Below, piece by piece: positions 1 to 64,000 of a DNA stretch of 64,000 nt. The notes under the pieces are model-generated. The model worked only from the letters and a program-made list of their open reading frames with translations. It was not told the DNA's origin and did not search any database. Location: positions 1 to 64,000 of the IMG/VR virus record IMGVR_UViG_3300048625_000156; one strand, given 5' to 3'. This DNA is from a virus. Each line of letters opens with the position of its first letter. Within the stretch, counting starts at the first letter, position 1. The position numbers and the translations under genes are program-made.

Positions 1-67
1 ACAGCGACCTTGATGACTGGAGTGAACGTTCATAGGGGGCTATGAAAACATGCAGTGATATGCATGG

Positions 68-95
68 ACATCCTGAGCATGATGTAAAAAGGCTC
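68..95 (+). ncRNA. 28-nt H-type pseudoknot motif, copy 1
   Basis: ACATC-CT-GAGCA-T-GATGT-AAAAA-GGCTC; same geometry with compensatory changes at 1302-1329 and 16270-16297. Confidence 0.55.
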
Positions 96-210
96 CTTCT
101 TCATGCCTGGAATTTGCCGACCCCCCCTGGGGATCAGTTTACGAAGGGCTTTAAGAAGCTCCCGAAATATTTCCCAAAATAATTAAAGAAATATGCCAAA
201 TAGGCTTTAC

Positions 211-234
211 AATGTCCGTGGTTGGGTGTATAAT
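211..234 (+). promoter_or_regulatory. Phage early promoter AATGTC-N12-TATAAT
   Basis: AATGTCCGTGGTTGGGTGTATAAT; repeated with identical spacing at 1457, 2504, 4849. Confidence 0.8.
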
Positions 235-277
235 GGTATTATCAAGTAAAAAACCCTCCAATAAGAAAGGAGCCACC

Positions 278-1297
278 ATGGCTCATGAACTAGAAATCAA
301 CTCAGAAACTGGCGAAGCGTCTTTTGCTAGCCTACGCCAACCTGCTTGGCATGGACTGGGAACAGTCTTCACCGAAGAAGTAAACACCGCTAAGATGTTG
401 GAACTCGCACACCTTGACAACTGGAATGTTCGTCTTGAAGATGTGGCAATGCCAGAGGGCTTCAACTCTGACAAGGGCTACTCGTTCGTTACTCGCACTA
501 ACCCTTTCGACAAAACTCAGAATGATGTTCTGGGCGTTGTTGGTGAGCGTTATGTCCCACTCCAGAATGAGGACTTGTTCACATTTGCGGACAACCTGCT
601 AGACGGTGGTGGTCGTTGGGAAACTGCTGGCTCTATCAAGGGTGGTCGTCAGGTCTTCGGTGCTTTGGCTCTTGAGCGTGAAACCGTTCTTGACCCTAAT
701 GGCGTGTCTGACAAAATCAACACCTATCTGCTAATCAACACTTCTCACGATGGTTCTGTTGCCATTCAGGCAAGTATCACGCCTGTTCGTGTTGTTTGTG
801 CTAACACTCTCAACCTTGCTCTGTCTTCATTCAAGGGCAAGAACTCTGCTAAGCAGTCATTCAAAATCCGACACACTCAGACCGCTGAGGGTAAAGTTGC
901 TGTTGCTCGTGAAGCATTGGGACTTGCCAACAAATACATGGATGAGTTTGACATCATGGCAAAGGCTATGATTGAGAAGACTATTACTGACAACCAGTTT
1001 ATGGACATCATCAACCTTGCTTACCCTGCTCCAGAAAAAGACGCTAAGGGTTCATTCAAGAAGCACAACGACAAGGTGGACAGCCTGTTGGCAATCTATC
1101 GTGGACAGTTCAACGACACCATTGCGGACACCGCTTGGGGAGCATTCAACGCTTTGACTGAGCGTTTGGACTGGCACAGGACTGGTCGTGGTGGAAGCAA
1201 CGAGAGCATTCTCGCTTCGGCTTCTGGCTTTGACCCTGTAATCAACGCAGAGAAGAACCGCTTGATGAAGTTGGTTCAACAGAGCGTAATGGCGTAA
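278..1297 (+). CDS. DUF932 / phage-plasmid-like (TIGR03299-type) protein
   Basis: MAHE...PAWHGLG...Y.PLQN...ETAGS..GGRQVF...SHDGS...TPVRVVCANTL motifs; start moved to ATG 278 behind AAAGGAG. Confidence 0.85.
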   Translation: MAHELEINSETGEASFASLRQPAWHGLGTVFTEEVNTAKMLELAHLDNWNVRLEDVAMPEGFNSDKGYSFVTRTNPFDKTQNDVLGVVGERYVPLQNEDLFTFADNLLDGGGRWETAGSIKGGRQVFGALALERETVLDPNGVSDKINTYLLINTSHDGSVAIQASITPVRVVCANTLNLALSSFKGKNSAKQSFKIRHTQTAEGKVAVAREALGLANKYMDEFDIMAKAMIEKTITDNQFMDIINLAYPAPEKDAKGSFKKHNDKVDSLLAIYRGQFNDTIADTAWGAFNALTERLDWHRTGRGGSNESILASASGFDPVINAEKNRLMKLVQQSVMA

Positions 1298-1301
1298 GCC
1301 A

Positions 1302-1329
1302 CTCTCCTAGGCATGAGATAAAACTGCCT
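1302..1329 (+). ncRNA. 28-nt H-type pseudoknot motif, copy 2
   Basis: CTCTC-CT-AGGCA-T-GAGAT-AAAAC-TGCCT, starting 5 nt after the DUF932 stop. Confidence 0.55.
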
Positions 1330-1456
1330 CCCCCTGGGGGATCGATCCAGCTGCGACACGCCGACCCACTTTTCCCCTTTATCTATATGAAAAATCAGAT
1401 AGTTAAACATAAAAACTTCATTACGAACAGGTAAATATTTTCCCCGAATGTGGTTA

Positions 1457-1480
1457 AATGTCGGAGGGTAGGTGTATAAT
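1457..1480 (+). promoter_or_regulatory. Phage early promoter AATGTC-N12-TATAAT
   Basis: AATGTCGGAGGGTAGGTGTATAAT. Confidence 0.8.
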
Positions 1481-1510
1481 TGAGTTATAACCCAAGAGAA
1501 AGGAAAGTCA

Positions 1511-1681
1511 TTGGGACTTTACTATGTAAAAACCATTGTCGAATACAGTGGAGAAGTAGAAGCAGATAGCGAAGCCGAGGCTGAGGCTATTGGTTGGAAG
1601 TTTGACGAGGAACTTCAGTATGATGGTGTCTATTCCATTGATGTAGAAGAACTTGACGAGCCAGAAGAGGAAGACGAATGA
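1511..1681 (+). CDS. Small acidic protein with VEADS-E-AE motif (not in ORF track)
   Basis: AAGGAAAG SD then TTG; MGLYYVKTIVEYSGEVEADSEAEAEAIG...; ATGA overlap with next gene. Confidence 0.75.
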   Translation: MGLYYVKTIVEYSGEVEADSEAEAEAIGWKFDEELQYDGVYSIDVEELDEPEEEDE

Positions 1682-1932
1682 GCCACCTACCAACACGAGA
1701 AGCACACACCATTCCACCTATTGAGTGGGATACCAAAGCAATTCACTACGCAGACCCTATCGGTTTGTGTAATCGCCTCATTGAGGAACTTCATGAACTT
1801 GGTGATGAACTTGAGAATCGTGACCCTAATGACCATGACTATGACTTTATTGAGGGTATGATTTCTGCTCATACTGCTACCCTGACCATGCTAGGCGTAG
1901 ACAACATTCCAGTAGTAGGGAGCAACTGTTGA
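1678..1932 (+). CDS. Hypothetical early protein
   Basis: Coupled start/stop overlaps. Confidence 0.7.
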   Translation: MSHLPTREAHTIPPIEWDTKAIHYADPIGLCNRLIEELHELGDELENRDPNDHDYDFIEGMISAHTATLTMLGVDNIPVVGSNC

Positions 1933-2120
1933 GCGATTGGAATCCAGATAAGTTTATGACTTATAGGTTTGTTAGTGACTTTGCTGTCATTACCTTTACA
2001 GTGCCAGGAATGTCTGATTGGGACGAAGAGCAGTGGGACTCTGCTGCGACTGATGACATGACTAGTTATGTAACCGAATCAGATGCCTACTACCTAGATG
2101 ACTGTTGGGAGAACAAATGA
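1929..2120 (+). CDS. Small acidic hypothetical protein
   Basis: GGGAG SD, 4-nt overlaps. Confidence 0.7.
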   Translation: MSDWNPDKFMTYRFVSDFAVITFTVPGMSDWDEEQWDSAATDDMTSYVTESDAYYLDDCWENK

Positions 2121-2233
2121 TACCTGTTCGTAAACTCAAAGGTGATGACTACTACGACTACTACCAATGTCGTGAGTGTGGCAAGACTTGGAAGAGTTAC
2201 TTCAAGAAGATTGGACACAAGAAATGCAAGTAA
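2117..2233 (+). CDS. Small basic CxxC protein (not in ORF track)
   Basis: MIPVRKLKGDDYYDYYQCRECGKTWKSYFKKIGHKKCK; ATGA and TAATG overlaps. Confidence 0.6.
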   Translation: MIPVRKLKGDDYYDYYQCRECGKTWKSYFKKIGHKKCK

Positions 2234-2361
2234 TGTGTAATCATACTAGGATTGTTTGTCCTACCCATGAGGGTAGTTTTGATTGTAATTCATTCTGTGC
2301 TATCTGTGAGGGCTTTCAGGAATACTGCCCAGAGGGCTGTGAGGTGGAGACCTTTGAGTAG
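2233..2361 (+). CDS. Cys-rich small protein
   Basis: MCNHTRIVCPTHEGSFDCNSFCAICEG...; TAATG coupling. Confidence 0.6.
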   Translation: MCNHTRIVCPTHEGSFDCNSFCAICEGFQEYCPEGCEVETFE

Positions 2362-2503
2362 TTATGAAGAGGGCTACCAGGCTGCGATAGATAAGGTTGT
2401 TAGTATGCTTGACAATACTATGAACAATGAAGAAGTTATGACTACCCTGCCAGCAAAATGGATCTTGGGTATCCTGAGAGTATCCCTGACTAACCCAGAG
2501 TAA
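2354..2503 (+). CDS. Hypothetical protein
   Basis: GGAG SD then TTG; C-terminal part of ORF 2252-2503. Confidence 0.55.
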   Translation: MSSYEEGYQAAIDKVVSMLDNTMNNEEVMTTLPAKWILGILRVSLTNPE

Positions 2504-2527
2504 AATGTCGGAGGGTACTGTTATAAT
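2504..2527 (+). promoter_or_regulatory. Phage early promoter AATGTC-N12-TATAAT
   Basis: AATGTCGGAGGGTACTGTTATAAT. Confidence 0.8.
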
Positions 2528-2556
2528 AGAGTATCAACCCAAACAAAGGAAAAGAA

Positions 2557-3078
2557 ATGCATGTATTACAATATATCGCAGTAGTTGCTGAAGACAGTGA
2601 CGAGGCTATGCAAAGTGTTGAGACCTTTCTCAATAGCGAAATGGGTGGCAATGACTATGCTACCAACTCATGGTATGACTGGTTTGTAATTGGTGGTGGT
2701 CGTTTCGTAGAAGGAGACCCTTACGAGAGTTCTCCTAACCACATTATCTCTGCGTATGAAGCAGGTAACGATATCCTTGTAAAGACTATCAATGATTGCT
2801 TAGATAGCCGCAAGCGTGAGTTTGCAGATTACCGAGCAAGTTTCGATAAGAGTGAGATTGACCTCAATGCCAAACTAGATAGTTACACTGGTAACACCGA
2901 TTACTCATTCGAACTCTACCCCCTCAAGAAGATGATTGACATGCTTCAAGGTAACTGGGATTATAACTCCTACTTCTTTGACATGGACAGTCAGTCAACC
3001 AACCCTAAGTATATCCTTGATAAGGCTGAGAAAGATAACAAAAACATTTTTCTTGTCCCTATTGACTTCCACTTCTAA
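2557..3078 (+). CDS. Conserved phage hypothetical protein (DWFVIGGGRF ... LVPIDFH type)
   Basis: 173-aa ORF with SD AAAGGA; motif typical of phage early proteins. Confidence 0.75.
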   Translation: MHVLQYIAVVAEDSDEAMQSVETFLNSEMGGNDYATNSWYDWFVIGGGRFVEGDPYESSPNHIISAYEAGNDILVKTINDCLDSRKREFADYRASFDKSEIDLNAKLDSYTGNTDYSFELYPLKKMIDMLQGNWDYNSYFFDMDSQSTNPKYILDKAEKDNKNIFLVPIDFHF

Positions 3079-3090
3079 AACTGGTATAAT
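3062..3090 (+). promoter_or_regulatory. SigA-type promoter
   Basis: TTGACT-N17-TATAAT. Confidence 0.7.
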
Positions 3091-3116
3091 TGAGATAACC
3101 CTAAAGAAAGAGAACA

Positions 3117-3317
3117 ATGGCTACATTTGAAGTCACAGTAACCTATCACTTCGACACCACCTATGAGGTTGAGGCAGACAGTTACGAGCAAGCAGAATAC
3201 AAAGCCCTAGAAGAAGCAACCGAGTGGAAGCCCTACTCATCTGTAAAGGGCTACACTGAAGACTGGTATCAGGTAGAAGTTGAGCCAGCACACATTAGCG
3301 GAGAGTTGGACGACTAA
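3117..3317 (+). CDS. Small acidic protein with VEADS-EQAE motif
   Basis: Paralogous motif to 1511-1681. Confidence 0.75.
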   Translation: MATFEVTVTYHFDTTYEVEADSYEQAEYKALEEATEWKPYSSVKGYTEDWYQVEVEPAHISGELDD

Positions 3318-3760
3318 TGTACACCACAATGACTTGGGAAGAGTTTGAGGCTACCTACAAGCCTATCCTAAATAAAATTACTAAGTATCCTAGCGATACA
3401 CAGTTTGCTTTCGAAACCTATGGCGAAGAACAGGAGTTTGTTCTTGCCCAACCAGAGCAGAATGTCTGGACTGAAGTAGACGGAGATGGTGGTTGCTACA
3501 TTATCAATGGCTTCCACTATGTCAATCGCATTCAGTACTATGTGTGTGAGGTTCCTAATGCCCTGCCGAAGTACCAAGAAGTCGTACTCCAAGTCTACAA
3601 AGACTGTGACGAATGTGGCTGTGCTGGTGGCGACGGTACTACTGATGACGGTGAGCCTTGTGCTAACTGTACTGACAAGTATGACGAATTCAACATCTAC
3701 CCTGAACGCTCAGACCTAATTGAAATCTTTGGAGAGGAATACGCAAATGAGCAAGTCTAG
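3317..3760 (+). CDS. Hypothetical protein with CxxC..CxxC
   Basis: TAATG coupling; FETYGEE...VWTEVDGD...GFHYVNR motif. Confidence 0.75.
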   Translation: MYTTMTWEEFEATYKPILNKITKYPSDTQFAFETYGEEQEFVLAQPEQNVWTEVDGDGGCYIINGFHYVNRIQYYVCEVPNALPKYQEVVLQVYKDCDECGCAGGDGTTDDGEPCANCTDKYDEFNIYPERSDLIEIFGEEYANEQV

Positions 3761-3926
3761 TTATCTAACCAACGAGGAACTCTTGGAGAACATCGCAAGG
3801 GACCTAACTGAAATGCATCGTGAGACTGGTATTGATTTAGCATACTGGGACACAGCCCTAGAGATTGTACGTCGCTTCTATGACGTAAAGGTTGATGTGA
3901 TTGTGAGGGACCGCCGTAATGTCTGA
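3747..3926 (+). CDS. Hypothetical protein
   Basis: GGAGAGG SD before ATG 3747. Confidence 0.65.
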   Translation: MSKSSYLTNEELLENIARDLTEMHRETGIDLAYWDTALEIVRRFYDVKVDVIVRDRRNV

Positions 3927-4125
3927 CTCAAGCAGAGCATTTGAACACCTTGCATTTGACAAGGAAAACTTTGAAACATGGGTAGATGAGACTGGACAAA
4001 CCGCCCTTTCTGATGTACAATGGGAGAAGGTAAAAGACGAGTTAGACGGACGAGTAGAGAACTACTTAGACGAAATGATTTACAATGTTGTTATTGACTT
4101 TAGAGAGGGTCACTTCGATGATTAA
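3919..4125 (+). CDS. Small acidic hypothetical protein
   Basis: ORF track; overlaps neighbours. Confidence 0.7.
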   Translation: MSDSSRAFEHLAFDKENFETWVDETGQTALSDVQWEKVKDELDGRVENYLDEMIYNVVIDFREGHFDD

Positions 4126-4477
4126 AGTACTAGACTTGAACATCTTCTATCGTGAAGACTGGGACGAGGATACGGACACTACCACATGGGCAGACACACT
4201 GACCATTGACGTATACATTCGTGAAGAGGACCAGCACGGTGTCCGCAATCGTGAGACAGGCATGTTGATTGAGTGTACTCCTGAAGAGACTGCAGTCATT
4301 GCTCCTAACTACCCTGAGAATGAATACGGCTCAGACTGGTGGGACTTTGCAGAGAACCTTCTAAAGTTTGCACCACCTCGTGTATCATCTCTAATTAAAT
4401 CAGTAGACGTAGACAAAGACGGTACAGACGTAACGTTGAATTATACTGACTCACCACCTGATGGGATGCTGTTTTGA
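4118..4477 (+). CDS. Acidic hypothetical protein
   Basis: GAGGG SD before ATG 4118. Confidence 0.7.
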   Translation: MIKVLDLNIFYREDWDEDTDTTTWADTLTIDVYIREEDQHGVRNRETGMLIECTPEETAVIAPNYPENEYGSDWWDFAENLLKFAPPRVSSLIKSVDVDKDGTDVTLNYTDSPPDGMLF

Positions 4478-4480
4478 TCT

Positions 4481-4595
4481 TCCTAGTCGAGCACTGCTCC
4501 TAGGGACAGTAGGGAATCAATAACGTCTAAGGGGTTGGACGGATTCCCTACAGGGGAGGCACAGGGAGTTATTTCCTTTCACCTTGTGCTTCCCC
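4481..4595 (+). ncRNA. Structured intergenic RNA candidate (three hairpins)
   Basis: GTAGGGAATC/GATTCCCTAC (4509-4551) and GGGGAGGCACAGGG/CCTTGTGCTTCCCC (4553-4595) stems. Confidence 0.4.
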
Positions 4596-4641
4596 ACTAT
4601 TTTTGGTATAATAGAGATACAACTACACAGAAAGCAACACA

Positions 4642-4848
4642 ATGACAAGACGATTGACAGAAGAGGAAAAGGTAGCCAAGCAGTTAGCGAAGATAACTAA
4701 TGATTTGACTTTGGACTTAGAACAGGTGGGGGTAGTGTTATCAGACATCAGCCACAATGTATCATTCCGAAGACTAGGACTAATCGTAGAGGTAGCAGAA
4801 CAGGAAAAAGAAAATCGTTCTTTGGCTGACTACCCACGGCTTTGGTAA
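4642..4848 (+). CDS. Hypothetical protein
   Basis: ORF downstream of TTGTGC-N17-TATAAT (4584-4612). Confidence 0.7.
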   Translation: MTRRLTEEEKVAKQLAKITNDLTLDLEQVGVVLSDISHNVSFRRLGLIVEVAEQEKENRSLADYPRLW

Positions 4849-4872
4849 AATGTCAGAGGCAGGGAGTATAAT
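4849..4872 (+). promoter_or_regulatory. Phage early promoter AATGTC-N12-TATAAT, leaderless
   Basis: AATGTCAGAGGCAGGGAGTATAAT followed by 6 nt then ATG 4879. Confidence 0.8.
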
Positions 4873-4878
4873 ATAACT

Positions 4879-5172
4879 ATGACAGAAAACAACGAAACCA
4901 CATTTGAAAACAAGGTAGATATCCTTGCTGACATTTGGCTGAACTACAGAACAGACGGAGCCTTCCAAGACTTCATCGAATACAACGACTTGGGTTTGCC
5001 GTTAGCATACGCTATCTCAAACAAGATTGTTGAAGCAACAGACATTGCTGAGAACTTCGTGAACGAGAGTTTTGCTCTCTTGCTTGCTGGTCTTGATATT
5101 GACGAAGATAAGGGCTATGAAAACCTTGAAGACATCTTTGCTGATAATCTAGATAGTGATGAAGAAGAATAG
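4879..5172 (+). CDS. Highly acidic hypothetical protein
   Basis: FIEYNDLGLPLAY motif, acidic tail; leaderless start. Confidence 0.75.
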   Translation: MTENNETTFENKVDILADIWLNYRTDGAFQDFIEYNDLGLPLAYAISNKIVEATDIAENFVNESFALLLAGLDIDEDKGYENLEDIFADNLDSDEEE

Positions 5173-5179
5173 CTAGGCT

Positions 5180-5195
5180 GTCCCCTTCGGGGGAC
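5180..5195 (+). terminator. GC hairpin with UUCG loop ending the early region
   Basis: GTCCCC-TTCG-GGGGAC. Confidence 0.6.
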
Positions 5196-6085
5196 CTCCT
5201 GGTCGGCAGCTGTGTATAACTCTGTGGATAACTTTTTCAAACAATCCTAGTAGACATTACGAACATTACGAACCTTTCCCCAAAATCCCCAAACATTGTT
5301 TGTTTTGTTTGTCAAAAAAAGACATTACGAACGACCAAATATTTTTCCCCAATCATGGACATTAAATGTCAGTGGTATATGCTATAGGTGTATATACTAT
5401 ACTAGGGATTATAGAGATCAATTACAATGCCCCCCATTTTTGGGAGGGCATCTATTACGATCCCATTACAATTTCCTCTAGTATAAGACAATACACCTAT
5501 ACATCTATAGGTATTACGAACACACCATATTTTTCCCTGAAAGTTGTATGTTTTGATACATTTCTATTTGTTTTGATAAGGTTTTGAGCTAAATGAGAAC
5601 GATTATCAATAGTTTTTTATATAACAATTTGGTAAAAAAGCTTGACAAATTGGTGGATATGTGCATACTTGACAAATCAGGATATGTGTGGTATGTGGTT
5701 TGGGGATAGGTATATGCGGATAGAAATGTTTGCCAGGCTTCTTAAATATGCTCTATTACCCATATCCTTTTCCAAACACTCTCTTATTGACAACAGTTAT
5801 CAACAACAGTAAGATGAATCTGTGGATAACTATGTGTAAAACCTATCCTAAACAGCCTTCTAAGGGGTCTAGGAGGACTTATCTACATCTCCTAGGTCAT
5901 AATATTCGGAGGGTATTAAAGACTCCATATACAGCAGATAGGCAGCTATCAGGACATCCCCATAGACCTCTATCTCCACATCTCCTGATCTGATAGTATA
6001 CAGCCTATCAGGGAATATGGGATATTTGAACTTAGGTGTTTCCATTAGGGATTATCCTTATAGTTTATACTAGGGATTACGAAGC
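5196..6085. other. Non-coding repeat-rich region with DnaA boxes (origin-like or DnaA-titrating)
   Basis: TGTGTATAA 5211, TGTGGATAA 5223, TTATCAACA 5797, TGTGGATAA 5821, TGTGTAAAA 5833; TTACGAA and TAGGGATTA repeats. Confidence 0.55.
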
Positions 6086-6610
6086 TCATTCTTGATTCCC
6101 CGAAAAAGTTAGAGCCAGGTCTTCAATCGGTTTGAGTTGGTCTACATCCATTACTAGTCTTTCCCCATAGCCGTAGTTCTTCTTATAGTGTTTGGCTAGG
6201 AATGTTTCCTTGTCAATGTACCCCCAGAGAATGAATCTTGGATCTTCTTCTGACTTAGTTTTGTCTGCTCCAATGTACTGTACCATTATGGCAATGTCAG
6301 ACTTGAATAGCCATTTGGCATTAAAGATTAGACTTTTTAGCTGACTAGTCTTTACCTGGATTGTTGTGTCTCCAACCTTCATATCAGAACCATCATCTCC
6401 ACCGATCATTACTGTGGTGTCTACTGGAAAACCTAATGCCTGTCCTACTGCTTGCTCTCCTAGATGCCCAATAATATTAATACCCTCGGAAGTGTTGTTT
6501 CGATCAAACATCCTATCGGTTACGTTGTTGGCTTGCTTTGCTTCACGCATAGCCTTTACGAACTCTAGAGTTTCTTCTACTCTCTCTGAAGATACTGTTA
6601 CTTCAATCAT
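6086..6610 (-). CDS. Hypothetical protein, possible PD-(D/E)xK fold
   Basis: GHLGEQAV...GSD...IQVKT pattern. Confidence 0.6.
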   Translation of the reverse strand: MIEVTVSSERVEETLEFVKAMREAKQANNVTDRMFDRNNTSEGINIIGHLGEQAVGQALGFPVDTTVMIGGDDGSDMKVGDTTIQVKTSQLKSLIFNAKWLFKSDIAIMVQYIGADKTKSEEDPRFILWGYIDKETFLAKHYKKNYGYGERLVMDVDQLKPIEDLALTFSGNQE

Positions 6611-6930
6611 TTGGTATCCTTGCTTGGGACAAGCATGGGTTCTCTATTCCGCCGAGCTTCACCGTCAAAGATTGGTGCATAGATGTCTACCTTCTCAAAT
6701 TGAGATGTGTATTCAGTCTCAAAGAATTCACCTATCTTGTGGATTGTCTTGTTGGCTTTAGCCATAGCAAGCACCTCTAGGTCTTCTTCCTCACCCTGCC
6801 TGACTGCCTCACGCAACACATAGATAGCTGCTGTGTCTGGATCAAGATCAGTTGATACATCCCAAACTACTGAGAATATGCTTCCATCCTTATCTTGGTA
6901 TGCTACAGAATACTCTACTACTTCTCCCAT
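6607..6930 (-). CDS. Hypothetical protein
   Basis: ORF track; overlaps neighbours. Confidence 0.65.
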   Translation of the reverse strand: MGEVVEYSVAYQDKDGSIFSVVWDVSTDLDPDTAAIYVLREAVRQGEEEDLEVLAMAKANKTIHKIGEFFETEYTSQFEKVDIYAPIFDGEARRNREPMLVPSKDTK

Positions 6931-7184
6931 CCGATTAGCTCCTTATCTGCTACATGGTTTTTGACTACAGGGATAACGTCCTTAACAGTAAAGGCATCTT
7001 CTTTAAGCCAGTCAATGTCGTGGATATGCTTGTTTAGTAGGTCAACAATTTGATTGTGTTGCTCTACCATTCCTGCTTCGTAGCCATGTTCCCAACCCAG
7101 GTCATATCCTCGCTGGGTCAGTTGTACACGCCACTTAAATAGATACAGGAACTTATTCCATATCTTCTTTGCTTTGCTCTTCAA
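6918..7184 (-). CDS. Hypothetical protein
   Basis: ORF track. Confidence 0.6.
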   Translation of the reverse strand: MKSKAKKIWNKFLYLFKWRVQLTQRGYDLGWEHGYEAGMVEQHNQIVDLLNKHIHDIDWLKEDAFTVKDVIPVVKNHVADKELIGWEK

Positions 7185-7329
7185 TGATTTTCCTAACTAT
7201 CTTTTTTAGAGCCAAGCGTACAAAGATGTATGTAGCGATTAGCTCAAACAGAACGTTATAAATTGATTCTGTTAATAAATGTGTAGGATCAATTAGATCC
7301 ATCCACCACTGTTCAATTGTCATTTATTC

Positions 7330-7563
7330 CTAGAAAGGTGTCTCGTCTAGGTTCCAAGGCAGGTGGTCTTCTGCGTTCTTGGCTTCTTCGATAGCGTTCT
7401 GCAGAATAGCAACAGCTCTGGTTGCTTCTTCTACTGTTAGTTCAAGGTGTGTCCAGTTGCTTCCGTCATTGGAAATCACTTGGATCATAGGGATGTTGTC
7501 TTTCCATTCCTTAAATCCCCCAGCCTGGAATGCTCGGTACTCTTTAATAATCATGTCGTTCAT
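7330..7563 (-). CDS. Hypothetical protein
   Basis: AAGGAGA SD. Confidence 0.7.
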   Translation of the reverse strand: MNDMIIKEYRAFQAGGFKEWKDNIPMIQVISNDGSNWTHLELTVEEATRAVAILQNAIEEAKNAEDHLPWNLDETPF

Positions 7564-7715
7564 TTGTTCTCCTTATTTTATTGGTCCTGTGTAGAACACG
7601 ATCTGAGTTCTACCCATTAGTATAATTAGTGACTTACCTTTGGGATGTATCTCAAAAGCAATGCCATACAGCTTTGATGGATTAAAACGCTCCACCATAC
7701 GTTTGTACTTTATGC

Positions 7716-8201
7716 TCATGCTGCCTCATGTGCTACCCAGTAATACTTGCATGGCTCTTTACGGTCAGGGCAACAAGGGTTGCTCTCTGCTACCGAAGTA
7801 AAGAAGTCATAGTAATAGATAGGGTCTTTCTTGTATAGGTTTGCTTTGTGTGTAGTGGTAAGACGCTTCATGGTGATGTCGTTGGTATACCACTCTGGAG
7901 TATCAAAGCTCCAGTCAATACCGTGGACATTAAGAAGGTTGGTAAGATTTTCCATATTCTTGTCAGTCTTAATGCCACGCTTGTTTGCTTCACGAACCAT
8001 AGCCATAGTGTAGTCGAACAGGTTGTGCTCAAAGCCTCGCCACATCTTTACTGCTGGGTGGTTACGCCATCCTGCACGAGGATCTGGATTAGATAGAACC
8101 TTAAGAATTTGGTAGCACTCTAGGACTTGCTTGTTAAGACGTTTGTTGTCTAGGGCTTCTGCAGACTTGTCGAAGTCTTTGTAAGGTAAAAAGGTTTGCA
8201 T
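7716..8201 (-). CDS. Pyrimidine dimer DNA glycosylase / endonuclease V family protein (actinobacterial MSMEG_6728-like)
   Basis: MQTFLPY...LDNKRLNKQVLEC.QIL...GWRNHPAVKMWRG...H.ANL..KDP.YY. Confidence 0.85.
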   Translation of the reverse strand: MQTFLPYKDFDKSAEALDNKRLNKQVLECYQILKVLSNPDPRAGWRNHPAVKMWRGFEHNLFDYTMAMVREANKRGIKTDKNMENLTNLLNVHGIDWSFDTPEWYTNDITMKRLTTTHKANLYKKDPIYYYDFFTSVAESNPCCPDRKEPCKYYWVAHEAA

Positions 8202-8274
8202 ACGTTCTCTCTCGTTTAATGGACCTATATATATTATACTGGATACTCGCTTGCTTGTCAAGCGTTTAATCCTC

Positions 8275-8478
8275 TTATTTACCGCCGAGCTTTTTAAACT
8301 CGTCTAAACTTATATTTGTCCACACTCTGTCAGAATCTGGTCCAAGCTTTTGCCATCTCAATATATATAGTTTGTCACAGTCACAGAGCCATACTGTATT
8401 ATTTGGTTTAAATAACTTTATAGGTAATTTGCATATATGTTGTTGACTCGTAAATACCCCAAGAATTCTGCCAGCCAT
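8275..8478 (-). CDS. Hypothetical protein
   Basis: ORF track, TAATG coupling. Confidence 0.55.
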   Translation of the reverse strand: MAGRILGVFTSQQHICKLPIKLFKPNNTVWLCDCDKLYILRWQKLGPDSDRVWTNISLDEFKKLGGK

Positions 8479-8717
8479 TATAGAATATTCCTATCATTAA
8501 TTAACCAGATAGTCTCACACATCTTACAGTCTTCATGTATTCCAGGACTTCTAAGGCTATGCCAATAAGGTTCTTGTAATAGTCGGATAATGCGTTTACG
8601 TTCTGCCTCAGCAGTCCAAGCATCATGTTTAGCCAGCCAAGTATCGAAGAACCATTCACTTTCTGCGTCATCGTCAGCATAAATTTTGCGTAGCGTTTCA
8701 GTGCTTAGTCCGCTCAC
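8478..8717 (-). CDS. ERxRIIxLL-family small protein
   Basis: GTG start inside the GGAGAGAACAAGTGA junction repeat. Confidence 0.65.
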   Translation of the reverse strand: MSGLSTETLRKIYADDDAESEWFFDTWLAKHDAWTAEAERKRIIRLLQEPYWHSLRSPGIHEDCKMCETIWLINDRNIL

Positions 8718-8833
8718 TTGTTCTCTCCATTGATAGTCCAAAATGGGTTAGTCAGCACCGAGCCATTACTAAGAACGGCAACTCCCGAATGGGTGAAGTC
8801 GTCATAGGTCGCTGTCAAGATTGTGTCGTTCAC
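8714..8833 (-). CDS. 39-aa protein ending GENK (not in ORF track)
   Basis: Bounded by two identical GGAGAGAACAAGTGA junctions. Confidence 0.55.
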   Translation of the reverse strand: MNDTILTATYDDFTHSGVAVLSNGSVLTNPFWTINGENK

Positions 8834-9009
8834 TTGTTCTCTCCCTTGATAAGAGCGATAAGGTTTGCTCGCTTTGCGTTGAAGTCTTTACTCCGACCAA
8901 ACGCCTTAGTAAACGCTTCACCATCTAGCAGTTTGATAATGCGTTCACGTTCTTCAGCTGTACCAGCAATCTTTCCAGCACCATAAGCAGAAATTGGGTT
9001 TACGCTCAT
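8830..9009 (-). CDS. ERxRIIxLL-family small protein (not in ORF track)
   Basis: MSVNPISAYGAGKIAGTAEERERIIKLLD...IALIKGENK. Confidence 0.7.
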   Translation of the reverse strand: MSVNPISAYGAGKIAGTAEERERIIKLLDGEAFTKAFGRSKDFNAKRANLIALIKGENK

Positions 9010-9254
9010 TTGTTCTCTCCCTCTAGTGGTGTTTCAAAATAGTCAAACTCTTGACCAGTTTGCTTCTTCTCCCCCTTGATAAGAGCGATAGCTTGTTCAT
9101 AAACAAACCAACTATCGTCAATCACGATTCGGAATTTATCACGCTCGGCTTCCAGCAGTTTGATAATGCGTTCCTGTTCTTCAACAGCACCATAAGCAAC
9201 ACAGTCAATACAACCTTTGTTGCCATCTGGTCTAGTGCAACGTTCGTGGCTCAT
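9006..9254 (-). CDS. ERxRIIxLL-family small protein
   Basis: EEQERIIKLLE...AIALIKGE...GENK. Confidence 0.7.
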   Translation of the reverse strand: MSHERCTRPDGNKGCIDCVAYGAVEEQERIIKLLEAERDKFRIVIDDSWFVYEQAIALIKGEKKQTGQEFDYFETPLEGENK

Positions 9255-9655
9255 TAGACTTCCTCCGCATAGTATGTTTCTTTTGTGCCATCATTCTGGA
9301 CGGTTATTGTATACCCCTCGTGAACGAGTTCGTGGATAGTCTTGTCCCTCTTGGTTTTAAATAACTTTGACTCAGCGTTCTTCTGCCACTCAATACCCCA
9401 GTCAGATCCTTCCTGAAAGCCTTCATCCTTGCCACTGTTAAAAGCATATACCTCAAGCTTATTAGCCTTACGCCACTTAAGAACAGGTCCACCACCAACA
9501 CAAGATTGTAGGTGGTCTCCAGTCATCTGTGCTTCAGGAATTTCACAATTGCAATCAACGAAAGTTCTATCAATTTCTTCCTCGTATTCCCCACAACAAT
9601 CAGCTTCTCCGCAACCCCATATAGTGTTGTCTTGTTTAACATAGTAAATTGTCAT
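9254..9655 (-). CDS. Cys-containing hypothetical protein
   Basis: ORF track, coupled. Confidence 0.65.
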   Translation of the reverse strand: MTIYYVKQDNTIWGCGEADCCGEYEEEIDRTFVDCNCEIPEAQMTGDHLQSCVGGGPVLKWRKANKLEVYAFNSGKDEGFQEGSDWGIEWQKNAESKLFKTKRDKTIHELVHEGYTITVQNDGTKETYYAEEV

Positions 9656-10053
9656 TTAAAATCATACTCCTTAATTTCTTGTACACAGTCAGCAAGAATG
9701 TCAAACCATTTAATTGCTGATAACTCTTTCATATTTGCTGATACACCACGAGCACAGTGCTTATACCATGTAATGATTAATCCTGATTCATAGTGTTCAA
9801 AGTTTGGTGGGCATCCATCTTCATGCTCTTTGATCTCACCATCACACCAGCAGTAGTAGCGATAGGCAAACTTAGTACCCTCGTAGTTTTGCTCATCGTT
9901 CCAGTCCTGAATCTTGGACTCTTCTAGAACCTGCTTAAGAATAACAAGTCCTTCGGTAGCCCAGTACGCTTCCTCAGCATAGAACTGGTTATTAGATAGC
10001 AGAATCTGCCCAAGTTCTGGCATATAGTTAGGCTCTTCTTTAAACATCGGCAT
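9652..10053 (-). CDS. Hypothetical protein
   Basis: YCWCDG...PNF...ITWYKH motif; start trimmed. Confidence 0.65.
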   Translation of the reverse strand: MPMFKEEPNYMPELGQILLSNNQFYAEEAYWATEGLVILKQVLEESKIQDWNDEQNYEGTKFAYRYYCWCDGEIKEHEDGCPPNFEHYESGLIITWYKHCARGVSANMKELSAIKWFDILADCVQEIKEYDFK

Positions 10054-10279
10054 CCTTAATAGCATTAAGAGACTTGCGGACCAATTCCTGTAGCATGTCT
10101 CCATAACGGTGCTTAACCTCAACAACGTCATCAGCATACCAATCTGGTTGCTCCCCTGGTTTACGAACTACAGTACGATAGGTATTGATTGAGTCTGGCT
10201 TTGCCTGTCCCTCAATACGACCAATGTGTAGGACATCGATGATGTGTCCATTAATACGCATTTCTACTTGTACTGGCAT
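10040..10279 (-). CDS. Hypothetical protein
   Basis: ORF track. Confidence 0.65.
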   Translation of the reverse strand: MPVQVEMRINGHIIDVLHIGRIEGQAKPDSINTYRTVVRKPGEQPDWYADDVVEVKHRYGDMLQELVRKSLNAIKDADV

Positions 10280-10464
10280 TAGAAGTTTCCAATGATAATA
10301 GAGATAGCAATGTCAAGTGCAAACGATCCTACCAGAGCTAACCCAAGTGCTCCAAGGATTCGACCAAAGGTAAATACCTTGACCAACTGATATACCCCCA
10401 TGTATGATATGGTAAAGACTGTTGTTAGGAATACTGGTGTAAGTACTGCTGCAATTGGGTTCAT
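10279..10464 (-). CDS. Small membrane protein
   Basis: Two hydrophobic segments; AAAGGA SD. Confidence 0.65.
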   Translation of the reverse strand: MNPIAAVLTPVFLTTVFTISYMGVYQLVKVFTFGRILGALGLALVGSFALDIAISIIIGNF

Positions 10465-10490
10465 AATGTTCCTTTGTTAGTTGTTATTCA

Positions 10491-10519
10491 ATTATACCTT
10501 CTACCGTCCGTTTTGTCAA
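10491..10519 (-). promoter_or_regulatory. Consensus SigA promoter
   Basis: TTGACA-N17-TATAAT on the minus strand. Confidence 0.8.
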
Positions 10520-10539
10520 GAATATGATACACTATATTT

Positions 10540-10659
10540 ATGGCAGCTAAAAAAGGCAAAGGCTCTGGAGTACGCAACTCAGATCGTCAAAATGGTAAGG
10601 GCAACAAGAAACGTCCTAAGATGTTTGACCCTTCTAAGCGTAGACTCGTAACCCTATAA
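10540..10659 (+). CDS. 39-aa basic leaderless peptide (not in ORF track)
   Basis: TGATACACT-N6-ATG; MAAKKGKGSGVRNSDRQNGKGNKKRPKMFDPSKRRLVTL. Confidence 0.65.
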   Translation: MAAKKGKGSGVRNSDRQNGKGNKKRPKMFDPSKRRLVTL

Positions 10660-10721
10660 CATTGACATTCAGCTCACTATGTGAGATAATTGATTGTAAA
10701 CACTAGTAGATAGGAAACCCT

Positions 10722-10898
10722 ATGAACCGTCCTGAAAGACGTAAGGTAGAGCGTCAGCTTGAGGCTCTTAGAAAGAAAGCAAAAGAAGATATGTACGAAT
10801 GGGCATTGAACCTTGGACATGAACCAACCCAGGTAGAGTTGGATGCCTGGAAGGCTGGATACATCTCTGGCGTTAACCGAGCAGCAGGAGTTAAATAA
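10722..10898 (+). CDS. Small hypothetical protein (not in ORF track)
   Basis: TTGACA-N17-GATAAT promoter at 10662, TAGGA SD; MNRPERRKVERQLEAL... Confidence 0.65.
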   Translation: MNRPERRKVERQLEALRKKAKEDMYEWALNLGHEPTQVELDAWKAGYISGVNRAAGVK

Positions 10899-11065
10899 TG
10901 GTTGAGGGACTTATTGTCTTTGGATCATTAGCAATTTTATCTGTGGTTGTTTGGTTTGTTGATAAAACTAAAAAAGCAAAAGATTATTACGACGGAGACT
11001 ATTGATGTCTTCAGTGTTTGGATGGTGTATCACAGGACACCACAAAGAATGTATAACAAAACTAC

Positions 11066-11284
11066 TTACAGATCAAAAGGCGTGTAGTTGTTCTTGTCAT
11101 ACTGATCCTGTGGGGTAGGATACTGCTCCTGGCAAGCATAGCAATAATGTGAGGGACGGAATACATTAGCGGAGGGAACTCCACCTAATACGATTTCGTC
11201 CCTTTTTGCTGCTTCAATCATATCCAGATTAGGATAACCATAGATTACTGGAGCCATTGGGATTGTGCATAGTGGACACTTCAT
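11066..11284 (-). CDS. Zn-ribbon hypothetical protein
   Basis: CPLC...IYGYP...LGG...CYAC; leaderless TATACT-N6-ATG. Confidence 0.7.
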   Translation of the reverse strand: MKCPLCTIPMAPVIYGYPNLDMIEAAKRDEIVLGGVPSANVFRPSHYCYACQEQYPTPQDQYDKNNYTPFDL

Positions 11285-11313
11285 GCTTTAAGTATACCAT
11301 GTATAATGGTACT

Positions 11314-11547
11314 ATGTCTTACCACGAAGAGCTTGAGATCAACATTGAAAAGATTAAGAAGAATGTTGACGTGAGCATCTACGATCTTGAACATCTATCA
11401 GCCATGCGTGAGCGTGTAAGACTATTTAACCACATCAGGGACCTTATACAGCAAAAAGACTCCCACAACGATATTGTCGCTGCAGAAGTCCTTGCTTGGG
11501 CTTTGGGTGAATTAGCCTCTAGCCCCTACGGTGCTCAGGATATTTAA
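11314..11547 (+). CDS. Hypothetical protein
   Basis: Leaderless TATAAT-N6-ATG at 11314. Confidence 0.65.
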   Translation: MSYHEELEINIEKIKKNVDVSIYDLEHLSAMRERVRLFNHIRDLIQQKDSHNDIVAAEVLAWALGELASSPYGAQDI

Positions 11548-12499
11548 GCTTTTGTAGCTTTTCCTCAAGATCCAGGAGCTGTTCTTTAAACGCCGATGTG
11601 ACTTCTTTCGCTCTCTTCTTAGCAGCCCTAGAGTGTTTGTCATATACCTTTTCATCATCAAGACTTCTGATAGCCTCTACATACCCTGCTACATCGTCAT
11701 GCTCTACAAAGATGCCAGAAGTCCCCAGCGACTCTCTTAAGCCAGGAGTTGGTGCTGCAATACATGGAATGCCACTACAGGCTGCTTCCATACCAACACG
11801 ACCCCAAGACTCATACGATGATGGCATCAGAACAATACCAGTCTTGGCATAGATTCCTCTCACATCGGGTCCGTTCTCCACAATGGTTACGTTTGGTAGT
11901 TTCTTGTCGTAGCCAATCTGCTCACCATAAGCACCCCTGACTCCGATGAACTTTCTGTCTGGAAAGATCCTAGCCAACTGCCAAAAGATTTTTCCGCCCT
12001 TAGCCTCATTCATATTGAGAAGAGCGATTGCTTCCTTGTTAGTTTTAACAGTGTAGTAGTCTGGATCTGTTGGTGGGTAAACAATGGTTGTTGGAATGTC
12101 TTTACGAACAGTCTTCATGATCCACTCAGAGTTTGCAATAGCCAGATGTGCAGTAGTCTTATCAATGTTGTTATAATCTAATTGCTTATCGTTGTGTACT
12201 AGGTGTACGAGTGGCTTACGCAATGCCCTGGAAAATCTAACAGCCTTCTTGGTAAAGTCAAGATGTGTAAAGATGATGTCTGACCACTCAAGTGCCTTGA
12301 TTGCTCTCTCGTCATTGGCATCGATTATCTCAATACCCTCGTATGACTTGGCTCCTGGCTCTCTGGTAATGACCTTGACCTGATGACCAAGACCAACAAG
12401 ACCAACAAGGATTTGGTGAATCATTACCTCTGCCCCTGCATTGTGATTTGGTAGGTAGCCATGTACATAGGCTACGATGTGCATTTCTTGCTTATCCAT
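11519..12499 (-). CDS. Glycosyltransferase family 4 (GT-B)
   Basis: GAE N-terminal motif, KGG, PSSYESWGRVGMEAACSGIP; start trimmed to avoid tRNA-Arg. Confidence 0.9.
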   Translation of the reverse strand: MDKQEMHIVAYVHGYLPNHNAGAEVMIHQILVGLVGLGHQVKVITREPGAKSYEGIEIIDANDERAIKALEWSDIIFTHLDFTKKAVRFSRALRKPLVHLVHNDKQLDYNNIDKTTAHLAIANSEWIMKTVRKDIPTTIVYPPTDPDYYTVKTNKEAIALLNMNEAKGGKIFWQLARIFPDRKFIGVRGAYGEQIGYDKKLPNVTIVENGPDVRGIYAKTGIVLMPSSYESWGRVGMEAACSGIPCIAAPTPGLRESLGTSGIFVEHDDVAGYVEAIRSLDDEKVYDKHSRAAKKRAKEVTSAFKEQLLDLEEKLQKLKYPEHRRG

Positions 12500-12529
12500 T
12501 TTACTCTTTTCTGTATATATAAATTGTAG

Positions 12530-12602
12530 CACCCCTAGTAGGATTCGAACCCACGGCACACAGGGTAGAAACCTGTTGCTCTATCCACTGAGCTATAGGG
12601 GC
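12530..12602 (-). tRNA. tRNA-Arg(UCU)
   Basis: Cloverleaf, anticodon stem ACAGG/CCTGT, GGTTCGAATCC T-arm. Confidence 0.9.
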
Positions 12603-12607
12603 AATTC

Positions 12608-13147
12608 TTAATGCTGCATGAAGTAATCTAGCGTGGTAAAGAGGTCATCCTTAGATCCAAGATTAGTAACTATCTTATCAAATACATGATTGTCTAGTGC
12701 TGTTTCTGATGGGTGAGCATTGACTGCTGACACTCCCAGCTTTTCAACACGCCAGACTTGACCACCAGCCAATTTGATAGCATCGTACTCATTTGGGAAT
12801 CGAACATCTGTAAAGACAACATTCTCAGATTCAGAAGCCTTACGCATTGCCAGCTTTACCCAGAAGTCCTGATCCCACATCTCACGAGCAACCTCAGTAC
12901 CAAAACGCTGAAGAAGTCCACGAACTTGCGGTGAGGTCTGTTTAAGAAACTCCCACCCCATAGGAATCAGCTGTGACAGATTGGCTTGTGGAAGCTCTGG
13001 GATATCAGTGATGTGTGGATTTAGCTTTAGCAGTGCTTCACGAATTGGATCAGCAAAGGCGATACGAGTATAGCCATAGTGCTCCACTAGGTGCTGAGCA
13101 ATTGTATCTTTACCTGTTTGTGCATATCCACTTAGTCCAATAATCAT
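12608..13147 (-). CDS. Deoxynucleoside monophosphate kinase
   Basis: IIGLSGYAQTGKDT, FADP, LQRFGTE, DVRFPNE, HPSE. Confidence 0.9.
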   Translation of the reverse strand: MIIGLSGYAQTGKDTIAQHLVEHYGYTRIAFADPIREALLKLNPHITDIPELPQANLSQLIPMGWEFLKQTSPQVRGLLQRFGTEVAREMWDQDFWVKLAMRKASESENVVFTDVRFPNEYDAIKLAGGQVWRVEKLGVSAVNAHPSETALDNHVFDKIVTNLGSKDDLFTTLDYFMQH

Positions 13148-13833
13148 TTGTGCAACGCCTTAAAGGTTTGTGGAAATGCTTCATGAGACAGATCCTTTAC
13201 AGCCAGAGCATACTGCTGAATTTCCCACTGTGCATCGTGCTCTAGTCGCTGCTCAAGGAATGTCATAGCTCCCTGTAGGGATACTGTCCAACGCCAGCGT
13301 ACATACATTGCGTATGCTGGTAGGAACAAACGTGCCTCTTCTGGTGCAATACCATCATTCATTGCTTCATGGTATAACCGTACACCTTCTGTAATAGTAT
13401 CATTAAGCTTATTGGTATAGTAGAAGCCACTGCTTGCATGGATTGGTTCCCCACTACCCTGCTTGCTATTAGCTGGCTTGCTACGCCATGATGATGCACT
13501 AGGAACATAGAACTCCTCGTCCTCTGTGATGTAACGACGTGAGCTTTCGTTCCAGCCGTTCTGGTCGTCTACATGTGTGCTTGAGACTGCGTACTTCCAC
13601 CATTGACGAGCAACGAATAGCGGTGCGTAGACCTCAAAGGTGAGTGCTGCATGGCGAAAGGGCGACGTGTGTCCCTCACGGATGAGAAAACTAATGAGAC
13701 GTTCATCCTTTTCGCTAAACTCAGATGTCTCTTTATCGTAACTAACACGAGCAGCATTAACAACAGATAGGTCATCCCCAAGAGTGTCAACAAGTCGTAC
13801 ATATCCCTTATCAAGAACGTCAATCTTACTCAT
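13144..13833 (-). CDS. thyX: FAD-dependent thymidylate synthase
   Basis: NAARVSY, H.SPF, NESSRRY, EEARLFLP, AQWEI. Confidence 0.92.
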   Translation of the reverse strand: MSKIDVLDKGYVRLVDTLGDDLSVVNAARVSYDKETSEFSEKDERLISFLIREGHTSPFRHAALTFEVYAPLFVARQWWKYAVSSTHVDDQNGWNESSRRYITEDEEFYVPSASSWRSKPANSKQGSGEPIHASSGFYYTNKLNDTITEGVRLYHEAMNDGIAPEEARLFLPAYAMYVRWRWTVSLQGAMTFLEQRLEHDAQWEIQQYALAVKDLSHEAFPQTFKALHK

Positions 13834-14062
13834 TGCCTGAGACCTGCTTGAGGACCATGTTGGGCTGATGACCCTCTTCTTTGCGGTCAGCCCAGTTCTC
13901 GTAGGCTACTGCTGACAACACTCCGTCTTCTTCTAGCATGACGTTTGCCGATACTAAAAGACTAATTAGTTTTGCTTGCTCTTGCTGAGCAATAAGCGAT
14001 ACTAGCGTGGTAGCATCAATGTTGTAGTTATTCACTACTGGTTGTTGTGTGTCCTTCGACAT
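13826..14062 (-). CDS. Hypothetical protein
   Basis: AAGGAGA SD before ATG 14062. Confidence 0.6.
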   Translation of the reverse strand: MSKDTQQPVVNNYNIDATTLVSLIAQQEQAKLISLLVSANVMLEEDGVLSAVAYENWADRKEEGHQPNMVLKQVSGNE

Positions 14063-14258
14063 TAGATTTCTCCTTGTTTTTGATTGTTGCAATTGCCATC
14101 TTGAATCCCTTGCATTTTTCGCAAGTGTACCAGGCTGGGCAAGTTACATGTGATTGAAGCAGAGCAATGATTTCTTCCTCTACTTGTGTTTGCATTCTAG
14201 AATTGTTATACTTCTGCATGTCTGCCCAGAATAATTTTGCATATGAGTCTTGGTTCAT
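14028..14258 (-). CDS. Hypothetical protein
   Basis: ORF track; TAATG coupling. Confidence 0.55.
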   Translation of the reverse strand: MNQDSYAKLFWADMQKYNNSRMQTQVEEEIIALLQSHVTCPAWYTCEKCKGFKMAIATIKNKEKSNVEGHTTTSSE

Positions 14259-14539
14259 TACACTATCGCCAGGATGTCCCTAGAAAAGATCGTCATGTAC
14301 TCTTCGCCATTGTGCTCAAAGTTCTGAACAGCCATTGGTGTGTAGACTACACGGTCTCCAACAGCTACGTCAGGCTCTAGGCGTACCCCAGATGGCAATA
14401 CACGACCTGGACCTACTGCAACTACTTCTGCTATGTTTGTCTTTTGTTTTGAGCCAGCCAAGATTAGACCAGAGTTCGATACCTGATCCTCTTCTTTCTC
14501 AACCTTAAGAATGACCCTATCTTCTAGTGGGGTGAACAT
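14258..14539 (-). CDS. groES: Co-chaperonin GroES (Cpn10)
   Basis: PLEDRV...SGLIL...VVAVGPGR...VAVGDRV...DILAIV. Confidence 0.92.
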   Translation of the reverse strand: MFTPLEDRVILKVEKEEDQVSNSGLILAGSKQKTNIAEVVAVGPGRVLPSGVRLEPDVAVGDRVVYTPMAVQNFEHNGEEYMTIFSRDILAIV

Positions 14540-14763
14540 TAGTACCCATCTTTCTGGTGCTTTACACCGTGCTTGTCGTCAATGTACTTGTGTACCTTGC
14601 GGAACGCTACAAAGCGTCCAATTAAAAATGCTACTCCGAACTCAACCAGTCCCCAGAATAATTCTGAGGCAACGTGGGCTGGTCCGAACATAACTTCAAG
14701 TAACTCTTCAGTGTGCATGTCTCTCCTATGCTTTGTTATATACCTATTATACAGGAACTATGC

Positions 14764-15462
14764 TTAAAGGTCAAGTTCGTATTGAGATTTTTCTGAGAAC
14801 ATTACCGCCAAAAGATCTTCTCTTAGCTGCTCAAAGGATACGTCTTCGGATGATAGATACTCTGTGTATTCATCTTGGTAATCAAAAGATATTGCCTGTA
14901 GCTTTGGGTTGCTATACACCTTAACGTCTCGTCTTTCGTACCCACCCACGCCGTAAACATTGCCATACCCTGATCGATATAATTGATAGCGTCCAATGAT
15001 CTTGGCAAGTTTCTCTTTGTTAAATACCATTGGAACGTGTAACTCATAGTTAAGAGGATTTTTAATCTTATCGTGTACCCAGAGTTGATGTGCTGTTGCA
15101 AAGTGTTTATTTACATAGTCTTGACCACCATAGCCATTGTCTTTTCTCCATTTACCCACGGACTCTAGGACATCCCAATAGAAGTAGTCAACACTATCTA
15201 CATAATCAACGATAAAAAAGTCGTCGTTCATTAGGATGAAGTCGTCTGAGATTTCTGGACAATCGATAATAGCCCTTAGATTGTTCCACACCTGGAAGTA
15301 CTGTGAGTTGGCTAGATTTGAATAAAGGAAGTTGCCACCGTACCAGTCTGGCTTGTCACCTACAACCCACAAACTATCGTGAGCAAGGTTTTTTACAACT
15401 GATCGGATGGAGTATCGAAGCTCTTCGTTGTCTCCTGGTCTACAAATATAAACGACATCCAT
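14764..15462 (-). CDS. Stealth-like sugar-phosphotransferase / glycosyltransferase
   Basis: EELRYSIRS and FILMNDDFF motifs, ELHVP. Confidence 0.65.
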   Translation of the reverse strand: MDVVYICRPGDNEELRYSIRSVVKNLAHDSLWVVGDKPDWYGGNFLYSNLANSQYFQVWNNLRAIIDCPEISDDFILMNDDFFIVDYVDSVDYFYWDVLESVGKWRKDNGYGGQDYVNKHFATAHQLWVHDKIKNPLNYELHVPMVFNKEKLAKIIGRYQLYRSGYGNVYGVGGYERRDVKVYSNPKLQAISFDYQDEYTEYLSSEDVSFEQLREDLLAVMFSEKSQYELDL

Positions 15463-15463
15463 A

Positions 15464-15796
15464 CTATTGCTTTGTTTGACAGATTTTGCACATAAGATTT
15501 AGGCACTTGGGACTTGAAGGTGTGCAGTCTTTTCCTTCAAATGCTGATCCAGCCCAAATGTCTTCGGACTTAGTTCCCATCGATCCCCCTGGACCACCAG
15601 AAGAGATTGCCCCTGCCGATCCTGTAGCGTCCCCTGAACGCCCTCTGCCATTAATCTTTGGCTTCTTTGCATAAGAACTTTTAATTTTACCACCTGTAGC
15701 CTTGCCACCCTGCTGTGGACGCTTAATGCCCACACCTGGATACGTTGAATTGGTTGTAGACGATGGCTGTGCTGGAGTGATTGGTGAGTCTGGCAT
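15464..15796 (-). CDS. Low-complexity Gly/Ser/Lys-rich hypothetical protein
   Basis: ORF coupled to dps by TAATG. Confidence 0.55.
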   Translation of the reverse strand: MPDSPITPAQPSSTTNSTYPGVGIKRPQQGGKATGGKIKSSYAKKPKINGRGRSGDATGSAGAISSGGPGGSMGTKSEDIWAGSAFEGKDCTPSSPKCLNLMCKICQTKQ

Positions 15797-16239
15797 TAGT
15801 CTTCTACCTCAATGCTTGCACGAATCTGCCAGCAGAACTTCTGAGAGGCTGTCTGACGGTCTGCAAGGAAGTTCGCTAGACCAAACTCATTGTTGGCATT
15901 GGCAAGGTTACCAGCTTCTACAAGCTTTGCAATGTGAATCTCAATCTCATTGTAAAGATCAACAAGCATTGGCTGTGGGTCTCCCACGATTACAGACTCT
16001 CCAACGGTTGATCCGTCAAAGAAGTCGGTTAGTCTGTATGGTGCATAAACCTTTAGCATTCTAAGCCACTCTGCATAGGTGTCTGTAGCTTCATCATAGT
16101 TTGCGTAGATATCACCAAAGAATTCGTGGAATTGCTGAAAGTCGTCAGACTCTACGTTCCAGTGATATCCGTGGGCTTTCATTCCTAGTGCAACGTTGTC
16201 TGCTAGGAGTGTTCTTAGTTGTGCGAGTAGTTGTTCCAT
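15796..16239 (-). CDS. dps: Dps / ferritin-like DNA protection protein
   Basis: KAHGYHWNVE..DF.QFHEFF..IY......D..AE. Confidence 0.88.
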   Translation of the reverse strand: MEQLLAQLRTLLADNVALGMKAHGYHWNVESDDFQQFHEFFGDIYANYDEATDTYAEWLRMLKVYAPYRLTDFFDGSTVGESVIVGDPQPMLVDLYNEIEIHIAKLVEAGNLANANNEFGLANFLADRQTASQKFCWQIRASIEVED

Positions 16240-16269
16240 AATCCTATTCTATCATATAAAAGGGTAAAA

Positions 16270-16297
16270 GGACAGTTTCTCATCATGTCCAGGATGT
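16270..16297 (-). ncRNA. 28-nt H-type pseudoknot motif, copy 3
   Basis: ACATC-CT-GGACA-T-GATGA-GAAAC-TGTCC followed by TTTT. Confidence 0.55.
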
Positions 16298-16348
16298 TTT
16301 CCCAAGGTAGCGTCCATTGCGGAAAATCTACTTATTGGTTCTATTATA

Positions 16349-16615
16349 CTACTTTTTAGTAGTGGGCTTCTTAGCTACTGGAGCCTTTTTTGGTGTAGCC
16401 TTTGTGAGTGCTTCCTTGACTTCTTCAGCCTTTGGAGTTACCCCGAATCCTGCATCGTTAGGATTGATGTATCGGATTAGAACTGGTGCAACTGCTGCTA
16501 CCAAAGACCACAAAAGGTCAAGTGGGTCAGTTACCCCAGCTAGGTATAAAGCCGATGCTGCTGCTAGAACGCTACGAAGATACGAAGCGATCATTGCCTT
16601 TGTCTTGTTACTCAT
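16349..16615 (-). CDS. Holin-like small membrane protein
   Basis: SYLRS.LAA...PVLIRYINPND..FG with two TM segments and a basic tail. Confidence 0.6.
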   Translation of the reverse strand: MSNKTKAMIASYLRSVLAAASALYLAGVTDPLDLLWSLVAAVAPVLIRYINPNDAGFGVTPKAEEVKEALTKATPKKAPVAKKPTTKK

Positions 16616-16992
16616 TTTTTTTCTCCTTGTTGTTCTGGAAGGAATGCAAATAGTTTTATTAATGACTCTTCGCTTACTTTTCCAAAGGATGCAGACGTTT
16701 TGACTGCACCTATTGCTTGCTGGACATTTTCGATATATTCAAAAGCCCAGTCCCTTGATTCAGATAGGAACTTGATGAACCCATCTGTCTTTTCAATTGA
16801 TGTTGCTTGTCTTGCGTCTACTTCAGACTCAAGCTTTTTTGACAGAACCACCCTATCTAGCATGGACTGCTGCAACTCTCTTGAAAGTTTTTTATTCTTA
16901 ATTGATAGCGACATGACTAAGTATGATAACACACCAATCACTAGTAACACTACAATAAAGATAGATAAATTAATTAGATTCACCAGATTCAT
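16612..16992 (-). CDS. Membrane-anchored coiled-coil protein
   Basis: N-terminal TM; FIKFLSESRDWAFEYIE. Confidence 0.7.
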   Translation of the reverse strand: MNLVNLINLSIFIVVLLVIGVLSYLVMSLSIKNKKLSRELQQSMLDRVVLSKKLESEVDARQATSIEKTDGFIKFLSESRDWAFEYIENVQQAIGAVKTSASFGKVSEESLIKLFAFLPEQQGEKK

Positions 16993-17215
16993 ACACCTCT
17001 CGTACTACCAGGACCATGGCTCCGAGATCTTCAAGAGCTTTCTTTACGTCCAGGATATATTGTACAATGGTTTGACCTGCTGCTTCATCCAAACCAACCA
17101 GAGAGGCTGGGTCAACCATAATGGTAATGAACTGGTCATTGTCATATAGGTCTACAGCAAATCCTTCTGGAGGAGTGATAGCGTGAAACGCTTTTGCCAT
17201 TTCTTCTGTATACAT
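16970..17215 (-). CDS. Hypothetical protein
   Basis: ORF track. Confidence 0.7.
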   Translation of the reverse strand: MYTEEMAKAFHAITPPEGFAVDLYDNDQFITIMVDPASLVGLDEAAGQTIVQYILDVKKALEDLGAMVLVVREVYESGESN

Positions 17216-17216
17216 G

Positions 17217-17507
17217 TTATTCCTTGTCGTTTGTTAATGTTTCCCAGGTGTTTGCCCAGTCTTGCTTTGTCCGATGGTCGTTGAACTCTCTTGAGATTTT
17301 ACCCTTTTCAAGATACACACCACCCCAGACTCCCCATTCCTTTTGTGAAACGCCTACAGCGAAACACATTCTGGAAACTGGGCAGTCAGCACAGTACTCG
17401 TCAATTGCTGGACGTAGGTCTTTGTCTTCTTCATATTTGTCAAAGAAAAGATTTGTGTCCCAGTCTTTACAAGCTGCATCGTCCTGCCAACTATCTGTTC
17501 TGTCCAT
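17217..17507 (-). CDS. whiB: WhiB-family Fe-S transcription factor
   Basis: W...AAC....NLFF...CADCPVSRMC...GVWGG. Confidence 0.9.
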   Translation of the reverse strand: MDRTDSWQDDAACKDWDTNLFFDKYEEDKDLRPAIDEYCADCPVSRMCFAVGVSQKEWGVWGGVYLEKGKISREFNDHRTKQDWANTWETLTNDKE

Positions 17508-17715
17508 TAGTAGCCAACTTGTTAGGGATGGTCCAACCATCTGTATTCGGCTCGTAACGCTTCTGTAGGATCCACTTACCGTTCTTGTAAGCACCATCCT
17601 TGTTCATCCAAGCCGTTGGGGAAGACTTCTGCTCAAGCACAGTCCATCCGTCCCATGATAGAGACTCATTGTTATCTACAATGGTCTCCATTTGTTGTAG
17701 AGAATTAACGTTCAT
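17491..17715 (-). CDS. Hypothetical protein
   Basis: AAGGAGA SD. Confidence 0.7.
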   Translation of the reverse strand: MNVNSLQQMETIVDNNESLSWDGWTVLEQKSSPTAWMNKDGAYKNGKWILQKRYEPNTDGWTIPNKLATNGQNR

Positions 17716-18082
17716 AGTTATCTCCTTCTGTATAGATTACCTTTTTGATTTGTGTTTCTTCAATTACTACCTCGCAACGATTGCAGGGCTTGCTGTATCG
17801 ATCCTCACCCTTGGCGTTAACCCTGGCAATGTAAAGAACAGCACCCTTTACATTCCAGCTGGCATCCCTGATCGCATCTACTTCAGCATGTGTTGAACAA
17901 TGCGTTTTGATGTGTTCAGGCGATACTCTATCTGGGTGATTCCTATCCTTATTAAAACCAGTACCAATTACTCTACCGCCCTTAACTAGGAGTGCTCCGT
18001 GTCGTTGACGAGACGCTGACTTGGTAGCCATGTATCGTGCAACAGACAGGAAAGACTTTTCACTGTTGCTGAGACCTATCAA
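17705..18082 (-). CDS. Cytidine/dCMP deaminase-family protein
   Basis: HAE and PCNRC zinc motifs. Confidence 0.85.
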   Translation of the reverse strand: MIGLSNSEKSFLSVARYMATKSASRQRHGALLVKGGRVIGTGFNKDRNHPDRVSPEHIKTHCSTHAEVDAIRDASWNVKGAVLYIARVNAKGEDRYSKPCNRCEVVIEETQIKKVIYTEGDNYER

Positions 18083-18432
18083 TATCGATAGACTCCCACT
18101 TCAATATCTTTAGCATCTGCCATGCCAATTACTTCTGGCAATGTCTCTTTTGGCTTGCTAAAATATAACAAGTGGTTGATATCTTTTAAGTTTTCTTTAA
18201 TCCAGCTAGGTGGAACCCTAACTAACTTAGTCTTGATTCCGTAAGCTTTTAAACTACGCTCGTTGACATTGAGGAACTCCTGGACAAACTCGTTAATGTT
18301 TACTGGTCCTGCAGTAAAAACAAAAAACTCTTTGTCTTCATTTTCGTTTGCCTTACGCAGGGCTGTTCCAATGCCTCGCATAAAAACCATATAGTCGCTA
18401 AAGTTACGACTACCTTGAACTGCCACGATCAT
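18079..18432 (-). CDS. Possible SLOG/YspA-like protein
   Basis: N-terminal MIVAVQGSRNFSDY resembles the SLOG GSR motif. Confidence 0.45.
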   Translation of the reverse strand: MIVAVQGSRNFSDYMVFMRGIGTALRKANENEDKEFFVFTAGPVNINEFVQEFLNVNERSLKAYGIKTKLVRVPPSWIKENLKDINHLLYFSKPKETLPEVIGMADAKDIEVGVYRY

Positions 18433-18835
18433 TGTTCAGTCCTTCCGTTAATTTCTCTACAATGAAAATTGTCTTGTCTAATTGTACCTTATCCATGGTC
18501 ATTGTGTCAACCTTTTCTCCAGATTCTTTATCAAAATTTCCTTCAATGATGTCTGCTGAGTACAAAGTGTTGTCACTAATCCACCAAGCCTTACTATCAA
18601 TGAATAGGATGCGAGTACTAACTCTGTCAAAGTGTTTAGAAGCTTGTGTGTTTATCTTCCTGCCAAAGCTTGGCATCAGGTCTGCTATTGGTATCATTCC
18701 TTTAAGCATCTCATGCGTATGAGACTGACGAAACTTTATCTCTTTCAGCTTCATAACTTTTGCTTTCTTCTGCACCATCTTATTAAACGCAACCAGCGTT
18801 CCTAGTGTGCATACTGCTGCAATAAAGTATTCCAT
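18410..18835 (-). CDS. Hypothetical protein with N-terminal TM
   Basis: ORF track. Confidence 0.65.
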   Translation of the reverse strand: MEYFIAAVCTLGTLVAFNKMVQKKAKVMKLKEIKFRQSHTHEMLKGMIPIADLMPSFGRKINTQASKHFDRVSTRILFIDSKAWWISDNTLYSADIIEGNFDKESGEKVDTMTMDKVQLDKTIFIVEKLTEGLNNDRGSSR

Positions 18836-18858
18836 AAGTCCCTAAACTAATTATACTA

Positions 18859-19092
18859 CTAGTCTTCGCCCTGTAGACGATTTTCTACAAGTCGTTCACG
18901 TTCATCGATGATTTCGTAAAAGATTTTTTCAAACTTTGGACCTGCTCCAAGACTTAAGTGTCGCTTGTAGTGGTGTCCGCAGAAGTCCAAGAAGCCGTCT
19001 GGAGCAACCAGCCGAACATAAGCTTGTGCGTAGCACATGCCTTCATCGCATCGATCTGTTGCCAGTAGTACATATTCTTTAGTTTCAACCAT
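18859..19092 (-). CDS. Small Zn-binding actinobacterial-type hypothetical protein
   Basis: DRCD..C.AQAYV...L.FCGHH. Confidence 0.7.
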   Translation of the reverse strand: MVETKEYVLLATDRCDEGMCYAQAYVRLVAPDGFLDFCGHHYKRHLSLGAGPKFEKIFYEIIDERERLVENRLQGED

Positions 19093-19126
19093 ACTATATT
19101 ATACCTTGAAAGTCTCAATAAAGCAA

Positions 19127-19152
19127 GTATGCCCCCAAAATAGGGGGCATAC
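19127..19152 (-). terminator. Intrinsic terminator
   Basis: GTATGCCCCC/GGGGGCATAC stem after the endolysin. Confidence 0.65.
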
Positions 19153-19155
19153 CTT

Positions 19156-19806
19156 TTACTTGATTGTTGGTAAAGCTTTTGCCAAAGCCCCATATGTCAT
19201 TGGACCAGGGATTCCATCAATTGCTCCTGCGTACCCAAACTTAGCCTTAAGCCATTTCTGAGCAGCAGTCCAGGTTTTTGGTCCTGGAATACCATCAATT
19301 GCACCGTTGTAACCATAGGCTACAAGTAGTGTCTGAATCTTTTTCCATTTTGCAGCGTCAGGGGAAAGTGTTGCTCCTGTTCCACCACCAAATGAACAGT
19401 GCCAGGATTCCGATGGGATGTCAAAATGAAAGCCATGCTTATTAAAGATAGCGTTCACTGTAGCATTGTCTCGCCCTGGGCTAACATCTGCAGCTTTCCC
19501 CCAACCGTGGATTGATCCACCTGGATAGGCTGCGGCTGGGGTTTCTCCCCTTTGCATTCTGCCATATTGAAACCACTGCGATGACTTGCCACTAGCAGTC
19601 TTGTGTTCATCTTTGACCTTAGCGTCCCCAGGAACTCCTAGTGGACGATAACCCTCATTGATATGGATTTTAATTCCTTTTGCACGGATCTCTGCTAGTG
19701 CTGCAGCCATAGCTTTCGCTGCTGTAGCCTCAAAATAGTGTCCTTCAACACTACCCATTGCAGAAGATGGAATTGCACCGTTCTTGTGTCCTCCCCAAGC
19801 ACCCAT
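19156..19806 (-). CDS. Endolysin, M15-type peptidase with peptidoglycan-binding C-terminus
   Basis: EGYR...AAYPGGSIHGWGKAAD...ESWH; two AIDGIPGP.T repeats. Confidence 0.85.
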   Translation of the reverse strand: MGAWGGHKNGAIPSSAMGSVEGHYFEATAAKAMAAALAEIRAKGIKIHINEGYRPLGVPGDAKVKDEHKTASGKSSQWFQYGRMQRGETPAAAYPGGSIHGWGKAADVSPGRDNATVNAIFNKHGFHFDIPSESWHCSFGGGTGATLSPDAAKWKKIQTLLVAYGYNGAIDGIPGPKTWTAAQKWLKAKFGYAGAIDGIPGPMTYGALAKALPTIK

Positions 19807-19909
19807 TATCCGAGCACCTCCGAAGACCTGTTACTTACTGTAGAAAGATATTTTGTCATATTATCTCTCCCTTCAATTGATTCTACCAGAAAAGGGAGCA
19901 AATGTCAAA

Positions 19910-20086
19910 CTATTTATCTTTACTGTAGAACCCTGAACCGTTAAATGTAACTGCCCCAAGGTTAAATACCCTGTTCATTTTGTTTCCACAGGATTCGCAA
20001 AAGTGTGTTTTTTCTGGATCAGATATTGATCTTACTTCTGAGAATGATAGATCACATTCTCTACAAGCGTATTCGTATGTTGGCAT
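19910..20086 (-). CDS. FmdB-family zinc ribbon protein (not in ORF track)
   Basis: MPTYEYACREC...CESCG...F.GSGFY. Confidence 0.85.
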   Translation of the reverse strand: MPTYEYACRECDLSFSEVRSISDPEKTHFCESCGNKMNRVFNLGAVTFNGSGFYSKDK

Positions 20087-20155
20087 AGTTTCCTTAAACT
20101 AGAAATGGTCCCCCAGAACTTGAGGGACCATTCCATTATACTACAGATTGGCTAA

Positions 20156-20992
20156 TTATCCAAGCTTTGCCCAAGTCTTTGGACCGATGATTCCATCAGC
20201 AGTTAGACCATGCTTCTTCTGAAGAGCTTTAACTGCGTTAGCTGTGGCTGGACCAAAAGCTCCGTCTACTGTTAGACCTAGCTTCTTCTGGATATACTTA
20301 ACAGCTTCTCCCTTAGATCCCTGCTTGATATACTTACCAGGATAAGCCATCTTTGCAGCTGATGGCTTTGGTGCAACCTCTGCTGGATCTACAACCTTTG
20401 CCTCTTCTGGTACTTCTACCGTTGGTACGTCTGGAAGTGAGTGAGTAGGTGCTACAGTTACTGGAGCAGACTCTGGTGTGTCTTTGTGAGCTTCCTCGTT
20501 AACCTTTTCCCATTCAATAACAGCCTTGATGAAAGCCATAGGGTCGTAGTAACCCTTACCGTTGTGGAAGCCAGCCATTGGCTGACCCTTAATGTGACCT
20601 GCCCAGATTTCCCAGTGAAGGTGCTTACCAGTTGCGAAACCAGTTTCACCCATCTTACCAACTACCTGACCAGCAGTAATACGCTGACCCTTCTTGACCT
20701 TGATCGAACCCTTTACCATGTGGAAGTAGGTCCATGTGACCTTCTTGCCCATGACTGTGGACTGAACAATGATTGAGTGACCACCAGATGTTGGTGAGTC
20801 GTTTGGCTTGACAGCAATTACCTTACCATCTGCCCATGCTTCTAGGTAAGTGGTTGCTCCACCCTGCCAGATGTCGACACCATTGTGGTGCTTCTTTACT
20901 TTCTTAATTGGGTGCATTCTCCAACCAAATGGTGAAGTTACCTTCCAGGCTTTTCCTGGTTTCCCATCTACTGGGTATTGTGATTTTGCCAT
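20156..20992 (-). CDS. Endolysin, M23 peptidase plus peptidoglycan-binding domain
   Basis: HNGVD, YFH, TGKHLHWE; C-terminal DGAFGPAT/DGIIGPKTW. Confidence 0.9.
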   Translation of the reverse strand: MAKSQYPVDGKPGKAWKVTSPFGWRMHPIKKVKKHHNGVDIWQGGATTYLEAWADGKVIAVKPNDSPTSGGHSIIVQSTVMGKKVTWTYFHMVKGSIKVKKGQRITAGQVVGKMGETGFATGKHLHWEIWAGHIKGQPMAGFHNGKGYYDPMAFIKAVIEWEKVNEEAHKDTPESAPVTVAPTHSLPDVPTVEVPEEAKVVDPAEVAPKPSAAKMAYPGKYIKQGSKGEAVKYIQKKLGLTVDGAFGPATANAVKALQKKHGLTADGIIGPKTWAKLG

Positions 20993-21055
20993 AATGCATC
21001 ATCTCCTTCTGTATAATTATACAGCATAAAAGTCCTGATCAGCAAGTAGTTTTTG

Positions 21056-21126
21056 CTCTCCCCCCTGGATTCGAACCAAGAATATCTGAGTCAAAGTCAG
21101 AGGTGTTGCCGTTACACTAAGGGAGA
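21056..21126 (-). tRNA. tRNA-Gln(UUG)
   Basis: Cloverleaf; anticodon loop CT-TTG-AC. Confidence 0.9.
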
Positions 21127-21127
21127 T

Positions 21128-21201
21128 TGGCTTCCTTGTCTGGATTCGAACCAAAACTAACAGATTCAGAGTCTGTGATGCTACCGTTACATTACAAGGA
21201 A
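21128..21201 (-). tRNA. tRNA-Gln(CUG)
   Basis: Cloverleaf with CCA. Confidence 0.9.
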
Positions 21202-21202
21202 A

Positions 21203-21279
21203 TGGTACACCTGGCTGGACTTGAACCAGCGACCTCATTCTTATCAGGAATGTATTCTAACCAACTGAAATACAGGTGT
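21203..21279 (-). tRNA. tRNA-Ile(GAU)
   Basis: Cloverleaf with CCA. Confidence 0.9.
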
Positions 21280-21280
21280 A

Positions 21281-21354
21281 TGGTGGACTTGCATGGTATC
21301 GAACCATGTTCCGCAGATTAAGAGTCTGCTGCATCACCTTAATGCTTCAAGTCC
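21281..21354 (-). tRNA. tRNA-Lys(CUU)
   Basis: Cloverleaf with CCA. Confidence 0.88.
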
Positions 21355-21358
21355 AGAG

Positions 21359-21429
21359 TGGGTCATCATGGTAACGATCCATGTTCCACGGATTAAAAGT
21401 CCGTTGCATCACCTTAATGCTTATAACCC
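21359..21429 (-). tRNA. tRNA-Lys(UUU)
   Basis: Cloverleaf; atypical T-loop ATCGTTA. Confidence 0.82.
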
Positions 21430-21430
21430 C

Positions 21431-21518
21431 TGGCGGAAATAGCAGGATTCGAACCTACGGTAGATTGTTCTACGACGGTTTAGCAAACCGTTGCCTTAAG
21501 CCTCTCAGCCATATTTCC
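21431..21518 (-). tRNA. tRNA-Ser(GCU)
   Basis: Long variable arm, CCA. Confidence 0.9.
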
Positions 21519-21625
21519 ATTTGTAGTAGCAACTTATTAAGTTCTACTACTTGAGACGTGACTCTCTTTTCTGCAGCATTCCTGCATCCGAATACCCCCC
21601 AAGTCCAGTACCATACAGGGGATCG

Positions 21626-21698
21626 TACTCGTGGTGAGACTTGAACTCACACTGTCTAGTTCCTAAGACTAGTGCCTCTGCCATTGGGCTACACGAGC
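21626..21698 (-). tRNA. tRNA-Leu(UAG), short variable loop
   Basis: Leu-type D arm, A73, only a 5-nt variable region. Confidence 0.85.
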
Positions 21699-21699
21699 T

Positions 21700-21787
21700 T
21701 GGCGGAAGGTGGGGGAATCGAACCCCCAAGGCTTTTACACTCAACTGTTTTCAAAACAGGCTCCATCGCCAATTGGATTGACCTTCC
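21700..21787 (-). tRNA. tRNA-Ser(UGA)
   Basis: Long variable arm, G73, CCA. Confidence 0.88.
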
Positions 21788-21788
21788 G

Positions 21789-21860
21789 TACCGATAAAAG
21801 GATTCGAACCTTTAACCTCTTGCTTCGTAGGCAAGTACTCTTCCATTGAGTTATATCGGT
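21789..21860 (-). tRNA. tRNA-Arg(ACG)
   Basis: Cloverleaf. Confidence 0.88.
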
Positions 21861-21861
21861 C

Positions 21862-21939
21862 TGGTCCAGATAGGAGGATTCGAACCTCCGACCCCTCGGT
21901 CCCAAACCGAGTGCTCTAGCCAAACTGAGCTATATCTAG
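21862..21939 (-). tRNA. tRNA-Pro(UGG)
   Basis: Cloverleaf with CCA. Confidence 0.9.
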
Positions 21940-21943
21940 ACAG

Positions 21944-22016
21944 TGGATCTTGGGAGATTTGAACTCCCGACTTTCTGCTTGCAAAGCAGACACTCTACCA
22001 ACTGAGTTAAAGACCC
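21944..22016 (-). tRNA. tRNA-Ala(UGC)
   Basis: G3:U70 present. Confidence 0.9.
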
Positions 22017-22090
22017 TGGGGTGAACAGAGGGAATTGAACCCTCAACTCCTGGACCACAACCAGGTGTTTTACCATTAAACTATGCACAC
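22017..22090 (-). tRNA. tRNA-His(GUG)
   Basis: Cloverleaf, C73, CCA. Confidence 0.88.
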
Positions 22091-22092
22091 AG

Positions 22093-22172
22093 TCCCTGTT
22101 GTAAGAATCGAACTTACCATGCCATTGGCGACGGTTTTACAGACCGCTTCTCCACCTTGGAGAATAACAGGG
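22093..22172 (-). tRNA. tRNA-Tyr(GUA) with C1:G72
   Basis: Acceptor CCCTGTT/AACAGGG, long variable arm. Confidence 0.85.
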
Positions 22173-22173
22173 T

Positions 22174-22251
22174 TGGTTGCGGAGGTGGGATTCGAACCCA
22201 CGACCTTGAGCTTATGAGGCTCCTGAGCTGACCTAGCTGCTCCACTCCGCA
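22174..22251 (-). tRNA. tRNA-Met(CAU), initiator-like
   Basis: TGCGGAG...GGAGCAGC...CCGCAACCA like fMet, but U1:A72 and no 3-GC anticodon stem. Confidence 0.85.
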
Positions 22252-22265
22252 ATGCTTATTTATCT

Positions 22266-22280
22266 CTATTTAGTTTTCAA
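22266..22280 (-). promoter_or_regulatory. boxA-like antitermination element
   Basis: TTGAAAACTAAATAG in the Phe-Met spacer resembles Gram-positive rrn boxA (TTTGARAACT). Confidence 0.5.
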
Positions 22281-22281
22281 G

Positions 22282-22354
22282 TCCTACCAACTGGAATCGA
22301 ACCAGTAACCTTCTGTGCTTCAAACAGATGCTCTCCCAATTGAGCTATAGCAGG
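22282..22354 (-). tRNA. tRNA-Phe(GAA)
   Basis: Cloverleaf; loop TT-GAA-GC. Confidence 0.85.
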
Positions 22355-22428
22355 TGGCAAAGTATGTAGGAATCGAACCCACGCCAACAGGGTTGGAAGC
22401 TGTTGTGCTACCACTACACCAATACGAT
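22355..22428 (-). tRNA. tRNA-Trp(CCA)
   Basis: Cloverleaf with CCA; mismatches at acceptor pairs 2 and 3 and at 31:39. Confidence 0.8.
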
Positions 22429-22496
22429 ATGATTGTTAGGAATTCACTAGATTTGTGTGATTTGGGATGTTATTGAATTATGGAATTAAGCTGGGA
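22429..22496 (-). terminator. Putative Rho utilisation (rut) tract
   Basis: 68 nt with 19 C and 3 G on the transcribed strand, directly after the leader ORF stop. Confidence 0.55.
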
Positions 22497-22589
22497 TTAA
22501 ATCGACCACGCACGATAAATAGGGGCGTGTGACAGCTGACTAAATCGCTGCTTCATAACGCCTCCTTGATGTTTCATCGTGAATTCCAT
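22497..22589 (-). CDS. Putative leader (attenuator) peptide of the tRNA operon
   Basis: MEFTMKHQGGV-MKQRFSQLSHAPIYRAWSI; leaderless ATG 6 nt after -10, second in-frame ATG (22556) with AAGGAGG SD; codons mirror downstream tRNAs. Confidence 0.75.
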   Translation of the reverse strand: MEFTMKHQGGVMKQRFSQLSHAPIYRAWSI

Positions 22590-22595
22590 AACTAT

Positions 22596-22624
22596 ATTGT
22601 AGCATATATTTTATGCTTGTGCAA
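22596..22624 (-). promoter_or_regulatory. Internal promoter of the tRNA array
   Basis: TTGCAC-N17-TACAAT with extended TGn. Confidence 0.75.
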
Positions 22625-22639
22625 GTATTTCTTGCATCG

Positions 22640-22711
22640 TACCCCCAAGGAGAATTGAACTCCTGTTACCAAATTGAAAATCTGGGGTCTTGACCACTAG
22701 ACGATGGGGGC
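22640..22711 (-). tRNA. tRNA-Glu(UUC)
   Basis: Cloverleaf. Confidence 0.88.
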
Positions 22712-22712
22712 G

Positions 22713-22788
22713 TGGAGGTGTAGGTGAGAATCGAACTCACACTGAATAGTTTTGCAGACTACCACATTTGCCATTCTGTCACAACACC
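22713..22788 (-). tRNA. tRNA-Cys(GCA)
   Basis: U73, CCA. Confidence 0.85.
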
Positions 22789-22792
22789 ACTG

Positions 22793-22864
<72 letters not shown>

Positions 22865-23031
22865 AAGTGTAGGATCTTGGGTAATCACTCCCTCACCTAC
22901 TGAGTTATTGCTACATCGGTAACTAACCGCTGAGAGGATCTGACCTCACAAGGTAAGTTTATAGATACTTACATCTGGCAATATTATAACATAGAATTGC
23001 CCCACTACGTATAGGCGATTAATTCCTATAG

Positions 23032-23104
23032 CGTCTCCGATGGGATTTGAACCCACGATCCCCTGGCTGACAACCAGGTGCTTTAACCACTAAGCCACGG
23101 AGAC
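23032..23104 (-). tRNA. tRNA-Asp(GUC)
   Basis: Cloverleaf, G73. Confidence 0.9.
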
Positions 23105-23183
23105 TTGGGCACTTGGTCAGACTTTGTGCCTGACTGTAAAGGCACGAAATAGCTGCATACACAACCGTCTCTAGCAAGTACCG

Positions 23184-23254
23184 AGCGAATAGGGAGAATC
23201 GAACTCCCATAGTCTGCTTGGAAGGCAGAAGTTTTACCACTAAACTATATTCGC
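23184..23254 (-). tRNA. tRNA-Gly(UCC)
   Basis: GCG start, U73. Confidence 0.9.
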
Positions 23255-23418
23255 AGTTGAGGTATGCAGACAATCAATCCCATACCTCTGGGTCTTTTCC
23301 TAAGACGAGCGACCAACTCCGAACCGATAACGAGAGATTCCTACACGCTTACTGTGTCGCTGTAAGAGCGTTCATTTGTCCGAAATGAAACGGTTGTGAT
23401 AGTGATTAGCTATCATCG

Positions 23419-23504
23419 CTCCCAGAGTAGGAATCGAACCTACGACGCTCTTGCGAGAACAGATTAACAGTCTGGCGGTACCAGCCAACAGTACCCCTCT
23501 AGGA
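23419..23504 (-). tRNA. tRNA-Asn(GUU) with long variable arm
   Basis: TCC start, G73, extra CTC-GCAA-GAG hairpin. Confidence 0.8.
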
Positions 23505-23509
23505 ATATA

Positions 23510-23941
23510 CTACTTTATATAGTTTATTAATTTTAACATTGTTTCTGGATTATCTTTTAGTATTCCTAATGCCAAATTACATTCTCTACAAAGTAGCCCA
23601 CGAACACATTTGCCACAAGAGAAACTTCCACTGCAGCAAGAGTGGTCATGATCAATATTAGTTCCTTCATTTATCTGACAAGCATGACACTTTTCAGAGT
23701 GTTGAGAAACCAATTCTTCATATCTATATTGAGTTATATTATGACGTTTCCAGTTTGGCTTATAGTATGAATTCATTCTTACTTTTTCAGCTTTTTTATC
23801 TGGATTTATATTGTAATAATTAATCACATAGTCTGTATGGCATCTTTTACAAGTACCTCTGCGACCATCTTTATAATTTTTACCTTTTGCGAATAGATCA
23901 ATATCTTTTTCGATACCGCACTTTACGCAAATCTTTGTCAT
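23510..23941 (-). CDS. Endonuclease VII-family (His-Me) putative homing endonuclease
   Basis: IDHDH...[15 protein letters not shown]; N-terminal CxxC...CKRC; AT-rich. Confidence 0.85.
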
Positions 23942-23978
23942 ATTAACAGTATATCATAACTGTTAACGGTTTGTCAAG

Positions 23979-24179
23979 CTATACAAGCCATTTTACTACT
24001 GGGCAACATGGGTCTCCGCCATCTTCCCATTCTTTTTCTTCTTCTTCTGTCATGTATGGATCACCGTCGTGAGTGAAACAGAATCCTTCTGAGATCCACC
24101 CTTTTTCGATGCCAACATATAGCCACTCAATGGCTGCTGTTGATTCTTCGATTGAAAAATCTTTTGGTTCAATTGTCAT
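23979..24179 (-). CDS. Hypothetical protein
   Basis: C.THDG...EEE.EW..GGDPC motif; upstream TTGACA-N17-TATAAT. Confidence 0.7.
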   Translation of the reverse strand: MTIEPKDFSIEESTAAIEWLYVGIEKGWISEGFCFTHDGDPYMTEEEEKEWEDGGDPCCPVVKWLV

Positions 24180-24245
24180 ATAGAAAACCCTCTCTAGGTT
24201 GTATGTCTATTATACAGGAACTAGAGAGGGCTGTCAACTATATTT

Positions 24246-24482
24246 TTAGTTGTCTTCTGGTGTGTTTTCTACGAATGCTGCGTCAATTTCCTCTTCAGAA
24301 AGCTCCCCATCATTTAGGTAGCCACGAGCAAGGTCTTCGACAACATTAGCAATCCCCATAACACCTGCTAGAATAGCAGTCTGCAATGTGTCAATACCAA
24401 TGATAGCACCAGCACCGACAGTTGTCAATGCTGAAACAAGGAATAGTGCAAGCATACGCAATGCGATTTTCTTAACGTTCAT
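24246..24482 (-). CDS. Small membrane protein (holin-like)
   Basis: Two TM segments, acidic tail. Confidence 0.6.
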   Translation of the reverse strand: MNVKKIALRMLALFLVSALTTVGAGAIIGIDTLQTAILAGVMGIANVVEDLARGYLNDGELSEEEIDAAFVENTPEDN

Positions 24483-24685
24483 TATTTGTCCTCCTTATCT
24501 TTTCTTAGATTAATTGTGAGCAACCATATTACTGTTGACCACACGATTGCAATTCCTACGATATCTCTTGCGGATCCTGTGAGGGTTAGCCAAGCGATGA
24601 AGAAACCAAGTAGGGTGAATACCTGGTTTATGCTTTCTTTAAAGACATCCCTGATCCATTTAAGTACTGATTTAATTATTCTCAT
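24482..24685 (-). CDS. Small membrane protein
   Basis: Two TM segments. Confidence 0.65.
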   Translation of the reverse strand: MRIIKSVLKWIRDVFKESINQVFTLLGFFIAWLTLTGSARDIVGIAIVWSTVIWLLTINLRKDKEDK

Positions 24686-26496
24686 TTTATCCTCCCTACC
24701 ATCATGCTTGCAATTTGTGACACGATGATCACAGGCACGATGACTTCTTGTGCTTTCTCTCGCTGATCGTCAGACATGTCTAGACCTGCTTGAGAAACGT
24801 TCTCTAATACTTGTGCTACAGCCTTGCCTGGCTCTGTGAGTAACTCTCCTACGAATGCTGCAGTTTCTGCTAGCCCTTCCCCTACCGCACCAATTAGGGC
24901 TACTGGGTTTGTTAGGACCGCCAGCGTTTCTTCAGCCTGAATTTCTGTTACAGCATCTGCAACTGTATATGGCAATACGCCTGTATCATTTAATGCAGCT
25001 CGTTCTTCTAACTGCTCCTGTGCCTGTTCTACGGCTGTTGCTGGGGCTTCTGGGGTATCTGTTTTGTTTGGTTCTGGTAACGGTTCAACGATAGTTTCTG
25101 TTGGCTCTTCAATAGGTTCCTCGGTCTGCGTAGGCGTAGGTGGTAACTCTCGGAATGGTGGAATGGCTTCCAGTTCTGATTGAGCGACATTTAACTCCTG
25201 TTGTTTAGTTTGGACATCTACAGATGCTAGTTCAATTATACCTGCTTTTTCAATTTGAGAGTTTAAGGATTCATTGTAATCTGCCTGAGCCTGATCTCTA
25301 TTGCTGACTGCAGATGCTAAATTATTTTGTTTTCTATCTAGAGAATCTTGAGCAGAAGTAACTGCTGGAAGTAGTTCAGGATTGTGAATCATTGGTGCTG
25401 AGGCATTCTCATCTGGTACAAGAATGATACGCTCTTCTCTTCTGTATCTGATCTCATCTCTATAAAAGATCACCTCGTCATAAACTGTAATTTCGTCATA
25501 GACTATTTGCTCTGTATATACAATCACTTCTTCGTATGTTGTTTGTGTTGTTACTTGTTGGAAGGCTGATGCTGGAATGATTTCATAACCGTACCCTGGT
25601 TTTGCCCAGTATGCCCACACATTTGCACCACCACCATTCTCATAAAACCATAGCGTAAACTCGTGACTTCCTTCTGCTAAATATACCGATGTGCTTGATC
25701 CACCACCACCCTTGTCATACCAGTCATTGATAATTGTGTTGCCATCTATAATTATTCTCACACCGTCGTCTCCAGGGGCGTAGAAGCCATATGTTCCACT
25801 TTGGGGGATAGTAATGTACCCTGTGAATTTAACTATTGTGTCTTCAGATAGCCATGTATTGAGGATATAGCCACCACCCCATTGGTAGTTAATGTTTCCA
25901 ACTGTTTGTGTTGATACTAACCTATCTTCACCTGGGAGTGGTGGTGCGTTATTATACCCTGCCATGTTGTAAATTTTTGCTGTAAGTCCGCTAGATATTA
26001 CCTTGGTATTTGTGTGAGTAATTAGTTCTGTATGTGGGACTAGAATGGTTCTTGGTACTAACTCTGTTCTTGCAACTAATTCGGTGTATGGGACCTGAAC
26101 TGTGTATGGTACATCGTATTGCTCTACCTGTTCTTTATTAGGTCTCACCCATTCTGGATCTGATATTAGGGCTGTGTTGTACTCTGTTTGTGCTGAGGCA
26201 AGGAGAGCCTGAGCTTCTAGTACTGCCTGTTCTTTATTTTGAACATCAGCGATAAGATTGTCTAGGGTTGTTTTGTTAGAGATTACTCGTGCATCTGCTA
26301 CGCTCTTTGCTTCAACGGCTGCGTCATATACCCCCTGAGAAGTCACCAGAGCGTCCTGGGCAGCATTAACTACAGCCTGAGCCTGAGCCACAAGGGCATC
26401 GTGCTCTGCTCTAGTTTCGGCTTGTGCTGACGATGCGAAGGCAAGTGGGGCTAGTGCTAGGAATACAACTATAAATGCGTATAATGATTTCTTTAT
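24682..26496 (-). CDS. Secreted/membrane-anchored coiled-coil protein with PA14 domain (probable AUA start)
   Basis: PA14 motifs (INYQWG, DDGVR, WFYENGGGA); Sec signal peptide KKSLYAFIVVFLALAPLAFASSAQA from ATA 26496; C-terminal hydrophobic anchor. Confidence 0.8.
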   Translation of the reverse strand: MKKSLYAFIVVFLALAPLAFASSAQAETRAEHDALVAQAQAVVNAAQDALVTSQGVYDAAVEAKSVADARVISNKTTLDNLIADVQNKEQAVLEAQALLASAQTEYNTALISDPEWVRPNKEQVEQYDVPYTVQVPYTELVARTELVPRTILVPHTELITHTNTKVISSGLTAKIYNMAGYNNAPPLPGEDRLVSTQTVGNINYQWGGGYILNTWLSEDTIVKFTGYITIPQSGTYGFYAPGDDGVRIIIDGNTIINDWYDKGGGGSSTSVYLAEGSHEFTLWFYENGGGANVWAYWAKPGYGYEIIPASAFQQVTTQTTYEEVIVYTEQIVYDEITVYDEVIFYRDEIRYRREERIILVPDENASAPMIHNPELLPAVTSAQDSLDRKQNNLASAVSNRDQAQADYNESLNSQIEKAGIIELASVDVQTKQQELNVAQSELEAIPPFRELPPTPTQTEEPIEEPTETIVEPLPEPNKTDTPEAPATAVEQAQEQLEERAALNDTGVLPYTVADAVTEIQAEETLAVLTNPVALIGAVGEGLAETAAFVGELLTEPGKAVAQVLENVSQAGLDMSDDQREKAQEVIVPVIIVSQIASMMVGRIK

Positions 26497-26553
26497 TTCC
26501 CTGTCTCCTCTGTTAGTGAATCACTAACAAAACTAGTATATCACGATTTGGGT

Positions 26554-26580
26554 AAAAGAAAAGGGCTACCGAAGTAGCCC
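26554..26580 (-). terminator. Intrinsic terminator after nrdF
   Basis: GGGCTAC-TTCG-GTAGCCC followed by TTTTCTTTT. Confidence 0.85.
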
Positions 26581-26595
26581 AATCCCTTGTGTTTA

Positions 26596-29664
<3,069 letters not shown>

Positions 29665-29681
<17 letters not shown>

Positions 29682-30081
29682 TTAACATCTCCAGCCTTTC
29701 TTTTACTTTGTCTACGTCGTCCTGTGTACCGAAAATTTCAACTTTCGCTAAAATTGGTACACCTATCTTTCTTGAAATCATTTCTGCAGCTTTACAGTAA
29801 TGTTCCCCGAAGTTTGTGTTTCCCATTCCCACTACTCCCTTGAGGAGCTGTCTGTTCTCTGGTACATTGAGGAATGCTTTGACCTGCCTTGGGATTGCTG
29901 ATCCCTCTCTACCGCCTCCGTAAGTCGGAACAACAAGTACAAAAGGCTTGTCAATGACAAGAATGTTAGTGGTATCACTAGCAAGCTCAATTGGTATCCT
30001 CCAGGCGTTAGTTGTTAGCTTCTCTACGAAGCGTTTGGTGTTTCCAGAATAGTTAGAAAAGTACACAATTTCTAGTGACAA
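29665..30081 (-). CDS. nrdI: Flavodoxin-like NrdI
   Basis: [23 protein letters not shown]. Confidence 0.93.
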
Positions 30082-30145
30082 TTGTGCTCCTATCTCAATT
30101 TGGGTTAGATATCTATTCTACCACAGTGTTTGAAAAAACACAATG

Positions 30146-31927
30146 CTAGATGATGTTAATGTCGAATTGACGCAGGTAATCTTTTATCTCTTCACGAGGT
30201 GCGTGAATTACGTTACGTTTGTCTTCCTCAAGAAACTTGTTCTCTGGCTTGCGGTCACGGAACTCGTGGATTTCTACCATCTGGTTTAGATTACGAGGTG
30301 TGTGGGAGATAGCACCAAAGATAGCACCACAGACAGCATCTGCAAGGTCCTTAGAAGACTTGCGAGGGTGGTCCACACGGTTGTTCTTTACGATCTTTAG
30401 CTCTGTAAGCTCTTCGAACAAAAGTTCGATTGATGGCATAACTAGACGCTCTTCGTAAACAAGCATAGCCATATCTTCGTAGTGCTTCTTAGCAACAGAA
30501 ACAGTATCAGTCCTAATACCAACAGCCTTCAGTTCGTTCTGGATGTCAAAGGAGTTCCAACGGTCAAAGCTAACCATCCCAATGTCGAACCCTTGTCTGC
30601 GTAGGTTCTGAATCCATTGCTTAACCTCTGAAAGGTTTACAGGACCCTCTCTGCGAGGCTCCCACCAAACTACAGCATCTACTACTACCACTGGAACTAC
30701 TTGTTCGTAGTCTTTCATTACCTGGACAGATACCCACTTTTCAACGTGAGCAATTGCGACGGCACACTTGTCGTGTCGCTGAGCAAGGTCAGCATGGACG
30801 TAGTACTTCTTATCTGGGTCAGGAACGAAGGTTTCATCAAAACGCTTTGCGGTGTCAATAGGGTTGCGGATAGTCATACATGCACGAACCTTGTCTTGCT
30901 GTTTGAAGAACGCATCTGAGGCATATGTTGGGATACAGGCAAAACGTTGCATGGCATCTCCTAGGTCCGTGAAGAATGAGATCTTGAAGTCCTCAATGCT
31001 TCTTGTAGGATTGATTACCCAAGTTGGACGCTTGAGTGCAAATACTCCTGGATACTTGTATGACAGAATTGTATCTTCATCCCACTCAATCTCCAAGGTG
31101 TTACCCTCAGCAGTTTCTGGTAGGTCCTCATTCATAATAAACTTGTGAGTCTTTGTGATTATTTCCTTGTCTGCAATCACAGCGTCGTATCTCTGGGAGA
31201 TGAAGTCTCCTGGGTAACGAGGGAAGGATAGCAGGGCTACCTTGCCCAGGTCAGGGAAGCGAGAGTCTACAGAGGCACGGAAGGCTTTATAGATGTTGTC
31301 TGCTGTCTTTCCTTGGTCATTTCCAGTTCCAATCTCCTGTGCGAAACCAGAGATCTCGTCAAGTACTGCTAGGATAAGGTTAAGACCCTCATGAGACTCA
31401 CGCTCAGAGTGACCAGAATAAACAGTAACAGACTTATCAAACTCAATGCTTTCTGCCTTGGCGTAGAACTTTCCAGCAAACCATGGTGAGCGTTCAATCT
31501 TAGACTTGAAGCCTTTGAAGAAAACGTTCTTAGCCTGTTGTGCGTTAATAGCTACGTTAATAATATCGATAGCGTCACCGCCTGGCTTACCGAAGTAGCG
31601 AGCTGGATCTTTTAGGCAAAGAAGTTTGTAAACAATATATGCACAAGCAACAGTAGAAGTAAAGTCCTTACCACTACCCTTACCAAGCTGTAGAATAACT
31701 TCGTTCTTCGTATATTTTTTATAATAGCGTCTTCCCTCTTCCTCACCCATAATGTCAATGACATCTTCAAGCTTGTAGATTTGGCTCATAGCTTCTACAA
31801 TATCGTACTGGTGCTCTGATAGCGGTGGCTGACCCAGGTAGTCTTCACCCTCTACAAATGTTTTAGCATTTACAGGCATCTCGTCAAAGTTTGTGCTTTT
31901 GAGAACCTCAAAGAAATCATTGAACAT
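30146..31927 (-). CDS. terL: Terminase large subunit
   Basis: LGKGSGKD Walker A, VLDE Walker B, HADL nuclease Asp, DHP...KDLADA. Confidence 0.85.
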   Translation of the reverse strand: MFNDFFEVLKSTNFDEMPVNAKTFVEGEDYLGQPPLSEHQYDIVEAMSQIYKLEDVIDIMGEEEGRRYYKKYTKNEVILQLGKGSGKDFTSTVACAYIVYKLLCLKDPARYFGKPGGDAIDIINVAINAQQAKNVFFKGFKSKIERSPWFAGKFYAKAESIEFDKSVTVYSGHSERESHEGLNLILAVLDEISGFAQEIGTGNDQGKTADNIYKAFRASVDSRFPDLGKVALLSFPRYPGDFISQRYDAVIADKEIITKTHKFIMNEDLPETAEGNTLEIEWDEDTILSYKYPGVFALKRPTWVINPTRSIEDFKISFFTDLGDAMQRFACIPTYASDAFFKQQDKVRACMTIRNPIDTAKRFDETFVPDPDKKYYVHADLAQRHDKCAVAIAHVEKWVSVQVMKDYEQVVPVVVVDAVVWWEPRREGPVNLSEVKQWIQNLRRQGFDIGMVSFDRWNSFDIQNELKAVGIRTDTVSVAKKHYEDMAMLVYEERLVMPSIELLFEELTELKIVKNNRVDHPRKSSKDLADAVCGAIFGAISHTPRNLNQMVEIHEFRDRKPENKFLEEDKRNVIHAPREEIKDYLRQFDINII

Positions 31928-32450
31928 TGACAATTGTGATTGTCTCCTGGTTCTTGGCAATGTCAGAGAGTCGTCTCATAATCTTGTCACGGATCTCTGG
32001 GTGCTCGGATGCGATGTCTTGCAGGATTCCCTTGAGGATGTCCTGCTTGCGTTCAATCTCTACCATCTCTTCTGCTAGCTCTTTGTTCTCAAGTAGACCA
32101 GCCTTCTGCAGCATGTCAATACGCTTTGACTCAATGTCCAGGACCAGCTTGATACCAGCAGTCTTTGCACTTAGATTGGCAGTAGTGGTAGCGTCATCGA
32201 TAACCTCATATGCTTTATTAATTAGTTTGTTATAGTGGGTGTCTGCAACCACAAGTGCCTCTTTAGCACGAGCACGGATTGCAGCATTGTCTGCAGCCAT
32301 GAGCTTCCACTGATTGATGTGAGCAACAACCTTGGTGCGTGGAAGAGCAAGCTCTTTTGAAATCTGAGTAGGCTCTGCCCCTTGTAGATACTTCTCTACA
32401 ACCTTGTTAATTTCATCAAGGTGTTCTACTGTTAAATCTTCTAGTGACAT
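31917..32450 (-). CDS. HTH protein, candidate terminase small subunit
   Basis: N-terminal HTH, coiled coil; immediately upstream of terL. Confidence 0.5.
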   Translation of the reverse strand: MSLEDLTVEHLDEINKVVEKYLQGAEPTQISKELALPRTKVVAHINQWKLMAADNAAIRARAKEALVVADTHYNKLINKAYEVIDDATTTANLSAKTAGIKLVLDIESKRIDMLQKAGLLENKELAEEMVEIERKQDILKGILQDIASEHPEIRDKIMRRLSDIAKNQETITIVNVQ

Positions 32451-32749
32451 TATGCCTTCTTTGCTTTCTTAACTCTACGCTTAGGTATACGCTTAATGCG
32501 GTCAAGTGAGAAGGATCTGAATGCCCCCACTTGTCCACGGTGAACTTCGTGGCAATCAACCCAGGTAGCCCCAGTCTTTGTGTTAGTTGTAATGCTGACA
32601 AACTTGAAACGCATTCCATACTCACCCACGACCTTGATAAGGTCTCCAGTTTCAATTGTAAAGTTTCCAGACTCCATCTCGTATACACGAGAGAAGATGA
32701 CAGGTGGAGGAGTGAGTGTGCTTGCAATAGTAGTTTTACGTCGTGCCAT
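32450..32749 (-). CDS. Hypothetical protein
   Basis: ORF track, TAATG coupling. Confidence 0.7.
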   Translation of the reverse strand: MARRKTTIASTLTPPPVIFSRVYEMESGNFTIETGDLIKVVGEYGMRFKFVSITTNTKTGATWVDCHEVHRGQVGAFRSFSLDRIKRIPKRRVKKAKKA

Positions 32750-32901
32750 TATCTTTTAGACTTCCTTAATCCGAACTTAGCTAAATAGACGTAGATAGTT
32801 TCTACGCTAGTACCGCACTCCTGTGCAATCTGCTCAGGGGTTTTCTTATCCATATGGTATCTCTTTTTTAACCATACCTCACTAGTATACAGCTTAGCCA
32901 T
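32749..32901 (-). CDS. Small HTH protein (not in ORF track)
   Basis: MAKLYTSEVWLKKRY...TPEQIAQECGTSVETIYVYL. Confidence 0.75.
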   Translation of the reverse strand: MAKLYTSEVWLKKRYHMDKKTPEQIAQECGTSVETIYVYLAKFGLRKSKR

Positions 32902-33464
32902 TACTTTGTCAACCTTTCCCAGTTATTAATTGCGTAGTGTCCAATACCAATAGCATCTGCTACGTCGTTATCTTTAACAATCCTATCATACTGCACCTCA
33001 ATGAAGTGGATAGTTTTTTGTTTGCGTTGTTCTCTTAGCTGAGTCTTAATCCAAGAGTCAGACTTACCTGGGTTCTCTAGTTTCATCTTGGTGATCTCTT
33101 CCTTGCTTGGCTTCTTATTGCCAATGAAGTTCTGCCAGGTAATTGGTGCTACTGATCTAATTACAGGCACTCCTAATGCCCCTAACAATGCCCCCTGAAC
33201 TAGTGCAAGGTCTGCAGCAGTCTTAGGGCTATTCATAAACACCGTATGCTCAATCACAATGGCTTCGATGTCAATGTGCTTAGAGAATCCACGAATCTTT
33301 TTAGCAGCGTCTACGACCTTGCTGTAGGCTGTAAGTCCAGTGAAGTTAATCTTTCCATATGACTCAAGCTTTCCATCTACAAAAATTGAGAAAGCAAGGC
33401 TATTAGTGCTAGCATCGATTGCCATGATAGATTTTGGGATGCTTACGAGATTACTCAGTTTCAT
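32901..33464 (-). CDS. ruvC: RuvC-like Holliday junction resolvase
   Basis: MAIDAS, IVIE, DVADAIGIG. Confidence 0.8.
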   Translation of the reverse strand: MKLSNLVSIPKSIMAIDASTNSLAFSIFVDGKLESYGKINFTGLTAYSKVVDAAKKIRGFSKHIDIEAIVIEHTVFMNSPKTAADLALVQGALLGALGVPVIRSVAPITWQNFIGNKKPSKEEITKMKLENPGKSDSWIKTQLREQRKQKTIHFIEVQYDRIVKDNDVADAIGIGHYAINNWERLTK

Positions 33465-33744
33465 TCCTCATAATCCTTTTAATGTCTTTAAGTGCTTTGG
33501 CAACGTCAATAGGGTTGACATTGCATATAGAACAAATTTCATTATCATTGTAAATGGAAAGATGACTGCCACAAGATTTACAAGCTCTACCTTTAATCCT
33601 GCGTTTTTGTATACGCTTAAGGATATAGTTTTGTGCTATCTTCTCTTTAGTGGCAGCCTCTCTACATTCAGCTGAACAATAAATTTGATAATTTATTTTG
33701 GTTTGGAATTGGTGGTCACACCATTCACATCGTTTGTGGTTCAT
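33451..33744 (-). CDS. Zn-finger protein
   Basis: CEWC...YCSAEC...CKSC...CSIC. Confidence 0.7.
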   Translation of the reverse strand: MNHKRCEWCDHQFQTKINYQIYCSAECREAATKEKIAQNYILKRIQKRRIKGRACKSCGSHLSIYNDNEICSICNVNPIDVAKALKDIKRIMRNETE

Positions 33745-34534
33745 CTAAAGGCTCCAGTGATTTAATTTTGATCACTCCAGAACCAGCGTTGTCACAAGCC
33801 TCACGGATTGGACACGTCTTACAAATCTTTGAGTTAGACCGATAATTCTTCTCAGGCAGTGTCTTGTCTGACCATGCCTTTCGAACAGTTCTCATCCACT
33901 CAAATGTGTTCTCTACCCACTCAAACATGTACTGATTTAATTCTACAGGAAAAATCAACAGTTCGTGATTGTTCTTGTTCTCATAAATCAGAACAGCTCT
34001 ATTCTTATTAAGGATCTTCATGTAGATAAGCAACTGGACCATGTGACCCAGCTTTGGCTTACCTGCCATTTTACGATATTCAAATCCCTCATTAGGCATT
34101 GTCTTGATCTCACCAAGCAATTCCTTTTCATCCCAGTTGAGCATTACGTCACCATATCCAAAGATAGGTGGATCATTATAAGTAACTTTAAATTCAGAAT
34201 CAACTAGAAAGCCTGGAACGTTTCCCATAGCTGCCTGGATACGTTCGTGTGACTTTGTACCAGCAGTCATGTTTGCACCGCCATAGGCATCAGCGTTGTC
34301 TGTGAAGTTTGCACCTTCGAAAGCCAAGTACCAGTAGCGAGGACATTCTCCATGTGAGAACGCAATCGTGCTTGGTGCAAAGGTCTTCTTAGTCTGAAAC
34401 TTATCTACACGATTGATTGTATAACCAGAGTTAATCTTTTCAATCAGTGCATCTTTGTCAAGGAATGATGGACGAGAATTTGGACTCGTCTCAATCTTCT
34501 TGAGCATTACTTGTTGCAATAGGTTCTTAGCCAT
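33725..34534 (-). CDS. Cas4-like PD-(D/E)xK exonuclease
   Basis: ECPRY, H.RIQ, GD...EIKT, QL..Y, C..C.....C. Confidence 0.85.
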   Translation of the reverse strand: MAKNLLQQVMLKKIETSPNSRPSFLDKDALIEKINSGYTINRVDKFQTKKTFAPSTIAFSHGECPRYWYLAFEGANFTDNADAYGGANMTAGTKSHERIQAAMGNVPGFLVDSEFKVTYNDPPIFGYGDVMLNWDEKELLGEIKTMPNEGFEYRKMAGKPKLGHMVQLLIYMKILNKNRAVLIYENKNNHELLIFPVELNQYMFEWVENTFEWMRTVRKAWSDKTLPEKNYRSNSKICKTCPIREACDNAGSGVIKIKSLEPLDEPQTM

Positions 34535-34541
34535 AATAACA

Positions 34542-34847
34542 CTAGCGAGTGATATACTTCAGAGCTGATACGAGGTTATTGATAGCCTCTGCAGCAGTGT
34601 AGTATATATTCTTCTTCGCTCTGTCTCCTTTATCTACGTTGGTAAGCCAGGTGGCTTTAAAGGACATCTTCGCAGCAATTGCTTGCAGACGAACGATCTC
34701 CACGGTTGCAACATTTAGAGGTACGTCAGGCTTGATGATAAGCTTGGCAATAAAAGTAAGAGCAGTAGTCAGCTCTTCGTCATTCATGTAGTCAGCAATC
34801 TCTGAGAGACCATTGACCATTTCAATTGTTGTTTGTTGCTGTTCCAT
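34542..34847 (-). CDS. Hypothetical protein (recombination module)
   Basis: AAGGA SD; ORF track. Confidence 0.7.
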   Translation of the reverse strand: MEQQQTTIEMVNGLSEIADYMNDEELTTALTFIAKLIIKPDVPLNVATVEIVRLQAIAAKMSFKATWLTNVDKGDRAKKNIYYTAAEAINNLVSALKYITR

Positions 34848-34880
34848 TTGTATCCTTAATTGTTGTACTTCTATTATACA

Positions 34881-35168
34881 CTATTCAACGCCGTTAATCA
34901 ATTGTTCTAGTACCGACATCTCAATGACTGCTAATCTTGTTTTAATTCCACTTTCACCAATAACCACCACGATTGCAGGATCATTGTTATTACGAATAGC
35001 ATCAGTTGTAGCTTTAGCCCAAACCTCTTTATTAAGGGTAAAGGACTTTCCAACTTCTTTAAAATCAACAGTGAAGTTTTCCCAAGTTGCGTCACCCTTA
35101 TGGGTTCCTCTACCAGAGTTCTTGTGTTGCTTGGCTCCAATTCGTCTACTCTCGCTCTTCTCGCTCAT
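34881..35168 (-). CDS. Hjc-like PD-(D/E)xK resolvase
   Basis: NSG...KGD...VDFKE. Confidence 0.7.
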   Translation of the reverse strand: MSEKSESRRIGAKQHKNSGRGTHKGDATWENFTVDFKEVGKSFTLNKEVWAKATTDAIRNNNDPAIVVVIGESGIKTRLAVIEMSVLEQLINGVE

Positions 35169-35331
35169 AAGACTCCTTCTTCTTCTTAGTATTTAAATCG
35201 ACAACGCTAACGTGACGATCTGGGCACATCCATGTAAGTCTCTTCTCGCCAGGGTAAGAACGGATGGTTTTGACATCCGCCTTACACTCGTGGCAAGTAA
35301 AGTCCCCATGATAAATATTATACTTCGCCAT
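35146..35331 (-). CDS. Small Zn-ribbon protein
   Basis: CHEC...WMC...H. Confidence 0.65.
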   Translation of the reverse strand: MAKYNIYHGDFTCHECKADVKTIRSYPGEKRLTWMCPDRHVSVVDLNTKKKKESYEREERE

Positions 35332-36331
35332 TTACCTTAGCCTCAATAGCTTCCTGAAGATCTAGGTCTTCTCTTACACGATTGACAAATGCATCTCTAC
35401 CCTGGACCTTAGAACCATCAGGAAGGATGTACCAGGCTCCTGTACGCTCTACAATGCCCATCATCTCTGCAGTGTCAACCAAGTCTCCAATGCTGTCAAT
35501 GCCCACCATAGGACCTCTGAAGTAGAAGTCATACTCTCCACTCTGGAAGCCAGGAGAGGTCTTTGAGAACTGAACTTCCCAACGAACCTTACGTCCTACT
35601 TTCTCTTCAATGAGCTTATCGCCCACCGCAATCTTGCCTTTGATAGCCTGATTGTCTGACTCAGATGAGAAAAGTTTAATAACAGTTGAGCTATAGAACT
35701 TAGTCGCTTGACCACCCGAAGGCTGCTGACTTGTATACATAGCACTAATATTATTACGAGATTGACTAATGAGTACAAGCATCGTAGGCTTGACTTTATT
35801 ATTGGCATAGTTGAGCATCTTCCATGCGTTACTAAAGTCTCTAGACTCTGCTCCAATCTGCTTGGTGTTTTCAAGTTCTTTGAGTTCATCTGTACCCTTT
35901 TCAAAATAGATTGCTGGCAGTAGTGATGTGATTGAGTCAATGGCGATCAGGTCTACCCCTGCATTCATTAGGGCTGTACCAACGTCTACCATCTCGTTGA
36001 TTGTACGAGCCTGAGATACGATTAGCTGGTCTGTATTTACTCCAAGAGCCTTAGCCCAGTCTTCAGAATAAGACATCTCAGCATCGATCCATGCACATAG
36101 CTTCCCCTCTTCCTGGGCTTTAGCGACCATCTGAAGGCATAGAGATGACTTAGCTGATGACTTACTGCCCCAGATTAGGATTTGGCGACCATAAGGAAGA
36201 CCACCCAGCAATGCACGGTTCATGCCATGACTAGGAGTCTTCTGGAATGTGGTTGTGAATCCCACTCCGTTAGATAGACGCTTACGAATTTTTGGATCTA
36301 GCAAAGCTAGAGCTTCTTCCATAGTTGTCAT
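35318..36331 (-). CDS. recA: RecA-family recombinase
   Basis: GGLPYGR, WIDAE, IDS, SQ.R, GG.A.KFYSS; variant Walker A GSKSSAKS. Confidence 0.9.
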   Translation of the reverse strand: MTTMEEALALLDPKIRKRLSNGVGFTTTFQKTPSHGMNRALLGGLPYGRQILIWGSKSSAKSSLCLQMVAKAQEEGKLCAWIDAEMSYSEDWAKALGVNTDQLIVSQARTINEMVDVGTALMNAGVDLIAIDSITSLLPAIYFEKGTDELKELENTKQIGAESRDFSNAWKMLNYANNKVKPTMLVLISQSRNNISAMYTSQQPSGGQATKFYSSTVIKLFSSESDNQAIKGKIAVGDKLIEEKVGRKVRWEVQFSKTSPGFQSGEYDFYFRGPMVGIDSIGDLVDTAEMMGIVERTGAWYILPDGSKVQGRDAFVNRVREDLDLQEAIEAKVNGEV

Positions 36332-36555
36332 TATTCCACCAGCCCATTAATCTTTGCAGGGTTGAAACCTGACCACCAGTCGTCTCCTGCGTTCACCACA
36401 GGCATTGCCTTAAAGCCCTTGTTGACTAGCATCTCAAATGCCTCTAGGTCTACGGTAACATCTACTGTGCTGTACGGCACGTTGATCTTATCTAGGCTTC
36501 TTTTGGTTGCATCACACTGTACGCATGATGGCTTTGTATATACGATTACATCCAT
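36331..36555 (-). CDS. nrdH: Glutaredoxin-like NrdH
   Basis: YTKPSCVQC.ATK...PVV...WSGF.P. Confidence 0.93.
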   Translation of the reverse strand: MDVIVYTKPSCVQCDATKRSLDKINVPYSTVDVTVDLEAFEMLVNKGFKAMPVVNAGDDWWSGFNPAKINGLVE

Positions 36556-36902
36556 TAGAACTTTACCCCATGCTTCTGTGCTCGTAGCTTGTTTACACTG
36601 GTCTTGTTTTCAAATGCGTAGTCAAGGGATACATGCGTATATCCATGCTCTACTAGACCTGCATACAGATCGAAGGTGCGGATAAGGATGTCTGCCATTT
36701 CATCTGCTACCGCTTCTGGTCCGTGAGACTTACGAATAGCCTCCATAACCTCCGTAGCCTCTGATACAATCATCATCAACTGCTTGGTCATAAAGATATC
36801 TGTTTGTTCCTGTGTGGCATCCTGGATTACATCCCAGAACCCTTTTTCTACTGCTAGTTCATGCAACTCAGTTGCAATATCGTCAAATGTTAAATTAGAC
36901 AT
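36555..36902 (-). CDS. MazG-like NTP pyrophosphohydrolase
   Basis: SEATEVMEA...DEMADILIR. Confidence 0.8.
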   Translation of the reverse strand: MSNLTFDDIATELHELAVEKGFWDVIQDATQEQTDIFMTKQLMMIVSEATEVMEAIRKSHGPEAVADEMADILIRTFDLYAGLVEHGYTHVSLDYAFENKTSVNKLRAQKHGVKF

Positions 36903-39900
36903 TGTTTACATCCTCCATAATTGTTGTTCCATCTTTAGTTTTACCCAAAGAGAATTTGTATACGTTACCCTCATCGATCTTCATGTATGCCTTGGCATAC
37001 GCTGTAGGGAATACTGTAACGCTGTGTAGCTCTCGGCTGGCATCTGCCAGAACTAGAGAAGCCATCTTCTTTCCAGCCTTGGTTACTCGTGACTTGAATG
37101 AGACTACAAACAGTTCATCCTCTTTATACGGTAACTGTCGGAAACCTAGAATCTTTGTTAGACCATTCTGTGCTGTTTTGAGTTCATCGACAGGGATAGC
37201 CTCTGTGACACGGTTATCGCTAGCCAGGATAAGATAAGTCTTTCCTGCTTCAACCTTAGACTGTTCTTCGTCAAAGATGCCAACACTGCCAGTCTTGTCT
37301 AGAATCTCTACACGAGACCAGCCCTTGCCACGCTTAATAGTTTTAACCATTCCCATAACAAGGTACGCACCCTTTTCCTCATACTCTTCAATGTCATTAA
37401 TAAACGCATAGTAGTGCTGTGGAATGGATACGTTGAACTCTGGTAGGTTCAAGTACTCGTATAGGTTCTCTTTAATCTCGTCATCATTGCGAGGATTATC
37501 AGGGAACGTTGCTGCTCCGATGAGTCGTAGTGCTGACAATGCACGAGAGTTAACTCCGTTACCCTTGCCAAATGTGAACTCTTCCAGTTCCTTGAATGAT
37601 GCAAAGGGACGTGCTGCAATGTATTTCTCAGCAATGTTATCACTAATAAACTTAATAGCAGTTAGTCCGAATCGAATACCCTTGCCCTCAATCTTGAAGT
37701 CAGCATCAGAGTCGTTGATATGTGGAAGCTTTACAGGAATGCCCATACGCTTTGCCTCAATCAGGTACTCTGTACGAGCATCCTTGTCGCTCTCGTTCTT
37801 GAGCAGAGCAAACATGAACTCTAGTGGGTGGTGATACTTCAACCATGCTGTCCAATATGATAGAGTTGAGTATGCGACAGCGTGAGACTTGTTGAACGAG
37901 TACCCTGCGTGAGCCTCAAAGTCATGCCACAGCTCTTCAGCCTGTTCTGCACGGATGTGCTTAGAAGCACCACTGACGAATCGTTCCTTGAACACGTCGA
38001 ACTCACGAGCGTCTTTCTTCTTACCAATGATCTTACGAACCTTGTCAGCCTCTGCCATCGTCATACCGCCAAGTTCTGTACAGGCAAGCATAACCTGCTC
38101 TTGGTACAGAACACAGCCGTAGGTGTCCTGTGTAAAGGACTTCATCAGCTGGTGGTGGTAAGACACGTTCTGCTTACCGTGCTTACGAGCAATGTAGTCC
38201 TTACCGATGGTGTTCATCGCACCTGGACGGACAAGAGCGTTAGATGCAGCAAGCTCATTGAAGTTCTTGACACCCATCTTGACTAGCAGGTTGGTGTAAG
38301 GTGTGGCTTCACACTGGAAGACACCCTTGGTGTATCCCTCAGAAAGCATCTTGTAGACGTTGGCATCCTCCATGTTGATGTCATGCAGGTCAATGTCTGT
38401 TCCAGAACGTTCTTCAATAATCTTGAGAGTGTCCTGAATAACAGATAGGGTCTTCAGACCCAGAGCATCAATCTTAATAAGACCAATACGCTCTGCTTCA
38501 CCCATGTCCACAGCAACCACAGGAATGCGTTCCTTGGTTCCAGGTGCTACACGAGTCTCCATTGGAGCAAACTTGAAGATAGGCTCCTTGGCAGTTACAA
38601 CACCAGCAGCGTGGATACCAGTACCACGGATACGTCCACGAAGCTTCTCACCGTAGACCTCTACCTCTGGGTACTTCTCACGGAACTCTGCAGTCTGCTT
38701 AGAGTTGCAGTAGTCGTCCCAGTCGTCCACAAGCTTAAGTACCTTGTTAACGTCAGGCAGTGGGATGTTTAGTACACGAGCAATGTCTCGCACCATACCC
38801 TTACCCTTGAATTCCAAGAACGTAGCAATGGAAGCAACGTGACGGTACTGGCGAACCAAATAGTCCTTTACTTCTTCTCGGCGTGAGTCCTGGATGTCTG
38901 TATCGATATCTGGGAAGTCGTTACGCTCTGGGTTGATGAATCGGAAGAACAGAAGACCGTGGACAATCGGATCGATGTCTGTAATCTCTAGTGCGTAGCA
39001 GAGCAGTGAACCTGCAGCAGAACCACGACCAGGACCAACCATAATGTCTTCTTTCTTAGCCCATGCAATCATAGAACGCACAACTAGGAAGTAAGGACCA
39101 AAGTTCTTATCCTTAATAATCTTTAGTTCCACATCAAGACGGTCAAGGTATTCCTGGTTCTTGTCCAGACCCTTAGCTTTGAGACCAGCCATAGCAAGTT
39201 CTTTTAGTTCCTTGTCTGGGTTCTGGTACTGTACAGGAAGCAGGTCAGCGTGGTCCTGAATGTTGTAGTCTTCAATCTTTGCTACGATGTCAAGGGTTGC
39301 CTGATACATATCTTCACGGTCAATTCCCTGTGCTTTCATAGCGTTACGCATCTCTTCGTCCGACAGCAAGTGAATGTCAAACTTGTTGAATGACATCTGA
39401 CGGTCTGCACCGTATAGGTAGTCTAGACGTTCCATTAGTGTGTCGTACTTGGTTGACTCCTGATAGGTTACATCCTTCTCAGTCTTGTTAGCATAAGAGT
39501 TGAGGATAAGCTTTAGTTCCTGAATCTCTTTCTGAGAGGTGTCTGCGTGGTGGCAGTCTGGAGTTACTACTGGAGTTACCCCGAATTCATCAGCAAGATC
39601 AAGAAGCATCTTGTTAATCTCTGCTGGGTTGTGAGGCATGACCTCAATGTAGTAGTCGTCTCCAAAGGTCTTCTTTGCCCACTGGATGTGCTCCTTGGCT
39701 ACTGCCAGGTTGTCTGCTTCGATAGCCTTGCATAGGAATCCTGACAAGCAACCAGAGGTTACAATGAGACCCTCTTTGTACTGCTCTAGAACTTCCCAGT
39801 CCATGCGAGGCTTCTTGTAGAAACCCTCAGTCCAGCCAATCTCGTTTAGCTTGTTAAGGTTCTCAAGACCCTTGGCATCCTTAGCGAGGATAACTAGGTG

Positions 39901-40170
39901 GTTGTAGTTAAGGTTAAGTAGGTCAGTCTTGTCCTTTTCTTCGTGGTCAAAACGATCTTTACAGATGTACCCCTCAACACCAAGAATTGGTTTGATACCT
40001 GCCTCTTTGGCAGCACGATACATTTCACGGTGACCAGATAGAGATCCGTGGTCAGTGATTGCAATTGCTGGCATTCCCAGCTCTACGGCACGGTCCACAT
40101 ATTCTTGTGGTGTTGCAATTCCGTCAAATAGCGAGTAGTGTGTGTGGACGTGAAGACCAGCGTAACTCAT
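36895..40170 (-). CDS. dnaE: DNA polymerase III alpha subunit
   Basis: HVHTHYS.FDG PHP domain, GRGSAAGSL, PDIDTD, YSFNKSH. Confidence 0.97.
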   Translation of the reverse strand: MSYAGLHVHTHYSLFDGIATPQEYVDRAVELGMPAIAITDHGSLSGHREMYRAAKEAGIKPILGVEGYICKDRFDHEEKDKTDLLNLNYNHLVILAKDAKGLENLNKLNEIGWTEGFYKKPRMDWEVLEQYKEGLIVTSGCLSGFLCKAIEADNLAVAKEHIQWAKKTFGDDYYIEVMPHNPAEINKMLLDLADEFGVTPVVTPDCHHADTSQKEIQELKLILNSYANKTEKDVTYQESTKYDTLMERLDYLYGADRQMSFNKFDIHLLSDEEMRNAMKAQGIDREDMYQATLDIVAKIEDYNIQDHADLLPVQYQNPDKELKELAMAGLKAKGLDKNQEYLDRLDVELKIIKDKNFGPYFLVVRSMIAWAKKEDIMVGPGRGSAAGSLLCYALEITDIDPIVHGLLFFRFINPERNDFPDIDTDIQDSRREEVKDYLVRQYRHVASIATFLEFKGKGMVRDIARVLNIPLPDVNKVLKLVDDWDDYCNSKQTAEFREKYPEVEVYGEKLRGRIRGTGIHAAGVVTAKEPIFKFAPMETRVAPGTKERIPVVAVDMGEAERIGLIKIDALGLKTLSVIQDTLKIIEERSGTDIDLHDINMEDANVYKMLSEGYTKGVFQCEATPYTNLLVKMGVKNFNELAASNALVRPGAMNTIGKDYIARKHGKQNVSYHHQLMKSFTQDTYGCVLYQEQVMLACTELGGMTMAEADKVRKIIGKKKDAREFDVFKERFVSGASKHIRAEQAEELWHDFEAHAGYSFNKSHAVAYSTLSYWTAWLKYHHPLEFMFALLKNESDKDARTEYLIEAKRMGIPVKLPHINDSDADFKIEGKGIRFGLTAIKFISDNIAEKYIAARPFASFKELEEFTFGKGNGVNSRALSALRLIGAATFPDNPRNDDEIKENLYEYLNLPEFNVSIPQHYYAFINDIEEYEEKGAYLVMGMVKTIKRGKGWSRVEILDKTGSVGIFDEEQSKVEAGKTYLILASDNRVTEAIPVDELKTAQNGLTKILGFRQLPYKEDELFVVSFKSRVTKAGKKMASLVLADASRELHSVTVFPTAYAKAYMKIDEGNVYKFSLGKTKDGTTIMEDVNNV

Positions 40171-40291
40171 TTAATTCCTTTGTTAGTAGTTTGTTGTATA
40201 TACATTATGCCACAGATATTGGTCTTTGTCAAGCCTTGAAAAGTAGTAATGGGGAGCAGCCGTTACGCCACTCCCCACCACAAATTGTTTT

Positions 40292-40948
40292 CTACCAGTC
40301 GGTGTTAGACGAGGTGACTGAAGAGCCACCACCAAAACCGAAGTAGAAGTTTTCCTGCTCTGCGTAGGCAACTTCACGAACAACCTTTTCAAGGTCAAAC
40401 GCTTCTACCTCTCCCCAGGCATATGGCTCTGTGTCAGGCTTGGTAGGAAGCAAGGTGTAGCTGGTTTCAGTTCCCTGACCATTACGCTTGATCTTCCATT
40501 CAAGGTTTGAGATTGAGCCAGTCTCAAGTGCGTATTCACGGATAGTGTTGAACGCTGACTGCTTTGAGATACCCTGTGACCATACGGCTACATAAGGGTC
40601 TTCTGTGCCATCGTCAATAATGACGTTGCAGTAGAAGCGGAGACGTGAACGCCATCCAGACTTTGGCTCCTTACGAGCCATCTCACAACCGTAGCAACGA
40701 CCCTCTGAGTCGATGGTACATGCTGCCTTGAGCTTGTAATCCTTTGGATTAGTGTGCTCTGAGATTACTACAGAAAGACCACGGTCTTCTGCATAGCTTG
40801 CTGAATCTTCGTCCAGCTCTTCGATGAATCGAATCTTTGCGGACTGACCGTCAACTAGCTTTACCCAGCGAACTTTCTGTCCATTGTTTTCGTATTTTGG
40901 CTTGTCAACAATTGCGTTGATATCTTTAAGCCCTCTGATGATACTCAT
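40292..40948 (-). CDS. Single-stranded DNA-binding protein (gp32-like, Zn-binding)
   Basis: Position between primase and polymerase; C...CYGC; KRNGQGTET.Y; C-terminal DW. Confidence 0.65.
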   Translation of the reverse strand: MSIIRGLKDINAIVDKPKYENNGQKVRWVKLVDGQSAKIRFIEELDEDSASYAEDRGLSVVISEHTNPKDYKLKAACTIDSEGRCYGCEMARKEPKSGWRSRLRFYCNVIIDDGTEDPYVAVWSQGISKQSAFNTIREYALETGSISNLEWKIKRNGQGTETSYTLLPTKPDTEPYAWGEVEAFDLEKVVREVAYAEQENFYFGFGGGSSVTSSNTDW

Positions 40949-40975
40949 ATATGTTTCTCCTAATTGGTTGGATTT

Positions 40976-41920
40976 CTATTGTAGCATAGAGACTATGGTT
41001 TTGTCAAATGTTTCATCAAGATTTTTTATATCTTCATTTGACATGTCGCCAATGTCTTTATACTTTTTATCTAGTGTTACTACGGTTACACGGTTGCCAA
41101 GCTTTTCAATTAGCTTAGACTTCATGTTACCGCCAGCTTCATCGTTATCAGCAATGACGATGATGTCATTGAAATACTTCTGAAGAAGTTCTATTTGGAT
41201 CTTAGAGACGTTTGCCCCTAGCGTAGCTACCGCAGGAAAACCGCATTGGTCAAGTCGAATAGCATCAAATGATGACTCAACTACATAGACTTTCCCTGCA
41301 GCTTTTACACGATGGAGATTAAAAAGAACCTTGCTCTTGGGCAGTCCAGGAGTGTTCTTGAACTCCTTGCCCTCTACAGAGCGTCCTACGAAACCGATGT
41401 CGATACCATCTGGAGATGCTACAGGAATAGTCACCATGTCTTGCTTCTCTGAAAAGCCTAGGTTAAACTTCTTTATAGATGCTTCTGTAATTAGTCTACC
41501 ATTGTAGTATCGCATAGCACGAGGAGACTCCAATGCTTGCTGGTTTAATCTTTTAATCTGGATCTCGTCATATGGAACGTAGTCTGGTTTTTGAACGAGC
41601 TTCTGATTAACCTGGTCTTCAATATTGGATGGAACGCTCTTGGAGTTGATGTACCGTGCTGATTCGAAGTATGTGCGACCAGAGGTGTGCATAATAAGTT
41701 CGGTCAGGTCACAGACATGCTGGCAAGAAAAGCAGAAAAAGAAACCAGACACCTTGTCTACTTCACCTGCTGGTGAACGGTGGTTGTTGTGAAAAGGACA
41801 GAAAATAATGTAATCAGAATCTACTTCTGATTCAATTGAGATTCCTGATCCTGTAATGACTCGCTTGATTTGCTCTGGGGTGTACCCAGAACCTCTGTTC
41901 CGTCTATTCCGATTATCCAT
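40976..41920 (-). CDS. dnaG: DNA primase (CHC2 zinc finger + Toprim)
   Basis: CPFH...CFSC; VVES.FD; DNDEAG; KDIGD. Confidence 0.9.
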   Translation of the reverse strand: MDNRNRRNRGSGYTPEQIKRVITGSGISIESEVDSDYIIFCPFHNNHRSPAGEVDKVSGFFFCFSCQHVCDLTELIMHTSGRTYFESARYINSKSVPSNIEDQVNQKLVQKPDYVPYDEIQIKRLNQQALESPRAMRYYNGRLITEASIKKFNLGFSEKQDMVTIPVASPDGIDIGFVGRSVEGKEFKNTPGLPKSKVLFNLHRVKAAGKVYVVESSFDAIRLDQCGFPAVATLGANVSKIQIELLQKYFNDIIVIADNDEAGGNMKSKLIEKLGNRVTVVTLDKKYKDIGDMSNEDIKNLDETFDKTIVSMLQ

Positions 41921-42165
41921 TCGCTCTTCCTTGTTCCTACATATGTTCCATATATTGATAGTAAAAAATTAAAATTTTCTTTTGCCTCGTTATATTGTAT
42001 CGTAAAGTCTGGGTCTATGTCAAGCCTTTGGGCATATCCATTTAGTTTCATTTCGATTCTAAGGAGGCGAATGTATTCCTGCTTTAACCTAGGAATAGCA
42101 GCTTCGTCGTGGATAGACCCATCAAGTTTAAATATCTTGATAGGCTTGTGATGTATATACTTCAT
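41821..42165 (-). CDS. Hypothetical protein
   Basis: Leaderless TATAAT-N6-ATG. Confidence 0.7.
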   Translation of the reverse strand: MKYIHHKPIKIFKLDGSIHDEAAIPRLKQEYIRLLRIEMKLNGYAQRLDIDPDFTIQYNEAKENFNFLLSIYGTYVGTRKSEWIIGIDGTEVLGTPQSKSSESLQDQESQLNQK

Positions 42166-42179
42166 ACATCAATTATAGA

Positions 42180-43400
42180 CTATTTTTCTTCAAAGTCCTT
42201 GTACTTGTACCAGCCCTTGTCGAAGTCTACCTGGACCAGGAACTCGCCCATGAATCCGTTACGGTTCTTGCGGAACACGCACTCAAGGATGTCAGAGTTA
42301 GTTGCACGACCCAGGGCAAGTAGCCAGTCAGCATCGTAGGCAATCTGACGTGACCATGAGGTCTGTCCCAATGTAGGAACAGTATCTAGCTTGGTAACGT
42401 CATCTGGTGTTGCAGACGAGATGGCTACAATAGGGATCTCTTCGCTAATAGCCATAAGCTTTAGTTCACGAGAAAGGTTCTTCATGCGTACCGTTTCGTT
42501 ATCTGACTTCTGGTTAGGAGACATGAGCTGCAAGTAGTCCACAATTACGAGGTCTGGCTTGTACTGATCAATCTTACCACGGATAACAGCAGGAGTTACT
42601 TCTCCACCGTTGTCGTTTGAAATGATATGGAACTCTGGCTTACCCTCAAGTTCCTTTTTGTGCCAACGCTTAAGGTCTTCAATGTCTACCTGACCAGAAG
42701 CAAGCTTACGGTGTGACCACAATCCCTCACCCATGGTAGCAAACACACGGTTGCGAACCTCATGCTCAGACATTTCAAGTGAGATGATTAGTGGCGACTT
42801 TCCGTTCTTCCATGCCTGGACTGCTGTGTAGATTGCGAACCACGACTTACCGATACCTGGGTATGCTAGGAGAACGCCTAGCTGACCTGGAGTAATGCCA
42901 GCAGGAAGATAGTTATCAAATCCTGGGAGACCGAGCTTGATACCAATAGAGCCAAGTTCATTCTGACGAGCAAGGTTTTCAAAGTATGCAACAGCAGAAT
43001 CAATGTCAGTGGCATCAATGTCACGAATAGTGGCTGTGCTCTTCTTTAGTTCTGAAGTCTTGGTGATAAGGTCCTCTAGGGCTTTTGTCCCCTGACCAGC
43101 CTGTACTTCGGCAGCAGTAGATCGAAGTACATCCTTGAGACTATCTGTAAGGAATTCTGCCTGTAACTCTTCAAGGTGGTATTTGGTAGCACCGATGCCG
43201 TCGATAGGTGCGAAGTCTCGGAACTTGTCTACCACCAAAGATACAGGTGGAACAGTGCCATTAGTCTCAGAATAATTACGAATGAATGTCCAGATATCAT
43301 TGTGGGTTCGCAGGATATTGTCAACGTTTGCTTGTAGCAAGACGTGAACCTGCTTATCCTGTAGTACTGCTGAAATCAGCTTTGACTCTGTGTTACTCAT
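42180..43400 (-). CDS. dnaB: DnaB-like replicative helicase
   Basis: PGIGKS, SLEM, VDYLQL, SRELK, KNRNG. Confidence 0.93.
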   Translation of the reverse strand: MSNTESKLISAVLQDKQVHVLLQANVDNILRTHNDIWTFIRNYSETNGTVPPVSLVVDKFRDFAPIDGIGATKYHLEELQAEFLTDSLKDVLRSTAAEVQAGQGTKALEDLITKTSELKKSTATIRDIDATDIDSAVAYFENLARQNELGSIGIKLGLPGFDNYLPAGITPGQLGVLLAYPGIGKSWFAIYTAVQAWKNGKSPLIISLEMSEHEVRNRVFATMGEGLWSHRKLASGQVDIEDLKRWHKKELEGKPEFHIISNDNGGEVTPAVIRGKIDQYKPDLVIVDYLQLMSPNQKSDNETVRMKNLSRELKLMAISEEIPIVAISSATPDDVTKLDTVPTLGQTSWSRQIAYDADWLLALGRATNSDILECVFRKNRNGFMGEFLVQVDFDKGWYKYKDFEEK

Positions 43401-43701
43401 TTAACCACTCCTTGGCTTTCGCCCTACGTTCGGCTCTCTCTTTGAGATCCTGGACGACTCTTGCTCGTCCGTCAATAATCTTGTCTGCATAATTTGCAAA
43501 CCATTTCCAGCTTGGGGATTCTGCTACTGAGAAATAGTAGTCCAGTAGCTCGTAGCACTCTGGTAGTCCATACGATTCAATAAGGGCATCTGCAGCCCAT
43601 TGTTCAACATTTAGATTTAGCGTTACTCGTTCTTCGTAATGCTTGGTGTGAAGCTTGGCATAACGACTGAGCAAAGCCATACGGTCTTTGCGTTCAGCCA
43701 T
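43393..43701 (-). CDS. Hypothetical protein upstream of helicase
   Basis: ORF track. Confidence 0.7.
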   Translation of the reverse strand: MAERKDRMALLSRYAKLHTKHYEERVTLNLNVEQWAADALIESYGLPECYELLDYYFSVAESPSWKWFANYADKIIDGRARVVQDLKERAERRAKAKEWLNE

Positions 43702-43910
43702 TACTTACTGTCAGCCTCGTCTTGTGATTCACGAACCTTTTCAGCAAGCTTTGCTTCTACAAATGCGTAGACACGCTCAAAGGCTTCACTGGTTGTTTCT
43801 CCGTCACGCTTAGAGTCAACGACCCCAAGATCAATTCGGAGTGACTGGAAGTTACCCAGGTTAAGCGTGTATCCAAGTGACACGTTCACTTTAGTGTTTT
43901 CGTTATCCAT
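43701..43910 (-). CDS. Conserved phage hypothetical protein
   Basis: GYTLNLGNFQSLRID motif. Confidence 0.75.
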   Translation of the reverse strand: MDNENTKVNVSLGYTLNLGNFQSLRIDLGVVDSKRDGETTSEAFERVYAFVEAKLAEKVRESQDEADSK

Positions 43911-43926
43911 ACCCTATTACTCTCTT

Positions 43927-44457
43927 CTAAATAGATTCATTCCAAATGGGAATGAAGCGACCATCTTCGGTCCTTGTATATGTAAGTATACCATCTCCCA
44001 TACGTCTTGTCAACTCCTGTTTTGAAGGAGTTACATTGTTGGTGATTAGCTTATCCTTACGCTCCCTACCCTGATGGTAGGAAGCTAGTATATCACGAAT
44101 CTCACGAACTTGCGACTCTGCGTAATAACTTCTTACCTGCCACCCTGTAGCCCCACCTGGTTGTGAGCCAGTTGGTCTGGGAATAACTTCCCTCTTCATC
44201 AGAGATGGCATATACTTTTTGTGCCTGTTTACAAGATCTGCCGTTTCCCCAACGGTATAAGCACGTTCACGATTTCTTTTAAAATCGTTAACAAGACAGC
44301 TTTCTATCTGGTCCTTATTAATGTTATAAACAGACATGATTCCATTTGATCTGTTCATGTGATGTACACGAACCAGGTCTCCATTAAGAAACCACACCTT
44401 CTTGCTACCAGGAATTATTGGAGCTGTGTTATAGTCGTCAAGGGTTCTGTATGCCAT
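43927..44457 (-). CDS. MerR-like HTH DNA-binding protein
   Basis: YTVGETADLVNR...R.YY...VREI. Confidence 0.6.
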   Translation of the reverse strand: MAYRTLDDYNTAPIIPGSKKVWFLNGDLVRVHHMNRSNGIMSVYNINKDQIESCLVNDFKRNRERAYTVGETADLVNRHKKYMPSLMKREVIPRPTGSQPGGATGWQVRSYYAESQVREIRDILASYHQGRERKDKLITNNVTPSKQELTRRMGDGILTYTRTEDGRFIPIWNESI

Positions 44458-44467
44458 GCGTTACCTA

Positions 44468-44914
44468 CTAAATATTAGGAATGCCAATAGCAATGATGTT
44501 TACGCCAACAGAAGCTTTTTCAGTACCTGCACCATTGAACGATACATATCCTGTTACTCTTGAGGTGCTAACATCGTTAATGACTACAGATGAGTCACGA
44601 CCTGCGTTTGTATTCTTAATTAGAACAGGTGTTGCAGTGACCACAGGTGGGTACTTGTAGTTATTGTTAAAGTTGTATGTGAACGGTAGCTCTGTCTTGG
44701 CGTTGACGTTTGTATTGTTAGTGACTTCTACATACCCTGCAACAACTGCTAGATCATTGAGTCTGTGAGTTTCTTTGATAGTTCCGTTGTCAAATTTTGA
44801 CTCACTGAACTTTGAAGTAACCTTTGTGGAAAGACCGTTTAGTGCATCTACAATCTGATAGATGTACTGGTAGTCAATCGGTTGTCCCTGTTGTGGGATG
44901 GGAATATTTGCCAT
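44468..44914 (-). CDS. Virion/tail tip-associated protein
   Basis: F...YKYPPVVTAT...IIAIG C-terminal motif. Confidence 0.6.
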   Translation of the reverse strand: MANIPIPQQGQPIDYQYIYQIVDALNGLSTKVTSKFSESKFDNGTIKETHRLNDLAVVAGYVEVTNNTNVNAKTELPFTYNFNNNYKYPPVVTATPVLIKNTNAGRDSSVVINDVSTSRVTGYVSFNGAGTEKASVGVNIIAIGIPNI

Positions 44915-44926
44915 ACGTTAATTATA

Positions 44927-45532
44927 TCACAATGAGCCAGAGTTGTATACGGCTTCTGTAGAAACTTGTGGTGAAAGGAATACCCTGGTTTGATGCTGTG
45001 TTTCTGTAGCTGACCTGTTCACTGTGGCTAGATGCACCATAAATTGTGCATACTTTATAGAGGTCATGGTGCTTCTGTGACTTTCCATAATTGGCACAGA
45101 TAAGCTGTTGGATGTGCTTGTGGTAATGTACTCCCAGGCAGACCAGACCATGCTTCCAGAAACAATCTCTCCCCATCTTACATAACTATCAAACTTAAGA
45201 TCGTTAAGCGGTTCTGGGGTCTTAACTTCTCCATTTGAAGTTGAGAACTTCCAGCTAACGTCAAAGGATGTGCCGTGAGACTTTGTAGTTATGACTGGGG
45301 AATACTTTGCAGTAGACTCTCCTAGTGGATTTAGAATGGTCTTCTCTGTTGATACCTCCGAAAAGACAGGTGTCTTAAAGATGGAGTATTTTGGTGACCA
45401 AGACGATGTTTGTGTCCCATCCTTGGATGTAATTCTATATCTAACAGAGTATGACAGATCATCTGCAATTACTGGGAGGGCATCTTTTGGAATAATTATT
45501 TTTTGAATGCCTCTGTCTGGTGATGTAGCCAT
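44927..45532 (-). CDS. Putative tail protein
   Basis: Within tail operon; VRYRI.S.DG...S.WSP. Confidence 0.55.
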   Translation of the reverse strand: MATSPDRGIQKIIIPKDALPVIADDLSYSVRYRITSKDGTQTSSWSPKYSIFKTPVFSEVSTEKTILNPLGESTAKYSPVITTKSHGTSFDVSWKFSTSNGEVKTPEPLNDLKFDSYVRWGEIVSGSMVWSAWEYITTSTSNSLSVPIMESHRSTMTSIKYAQFMVHLATVNRSATETQHQTRVFLSPQVSTEAVYNSGSL

Positions 45533-45533
45533 G

Positions 45534-46964
45534 CTAAATCACATCCGCTACAAATCTAAACTCTATAATGTGCGACTCGTCAGACTCTTTTGTGGCTGTG
45601 GTTGGTGTTGACGTACCAGATATTGAGTAGTTGTTTTTAATAACTGTGTATCCTGTTAAGCCATAGACAGCACTTGTTGAGGATATGTTATCAAGCCTGA
45701 TGCCATCAAGTGCGATGTAGTAGTCGTCTGATACTGTTCCAGAAGTAAAGTCTGATGATGTTGCGTAGACCGATGCAAAGATTCTGACATACTTTACTGC
45801 AGACCAAGAGAATCCATTTGAGCTTGTAGACAGGTCTCTAATTGGAACACTGTTAACAAAATATCTATTGGTTGCAAAGTCTACGCCGTTTTGTCCATCT
45901 ACCAGGTCTGCCTGTAGTCTTGCATAGATTGTTGATCCTGTGATTGGGTCATCGGACCCGAATTCTGCAACTAGGATCACCTTGTATGGATCTGGCTGTG
46001 TTACGTTTTTGCTAATTACAGAGAAAGCTATCTTTACTTCGTCAAGAATTGAGTTCCTACTTAGGTCGATAGTGGTGTCAACGTGTAGGTGAGAAGATGT
46101 GTCAGCAATTACTAGGCTTCCGCTACTGTAGCTGAGCTTTGACAAGTCCCCACGAACAATAACTGAGCTGTTCTGAAATCTTGGAATCTCTAGTCTTGAT
46201 TTTCTCAATGATTCTGAAAAGGTTAGGTTGTTTGAGTTTGCTTGGAATGCCTTGTCGTCTGTGCTAAGTGATGAAACTAGCTGTACAGATCCTCCAGAAG
46301 TATATGTTCCAGATGCCGATGCACCTACATCTACTGTGAACGTTGTTCTTGAGTCGGGTACTGCTGTCACTAGAACGTTAGAAAAGTTTAGAGATGATGG
46401 TGTTACTCCAGTGATGTCAACGTAGTCTCCAACAGAAAGTCTATTGGTTGCCGTATATGTAACTAAATGATTATTCTCTGTGCTAACAGTTGCCCCAGCA
46501 ATGACTGCAAGTTTAGTTGTTGTCACGTCAATATCGCTGCCAGAACTATTTAGCTTGTCTGAGTAGAACGGTACAAGAGCTTTTGTACCTGCAGATCTGT
46601 GATACTGCCACTGCTCGTTTTGACTAAAAGAATAAAGAATCTTGCTATCAATGTTTTGAGCTACTGGGTTAGAGGCTGCTGGATATAGCCCAATTTCAGA
46701 GAACTCGTATCTATTTTCTGAAGGGATCTGTGCTGTAAGAACAATTTTTGATACGCCATCTTCAACAACATAGCCACGAGATATTACTGGAACCCTGAAC
46801 ATTTCAAAATCAAGTGATTTCTTTTCTAAATATGTATCTGTGTCAAACGAGTCTGTCTTTAGCAATGGCTTTGCACCGCAACCTAGAGCAATATATGACG
46901 CATAGGATGGAGCCTGACCTACCAGGTATTTTGAAATAATGGACTTGCCCTTGTTTGTAATCAT
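45534..46964 (-). CDS. Putative minor tail/baseplate protein
   Basis: MITNKGK..., EIGLY; tail module. Confidence 0.6.
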   Translation of the reverse strand: MITNKGKSIISKYLVGQAPSYASYIALGCGAKPLLKTDSFDTDTYLEKKSLDFEMFRVPVISRGYVVEDGVSKIVLTAQIPSENRYEFSEIGLYPAASNPVAQNIDSKILYSFSQNEQWQYHRSAGTKALVPFYSDKLNSSGSDIDVTTTKLAVIAGATVSTENNHLVTYTATNRLSVGDYVDITGVTPSSLNFSNVLVTAVPDSRTTFTVDVGASASGTYTSGGSVQLVSSLSTDDKAFQANSNNLTFSESLRKSRLEIPRFQNSSVIVRGDLSKLSYSSGSLVIADTSSHLHVDTTIDLSRNSILDEVKIAFSVISKNVTQPDPYKVILVAEFGSDDPITGSTIYARLQADLVDGQNGVDFATNRYFVNSVPIRDLSTSSNGFSWSAVKYVRIFASVYATSSDFTSGTVSDDYYIALDGIRLDNISSTSAVYGLTGYTVIKNNYSISGTSTPTTATKESDESHIIEFRFVADVI

Positions 46965-46971
46965 AGACTAA

Positions 46972-47493
46972 TTATACCACTAATGGATAGGTTTGAGTGA
47001 CATCCTCTGAGTAAGTCACAAACTCTACCTCTACCCTCAAATTATTATCAACGTTAATGGTGTTGACAACCACCCTTCCAGTTTCCACGTCTACATAAAC
47101 AGTCTCACCTGTGTAGGCTCCGTCAACGTCTATTGCTGTTCCAAATTCTGGAATATAGTTGCCCAGCATGAAAGAGAATAGGCTGGCGTGTTGCTGGTCC
47201 GTTCCCTGCATTGCAATCATTGAGTTGGGGTTAAACTTCTGTTCAAGTGATGCCAAGTTAGACACAATGTTGTATGTGACATTCTGACCATTAAGGATAT
47301 CTGTTCTTGTGATATTAATTAATTCTTGACCACCAATGTCTTCAAGAATAGCGTCTGCGATAAAGTCAGTCTTGTCAGTTCTTTCCTCAAGCACAAAAAG
47401 GTTTGAGGTTGCAACTTTTACAGCAACATTCGCTTGTCTATCAGTCTTTTTAGGGACTGCTGGTTTTACAGTTATCTTTGGTTTTGCTGCCAT
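46972..47493 (-). CDS. Putative tail protein
   Basis: Coupled to the large tail gene. Confidence 0.55.
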   Translation of the reverse strand: MAAKPKITVKPAVPKKTDRQANVAVKVATSNLFVLEERTDKTDFIADAILEDIGGQELINITRTDILNGQNVTYNIVSNLASLEQKFNPNSMIAMQGTDQQHASLFSFMLGNYIPEFGTAIDVDGAYTGETVYVDVETGRVVVNTINVDNNLRVEVEFVTYSEDVTQTYPLVV

Positions 47494-50400
47494 TACGTCA
47501 CCTCACTTAAATGAACGACCATTGTTGGTCCGCTTCCGTTTCTATTGTACTCAATTGAGTATACTACATATCGTGATTCATCCGATTCTGACACCTGGCT
47601 AATTCCATGTTCGTCATACTTAATCTTAACAATGTCTCCAAGTTGTAAAGTTGGTGTTGAGAAGATTTCCAAACCAACTGCTTTTCGTGGTTGCATAACT
47701 TTGGATACAAGCCAGCCCATCATATCCTCTGCAGCACCTTGTGATTGAATGTACGGAGTCTCAATTGTGAACTCTTTGTTTCCATATGTCAATCTATTCT
47801 TTTTAATATCAGAGTAGGCTTTTTCATACTTCTTACTATACACCTGATTATTACGGTAGTCAGGATCTGAGAGGTTTCCCTGATCCGTAAAGAACTCGTC
47901 TACGGTATAGTCGTGCTTTGAGTTTTGTGTAAACGTTACTCCCTGAATTCTTAAATAGTTTCCACTACCACTATCCAAGCTAAGAACTGTATCGGTAGTG
48001 TTAAAGATTAGGAACTCCGCACCGAAGGCATTTGCTGTAAACCCAGATACAGCATAGCCCTGGTTGTTGTTAAACGTTGGAGAAATCTTTGCAAACAGTG
48101 CAGGGTACGCTTTGTCGTACTTAATGTTAAAGTAAGCCATCTCCCTCATAATGGTTCCAAACTCTTCAAAATAAATATTGTATTCTGGCTTACCGACACC
48201 AGCATTTACACCAGTCAAGAACGTGGACTTGATGGCTCCGCTAAGTGCAAACTTGTTCATAGATGTTGATGCTGTGGTGTTGTCCATTCCAAAGACGTTT
48301 GCTACTGGAGCGTTCACAAGAGATGATGGGTTAACTTCGGCGTTGGTCGCAAGAGCAGAAACGTTTTCGAACATAATTCTAGATGATCCACGAGTAAAGA
48401 GTGCAATGTTGTTGTGTTTGTTCAGTGGGTCTGCATCTACAACTGAGCCAACAAGGCTTCCATTTAGGTACATGAAGAACTTGACTCCAGTACCAGACTT
48501 CTGATATTCTACGCTAATGTCGTAAACGGTTGGATTCTTTTCGTTAACCATTCTGCTTTGACCAGTAAATCTTCCATCGTCAACCAGGATTGGAGCCATG
48601 CCACTCCATAGAACAATTGGAACAGCCAAACCATCACTAGGTCGTGATTGGATTTTGTAAAAGAAAATTGTGTTAATTGCAGACGCAGTAGCAGTATATG
48701 CTTTTGACTCTGTATCCGTTAATGCTACAATTTCATAGTAGTATCCTGCGTTAGTTGTTGGGTCTACCCAAATTCCGATACCGCCAGATGATCCACCAAC
48801 GTTTACAGCCTTACCTTGGTCGTCTTGCACGGAATAGTATGGCATACTTCCAACAGGAGTTTGAGTCCTTGATTGCTGATTTTCCATTGAGCCAACGACC
48901 CTCATACGAGTTGAGTAGTGAACAAACCTATTGTCAAGAGGTGTTGGATTGGTTACATACTGGATGTAGTCTTGCGGATTTACCGTTGATGGATATGTTG
49001 GTCCATCCAGAATGAGTGCTGAGCTTTGTACGGTTCCAGGAGTTGTAGCATTCTTCTTGTTTGTCTGAGTCTCCGTAATCTCTTTTGAGCTTAGGTAGTT
49101 CTTCATAATTCCGCTTGCAGTAGCTGTCTTTACGCTGTGCCAGTCAGTTAGAACACCTGCAGCAACATTCTGATATGTAATGCCTGTATTTCCTCCGTTA
49201 AACATTAGAGTTGAAACCATCTTGCATTTCTTGACTCGCTTTTCATCTGTCCATCCAGACGAAAGTCCTGCTTGGTGCTCTACAATCGATGTTCCAAACT
49301 GACCACGACCATGCTTAGCAACCTTTCCATTCTTAAGGGTATTTGCGGTAGCATCATAGTACGGCTCTGAGTAAATCCTTACCAGTCCTGTTGGATACAT
49401 CTTTCCACCAAAAGGCATTGTTGCAAAGTATTTTTGATACTCCTCTGGGCTTGAGATCCAAACGTTTCCATCTGTTAGAGTGCTGTACTGAACAGCATCA
49501 AACTTAATAATTTCTCCGTTGGCATAGAAGTAACCGTTGTATCTTGATAGCCAGTAGACAGCCTCCCCAAGATCCATTGTGTTATTGACAACAACGCCGT
49601 TCTCAACAAATGGGATGTCGGAGGATAGGGTCGTGTCTAGTGGAATTGCTGCAAGCGTGTAGGAAGACTGCTTTCCAGACTCATCGTTCCAAGCCTTTGT
49701 GTTCTCTCCTGGTGATACCTCCCACAGTAAGACTGGTTTGTATACCCAAGTTTTTTCTGCGTCCAGCACATTTGCCTGTGAGAGTGAGCTGTAAGACCTT
49801 TGAATATACTTGGTTTCATATGTAATCTTTCCACTGTTGTGAACGTCATCAGATTGTGACTCTAGCTGTGCAATATTGGTAAGGTGTACCTGATTGTCAA
49901 TGATTTCGTTTTCTCCACGAAGAGTCATCGACGTTGCTCGCTCCGTCTCGCTTGGCATCATGTATTCTTTTGTCATTAGGACTAGGTTATTTGTTTCGTC
50001 AAAGAACATTGCTGTCTGTGTAGATACCGCAAGGTCATTCAGCACCTGACCGATTGTGGTGTTTGGACCAACGATAAAGTATGGGATAACTGGCTCTTGC
50101 TGTCCAATTCTTCTAAATGTATAGTTAGAAAAACCAATAGAGTCAAGTAGGCAGGAGACAGCCATGCTAAGTGAGCAGTTCGGAATAATTAGCTCTGGAG
50201 CCTTCATCTTTTCTAGGTGGAAGAATAGATCACGAACCTTTACGGAGACGTGCTTAGATGAAGCACTTGTCTCTGGAAAACTTTCTGCATATAAAGTTTT
50301 GATTGGAACATGATAAACCATTCCGTTATCTGGGTAGATTGATTCATAAAACTTAACCTGCAAGTTCTTTGTTTGAAGATAGCTAATAAGACTATCTGGG

Positions 50401-52076
50401 TTATTTGGATTAAAAGCTTGATCGTAGTCAAACATGTCTAGGCTTCCTGTAGATGCCAGTAGCTGTCCTACAGGCATACCACTTGAGCCAAGGTCTGAGG
50501 CATGTTTTGTTACAGATATAGATGTGATCTTGTCTGTAAGGTTTGCAGCAAGGCGTGGTGACATTTCAATTAGGTCGAAGGTCACGTTGTCAATTGTCAT
50601 TGAGTCTACAACGATTCTCATACCCTTCACATACTGAATATCCCTGTAAACCTTTGTTGTTCCGTCCATGTAATACGGTGGGGATGTTAGTTCGTCTATG
50701 AAGCTAGTGGTTCTGCTAGGAGTTTCTGAGTGCAAGTACCAGCCATATTCTGGTGTAAAGGAGTCGAAGTTATCCACCTTGTTTCCAGAGTCATTGCCGT
50801 TTGCAACGTAGTAGGTCCCTGGTCCACTTGTAGACGGAACAAGGTATGCGTATCCCTCTGGTGCAGAGATTGGAAGTGCTTCAAAGGAGGACTGCTGGGG
50901 GGCAAAGATCAGAGAGTCTGTGTACTCGTCTGGAACGATAAGACCATAAGCAAGCTCTACATATCCATCTGAAGGAATCTCAATGTTGTTATCTCCAGAA
51001 AAGTCTACTGCATCTACCCAGTTATTCTGAGCGTTAAGTACTTGAATTTTCCAATCTAGAGGAACAGCCTTGGTTGCAGACGTATCATAAAATGGGTCGT
51101 CGAACGCATTGCCGTCTTCATCAATGTATCCTCCGCTAGGGGCTGCATCGATGTCTCCGACTTTTGTCTGCATCTTGACCACCAATCTGTTTGATGGAAG
51201 ACTATTCTTGTACACTACAAAGGGTGCTGCGTCGTCGATGAAGAACTTGTTACCAGACCTATAAGATACTCCACGAATATCCTCAAAGCTTTTGTCAACT
51301 GTTGCTGTTCCCTGTTCTCCATTTTCACTTAGAGTAACAGTTCCTGCAGTGCTATTGATAAGACCATATACCTTGAAGTATGTTGATGTGGCTGTCAGAA
51401 TAACGAAGTCTCTGTTGATGGTTGACACAGACGCTTTGTTTACCCCCTGGATTGAAACGTAATCTCCAGCATCAAAAGAGTTCAAGGCGTAGACGGTGGT
51501 AACCCAACCGTTTGAGGTTGACTTTGACTTTCCAACTTTTGTAACAGTTGCCGTTACAGTGGCAGTCTTGCCTTCTGTTCTAAGCGATGTCCAGTATTTG
51601 AAATTGTCATTTGCAGTACCAAAATAAAATCTTGGCTGTCTAGCCATGTCTGGGTGTACACGGTTTAGGTATTGTCCGTCGAAGTATATAGCTTTGTTGA
51701 TTCCAGAACGAGGGCGGAAGCGACCTAGGCAGTCCTCTAAAGAAAAAAGAGTCTTCATTTTATCTTTTTTAGAAATAAAGATTTGTGGGGTTCCGTCATC
51801 CTTAAACCCACCGTCTACAACAACATCTGAGTCAGTCGCACCGAAGTAGTGCTTAGTTGCTGTTAGTGCATTTTCAGAAACAAAGTTAGTCTTTGGACCA
51901 GAAAAGATATAGTCGTCGTCTCCGACCTCAGCATCTGGTCTATTGCGATAGTTACCAATTTCATCAATGTTTTCAGCAATGTTAAGATTCCACTCAGCAA
52001 CAACGAGTGCTTGAGAGTTGATCGTAGAGGATGTCTCTAGATGTTTTTGTAAGTAGTTATTTTCGCTTTGCCACAT
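47493..52076 (-). CDS. Large minor tail / tail tip protein
   Basis: 1527 aa, two genes after tape measure; P.LQLGD.V C-terminal motif. Confidence 0.75.
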   Translation of the reverse strand: MWQSENNYLQKHLETSSTINSQALVVAEWNLNIAENIDEIGNYRNRPDAEVGDDDYIFSGPKTNFVSENALTATKHYFGATDSDVVVDGGFKDDGTPQIFISKKDKMKTLFSLEDCLGRFRPRSGINKAIYFDGQYLNRVHPDMARQPRFYFGTANDNFKYWTSLRTEGKTATVTATVTKVGKSKSTSNGWVTTVYALNSFDAGDYVSIQGVNKASVSTINRDFVILTATSTYFKVYGLINSTAGTVTLSENGEQGTATVDKSFEDIRGVSYRSGNKFFIDDAAPFVVYKNSLPSNRLVVKMQTKVGDIDAAPSGGYIDEDGNAFDDPFYDTSATKAVPLDWKIQVLNAQNNWVDAVDFSGDNNIEIPSDGYVELAYGLIVPDEYTDSLIFAPQQSSFEALPISAPEGYAYLVPSTSGPGTYYVANGNDSGNKVDNFDSFTPEYGWYLHSETPSRTTSFIDELTSPPYYMDGTTKVYRDIQYVKGMRIVVDSMTIDNVTFDLIEMSPRLAANLTDKITSISVTKHASDLGSSGMPVGQLLASTGSLDMFDYDQAFNPNNPDSLISYLQTKNLQVKFYESIYPDNGMVYHVPIKTLYAESFPETSASSKHVSVKVRDLFFHLEKMKAPELIIPNCSLSMAVSCLLDSIGFSNYTFRRIGQQEPVIPYFIVGPNTTIGQVLNDLAVSTQTAMFFDETNNLVLMTKEYMMPSETERATSMTLRGENEIIDNQVHLTNIAQLESQSDDVHNSGKITYETKYIQRSYSSLSQANVLDAEKTWVYKPVLLWEVSPGENTKAWNDESGKQSSYTLAAIPLDTTLSSDIPFVENGVVVNNTMDLGEAVYWLSRYNGYFYANGEIIKFDAVQYSTLTDGNVWISSPEEYQKYFATMPFGGKMYPTGLVRIYSEPYYDATANTLKNGKVAKHGRGQFGTSIVEHQAGLSSGWTDEKRVKKCKMVSTLMFNGGNTGITYQNVAAGVLTDWHSVKTATASGIMKNYLSSKEITETQTNKKNATTPGTVQSSALILDGPTYPSTVNPQDYIQYVTNPTPLDNRFVHYSTRMRVVGSMENQQSRTQTPVGSMPYYSVQDDQGKAVNVGGSSGGIGIWVDPTTNAGYYYEIVALTDTESKAYTATASAINTIFFYKIQSRPSDGLAVPIVLWSGMAPILVDDGRFTGQSRMVNEKNPTVYDISVEYQKSGTGVKFFMYLNGSLVGSVVDADPLNKHNNIALFTRGSSRIMFENVSALATNAEVNPSSLVNAPVANVFGMDNTTASTSMNKFALSGAIKSTFLTGVNAGVGKPEYNIYFEEFGTIMREMAYFNIKYDKAYPALFAKISPTFNNNQGYAVSGFTANAFGAEFLIFNTTDTVLSLDSGSGNYLRIQGVTFTQNSKHDYTVDEFFTDQGNLSDPDYRNNQVYSKKYEKAYSDIKKNRLTYGNKEFTIETPYIQSQGAAEDMMGWLVSKVMQPRKAVGLEIFSTPTLQLGDIVKIKYDEHGISQVSESDESRYVVYSIEYNRNGSGPTMVVHLSEVT

Positions 52077-52077
52077 A

Positions 52078-52911
52078 TTATGCCTCTTCTAGTGTAACAG
52101 AAACATTCCACATGTCGTAGTTGCTTCCACCACGTTTGTCTACCGTGTAGGAGAAGTCTGCAATATACATTTCAACTACCTGGCTATATTGCCCCAGGTG
52201 TCCATAGGCTGCTCTGTCATCACCAAAGTTTTTGTATTTGTCATATGATAGGAATACCCAGAATGATCCTGTGTGACTCTCGTACCAATCTAGAAGTTCG
52301 TTACCGCCAGCTCCTCCGTCAATTGTGTATGGGGTAGTTGAGGATTTGCCAGTTGTTGGGTTAATAGTTCCTGGTAGTGGGAATGCTCTTGATGGAAGAT
52401 TTTTCCAAGATACAGAAAGTTTTAGTTTGTCTGCAATATGGTATGAACGCATACGACCATTAATCATACGCTCACGCTTTTCAATACGTTCTGGTGAGAA
52501 GTTTAGTCCATCACGGTTGTGGTCTGTCAGGAATATGAAGTCGCTAAACTCTGTACCGCCTGGCAAGAAAACGTATGATCCAGCGTTGAATGTGATTGAT
52601 GTTGTAGAACTTTCTGAGTGTGCAACATTCACTGTAAAGGTTTTTGGTCCTGTAACTTCCACAACCTTTACGCTTGTTCCAAATGCTCCGTTGCCAGATG
52701 TCTTTAGTAGAACGTATCCTGGAACAAGACCTACAGTACTTCCACCATTTTCAGAAAGCTGAACCTCATAAGATCCTGATGTGATAACAGCATTTAAGCC
52801 TGTTACTTTCCAGTCTGGCTCTAGAGTTCCTGGGTTTTCAGAGAATAGGACGGCTTCTGGACGTGCGTACTTGATACGACCATCCATGTATGTTGGTGAT
52901 ACTGCTGGCAT
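52078..52911 (-). CDS. Distal tail-like protein
   Basis: Directly after tape measure; RMINGRMR, LSVSW..LP, V.LEE. Confidence 0.65.
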   Translation of the reverse strand: MPAVSPTYMDGRIKYARPEAVLFSENPGTLEPDWKVTGLNAVITSGSYEVQLSENGGSTVGLVPGYVLLKTSGNGAFGTSVKVVEVTGPKTFTVNVAHSESSTTSITFNAGSYVFLPGGTEFSDFIFLTDHNRDGLNFSPERIEKRERMINGRMRSYHIADKLKLSVSWKNLPSRAFPLPGTINPTTGKSSTTPYTIDGGAGGNELLDWYESHTGSFWVFLSYDKYKNFGDDRAAYGHLGQYSQVVEMYIADFSYTVDKRGGSNYDMWNVSVTLEEA

Positions 52912-55900
52912 TAAACTCTACTTCCCTTCATTCCCTGACCTTCAACTCGTTGAATCTGCTGCATAACTGTCTTTGCAATCTGATCAGCGTTTGCGTCTGA
53001 CTTAACGTTAACACTGATACTATAATTATACACTGAACTGCCTCCGCCTGAAGGCATTTCTCCACGGTTAATCTTAGCCATGTTTCCAGCACCAAGCTTG
53101 TCAGTTGCTGACTTCTTTACTACAAACTCTCCTTGTTGTAGCATAGCAGGAATTGTGTCCTTGCCCATAGGCTTAAATATAGGCATCTTTCCATTAGCAA
53201 GGTAGTTCATCATACCGCCAGAAGCAAAGTGCTTAGCAACACGTCCACCCATAGCCCAACCCTCAGACTTTGCACTCTTGAGTTCTTTAAGGTCTTTATT
53301 TTGGGTTGCTGCGTCAAGAAGTGACTGCCACTGCTCTTTGGTCTTTCCACCAAATGTTAGGCTTGCAATCTGAGAATCTTTTGCCTCAGTCATTCTATCA
53401 CGCTGTTCTTGCATGGCAGCGTTCTGAGCGTTCTGGCGAGCCTGTTGCTGTGCTCTTGCAGCAGCACCGATGTCACCCTTTGACAATGCGTCAGCAAGGT
53501 CTAGCTGGTCCTTCTTCTGCTGGTTGATAACATCGTTAGCCTTCTGAATCTTATCCATAGCCTTCATGCGTTCATCGTAGGCTTTATTAATCTTTTCTTC
53601 CTGCTTATTGATCTGGTTGATTGCACCACTGTAGTAGTCCATCTTGCGTTGCTGCTTGTCAATTGGAGTGCCTCCACCACCGCCACCACCAGTGTCACCT
53701 CCAGTGTCACCTCCAGCTGCAGGGGCTGCACCAGAACCCACACTCTTTCCAGCAAGATATGAAGCAAACATGCTAAAAGTCTTTGTTGGGTCTCCAGCAG
53801 CCCAAGCCTTAAATTGAGCCTGTAGATTCTTATCTCCAGCCATTCCCAAAGTTGCGTTAAAGTTAGCTAGATACTTAACTTTTTGAGATTTTGTTTTTAG
53901 ATTTTGAAAAACTTTATCCTTGTTAATGAAATCCTGCATCTTTTTATCTACAACTGCTGTAGCAACAAGTTTTGTCTCTGGAATCTTTTTTAAGTCATCT
54001 GTGGTCTTTTTATATGCGTTTGCAAACGTGTTCAGTTTAGTCATAGCGTCATCAGTAGTTAGGTCTAGATTGACATTCTGAAGACCAGCAGTAACCGCTT
54101 CCTGGTCTGCTGTGCTACGAGAAGCTCTCTCAAGAGCACCTGTGGTAACTGCTGTGTTCGCTCCACGAGCTTGAGCACTGCCCATAAGCTCTGTCGTCTG
54201 ACGGTCGCCCATGGCATTAACGGAAGCCTGGTATGCTGTTGAGAAGTTTCCTCCAACAGTTCCAGCACCGCCACCACCTTCACCAGCCATTTTAATAACA
54301 CTAGCCATGTCTTGGTTACCAATTGCATCTCCAAGGAATTGCCCCTCAAGCAGCATTCTCATGTCGGAGTTTTCGACACCCTTAATAGCATCCTTTTGCT
54401 TGTTGGCTACAGTCTTCTCTTCTTCTGTTGCGTTGGCATACTTTTCATCAACTGCAGTATTGAATGTGCCCTTGTCGTCAACAGCCTTACCGACGGTGTT
54501 AATTTTTGCACGTTGATCAGCACCTGCCTTGTAGATTGCTGTAATGTCTGCATCCCTACTGCCCTCAAGCCCTGTTATCTCTGTCTTTAAGGCTGCTTTC
54601 TTTGTCTTGTCTGTTTCTGCATCAAACTCTTTTTGCTTTTCGGCAATCTTTTTGTCAACAGCAGCCACACCAGAGTCAATTGATGTTTGAATTGATCCAT
54701 ATGAACCAAGCATTGCTGTGTATCCTGCTTTAGCGTCGTCTCCTCTTCCAGGCTTAATGCCTCCAACCGTTCCATATGCATATTGGTCTTCTAATTTTGG
54801 TGCAGTATAGGTTTGGTTTCCAGATGTGTATTGTTCACCTGGCTTTAACTTTTCACCCTTTAGGTTTGTCATGTTTCCGTATAACTTGTCAAAACTTTCT
54901 TGCTTTTGAGCTGTAATGTCTTTCTGAGTATATACAGCGTCGTCAAGAAGGAAGTCTGCGTTTTCAGTGGTTGACTGGATAAGCTTTGTTGTAACCTTTA
55001 GTGGATCTTTTAGAATGTCTGTTCCATCTGGTCCAAGAAGTTCTGATAGCTGTGAAGTAACTGTAATTGGGAATGCTGAGTCACCAAGCTCTTTACCAAC
55101 AGCCGTTGCAATACTGTTGGCTTCTGTTAGTGTTAGAGTACCCTGCGAAATTGCTTGGGCAAGTGTAGCACTGTACTGCTGTGCAACCTGTGCTGGGGTT
55201 AGCTTGCCGCTTTCTTTTAGCTTTTCAAGGTTGGCAACGTCTGCCTTACCTGCATCAGAGGCGACGTAATCCTTACCAATCTGAAGGTCTTCTACCGACT
55301 TGAGACCTGCACGACGTGCATCTGACTCTGCTTGAGCAGCCTCTGTCAGTCCTACACGACCAGTAAGCTCTCCAAACTTCTTAACACTATCTGAAGCGAC
55401 TGCCATAGCATTACCAAGCTGAGCAGCTTTCTTATTAGCTTCTGCTTGCTGCCATAATGAGAACGCAATAATTCCTGCAAATATAGCTAATGGTGCTGCA
55501 ATTGCAAGAACTGCTGCTCCTGCTGCAGTGCCAAAGAATGTTGCAAGTCCTGCAAGCATTGTTTCTGGTATCAGGGCAATTACAGATTGGATAAGCATAA
55601 GTGGCATCATGATTGCATTAGCAATTTCTCCCACCTTTCCAGGCATCATGGACAGTGTTCCCATTACTGCTGCGGTAGTCATCATTGCTTTACCGCTTCC
55701 GAGTTGACCAATGACACCCTTACCAACTGTAGCTGCTGCTTGCTTTAGTTTTGTCCCTAGTTGAACAAGGCTAACCTTCATTCTTTCTACGCCAGCCTTG
55801 ACTGCGGTTGCAGCAGTATTCATAGCATTACGAATTGCACCTGGAGCCTGAACTGCAAAGTTCTTGATGGCTACCATGCCCTCTGTCATCTTTTGCTTTG

Positions 55901-58900
55901 CAATAAATGCAGCGTTTCCAATAGCCTCTACCGTTACCCTATATGGCTTCATTAGGTTGTCTGCCACGGCAAGCATCTGGCTTGCCTGACGAAGATTCTT
56001 TTCCTCCTGAGTGATCAGGTGTACTCTAACTCCGTGTACAGCATTTAGCTTTTCAACGTTTACAATACCAGCAGAATCCGTAAAGGGTCTCATCATCTTG
56101 TGGAACTGCTCTTTAGCGTACTGTGCCGATGCTGGACTAATTACAAATGAACTCTTTGCAGTATCTGCAACACTCTTCTTGAATGCTGGACCAGCTTCAT
56201 TGATACCAACGATAGCCCCATCTGCAAGGTTCTTACCTGCTTCTTTAGTTCTGCGTGATGGAGATTGTGCCTGTGCTGCAACATTTGTTGCCTCTGCTAC
56301 ATCCTGTTCAATCTTTGCAGCAATCTTTGCACCTGCCTGGGTTGTTTGTGGCTTAGTTGCTGCAGCAGGAACCTGACCAACTATAGCTTCCTTTTGTGCT
56401 TTGGTTGCGTCAAATGGAACCTGGTACTTTGTGTTTACGTCTGCCTTGCCGTAAATCTCTTTAATTCCAGCATCTTTTCTTGATAGTGCTGAGTCAAGTT
56501 GTGATGATGGAGTCTGTCCCTGGGCTGCAATCCTGTTTCTAACATCTGCAGGAGTATCCATAATTACTGGAGCAGTATTGTGAGCAGCAACCGATCTTGA
56601 TGTGTCCATGCCTTCGGCTGATGCAAACTTACGTCCAGTGTCAAAGACACCTGTGTAGCGTCCACGCTCGGAGGTCATGGCTTCACGACCAATAGATCCG
56701 AATCCACCATGACCACGCTGACGTTCACGAGTGTTGTCATCAAATGTGGTTACGTTTGTTGCAAACTTATCTGCTGCTGCCTGAACACGAGGGTCTGAAG
56801 ATTTTGTCTTGGCTCTAGCCTTGTCGGATGCTGCGTAGTATTCTGGGTCACCCATCTTTTCGCCTGTAACGTTGCTAACCTCTTTAGCAATGTTGTGGCT
56901 TAGGTCTTCTGCATACTTTGCAATTTCTGGATTAGACTCTACAGCAGCCTGAATATCTTTAACAGTCTTAGCACCAAAAAGTTCTTTTGCAATGTAAGCA
57001 ATTAGTGGACCTTGGATTAGCTTTGGATTTGCCTTGTACTCTGCAGCAATACCTGCAGGTGACGCTGTTCCACGGTTTAGCTGATCGTTGGCTGTTTTTG
57101 AGAGCAAGCTTGTTGAGTCTGTAAATCCACGAGTTGACTGATATCCTGCAACACCATTCTTTGCATAACCAGGAATGTTGACCTTTGCACCACTTAGAAG
57201 TGCAGCAACCACTGCTGGGTTTTTCTTTACATTTTCAACAGAAAGAACCACTTCACCATTTGAAAGATTGGCTGGAACCTTGTCATCTGTTGGACCACCA
57301 GGACCAACTACGACACCACCAGTAGCCATCTTCTTTGGCTTTGGTCCAGTCTTGGCTCCAGGGATTCTGCTTCCAAAATTGTTTTGGATTGCTACAGCAC
57401 GTTCCATCTCCTTGCGAAGAAGTGCGACAGCACCTGCCTCTGCAGTAAATGTCTGTGTAAGTTTTTCATGGACTTGCTCAAGTGATGCAGCTACTGCACG
57501 AGCTTCAATTTGTTCCTGTGTCATGTAGGATGTCTGTGAACCAAGGTCTTTTGTTCCCTGACCTAGATTGTTAAAGAAAGACTTAACACTTGCAAATAGC
57601 TTAATCATGTTAGCAATACCGTTAGCGATAAGACCAATAGCCATAAGTGCTACTGGACCTACCCCAGCCAAGACGAGGGTTAGCCCTCCAACAAAGTCTT
57701 TGGCTCCGCTACTCATGTTATTAAAGTTTTTTAGAACATCTGTAAAGAATTTTGCAATTGGAGTTACAGCCTTCATGAACTGCTCTCCAAGGGGGATAAG
57801 TTCTACCTTGAGGTCCTCTAGAGCCTTTTTAAACTTGAACATAGGAGAGTCTTCAATTCTCTTCAACTCTCGTTCAGCAAGCACTGAGGCTGCTCCTGGA
57901 CCTTGTGCTGCAAGGTTGGCTACGCTGGATGCCTGGCTGTTTGCATCTGTAACGTTCTTTAGAAGTGTTGAGATACGAGCGAACTGGAACTTTCCAAACA
58001 CCTGTTCGATTGCCTGTGCTCGCTTTAGTGGGTCAAGAGCGTTGAGTGCGTTTCCTAGGTCTACAACCATTCCCTTGACATCGCCCTTGTTTGATTGAAC
58101 AATGTTCTTTAGGTTAATACCAAGACCAGCAAGCATATCTGATGCCTTCTTGCTTGGGTTAATCATGGAGGCTAGACCAGACTTAAGTGCGTTAGCACCT
58201 TCAGATGCGTTGATTCCACCTTCCTTCATTGCTGTCAAGAAGAATGCTAGGTCTTCTACGTTTCCGCCTAGCTGCTGAATAACTGGGGCTGCCTTTGGAA
58301 TAGCAATTGTCATATCCTCAATGCTGAGTACCGATTGGTTTTCAACTGCGTTTAGGAAGTTAATCTTATTCTTTAGTTGATCAGCAGAGATGCCAAATGC
58401 GTTAGTAAGAGAGATAGTTGTTTCAAGTGCCTGTTGCTGATCTACCCCACCAAGAACTGCGAGGGTTGTTGCCGACTGAACCTGAGCAAGAAGGTCTGCA
58501 CCTTGTTTACCCATAGCAGCAGCGTCAGCAGCCATGCTCATTGTGTCCGCAACAGCCACGCCATACTTTGTAAATGTTTTTGCTAGGCTCTGAACCTGTC
58601 CAGCCATATCGTCTGTTTGCTGCATTGTTGTACTCAGGTCACCATATACACGCTTAAATTTAATTACTGATGTTTCCATGTCCATGAATGTCTTGGCTGC
58701 AATCTGACCAAGCATTGTAAGTGGAACAGTAAAACCAACCATAAGCTGACGACCAGCCCACTGGGTATTCTTACCCCAGTTGAGCATGTTTGTAGAGCCT
58801 TGCTTAAGAAGTTGATTTAGAAGTTGCTGTCTTTGTGCAGCAATTTGAGTTTTTGTTGATAGGTTTTCCATATCAAGCATGAGTGGACGAATCTTGATTG

Positions 58901-59321
58901 CCTGGACAGCACCAGATGCGTCACGACCCATCTTGATGTATTGGGTCTGTAGGTCCTTTACTCGTTCACGAGCGACCTTGTTAATAGTGTCAAACTCATT
59001 CTTAAAGAGTTTTCCAAAAGTCTTTGTTGATGCTCCTGCATATCTGAAGTACTCTCCAGTCGTGAGCTTGTTCTTTTCTAGTGCTGTGGTAAACTGCTCT
59101 GTGGTAGTTTTAACTCTCTGCATAGACGCATCGAATTGTCCACTTCTATTTACCGCAGTAATGAAGTTATTTTGTAGACGTGCCATGTCTGATGCAGCTG
59201 CTGCACCAGTACGAGACATCTGCTGATGAAAGGCTGATATTTGACTCTGCAACACCTTTAGGGATGCCAAAGCACTATTAGTGTCAATATTGACTCTAAT
59301 GTTGGATTGGATATCAGCCAT
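52911..59321 (-). CDS. Tail tape measure protein
   Basis: 2136 aa Ala-rich helical; TP901-type core; ATGG...D.VPA.LS.GE motifs. Confidence 0.92.
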   Translation of the reverse strand: MADIQSNIRVNIDTNSALASLKVLQSQISAFHQQMSRTGAAAASDMARLQNNFITAVNRSGQFDASMQRVKTTTEQFTTALEKNKLTTGEYFRYAGASTKTFGKLFKNEFDTINKVARERVKDLQTQYIKMGRDASGAVQAIKIRPLMLDMENLSTKTQIAAQRQQLLNQLLKQGSTNMLNWGKNTQWAGRQLMVGFTVPLTMLGQIAAKTFMDMETSVIKFKRVYGDLSTTMQQTDDMAGQVQSLAKTFTKYGVAVADTMSMAADAAAMGKQGADLLAQVQSATTLAVLGGVDQQQALETTISLTNAFGISADQLKNKINFLNAVENQSVLSIEDMTIAIPKAAPVIQQLGGNVEDLAFFLTAMKEGGINASEGANALKSGLASMINPSKKASDMLAGLGINLKNIVQSNKGDVKGMVVDLGNALNALDPLKRAQAIEQVFGKFQFARISTLLKNVTDANSQASSVANLAAQGPGAASVLAERELKRIEDSPMFKFKKALEDLKVELIPLGEQFMKAVTPIAKFFTDVLKNFNNMSSGAKDFVGGLTLVLAGVGPVALMAIGLIANGIANMIKLFASVKSFFNNLGQGTKDLGSQTSYMTQEQIEARAVAASLEQVHEKLTQTFTAEAGAVALLRKEMERAVAIQNNFGSRIPGAKTGPKPKKMATGGVVVGPGGPTDDKVPANLSNGEVVLSVENVKKNPAVVAALLSGAKVNIPGYAKNGVAGYQSTRGFTDSTSLLSKTANDQLNRGTASPAGIAAEYKANPKLIQGPLIAYIAKELFGAKTVKDIQAAVESNPEIAKYAEDLSHNIAKEVSNVTGEKMGDPEYYAASDKARAKTKSSDPRVQAAADKFATNVTTFDDNTRERQRGHGGFGSIGREAMTSERGRYTGVFDTGRKFASAEGMDTSRSVAAHNTAPVIMDTPADVRNRIAAQGQTPSSQLDSALSRKDAGIKEIYGKADVNTKYQVPFDATKAQKEAIVGQVPAAATKPQTTQAGAKIAAKIEQDVAEATNVAAQAQSPSRRTKEAGKNLADGAIVGINEAGPAFKKSVADTAKSSFVISPASAQYAKEQFHKMMRPFTDSAGIVNVEKLNAVHGVRVHLITQEEKNLRQASQMLAVADNLMKPYRVTVEAIGNAAFIAKQKMTEGMVAIKNFAVQAPGAIRNAMNTAATAVKAGVERMKVSLVQLGTKLKQAAATVGKGVIGQLGSGKAMMTTAAVMGTLSMMPGKVGEIANAIMMPLMLIQSVIALIPETMLAGLATFFGTAAGAAVLAIAAPLAIFAGIIAFSLWQQAEANKKAAQLGNAMAVASDSVKKFGELTGRVGLTEAAQAESDARRAGLKSVEDLQIGKDYVASDAGKADVANLEKLKESGKLTPAQVAQQYSATLAQAISQGTLTLTEANSIATAVGKELGDSAFPITVTSQLSELLGPDGTDILKDPLKVTTKLIQSTTENADFLLDDAVYTQKDITAQKQESFDKLYGNMTNLKGEKLKPGEQYTSGNQTYTAPKLEDQYAYGTVGGIKPGRGDDAKAGYTAMLGSYGSIQTSIDSGVAAVDKKIAEKQKEFDAETDKTKKAALKTEITGLEGSRDADITAIYKAGADQRAKINTVGKAVDDKGTFNTAVDEKYANATEEEKTVANKQKDAIKGVENSDMRMLLEGQFLGDAIGNQDMASVIKMAGEGGGGAGTVGGNFSTAYQASVNAMGDRQTTELMGSAQARGANTAVTTGALERASRSTADQEAVTAGLQNVNLDLTTDDAMTKLNTFANAYKKTTDDLKKIPETKLVATAVVDKKMQDFINKDKVFQNLKTKSQKVKYLANFNATLGMAGDKNLQAQFKAWAAGDPTKTFSMFASYLAGKSVGSGAAPAAGGDTGGDTGGGGGGGTPIDKQQRKMDYYSGAINQINKQEEKINKAYDERMKAMDKIQKANDVINQQKKDQLDLADALSKGDIGAAARAQQQARQNAQNAAMQEQRDRMTEAKDSQIASLTFGGKTKEQWQSLLDAATQNKDLKELKSAKSEGWAMGGRVAKHFASGGMMNYLANGKMPIFKPMGKDTIPAMLQQGEFVVKKSATDKLGAGNMAKINRGEMPSGGGSSVYNYSISVNVKSDANADQIAKTVMQQIQRVEGQGMKGSRV

Positions 59322-59346
59322 TCAATTTACACCTCTTGTTTATTTT

Positions 59347-59658
59347 TTAGCCCAGGTTACTAAGCACTGAATCGCCTAGCTTAATTCCTGCTGCTTCCTC
59401 TACGATTGCGTAGACGGTTGGAAGGTCTAGAATTTCTTCAAGATCCTTACCTGCTGACTCTGGAGAATACTGCTTCATTGCGATTGCAACACAAGCAAGT
59501 AGTAGGTCCAGAGACTTTTCGTTGTCTTCAGCGACATCTGAAATACCATCGAAGGCTTTCATGAATTGCTTAAGTAGTGAGATCTTTAGTGGACGAGCCT
59601 TAATTACGGTTCCATCCAATAGGGTAATCTCTTTTGCTTCATTAATAGTTGTAGCCAT
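59347..59658 (-). CDS. Tail assembly chaperone (short, G-like)
   Basis: Between major tail and TMP; paralog of the N-terminus of 59709-60413; AAGGAGG SD. Confidence 0.7.
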   Translation of the reverse strand: MATTINEAKEITLLDGTVIKARPLKISLLKQFMKAFDGISDVAEDNEKSLDLLLACVAIAMKQYSPESAGKDLEEILDLPTVYAIVEEAAGIKLGDSVLSNLG

Positions 59659-59708
59659 TTGTAGTCCTCCTTGTTTGACTAATTAAATTATATCACAATA
59701 GGGCTTTA

Positions 59709-60413
59709 CTATTCTTCCAGTTTTTCGTATGAAAGACCCATTCCAATTCCAAAGCCATTTTGTCTAGCCTTAGTTCCCTGGAATGAGGTGATATCGTTTG
59801 CATCGACAACAGCTATACCACTTGTCTTTGCTGCGACCCTAGCCTTCATGGCTTCCCATGGGTCGTCTTCTTTTTTACCTAGCTGTTCGTCAAGGTCTAC
59901 ACCCTGTAACGCAGCCGTAAATCTCTTATCCAAATAATCCATATCTCTCTTTGCATTCAATGTTGCGGATACCTCTGGCATCGATAGAGATGTTTCTAGC
60001 TCTTCGTAGTCTTTCCAAATGCCCAGCAAAAATAGCTCTGACTCTAGCTTTGCTAGGTCAAGATCAGCCCAGGAGTTTTCTGAACTCTTGGTTGCTTGTT
60101 GCTTTACTGGCTCTACTGCTGGATCTTTGTTTATTTTAATACCTGCACCGATGTCAATAATTCTGTATATAGCATCCATATCAAACCTATCTTCAAGCTC
60201 TTCGATTGTAGTGACCTCTGGCAGGTACTGTTTCATTCCGATCAGAGCACATTCTGCTAGTACGGAGATTGCATCAATGTCGTTCTTAACTGTGGACATG
60301 TCGTCAAACTTGTCCATTACCATTCTAAGGTATTTGAGCTTGAGTGGCGTTAGGTAGACTTCTTGTCCATCCATTGTAAATATTGTTTCTGATTCATATA
60401 CTTGTGTAGGCAT
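59709..60413 (-). CDS. Tail assembly chaperone (long, GT-like)
   Basis: N-terminal half paralogous to 59347-59658; leaderless start. Confidence 0.7.
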   Translation of the reverse strand: MPTQVYESETIFTMDGQEVYLTPLKLKYLRMVMDKFDDMSTVKNDIDAISVLAECALIGMKQYLPEVTTIEELEDRFDMDAIYRIIDIGAGIKINKDPAVEPVKQQATKSSENSWADLDLAKLESELFLLGIWKDYEELETSLSMPEVSATLNAKRDMDYLDKRFTAALQGVDLDEQLGKKEDDPWEAMKARVAAKTSGIAVVDANDITSFQGTKARQNGFGIGMGLSYEKLEE

Positions 60414-60430
60414 TACTCTATTATACCCTA

Positions 60431-60464
60431 AAAACGAAACTGCCCCAGCCGAAGCCAGGGCAGT
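60431..60464 (-). terminator. Intrinsic terminator after the major tail gene
   Basis: ACTGCCC...GGGCAGT stem with TTCG loop, then TTCGTTTT. Confidence 0.75.
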
Positions 60465-60490
60465 CCCTATTAAGTTGTCTACTGTTGCAA

Positions 60491-61180
60491 TTAAGCAGAA
60501 GGTAGGTATGAACGGTCGATAATCTTACCGTATGCACCAGAGTCATCTGGAAGCAAGCGGAAGTTAACTTCGAACATAGTAGCCTCGTCACGCTTAGCTG
60601 ATACGTTAACACTTTCGATTGAAAGTGCACGGTATGCAACATAAACACGCTGGGCGTTGGTGTGAGTTGTAGCCTCTGTACCAAGAGCACCAACATCTGT
60701 TGATGCACCGATAGCGATAAGACCACGCTCTAGTGGATATTCTCCAAGCTCACCTGAAATAAGCTCAAGCTCTTTACCAACGGTGTCTGTCTCGTCGTGA
60801 GCCAGAAGTTCGTTGGTAGCAGCAGTTGCGAGAAGCAAGTTCTCAAGAGTTGCTTCTGCGAAGCTTGTCTTAAGAGTTACCTTCATTCCCTGCTTGAATA
60901 GCTTAGCTACGTCAAGTAGCTGGTCAACCTTTACCTCACCGAAGTCAGGTTCGAAGCTGAGTTCTAGACCATTGCTGGTGTAACCAACGTTAGTCCATCC
61001 TAGACCTGTTCCTGTTGTAGGAGTTAGATCTGACATGGTTTCTTTGTAGTCTGTACCCTGAGTAAATGCTGGAATGCCTGTGTCACCTGTAGTAACAACT
61101 ACTGGTCCACTGTCCTTTACGAACAATGCTGCGGCTCCAACAATAATCTGAGCACTATTGCCACGTTTGTAATCTGCCAT
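60491..61180 (-). CDS. Major tail protein
   Basis: VGYTSNGLE...VDQLLD...EATLENL; GAGGTG SD, terminator downstream. Confidence 0.85.
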   Translation of the reverse strand: MADYKRGNSAQIIVGAAALFVKDSGPVVVTTGDTGIPAFTQGTDYKETMSDLTPTTGTGLGWTNVGYTSNGLELSFEPDFGEVKVDQLLDVAKLFKQGMKVTLKTSFAEATLENLLLATAATNELLAHDETDTVGKELELISGELGEYPLERGLIAIGASTDVGALGTEATTHTNAQRVYVAYRALSIESVNVSAKRDEATMFEVNFRLLPDDSGAYGKIIDRSYLPSA

Positions 61181-61251
61181 ATTTTTCACCTCTTTTTCTT
61201 TCTATAGAATAGAGGGGCTTTGTTTCCTCATTTACAAGTATAACAGAGTTT

Positions 61252-61767
61252 TTAACTATTTATCAAGTGGTAGTCGAATTCAATAATAATCTTATTGCCA
61301 CCGTATGTTCTAGCTGTTCCAAAGTTAATGATGTCTCTGGTCTCCTGAAGCTGGAATACCCTGAATTTATGAAACCTAAAATCTGGCGTAAGGGTCTCTC
61401 CCTCAACCACCAAAGAACCTTTTGCCTTTGCCCAGTCGTTAATTTCGTCTGCAGACTCGTCTTCACGGTCAAGAAGTCTTAGTGCTGTTTCAGTAATCTT
61501 TACCATGTTAACAACTGAATTCTCTGCTGTTGCATAGAAGTAGTAAAGTAGTTGCTCACACTTAATATGTGGAAATGGCGATTTTCTCAATCTAATTAAT
61601 CTGTCATATGTGCACATAATACCGCCTTCTGGGAAGTACTCTGTGATGTCGTTTAGAGTGGATGGGGTTGTTGGAAAGAATGGCACAGATTCAAACCCCA
61701 GATCGACAAGCTTCTCTTGTAGATAGTGGTTAACCCAAAGTGCTGGTGTATTTAATACTGATGTCAT
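61252..61767 (-). CDS. Tail terminator-like protein
   Basis: Position immediately upstream of major tail. Confidence 0.55.
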   Translation of the reverse strand: MTSVLNTPALWVNHYLQEKLVDLGFESVPFFPTTPSTLNDITEYFPEGGIMCTYDRLIRLRKSPFPHIKCEQLLYYFYATAENSVVNMVKITETALRLLDREDESADEINDWAKAKGSLVVEGETLTPDFRFHKFRVFQLQETRDIINFGTARTYGGNKIIIEFDYHLINS

Positions 61768-62441
61768 AGTTTGCCTCCTGCATTCACTATCCAATTATAC
61801 CCTATTTGTTTACCTGCCGAAGCCCCACCAGTCTTTGCTCTTGGCAATCCTCGTTTATAGTCAAGCGGTGTCTGTAGATGTTTTGTAAATCCGCTTTCAG
61901 TCAGGAATGATTGCGTAAAGTATACAGAGAAAAATGTTTCTAAAACTTCTTCGAACGATCCTTGGACTGCAGAGCCACCAGGCTTCTGGATTGTGACTGG
62001 ACTCTTTGTAAAAACTGTTTCTCCATTATCTTCAAATCTGAGGGCTTTTGCTGTTCTTGGAACAATGGTGACAGGGATACCCTTTTCCATAATCTCTGCC
62101 TTATTGTAGAAGGGTGTCTCAGAGCCATTGCTAAATGTTTTAGATTGTGAAAAGGAGCTTCCAAAAGTAAGCCCACCACTTGTTACACGATAGTCAATGT
62201 CAAATAGTCTTGCTGCTGGGCTGCCAGTTTGATACCACTCATAGACGTGATGAAGGCTTTGAGGATCCATTCTTGCCATTGTGTCAATATACTCTTCTAC
62301 AATCTCTTTTGTCCTTGAGCCAAATATTTGCAACATCTTCGACTTGCCTAGATGAACCCCTTCCAGGTATCCCTCGGAATATTTGATGAAGTTGTTCATT
62401 TCTGCAAAGAATTTTGCGTCTTCAAAATCTACGCTTATCAT
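61764..62441 (-). CDS. Tail completion / neck protein
   Basis: Synteny in the head-tail module; I.P..AKAL.F motif. Confidence 0.55.
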   Translation of the reverse strand: MISVDFEDAKFFAEMNNFIKYSEGYLEGVHLGKSKMLQIFGSRTKEIVEEYIDTMARMDPQSLHHVYEWYQTGSPAARLFDIDYRVTSGGLTFGSSFSQSKTFSNGSETPFYNKAEIMEKGIPVTIVPRTAKALRFEDNGETVFTKSPVTIQKPGGSAVQGSFEEVLETFFSVYFTQSFLTESGFTKHLQTPLDYKRGLPRAKTGGASAGKQIGYNWIVNAGGKL

Positions 62442-62887
62442 AGATCTGCCGCCTGGTTTTCAGAGCGTCTTAGAACTAACTTAAAATATTCTGTAGTTCC
62501 GAATGGACCAACGACTGGGTTGAAAGTTGCAACCTCAAATATGGTAGCCATTCCTGCTCTTGGACCAGACGGTTCATTATAAACAACATTGCCATTGGCA
62601 TCTCTAATATTAGTAACGATAATGTTTGTTAGGGAGTTTAGAGTACCCCTTGATGAAGTGGTGATGTCTCCACGAATTCGACCAACAATAGAGTTGTCGA
62701 TATCAATCTTTGCGTCTGGCTGCACATCTTTCTTTGCCTTAACCCCACCAGCTACGAAGGCACAAGCTACTGACTTGTCTAGCACCCATTGCTTCTTAAC
62801 ATTACCATATCCACCCTGCTCAACGATAGGGTAATAAACATCCATTAGCAATGGATACATGAAATCTGTAGATTCGCAAGCCGTCAT
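62438..62887 (-). CDS. Head closure protein (putative)
   Basis: Synteny. Confidence 0.5.
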   Translation of the reverse strand: MTACESTDFMYPLLMDVYYPIVEQGGYGNVKKQWVLDKSVACAFVAGGVKAKKDVQPDAKIDIDNSIVGRIRGDITTSSRGTLNSLTNIIVTNIRDANGNVVYNEPSGPRAGMATIFEVATFNPVVGPFGTTEYFKLVLRRSENQAADL

Positions 62888-63816
62888 TAGATGATTCCTG
62901 GCTTGAACACATTGCCTTTATATCCATTAAGGATCTTATCTACAATGTTGTTGCCAGTACCCCCTAGGAACTGAGGAGCAAATTTAATGTCAAATTGGTC
63001 TGTGCTGTAGGCTGTAACGAATCTCTTGTAGTAATCGTTATTTCCACACTTCAAATCTTCGATTAGCATCTTTGCTGCGATCTCAATGTCTGGTGGAACT
63101 GCCTTGTATCCTACATCAAGAACGAACACATAGTCATATCCTCTTGGGAACGACATCCCTCCGTGACCATAGTACTGCAGGTCACCAGTGGCTACTGGAA
63201 GCGATACTGGAGTACTTTCGAACCTATTGTACGTCCCAGTTAGAACTCGCATAATCGATGCGTTATTTGGTGAAATAATGTACTGCTGTTCCCAGTCTAC
63301 TCTAGTGTCGTAGTCGTAAACTAGAACATTGTTCTCGTATACCTTTAGCACACGTTTTGGATTGTGCCAGATTGGGAAGTAGTCTGCTCCATCTCCAACA
63401 CCCTGGACAATAAGCTTATGGTTATAGAAGCCTTCTCCAGTTGCTGAATCATTGCCAAGATAGGCATCCATGATAGAGCGAGCAATAATCTCCCACTTTT
63501 TGTAATCCTCAACCTCTGTTGGTGTTGAGCCAAGAGTATTGGGATCTACATATGGTCTATAGACGGTTAGGTTTGACTCTGTTACGATGTCTCCCAGTAA
63601 GTCTGTGTCGTAAATCTTTAAAGCAAAGTCACGGTCGAACTCTACCTTTGAGCGTGGAAGTATATACTCTACTGTTGATTGACTTGATGATGTTACCTCA
63701 ACAGTTTCTACTGAGTGGTCCACCACATCCTCCACATAGATCAGGTAAGCGTGGTTAGCTTCTGGTACTGTCCAAGTAGTTGTGATTGGATATGGTGGGA
63801 CCCTCAAGATTTCCAT
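62887..63816 (-). CDS. Head-tail adaptor protein (putative)
   Basis: AR..MDAYLG...GY..VP.DI..A motif. Confidence 0.6.
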   Translation of the reverse strand: MEILRVPPYPITTTWTVPEANHAYLIYVEDVVDHSVETVEVTSSSQSTVEYILPRSKVEFDRDFALKIYDTDLLGDIVTESNLTVYRPYVDPNTLGSTPTEVEDYKKWEIIARSIMDAYLGNDSATGEGFYNHKLIVQGVGDGADYFPIWHNPKRVLKVYENNVLVYDYDTRVDWEQQYIISPNNASIMRVLTGTYNRFESTPVSLPVATGDLQYYGHGGMSFPRGYDYVFVLDVGYKAVPPDIEIAAKMLIEDLKCGNNDYYKRFVTAYSTDQFDIKFAPQFLGGTGNNIVDKILNGYKGNVFKPGII

Positions 63817-63817
63817 G

Positions 63818-64000
63818 CTAGTTCTTCACCCTTGTAGCAATCTCTTCTGGGGTCGCAAGGCGAATACCCTTCTTGGTTAACCACTTGTCGGCAAGCTCTT
63901 TGGTAACTAGATTGTATCCAACCAATAGCTTTCCAGCTTCCTGCCAAGCAACGTTTCTCTCTGAGAATAGTGCTACCTTTTCAGTAGGATTAGCTTGAAC
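63818..64000 (-). CDS. Partial hypothetical virion protein (3' end)
   Basis: Open frame ...GYNLVTKELADKWLTKKGIRLATPEEIATRVKN*. Confidence 0.55.
   Translation of the reverse strand, partial: VQANPTEKVALFSERNVAWQEAGKLLVGYNLVTKELADKWLTKKGIRLATPEEIATRVKN

Follow-up and report, generated by a model that had tools for sequence, protein, structure and literature searches.

A phage tRNA array is interrupted by a promoter and a short translated-type leader, whose 19-codon open reading frame (ORF) uses exactly the 13 amino acids served by the 16 tRNA genes that follow it. The best reading of this arrangement, to which we assign a probability of about 0.4, is that the leader is a translation-gated attenuator of the Rho type, with an ORF that samples the aminoacyl-tRNA pools supplied by the downstream cassette. 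The leader may represent a new kind of tRNA-supply sensor, or the match may be coincidental.

Phage tRNA genes are usually viewed as passengers with constitutive expression, useful for correcting codon bias or for making good tRNAs cleaved by host defences. If the attenuator reading is true, phages would be shown to monitor the decoding capacity of the host and to regulate their own tRNA supply, and the leader would be the first case in which phage tRNA genes are controlled conditionally, as well as the first attenuator to sample most of the genetic code at once. Leader-peptide attenuation, which is known for one or a few amino acids and for protein operons, would then reach a dozen amino acids and include RNA genes, in a multiplexed form carried on a mobile phage cassette. 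As the earlier note had supposed, the literature searched describes no phage tRNA operon with a translated leader or conditional control. The element is small (~160 nt), self-contained and strongly conserved, and should the codon match prove accidental, what remains is a structured and conserved leader on a mobile tRNA cassette.

Anatomy of the leader and its tRNA cassette

The window, that is the whole stretch of DNA analysed, comprises 64,000 nucleotides (positions 1 to 64,000 of IMG/VR record IMGVR_UViG_3300048625_000156) from an uncultured phage with a 94.8-kb genome, terminal repeats and ~43% GC content. Its terminase shares ~70% DNA identity with the terminase of Streptomyces phages from the Stanwilliamsviridae, and the phage tRNA set amounts to 22 genes for 19 amino acids. 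The array lies on the minus strand and starts with an older block in the order Asn, Gly, Asp, Thr, Cys and Glu, the final member of which is tRNA-Glu (22639-22711). After a gap of 210 nt (22638-22429) come the 16 cassette genes, within 21055-22428, in the order Trp, Phe, CAU, Tyr, His, Ala, Pro, Arg-ACG, Ser-UGA, Leu-UAG, Ser-GCU, Lys-UUU, Lys-CUU, Ile, Gln-CUG and Gln-UUG. The first protein gene 3' of the cassette (20156-20992, minus strand) encodes a lysin-like M23 peptidase with a peptidoglycan-binding domain. The earlier note had described the ~210-nt gap as the sole break in the array; the gap itself is confirmed, but the array contains further gaps of 166, 163, 106 and 78 nt.

Several of the cassette tRNAs deserve comment. 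The CAU tRNA is not initiator-like, and tRNA-Ser-UGA (21704-21787), which was missed by ARAGORN, is a long-arm tRNA according to Rfam with an anticodon loop that reads UGA. The gene at 21625-21698 (minus strand) appears from its sequence to be an unusual, type-I-like putative tRNA-Leu (UAG): it is only 74 nt long and lacks the long variable arm, while A73 and the D arm (3-bp stem, large loop) are Leu-like. tRNA-Trp (22355-22428, minus strand), the first gene 3' of the leader, is mispaired twice in the acceptor stem and once, C against C, in the anticodon stem, and its Rfam score of 46 bits is the lowest in the 16-tRNA block.

Within the gap, all of the parts described in the earlier note are present on the minus strand. 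The sigma-70-type promoter (22596-22624) consists of a -35 element TTGCAC (22624-22619), a 17-nt spacer containing an extended TG (22604-22603) and a -10 element TACAAT (22601-22596), and it is of the same class as other strong promoters of the phage. A possible leaderless ATG (22587-22589) follows the -10 element after 6 nt, with the predicted +1 at the seventh base past that element, and opens a 30-codon frame that is in register with the downstream ORF. The same promoter-to-ATG geometry occurs at an HNH-type endonuclease gene upstream of the array (143 aa; 23941-23977, minus strand; TTGACA-18-TGnTATACT, 6 nt, then the ATG at 23941) and at a 123-aa ORF behind a promoter at genome position 68743 (minus strand), which argues that this phage uses leaderless starts; such genes fit an actinobacterial host. 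A Shine-Dalgarno (SD) sequence, AAGGAGG (22561-22567), lies 4 nt upstream of the second in-frame ATG at 22556. This motif occurs nine times in the 94.8-kb genome, and five of the nine are ribosome-binding sites of long ORFs with spacings of 4-7 nt, so that the leader's site has the form and spacing seen at long phage genes.

The SD-led ORF (22497-22556) comprises 19 codons and a TAA stop and encodes the peptide MKQRFSQLSHAPIYRAWSI, in which each of the 13 amino acids used appears one to three times and never in tandem; there are no runs of regulatory codons. The peptide has no usable match in the protein atlas. A C-rich, G-poor tail (22429-22496; 68 nt, 19 C, 3 G, two UCCC motifs) begins at the stop codon, and across the minus strand of the genome no other 68-nt window has at least 19 C and at most 3 G. 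When both strands are considered, the only other such window is at 5738-5808 (plus strand). The minus strand of the gap contains no intrinsic terminator-like site, and an Rfam E-value scan of 20900-23700 returned the tRNAs and chance-level matches only, with no T-box or other family. We also looked for a leader before the lone tRNA-Arg(UCU) (12529-12602) and found none, a gene's stop codon lying only 5 nt upstream.

The leader RNA is predicted to fold (z = -3.45 overall). Its most distinctive element is a helix, H1, in which the 5' strand GGAATTCAC (22579-22587) forms a perfect 9-bp duplex of -13.8 kcal/mol with the 3' strand GTGAATTCC (22439-22447), located 10 nt upstream of tRNA-Trp, clamping the 5' end of the leader to the end of the tail. 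In 2000 shuffled sequences no helix was as good. The SD is partly paired with CGCCCCU within the ORF in a predicted hairpin (22567-22520) of -18.4 kcal/mol, and the tail is predicted to be largely single-stranded, with a mean unpaired probability of 0.73-0.83. Constrained folds with a ribosome placed on codons 7-16 bring about some pairing between the SD region and the tail, in a -8.6 kcal/mol duplex that is no better than those formed with shuffled tails. No statistically supported pairing was found in the leader for a stall-dependent alternative fold or an antiterminator.

Conservation and insertion of the cassette

Using the M23 peptidase gene as an anchor, we located 45 related loci. In most of these, Asn-(Gly)-Asp-Thr-(Glu) is followed directly by the peptidase gene, and the leader and 16-tRNA block are present at just one locus, L005 (the same contig as L047). 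Further copies were sought with degenerate patterns for the ORF, promoter, tail and tRNA junctions in viral contigs, and in a metagenome scan, genome scans and GenBank phages. The metagenome scan added six, giving at least eight copies including the query genome, and no more distant, diverged cassette appeared among the matches listed from viral contigs, GenBank phages and prokaryote genomes. All eight copies have an identical ORF and an identical tRNA set. The relatives run tRNA-Glu straight into the peptidase gene; the leader and the 16 tRNAs are an insertion with tRNA-Glu at its left edge, and the promoter, leader and tRNAs behave as one inserted unit.

The eight copies differ greatly in how much each part varies. 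In the peptidase gene, DNA identity averages 81%, with 496 of the first 961 alignment columns from the start variable, and the spacer 5' of that gene varies in 49 of 63 columns. Variation affects 17 of 73 columns in tRNA-Glu and 15 of 48 in the inter-tRNA spacers inside the cassette. By comparison, the whole leader varies in only 6 of 210 columns (Fisher p = 3e-8 against the intra-cassette spacers), and the ORF in 0 of 60. Helix H1 is likewise invariant. Of the six variable positions, three are in the -35 element and promoter spacer (22619, 22617 and 22607), one is at the tRNA-Glu junction and two are in the tail (2 of its 68 columns), where they form a linked pair that keeps the C count. Identity falls sharply at 22638/22639, and the conservation of the leader equals that of the cassette tRNAs. 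The low variability of the leader and its ORF relative to the cassette spacers shows that the whole leader is under purifying selection. The same invariance counts against the attenuator reading in one respect: with ORF and tRNA content fixed, the eight copies offer no variation from which coding selection, or covariation between the two, could be read.

Other parts of the cassette are less uniform. A boxA-like motif, TTGAAAACTAAA, reported earlier in the Phe-Met spacer (22252-22280, minus strand), did not survive the comparison: the spacer reads TTGATAATTAAA in six of the seven other copies, with differences at bases 22276 and 22273, and the seventh (L171) ends before this spacer. An insert of 106 nt between tRNA-Leu and tRNA-Ser(GCU) (21519-21624, minus strand), which contains a long hairpin-like repeat GTAGTAG...CTACTAC, is found in the query genome only; the two tRNA genes abut in the six other copies that reach this point, L171 falling outside the comparison as it ends in tRNA-Trp. 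In tRNA-Lys(UUU) (21358-21429, minus strand), 64 of 96 alignment columns vary, far above its neighbours, a pattern that suggests allele replacement within the cassette.

The degree of conservation bears directly on another account of the gap, namely a plain internal promoter followed by a non-translated 5' leader that serves as an RNase P/RNase E processing or insulating spacer, with an accidental ORF and an SD-like motif that is merely part of an RNA hairpin. The predicted -18.4 kcal/mol hairpin does enclose both the SD and the start codon, the genomic count of AAGGAGG is about that expected by chance, promoter-like sites occur in other gaps of the array too, and neither a terminator nor a switch structure was found in the leader. 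A promoter, however, needs only ~40 nt, whereas all 161 transcribed bases are conserved ~10-fold better than the cassette spacers; the SD-to-ATG geometry is that of real genes, and the composition match considered below would have to be a ~1e-6 accident. We consider this account distinctly unlikely.

The codon inventory of the leader ORF

The central claim of the earlier note, that the amino acids of the SD-led ORF are the 13 served by the 16 downstream tRNAs with the other seven absent, is correct, although the Met match is trivial because the start codon is the ORF's only Met and the CAU tRNA is not of the initiator type. Codon choice also follows what the anticodons require, with Arg encoded by CGN only, Leu by CTN only, and Ser by codons from both boxes. 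The further claim that the codon boxes match holds for all 18 sense codons if U34 tRNAs read whole family boxes; under strict wobble it holds for 16-17 of the 18, GCC and CCT being unread by the UGC and UGG tRNAs.

The probability that a 19-codon ORF would avoid the seven amino acids and cover the twelve non-Met ones by chance is 3e-7 using proteome frequencies and 4e-6 using the local base composition; at the codon level, with relaxed wobble (U34 reading whole boxes), it is 8e-8 to 2e-7. We compared these figures with 13,247 real ORF variants of 17-21 codons drawn from 1.6 Mb of phage DNA. Sixty-nine of the 13,247 avoid the seven amino acids, and among these ten residues are covered by 10, eleven by 1 and twelve by 0. 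Coverage drops about ten-fold per step, all 13 are covered by the leader ORF alone, and extrapolation from this set gives ~1e-6. Composition model and real ORFs agree on a value of ~1e-6 per ORF, and the correspondence of ORF codons and tRNAs is far above chance for a single ORF. Since the match was singled out post hoc in a very large scan, an event of 1e-6 is not impossible.

The earlier observation that Val and the amino acids of the upstream tRNAs are absent is true from the SD-led start but does not extend to the 30-codon leaderless frame, which adds Glu, Thr, Gly, Gly and Val, in an array without a Val tRNA; for this longer frame the match has p ~1.3e-3. The exact match depends on choosing the SD-led, internal start. 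Two other conserved features, helix H1 and the SD, largely dictate the extra codons of the longer frame. We also considered whether the order of residues tracks the order of the tRNA genes and rejected the idea: there are 3 adjacent matches against 3.1 expected, and the His-Ala-Pro coincidence is meaningless.

No general rule emerges from other phages. In ~200 other gaps of phage tRNA arrays, comparing ~2000 small-ORF variants in sense and antisense orientation and against true and permuted downstream sets, we found no significant excess of leader/tRNA matching over the antisense or permuted controls, and none of the variants was both 100% in-set and fully covering. The cultured relatives Blueeyedbeauty and Coruscant show no leader/tRNA matching either. 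The leader stands by itself rather than as a member of a visible class. Cultured relatives and other phages commonly have small ORFs between their tRNA genes. One gap of 389 nt (positions 785-1173, plus strand, of L077, IMGVR_UViG_3300028800_000612), preceding tRNA-Cys, Tyr, Lys and Trp, contains two small Cys-rich genes, one for a peptide of 29 aa, 9 of them Cys and 7 Tyr, that follows AAAGGAG and the other for an 89-aa lipoprotein-like protein; Cys-rich genes may be co-located with tRNA-Cys here, or this may be chance.

These findings give weight to a serious rival of the attenuator reading, a functional leader with a coincidental ORF inventory. RNase P cleavage at tRNA-Trp would free a stable RNA of ~160 nt with its ends clamped by H1, which could act as a small mRNA for a basic peptide of 19 or 30 aa and/or as a regulatory RNA, rich in C, that base-pairs through its unpaired UCCC motifs with G-rich ribosome-binding sites in the manner of 6C and RsaE-type RNAs. 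Such an RNA would account for the highly non-random end-to-end helix and the overall fold, and conservation at the nucleotide level throughout the leader (159 of 161 transcribed positions) fits a function of the RNA itself. The unpaired C-rich tail with its two UCCC motifs is in keeping with it, as are the frequency of small ORFs between tRNA genes elsewhere, for example the two real small genes in the L077 gap, and the lack of general codon/tRNA matching in other phages. Yet it requires the ~1e-6 chance event, has neither an Rfam family match nor a relative of the peptide in the protein atlas, and leaves unexplained why the C-rich tract starts exactly at the stop codon. The resemblance to 6C and RsaE-type RNAs lies in the unpaired C-rich stretch with UCCC motifs and the helix-clamped ends; there is no match in sequence or structure, and the C-rich part of the leader is a linear tail rather than a set of hairpin loops. 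A role of the leader RNA in trans is speculative, and on balance we judge this rival unlikely, if still to be taken seriously.

Proposed mechanism and comparison with known systems

Under the attenuator reading, the 210 bases would hold the promoter of a self-contained 16-tRNA cassette that is shared horizontally, together with its translated 5' leader. Host RNA polymerase would start at about 22589, and ribosomes would enter at the +1 AUG, at the strong SD-led AUG (22556) or at both, to read a test ORF in which every non-Met amino acid served by the cassette, 12 in all, has one codon or more. The stop codon adjoins an unstructured, rut-like tract, the genome's extreme in high C and low G and a putative Rho loading site. 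When decoding is fast, the ribosome would leave and the tract would lie bare, so that many polymerases would be halted before or within the first tRNAs; when a sampled aminoacyl-tRNA pool is low, a ribosome stalled on the leader would hinder Rho and more polymerases would pass into the tRNA genes. As an alternative to a single stall, a queue of ribosomes fed by the two in-frame starts could have the same effect. It is a tentative proposal that one ORF could serve in this way as a multiplexed decoding test, in which a shortfall in any of ~12 aminoacyl-tRNA pools sets Rho-type transcription of the cassette; such shortfalls might come from a poor codon fit to a high-GC host, from host shut-off or from defences that cleave tRNAs.

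We infer that the leader is translated, that Rho acts and which way the response runs, and the link to anticodon nucleases, with the inducible anti-defence role that the earlier note had attached to it, is pure conjecture. The earlier note's reading of the ORF as a multiplexed sensor agrees with the anatomy, the codon/tRNA match, the evidence for selection and the behaviour of the cassette as one inserted unit, and finds no counterpart in a terminator, a supported switch pairing or a general trend. The mechanism is the weakest link of the attenuator reading, because by simple geometry direct shielding of the tail by a stalled ribosome is possible only from the last few codons, and a stall early in the 19-codon ORF would not physically cover the tail. 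Two further features count against it: there are no amino-acid runs, unlike in known amino-acid attenuators, and the SD would be partly sequestered in the predicted hairpin of -18 kcal/mol.

The geometry raises the possibility of a sensor with the opposite sign, acting through polarity. In this case a stall would uncouple ribosome and polymerase, leaving the tail and the 3' strand of H1 bare for Rho to terminate transcription, and the cassette and lysin gene would be transcribed only when all of the sampled tRNAs decode well, as a feed-forward gate once phage tRNAs accumulate. A ribosome that stalls within the first two thirds of the ORF cannot shield the tail, Rho termination is known to follow when a stall uncouples ribosome and polymerase (PMC5021804), and many of the ORF codons end in A or T, which would be slow in a high-GC actinobacterial host as inferred from the kinship with Streptomyces phages. 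The logic is weak, however, with fewer tRNAs made just when they are needed, the basis is as indirect as that of the main model, and the characterised uORF/Rho attenuators all answer stalling with read-through (PMC12360218). We regard this version as improbable. If the leader is a sensor at all, shortage would probably give read-through, a direction we favour by analogy because every known uORF/Rho attenuator behaves so.

Of the systems to which the attenuator reading can be compared, T-box riboswitches are similar in that they, too, lie in cis in a leader, respond to tRNA status and regulate genes for aminoacylation or supply, but they bind one uncharged tRNA directly and do not need translation, and the leader has no Rfam T-box match. 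Phage tRNA arrays have been discussed as codon supplements or as counter-defence (PMC10264068, PMC11555353), and the present array resembles these as a large set in a low-GC phage that is kin to many-tRNA Streptomyces phages. The trpL, hisL, thrL and 'multivalent' ilvL leaders share the idea that leader codons report the supply of charged tRNAs relevant to the operon, and ilvL and thrL sense more than one amino acid, as we propose here. Leaders of the trpL/hisL type, however, have runs of regulatory codons and terminator/antiterminator hairpins, whereas the phage leader is without runs, intrinsic terminator or U tract.

The layout of the phage leader is, by analogy, that of the uORF-dependent Rho attenuators rather than of the trpL/hisL type. 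This group includes tnaC, speFL, cruR, mgtL/corL/mgtM, toiL and the tufB leader (PMC12360218, PMC12121999). The phage leader differs from these in preceding tRNAs and not a translated mRNA, in having neither an arrest-peptide motif nor a small-molecule ligand, and in sampling 12-13 amino acids once or twice each instead of a single signal; it also lacks a supported alternative fold, and the role of Rho is putative here. What they have in common is a promoter-proximal short ORF with its own ribosome-binding site, a C-rich, G-poor unstructured tract at or beside the stop codon (beginning at the stop codon itself in tnaC and speFL, as in the phage; PMC12360218), and the dwell time of ribosomes on the uORF as the presumed input. 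The tufB leader comes closest in its logic, since there too a signal of translation capacity is coupled to a gene of the translation apparatus.
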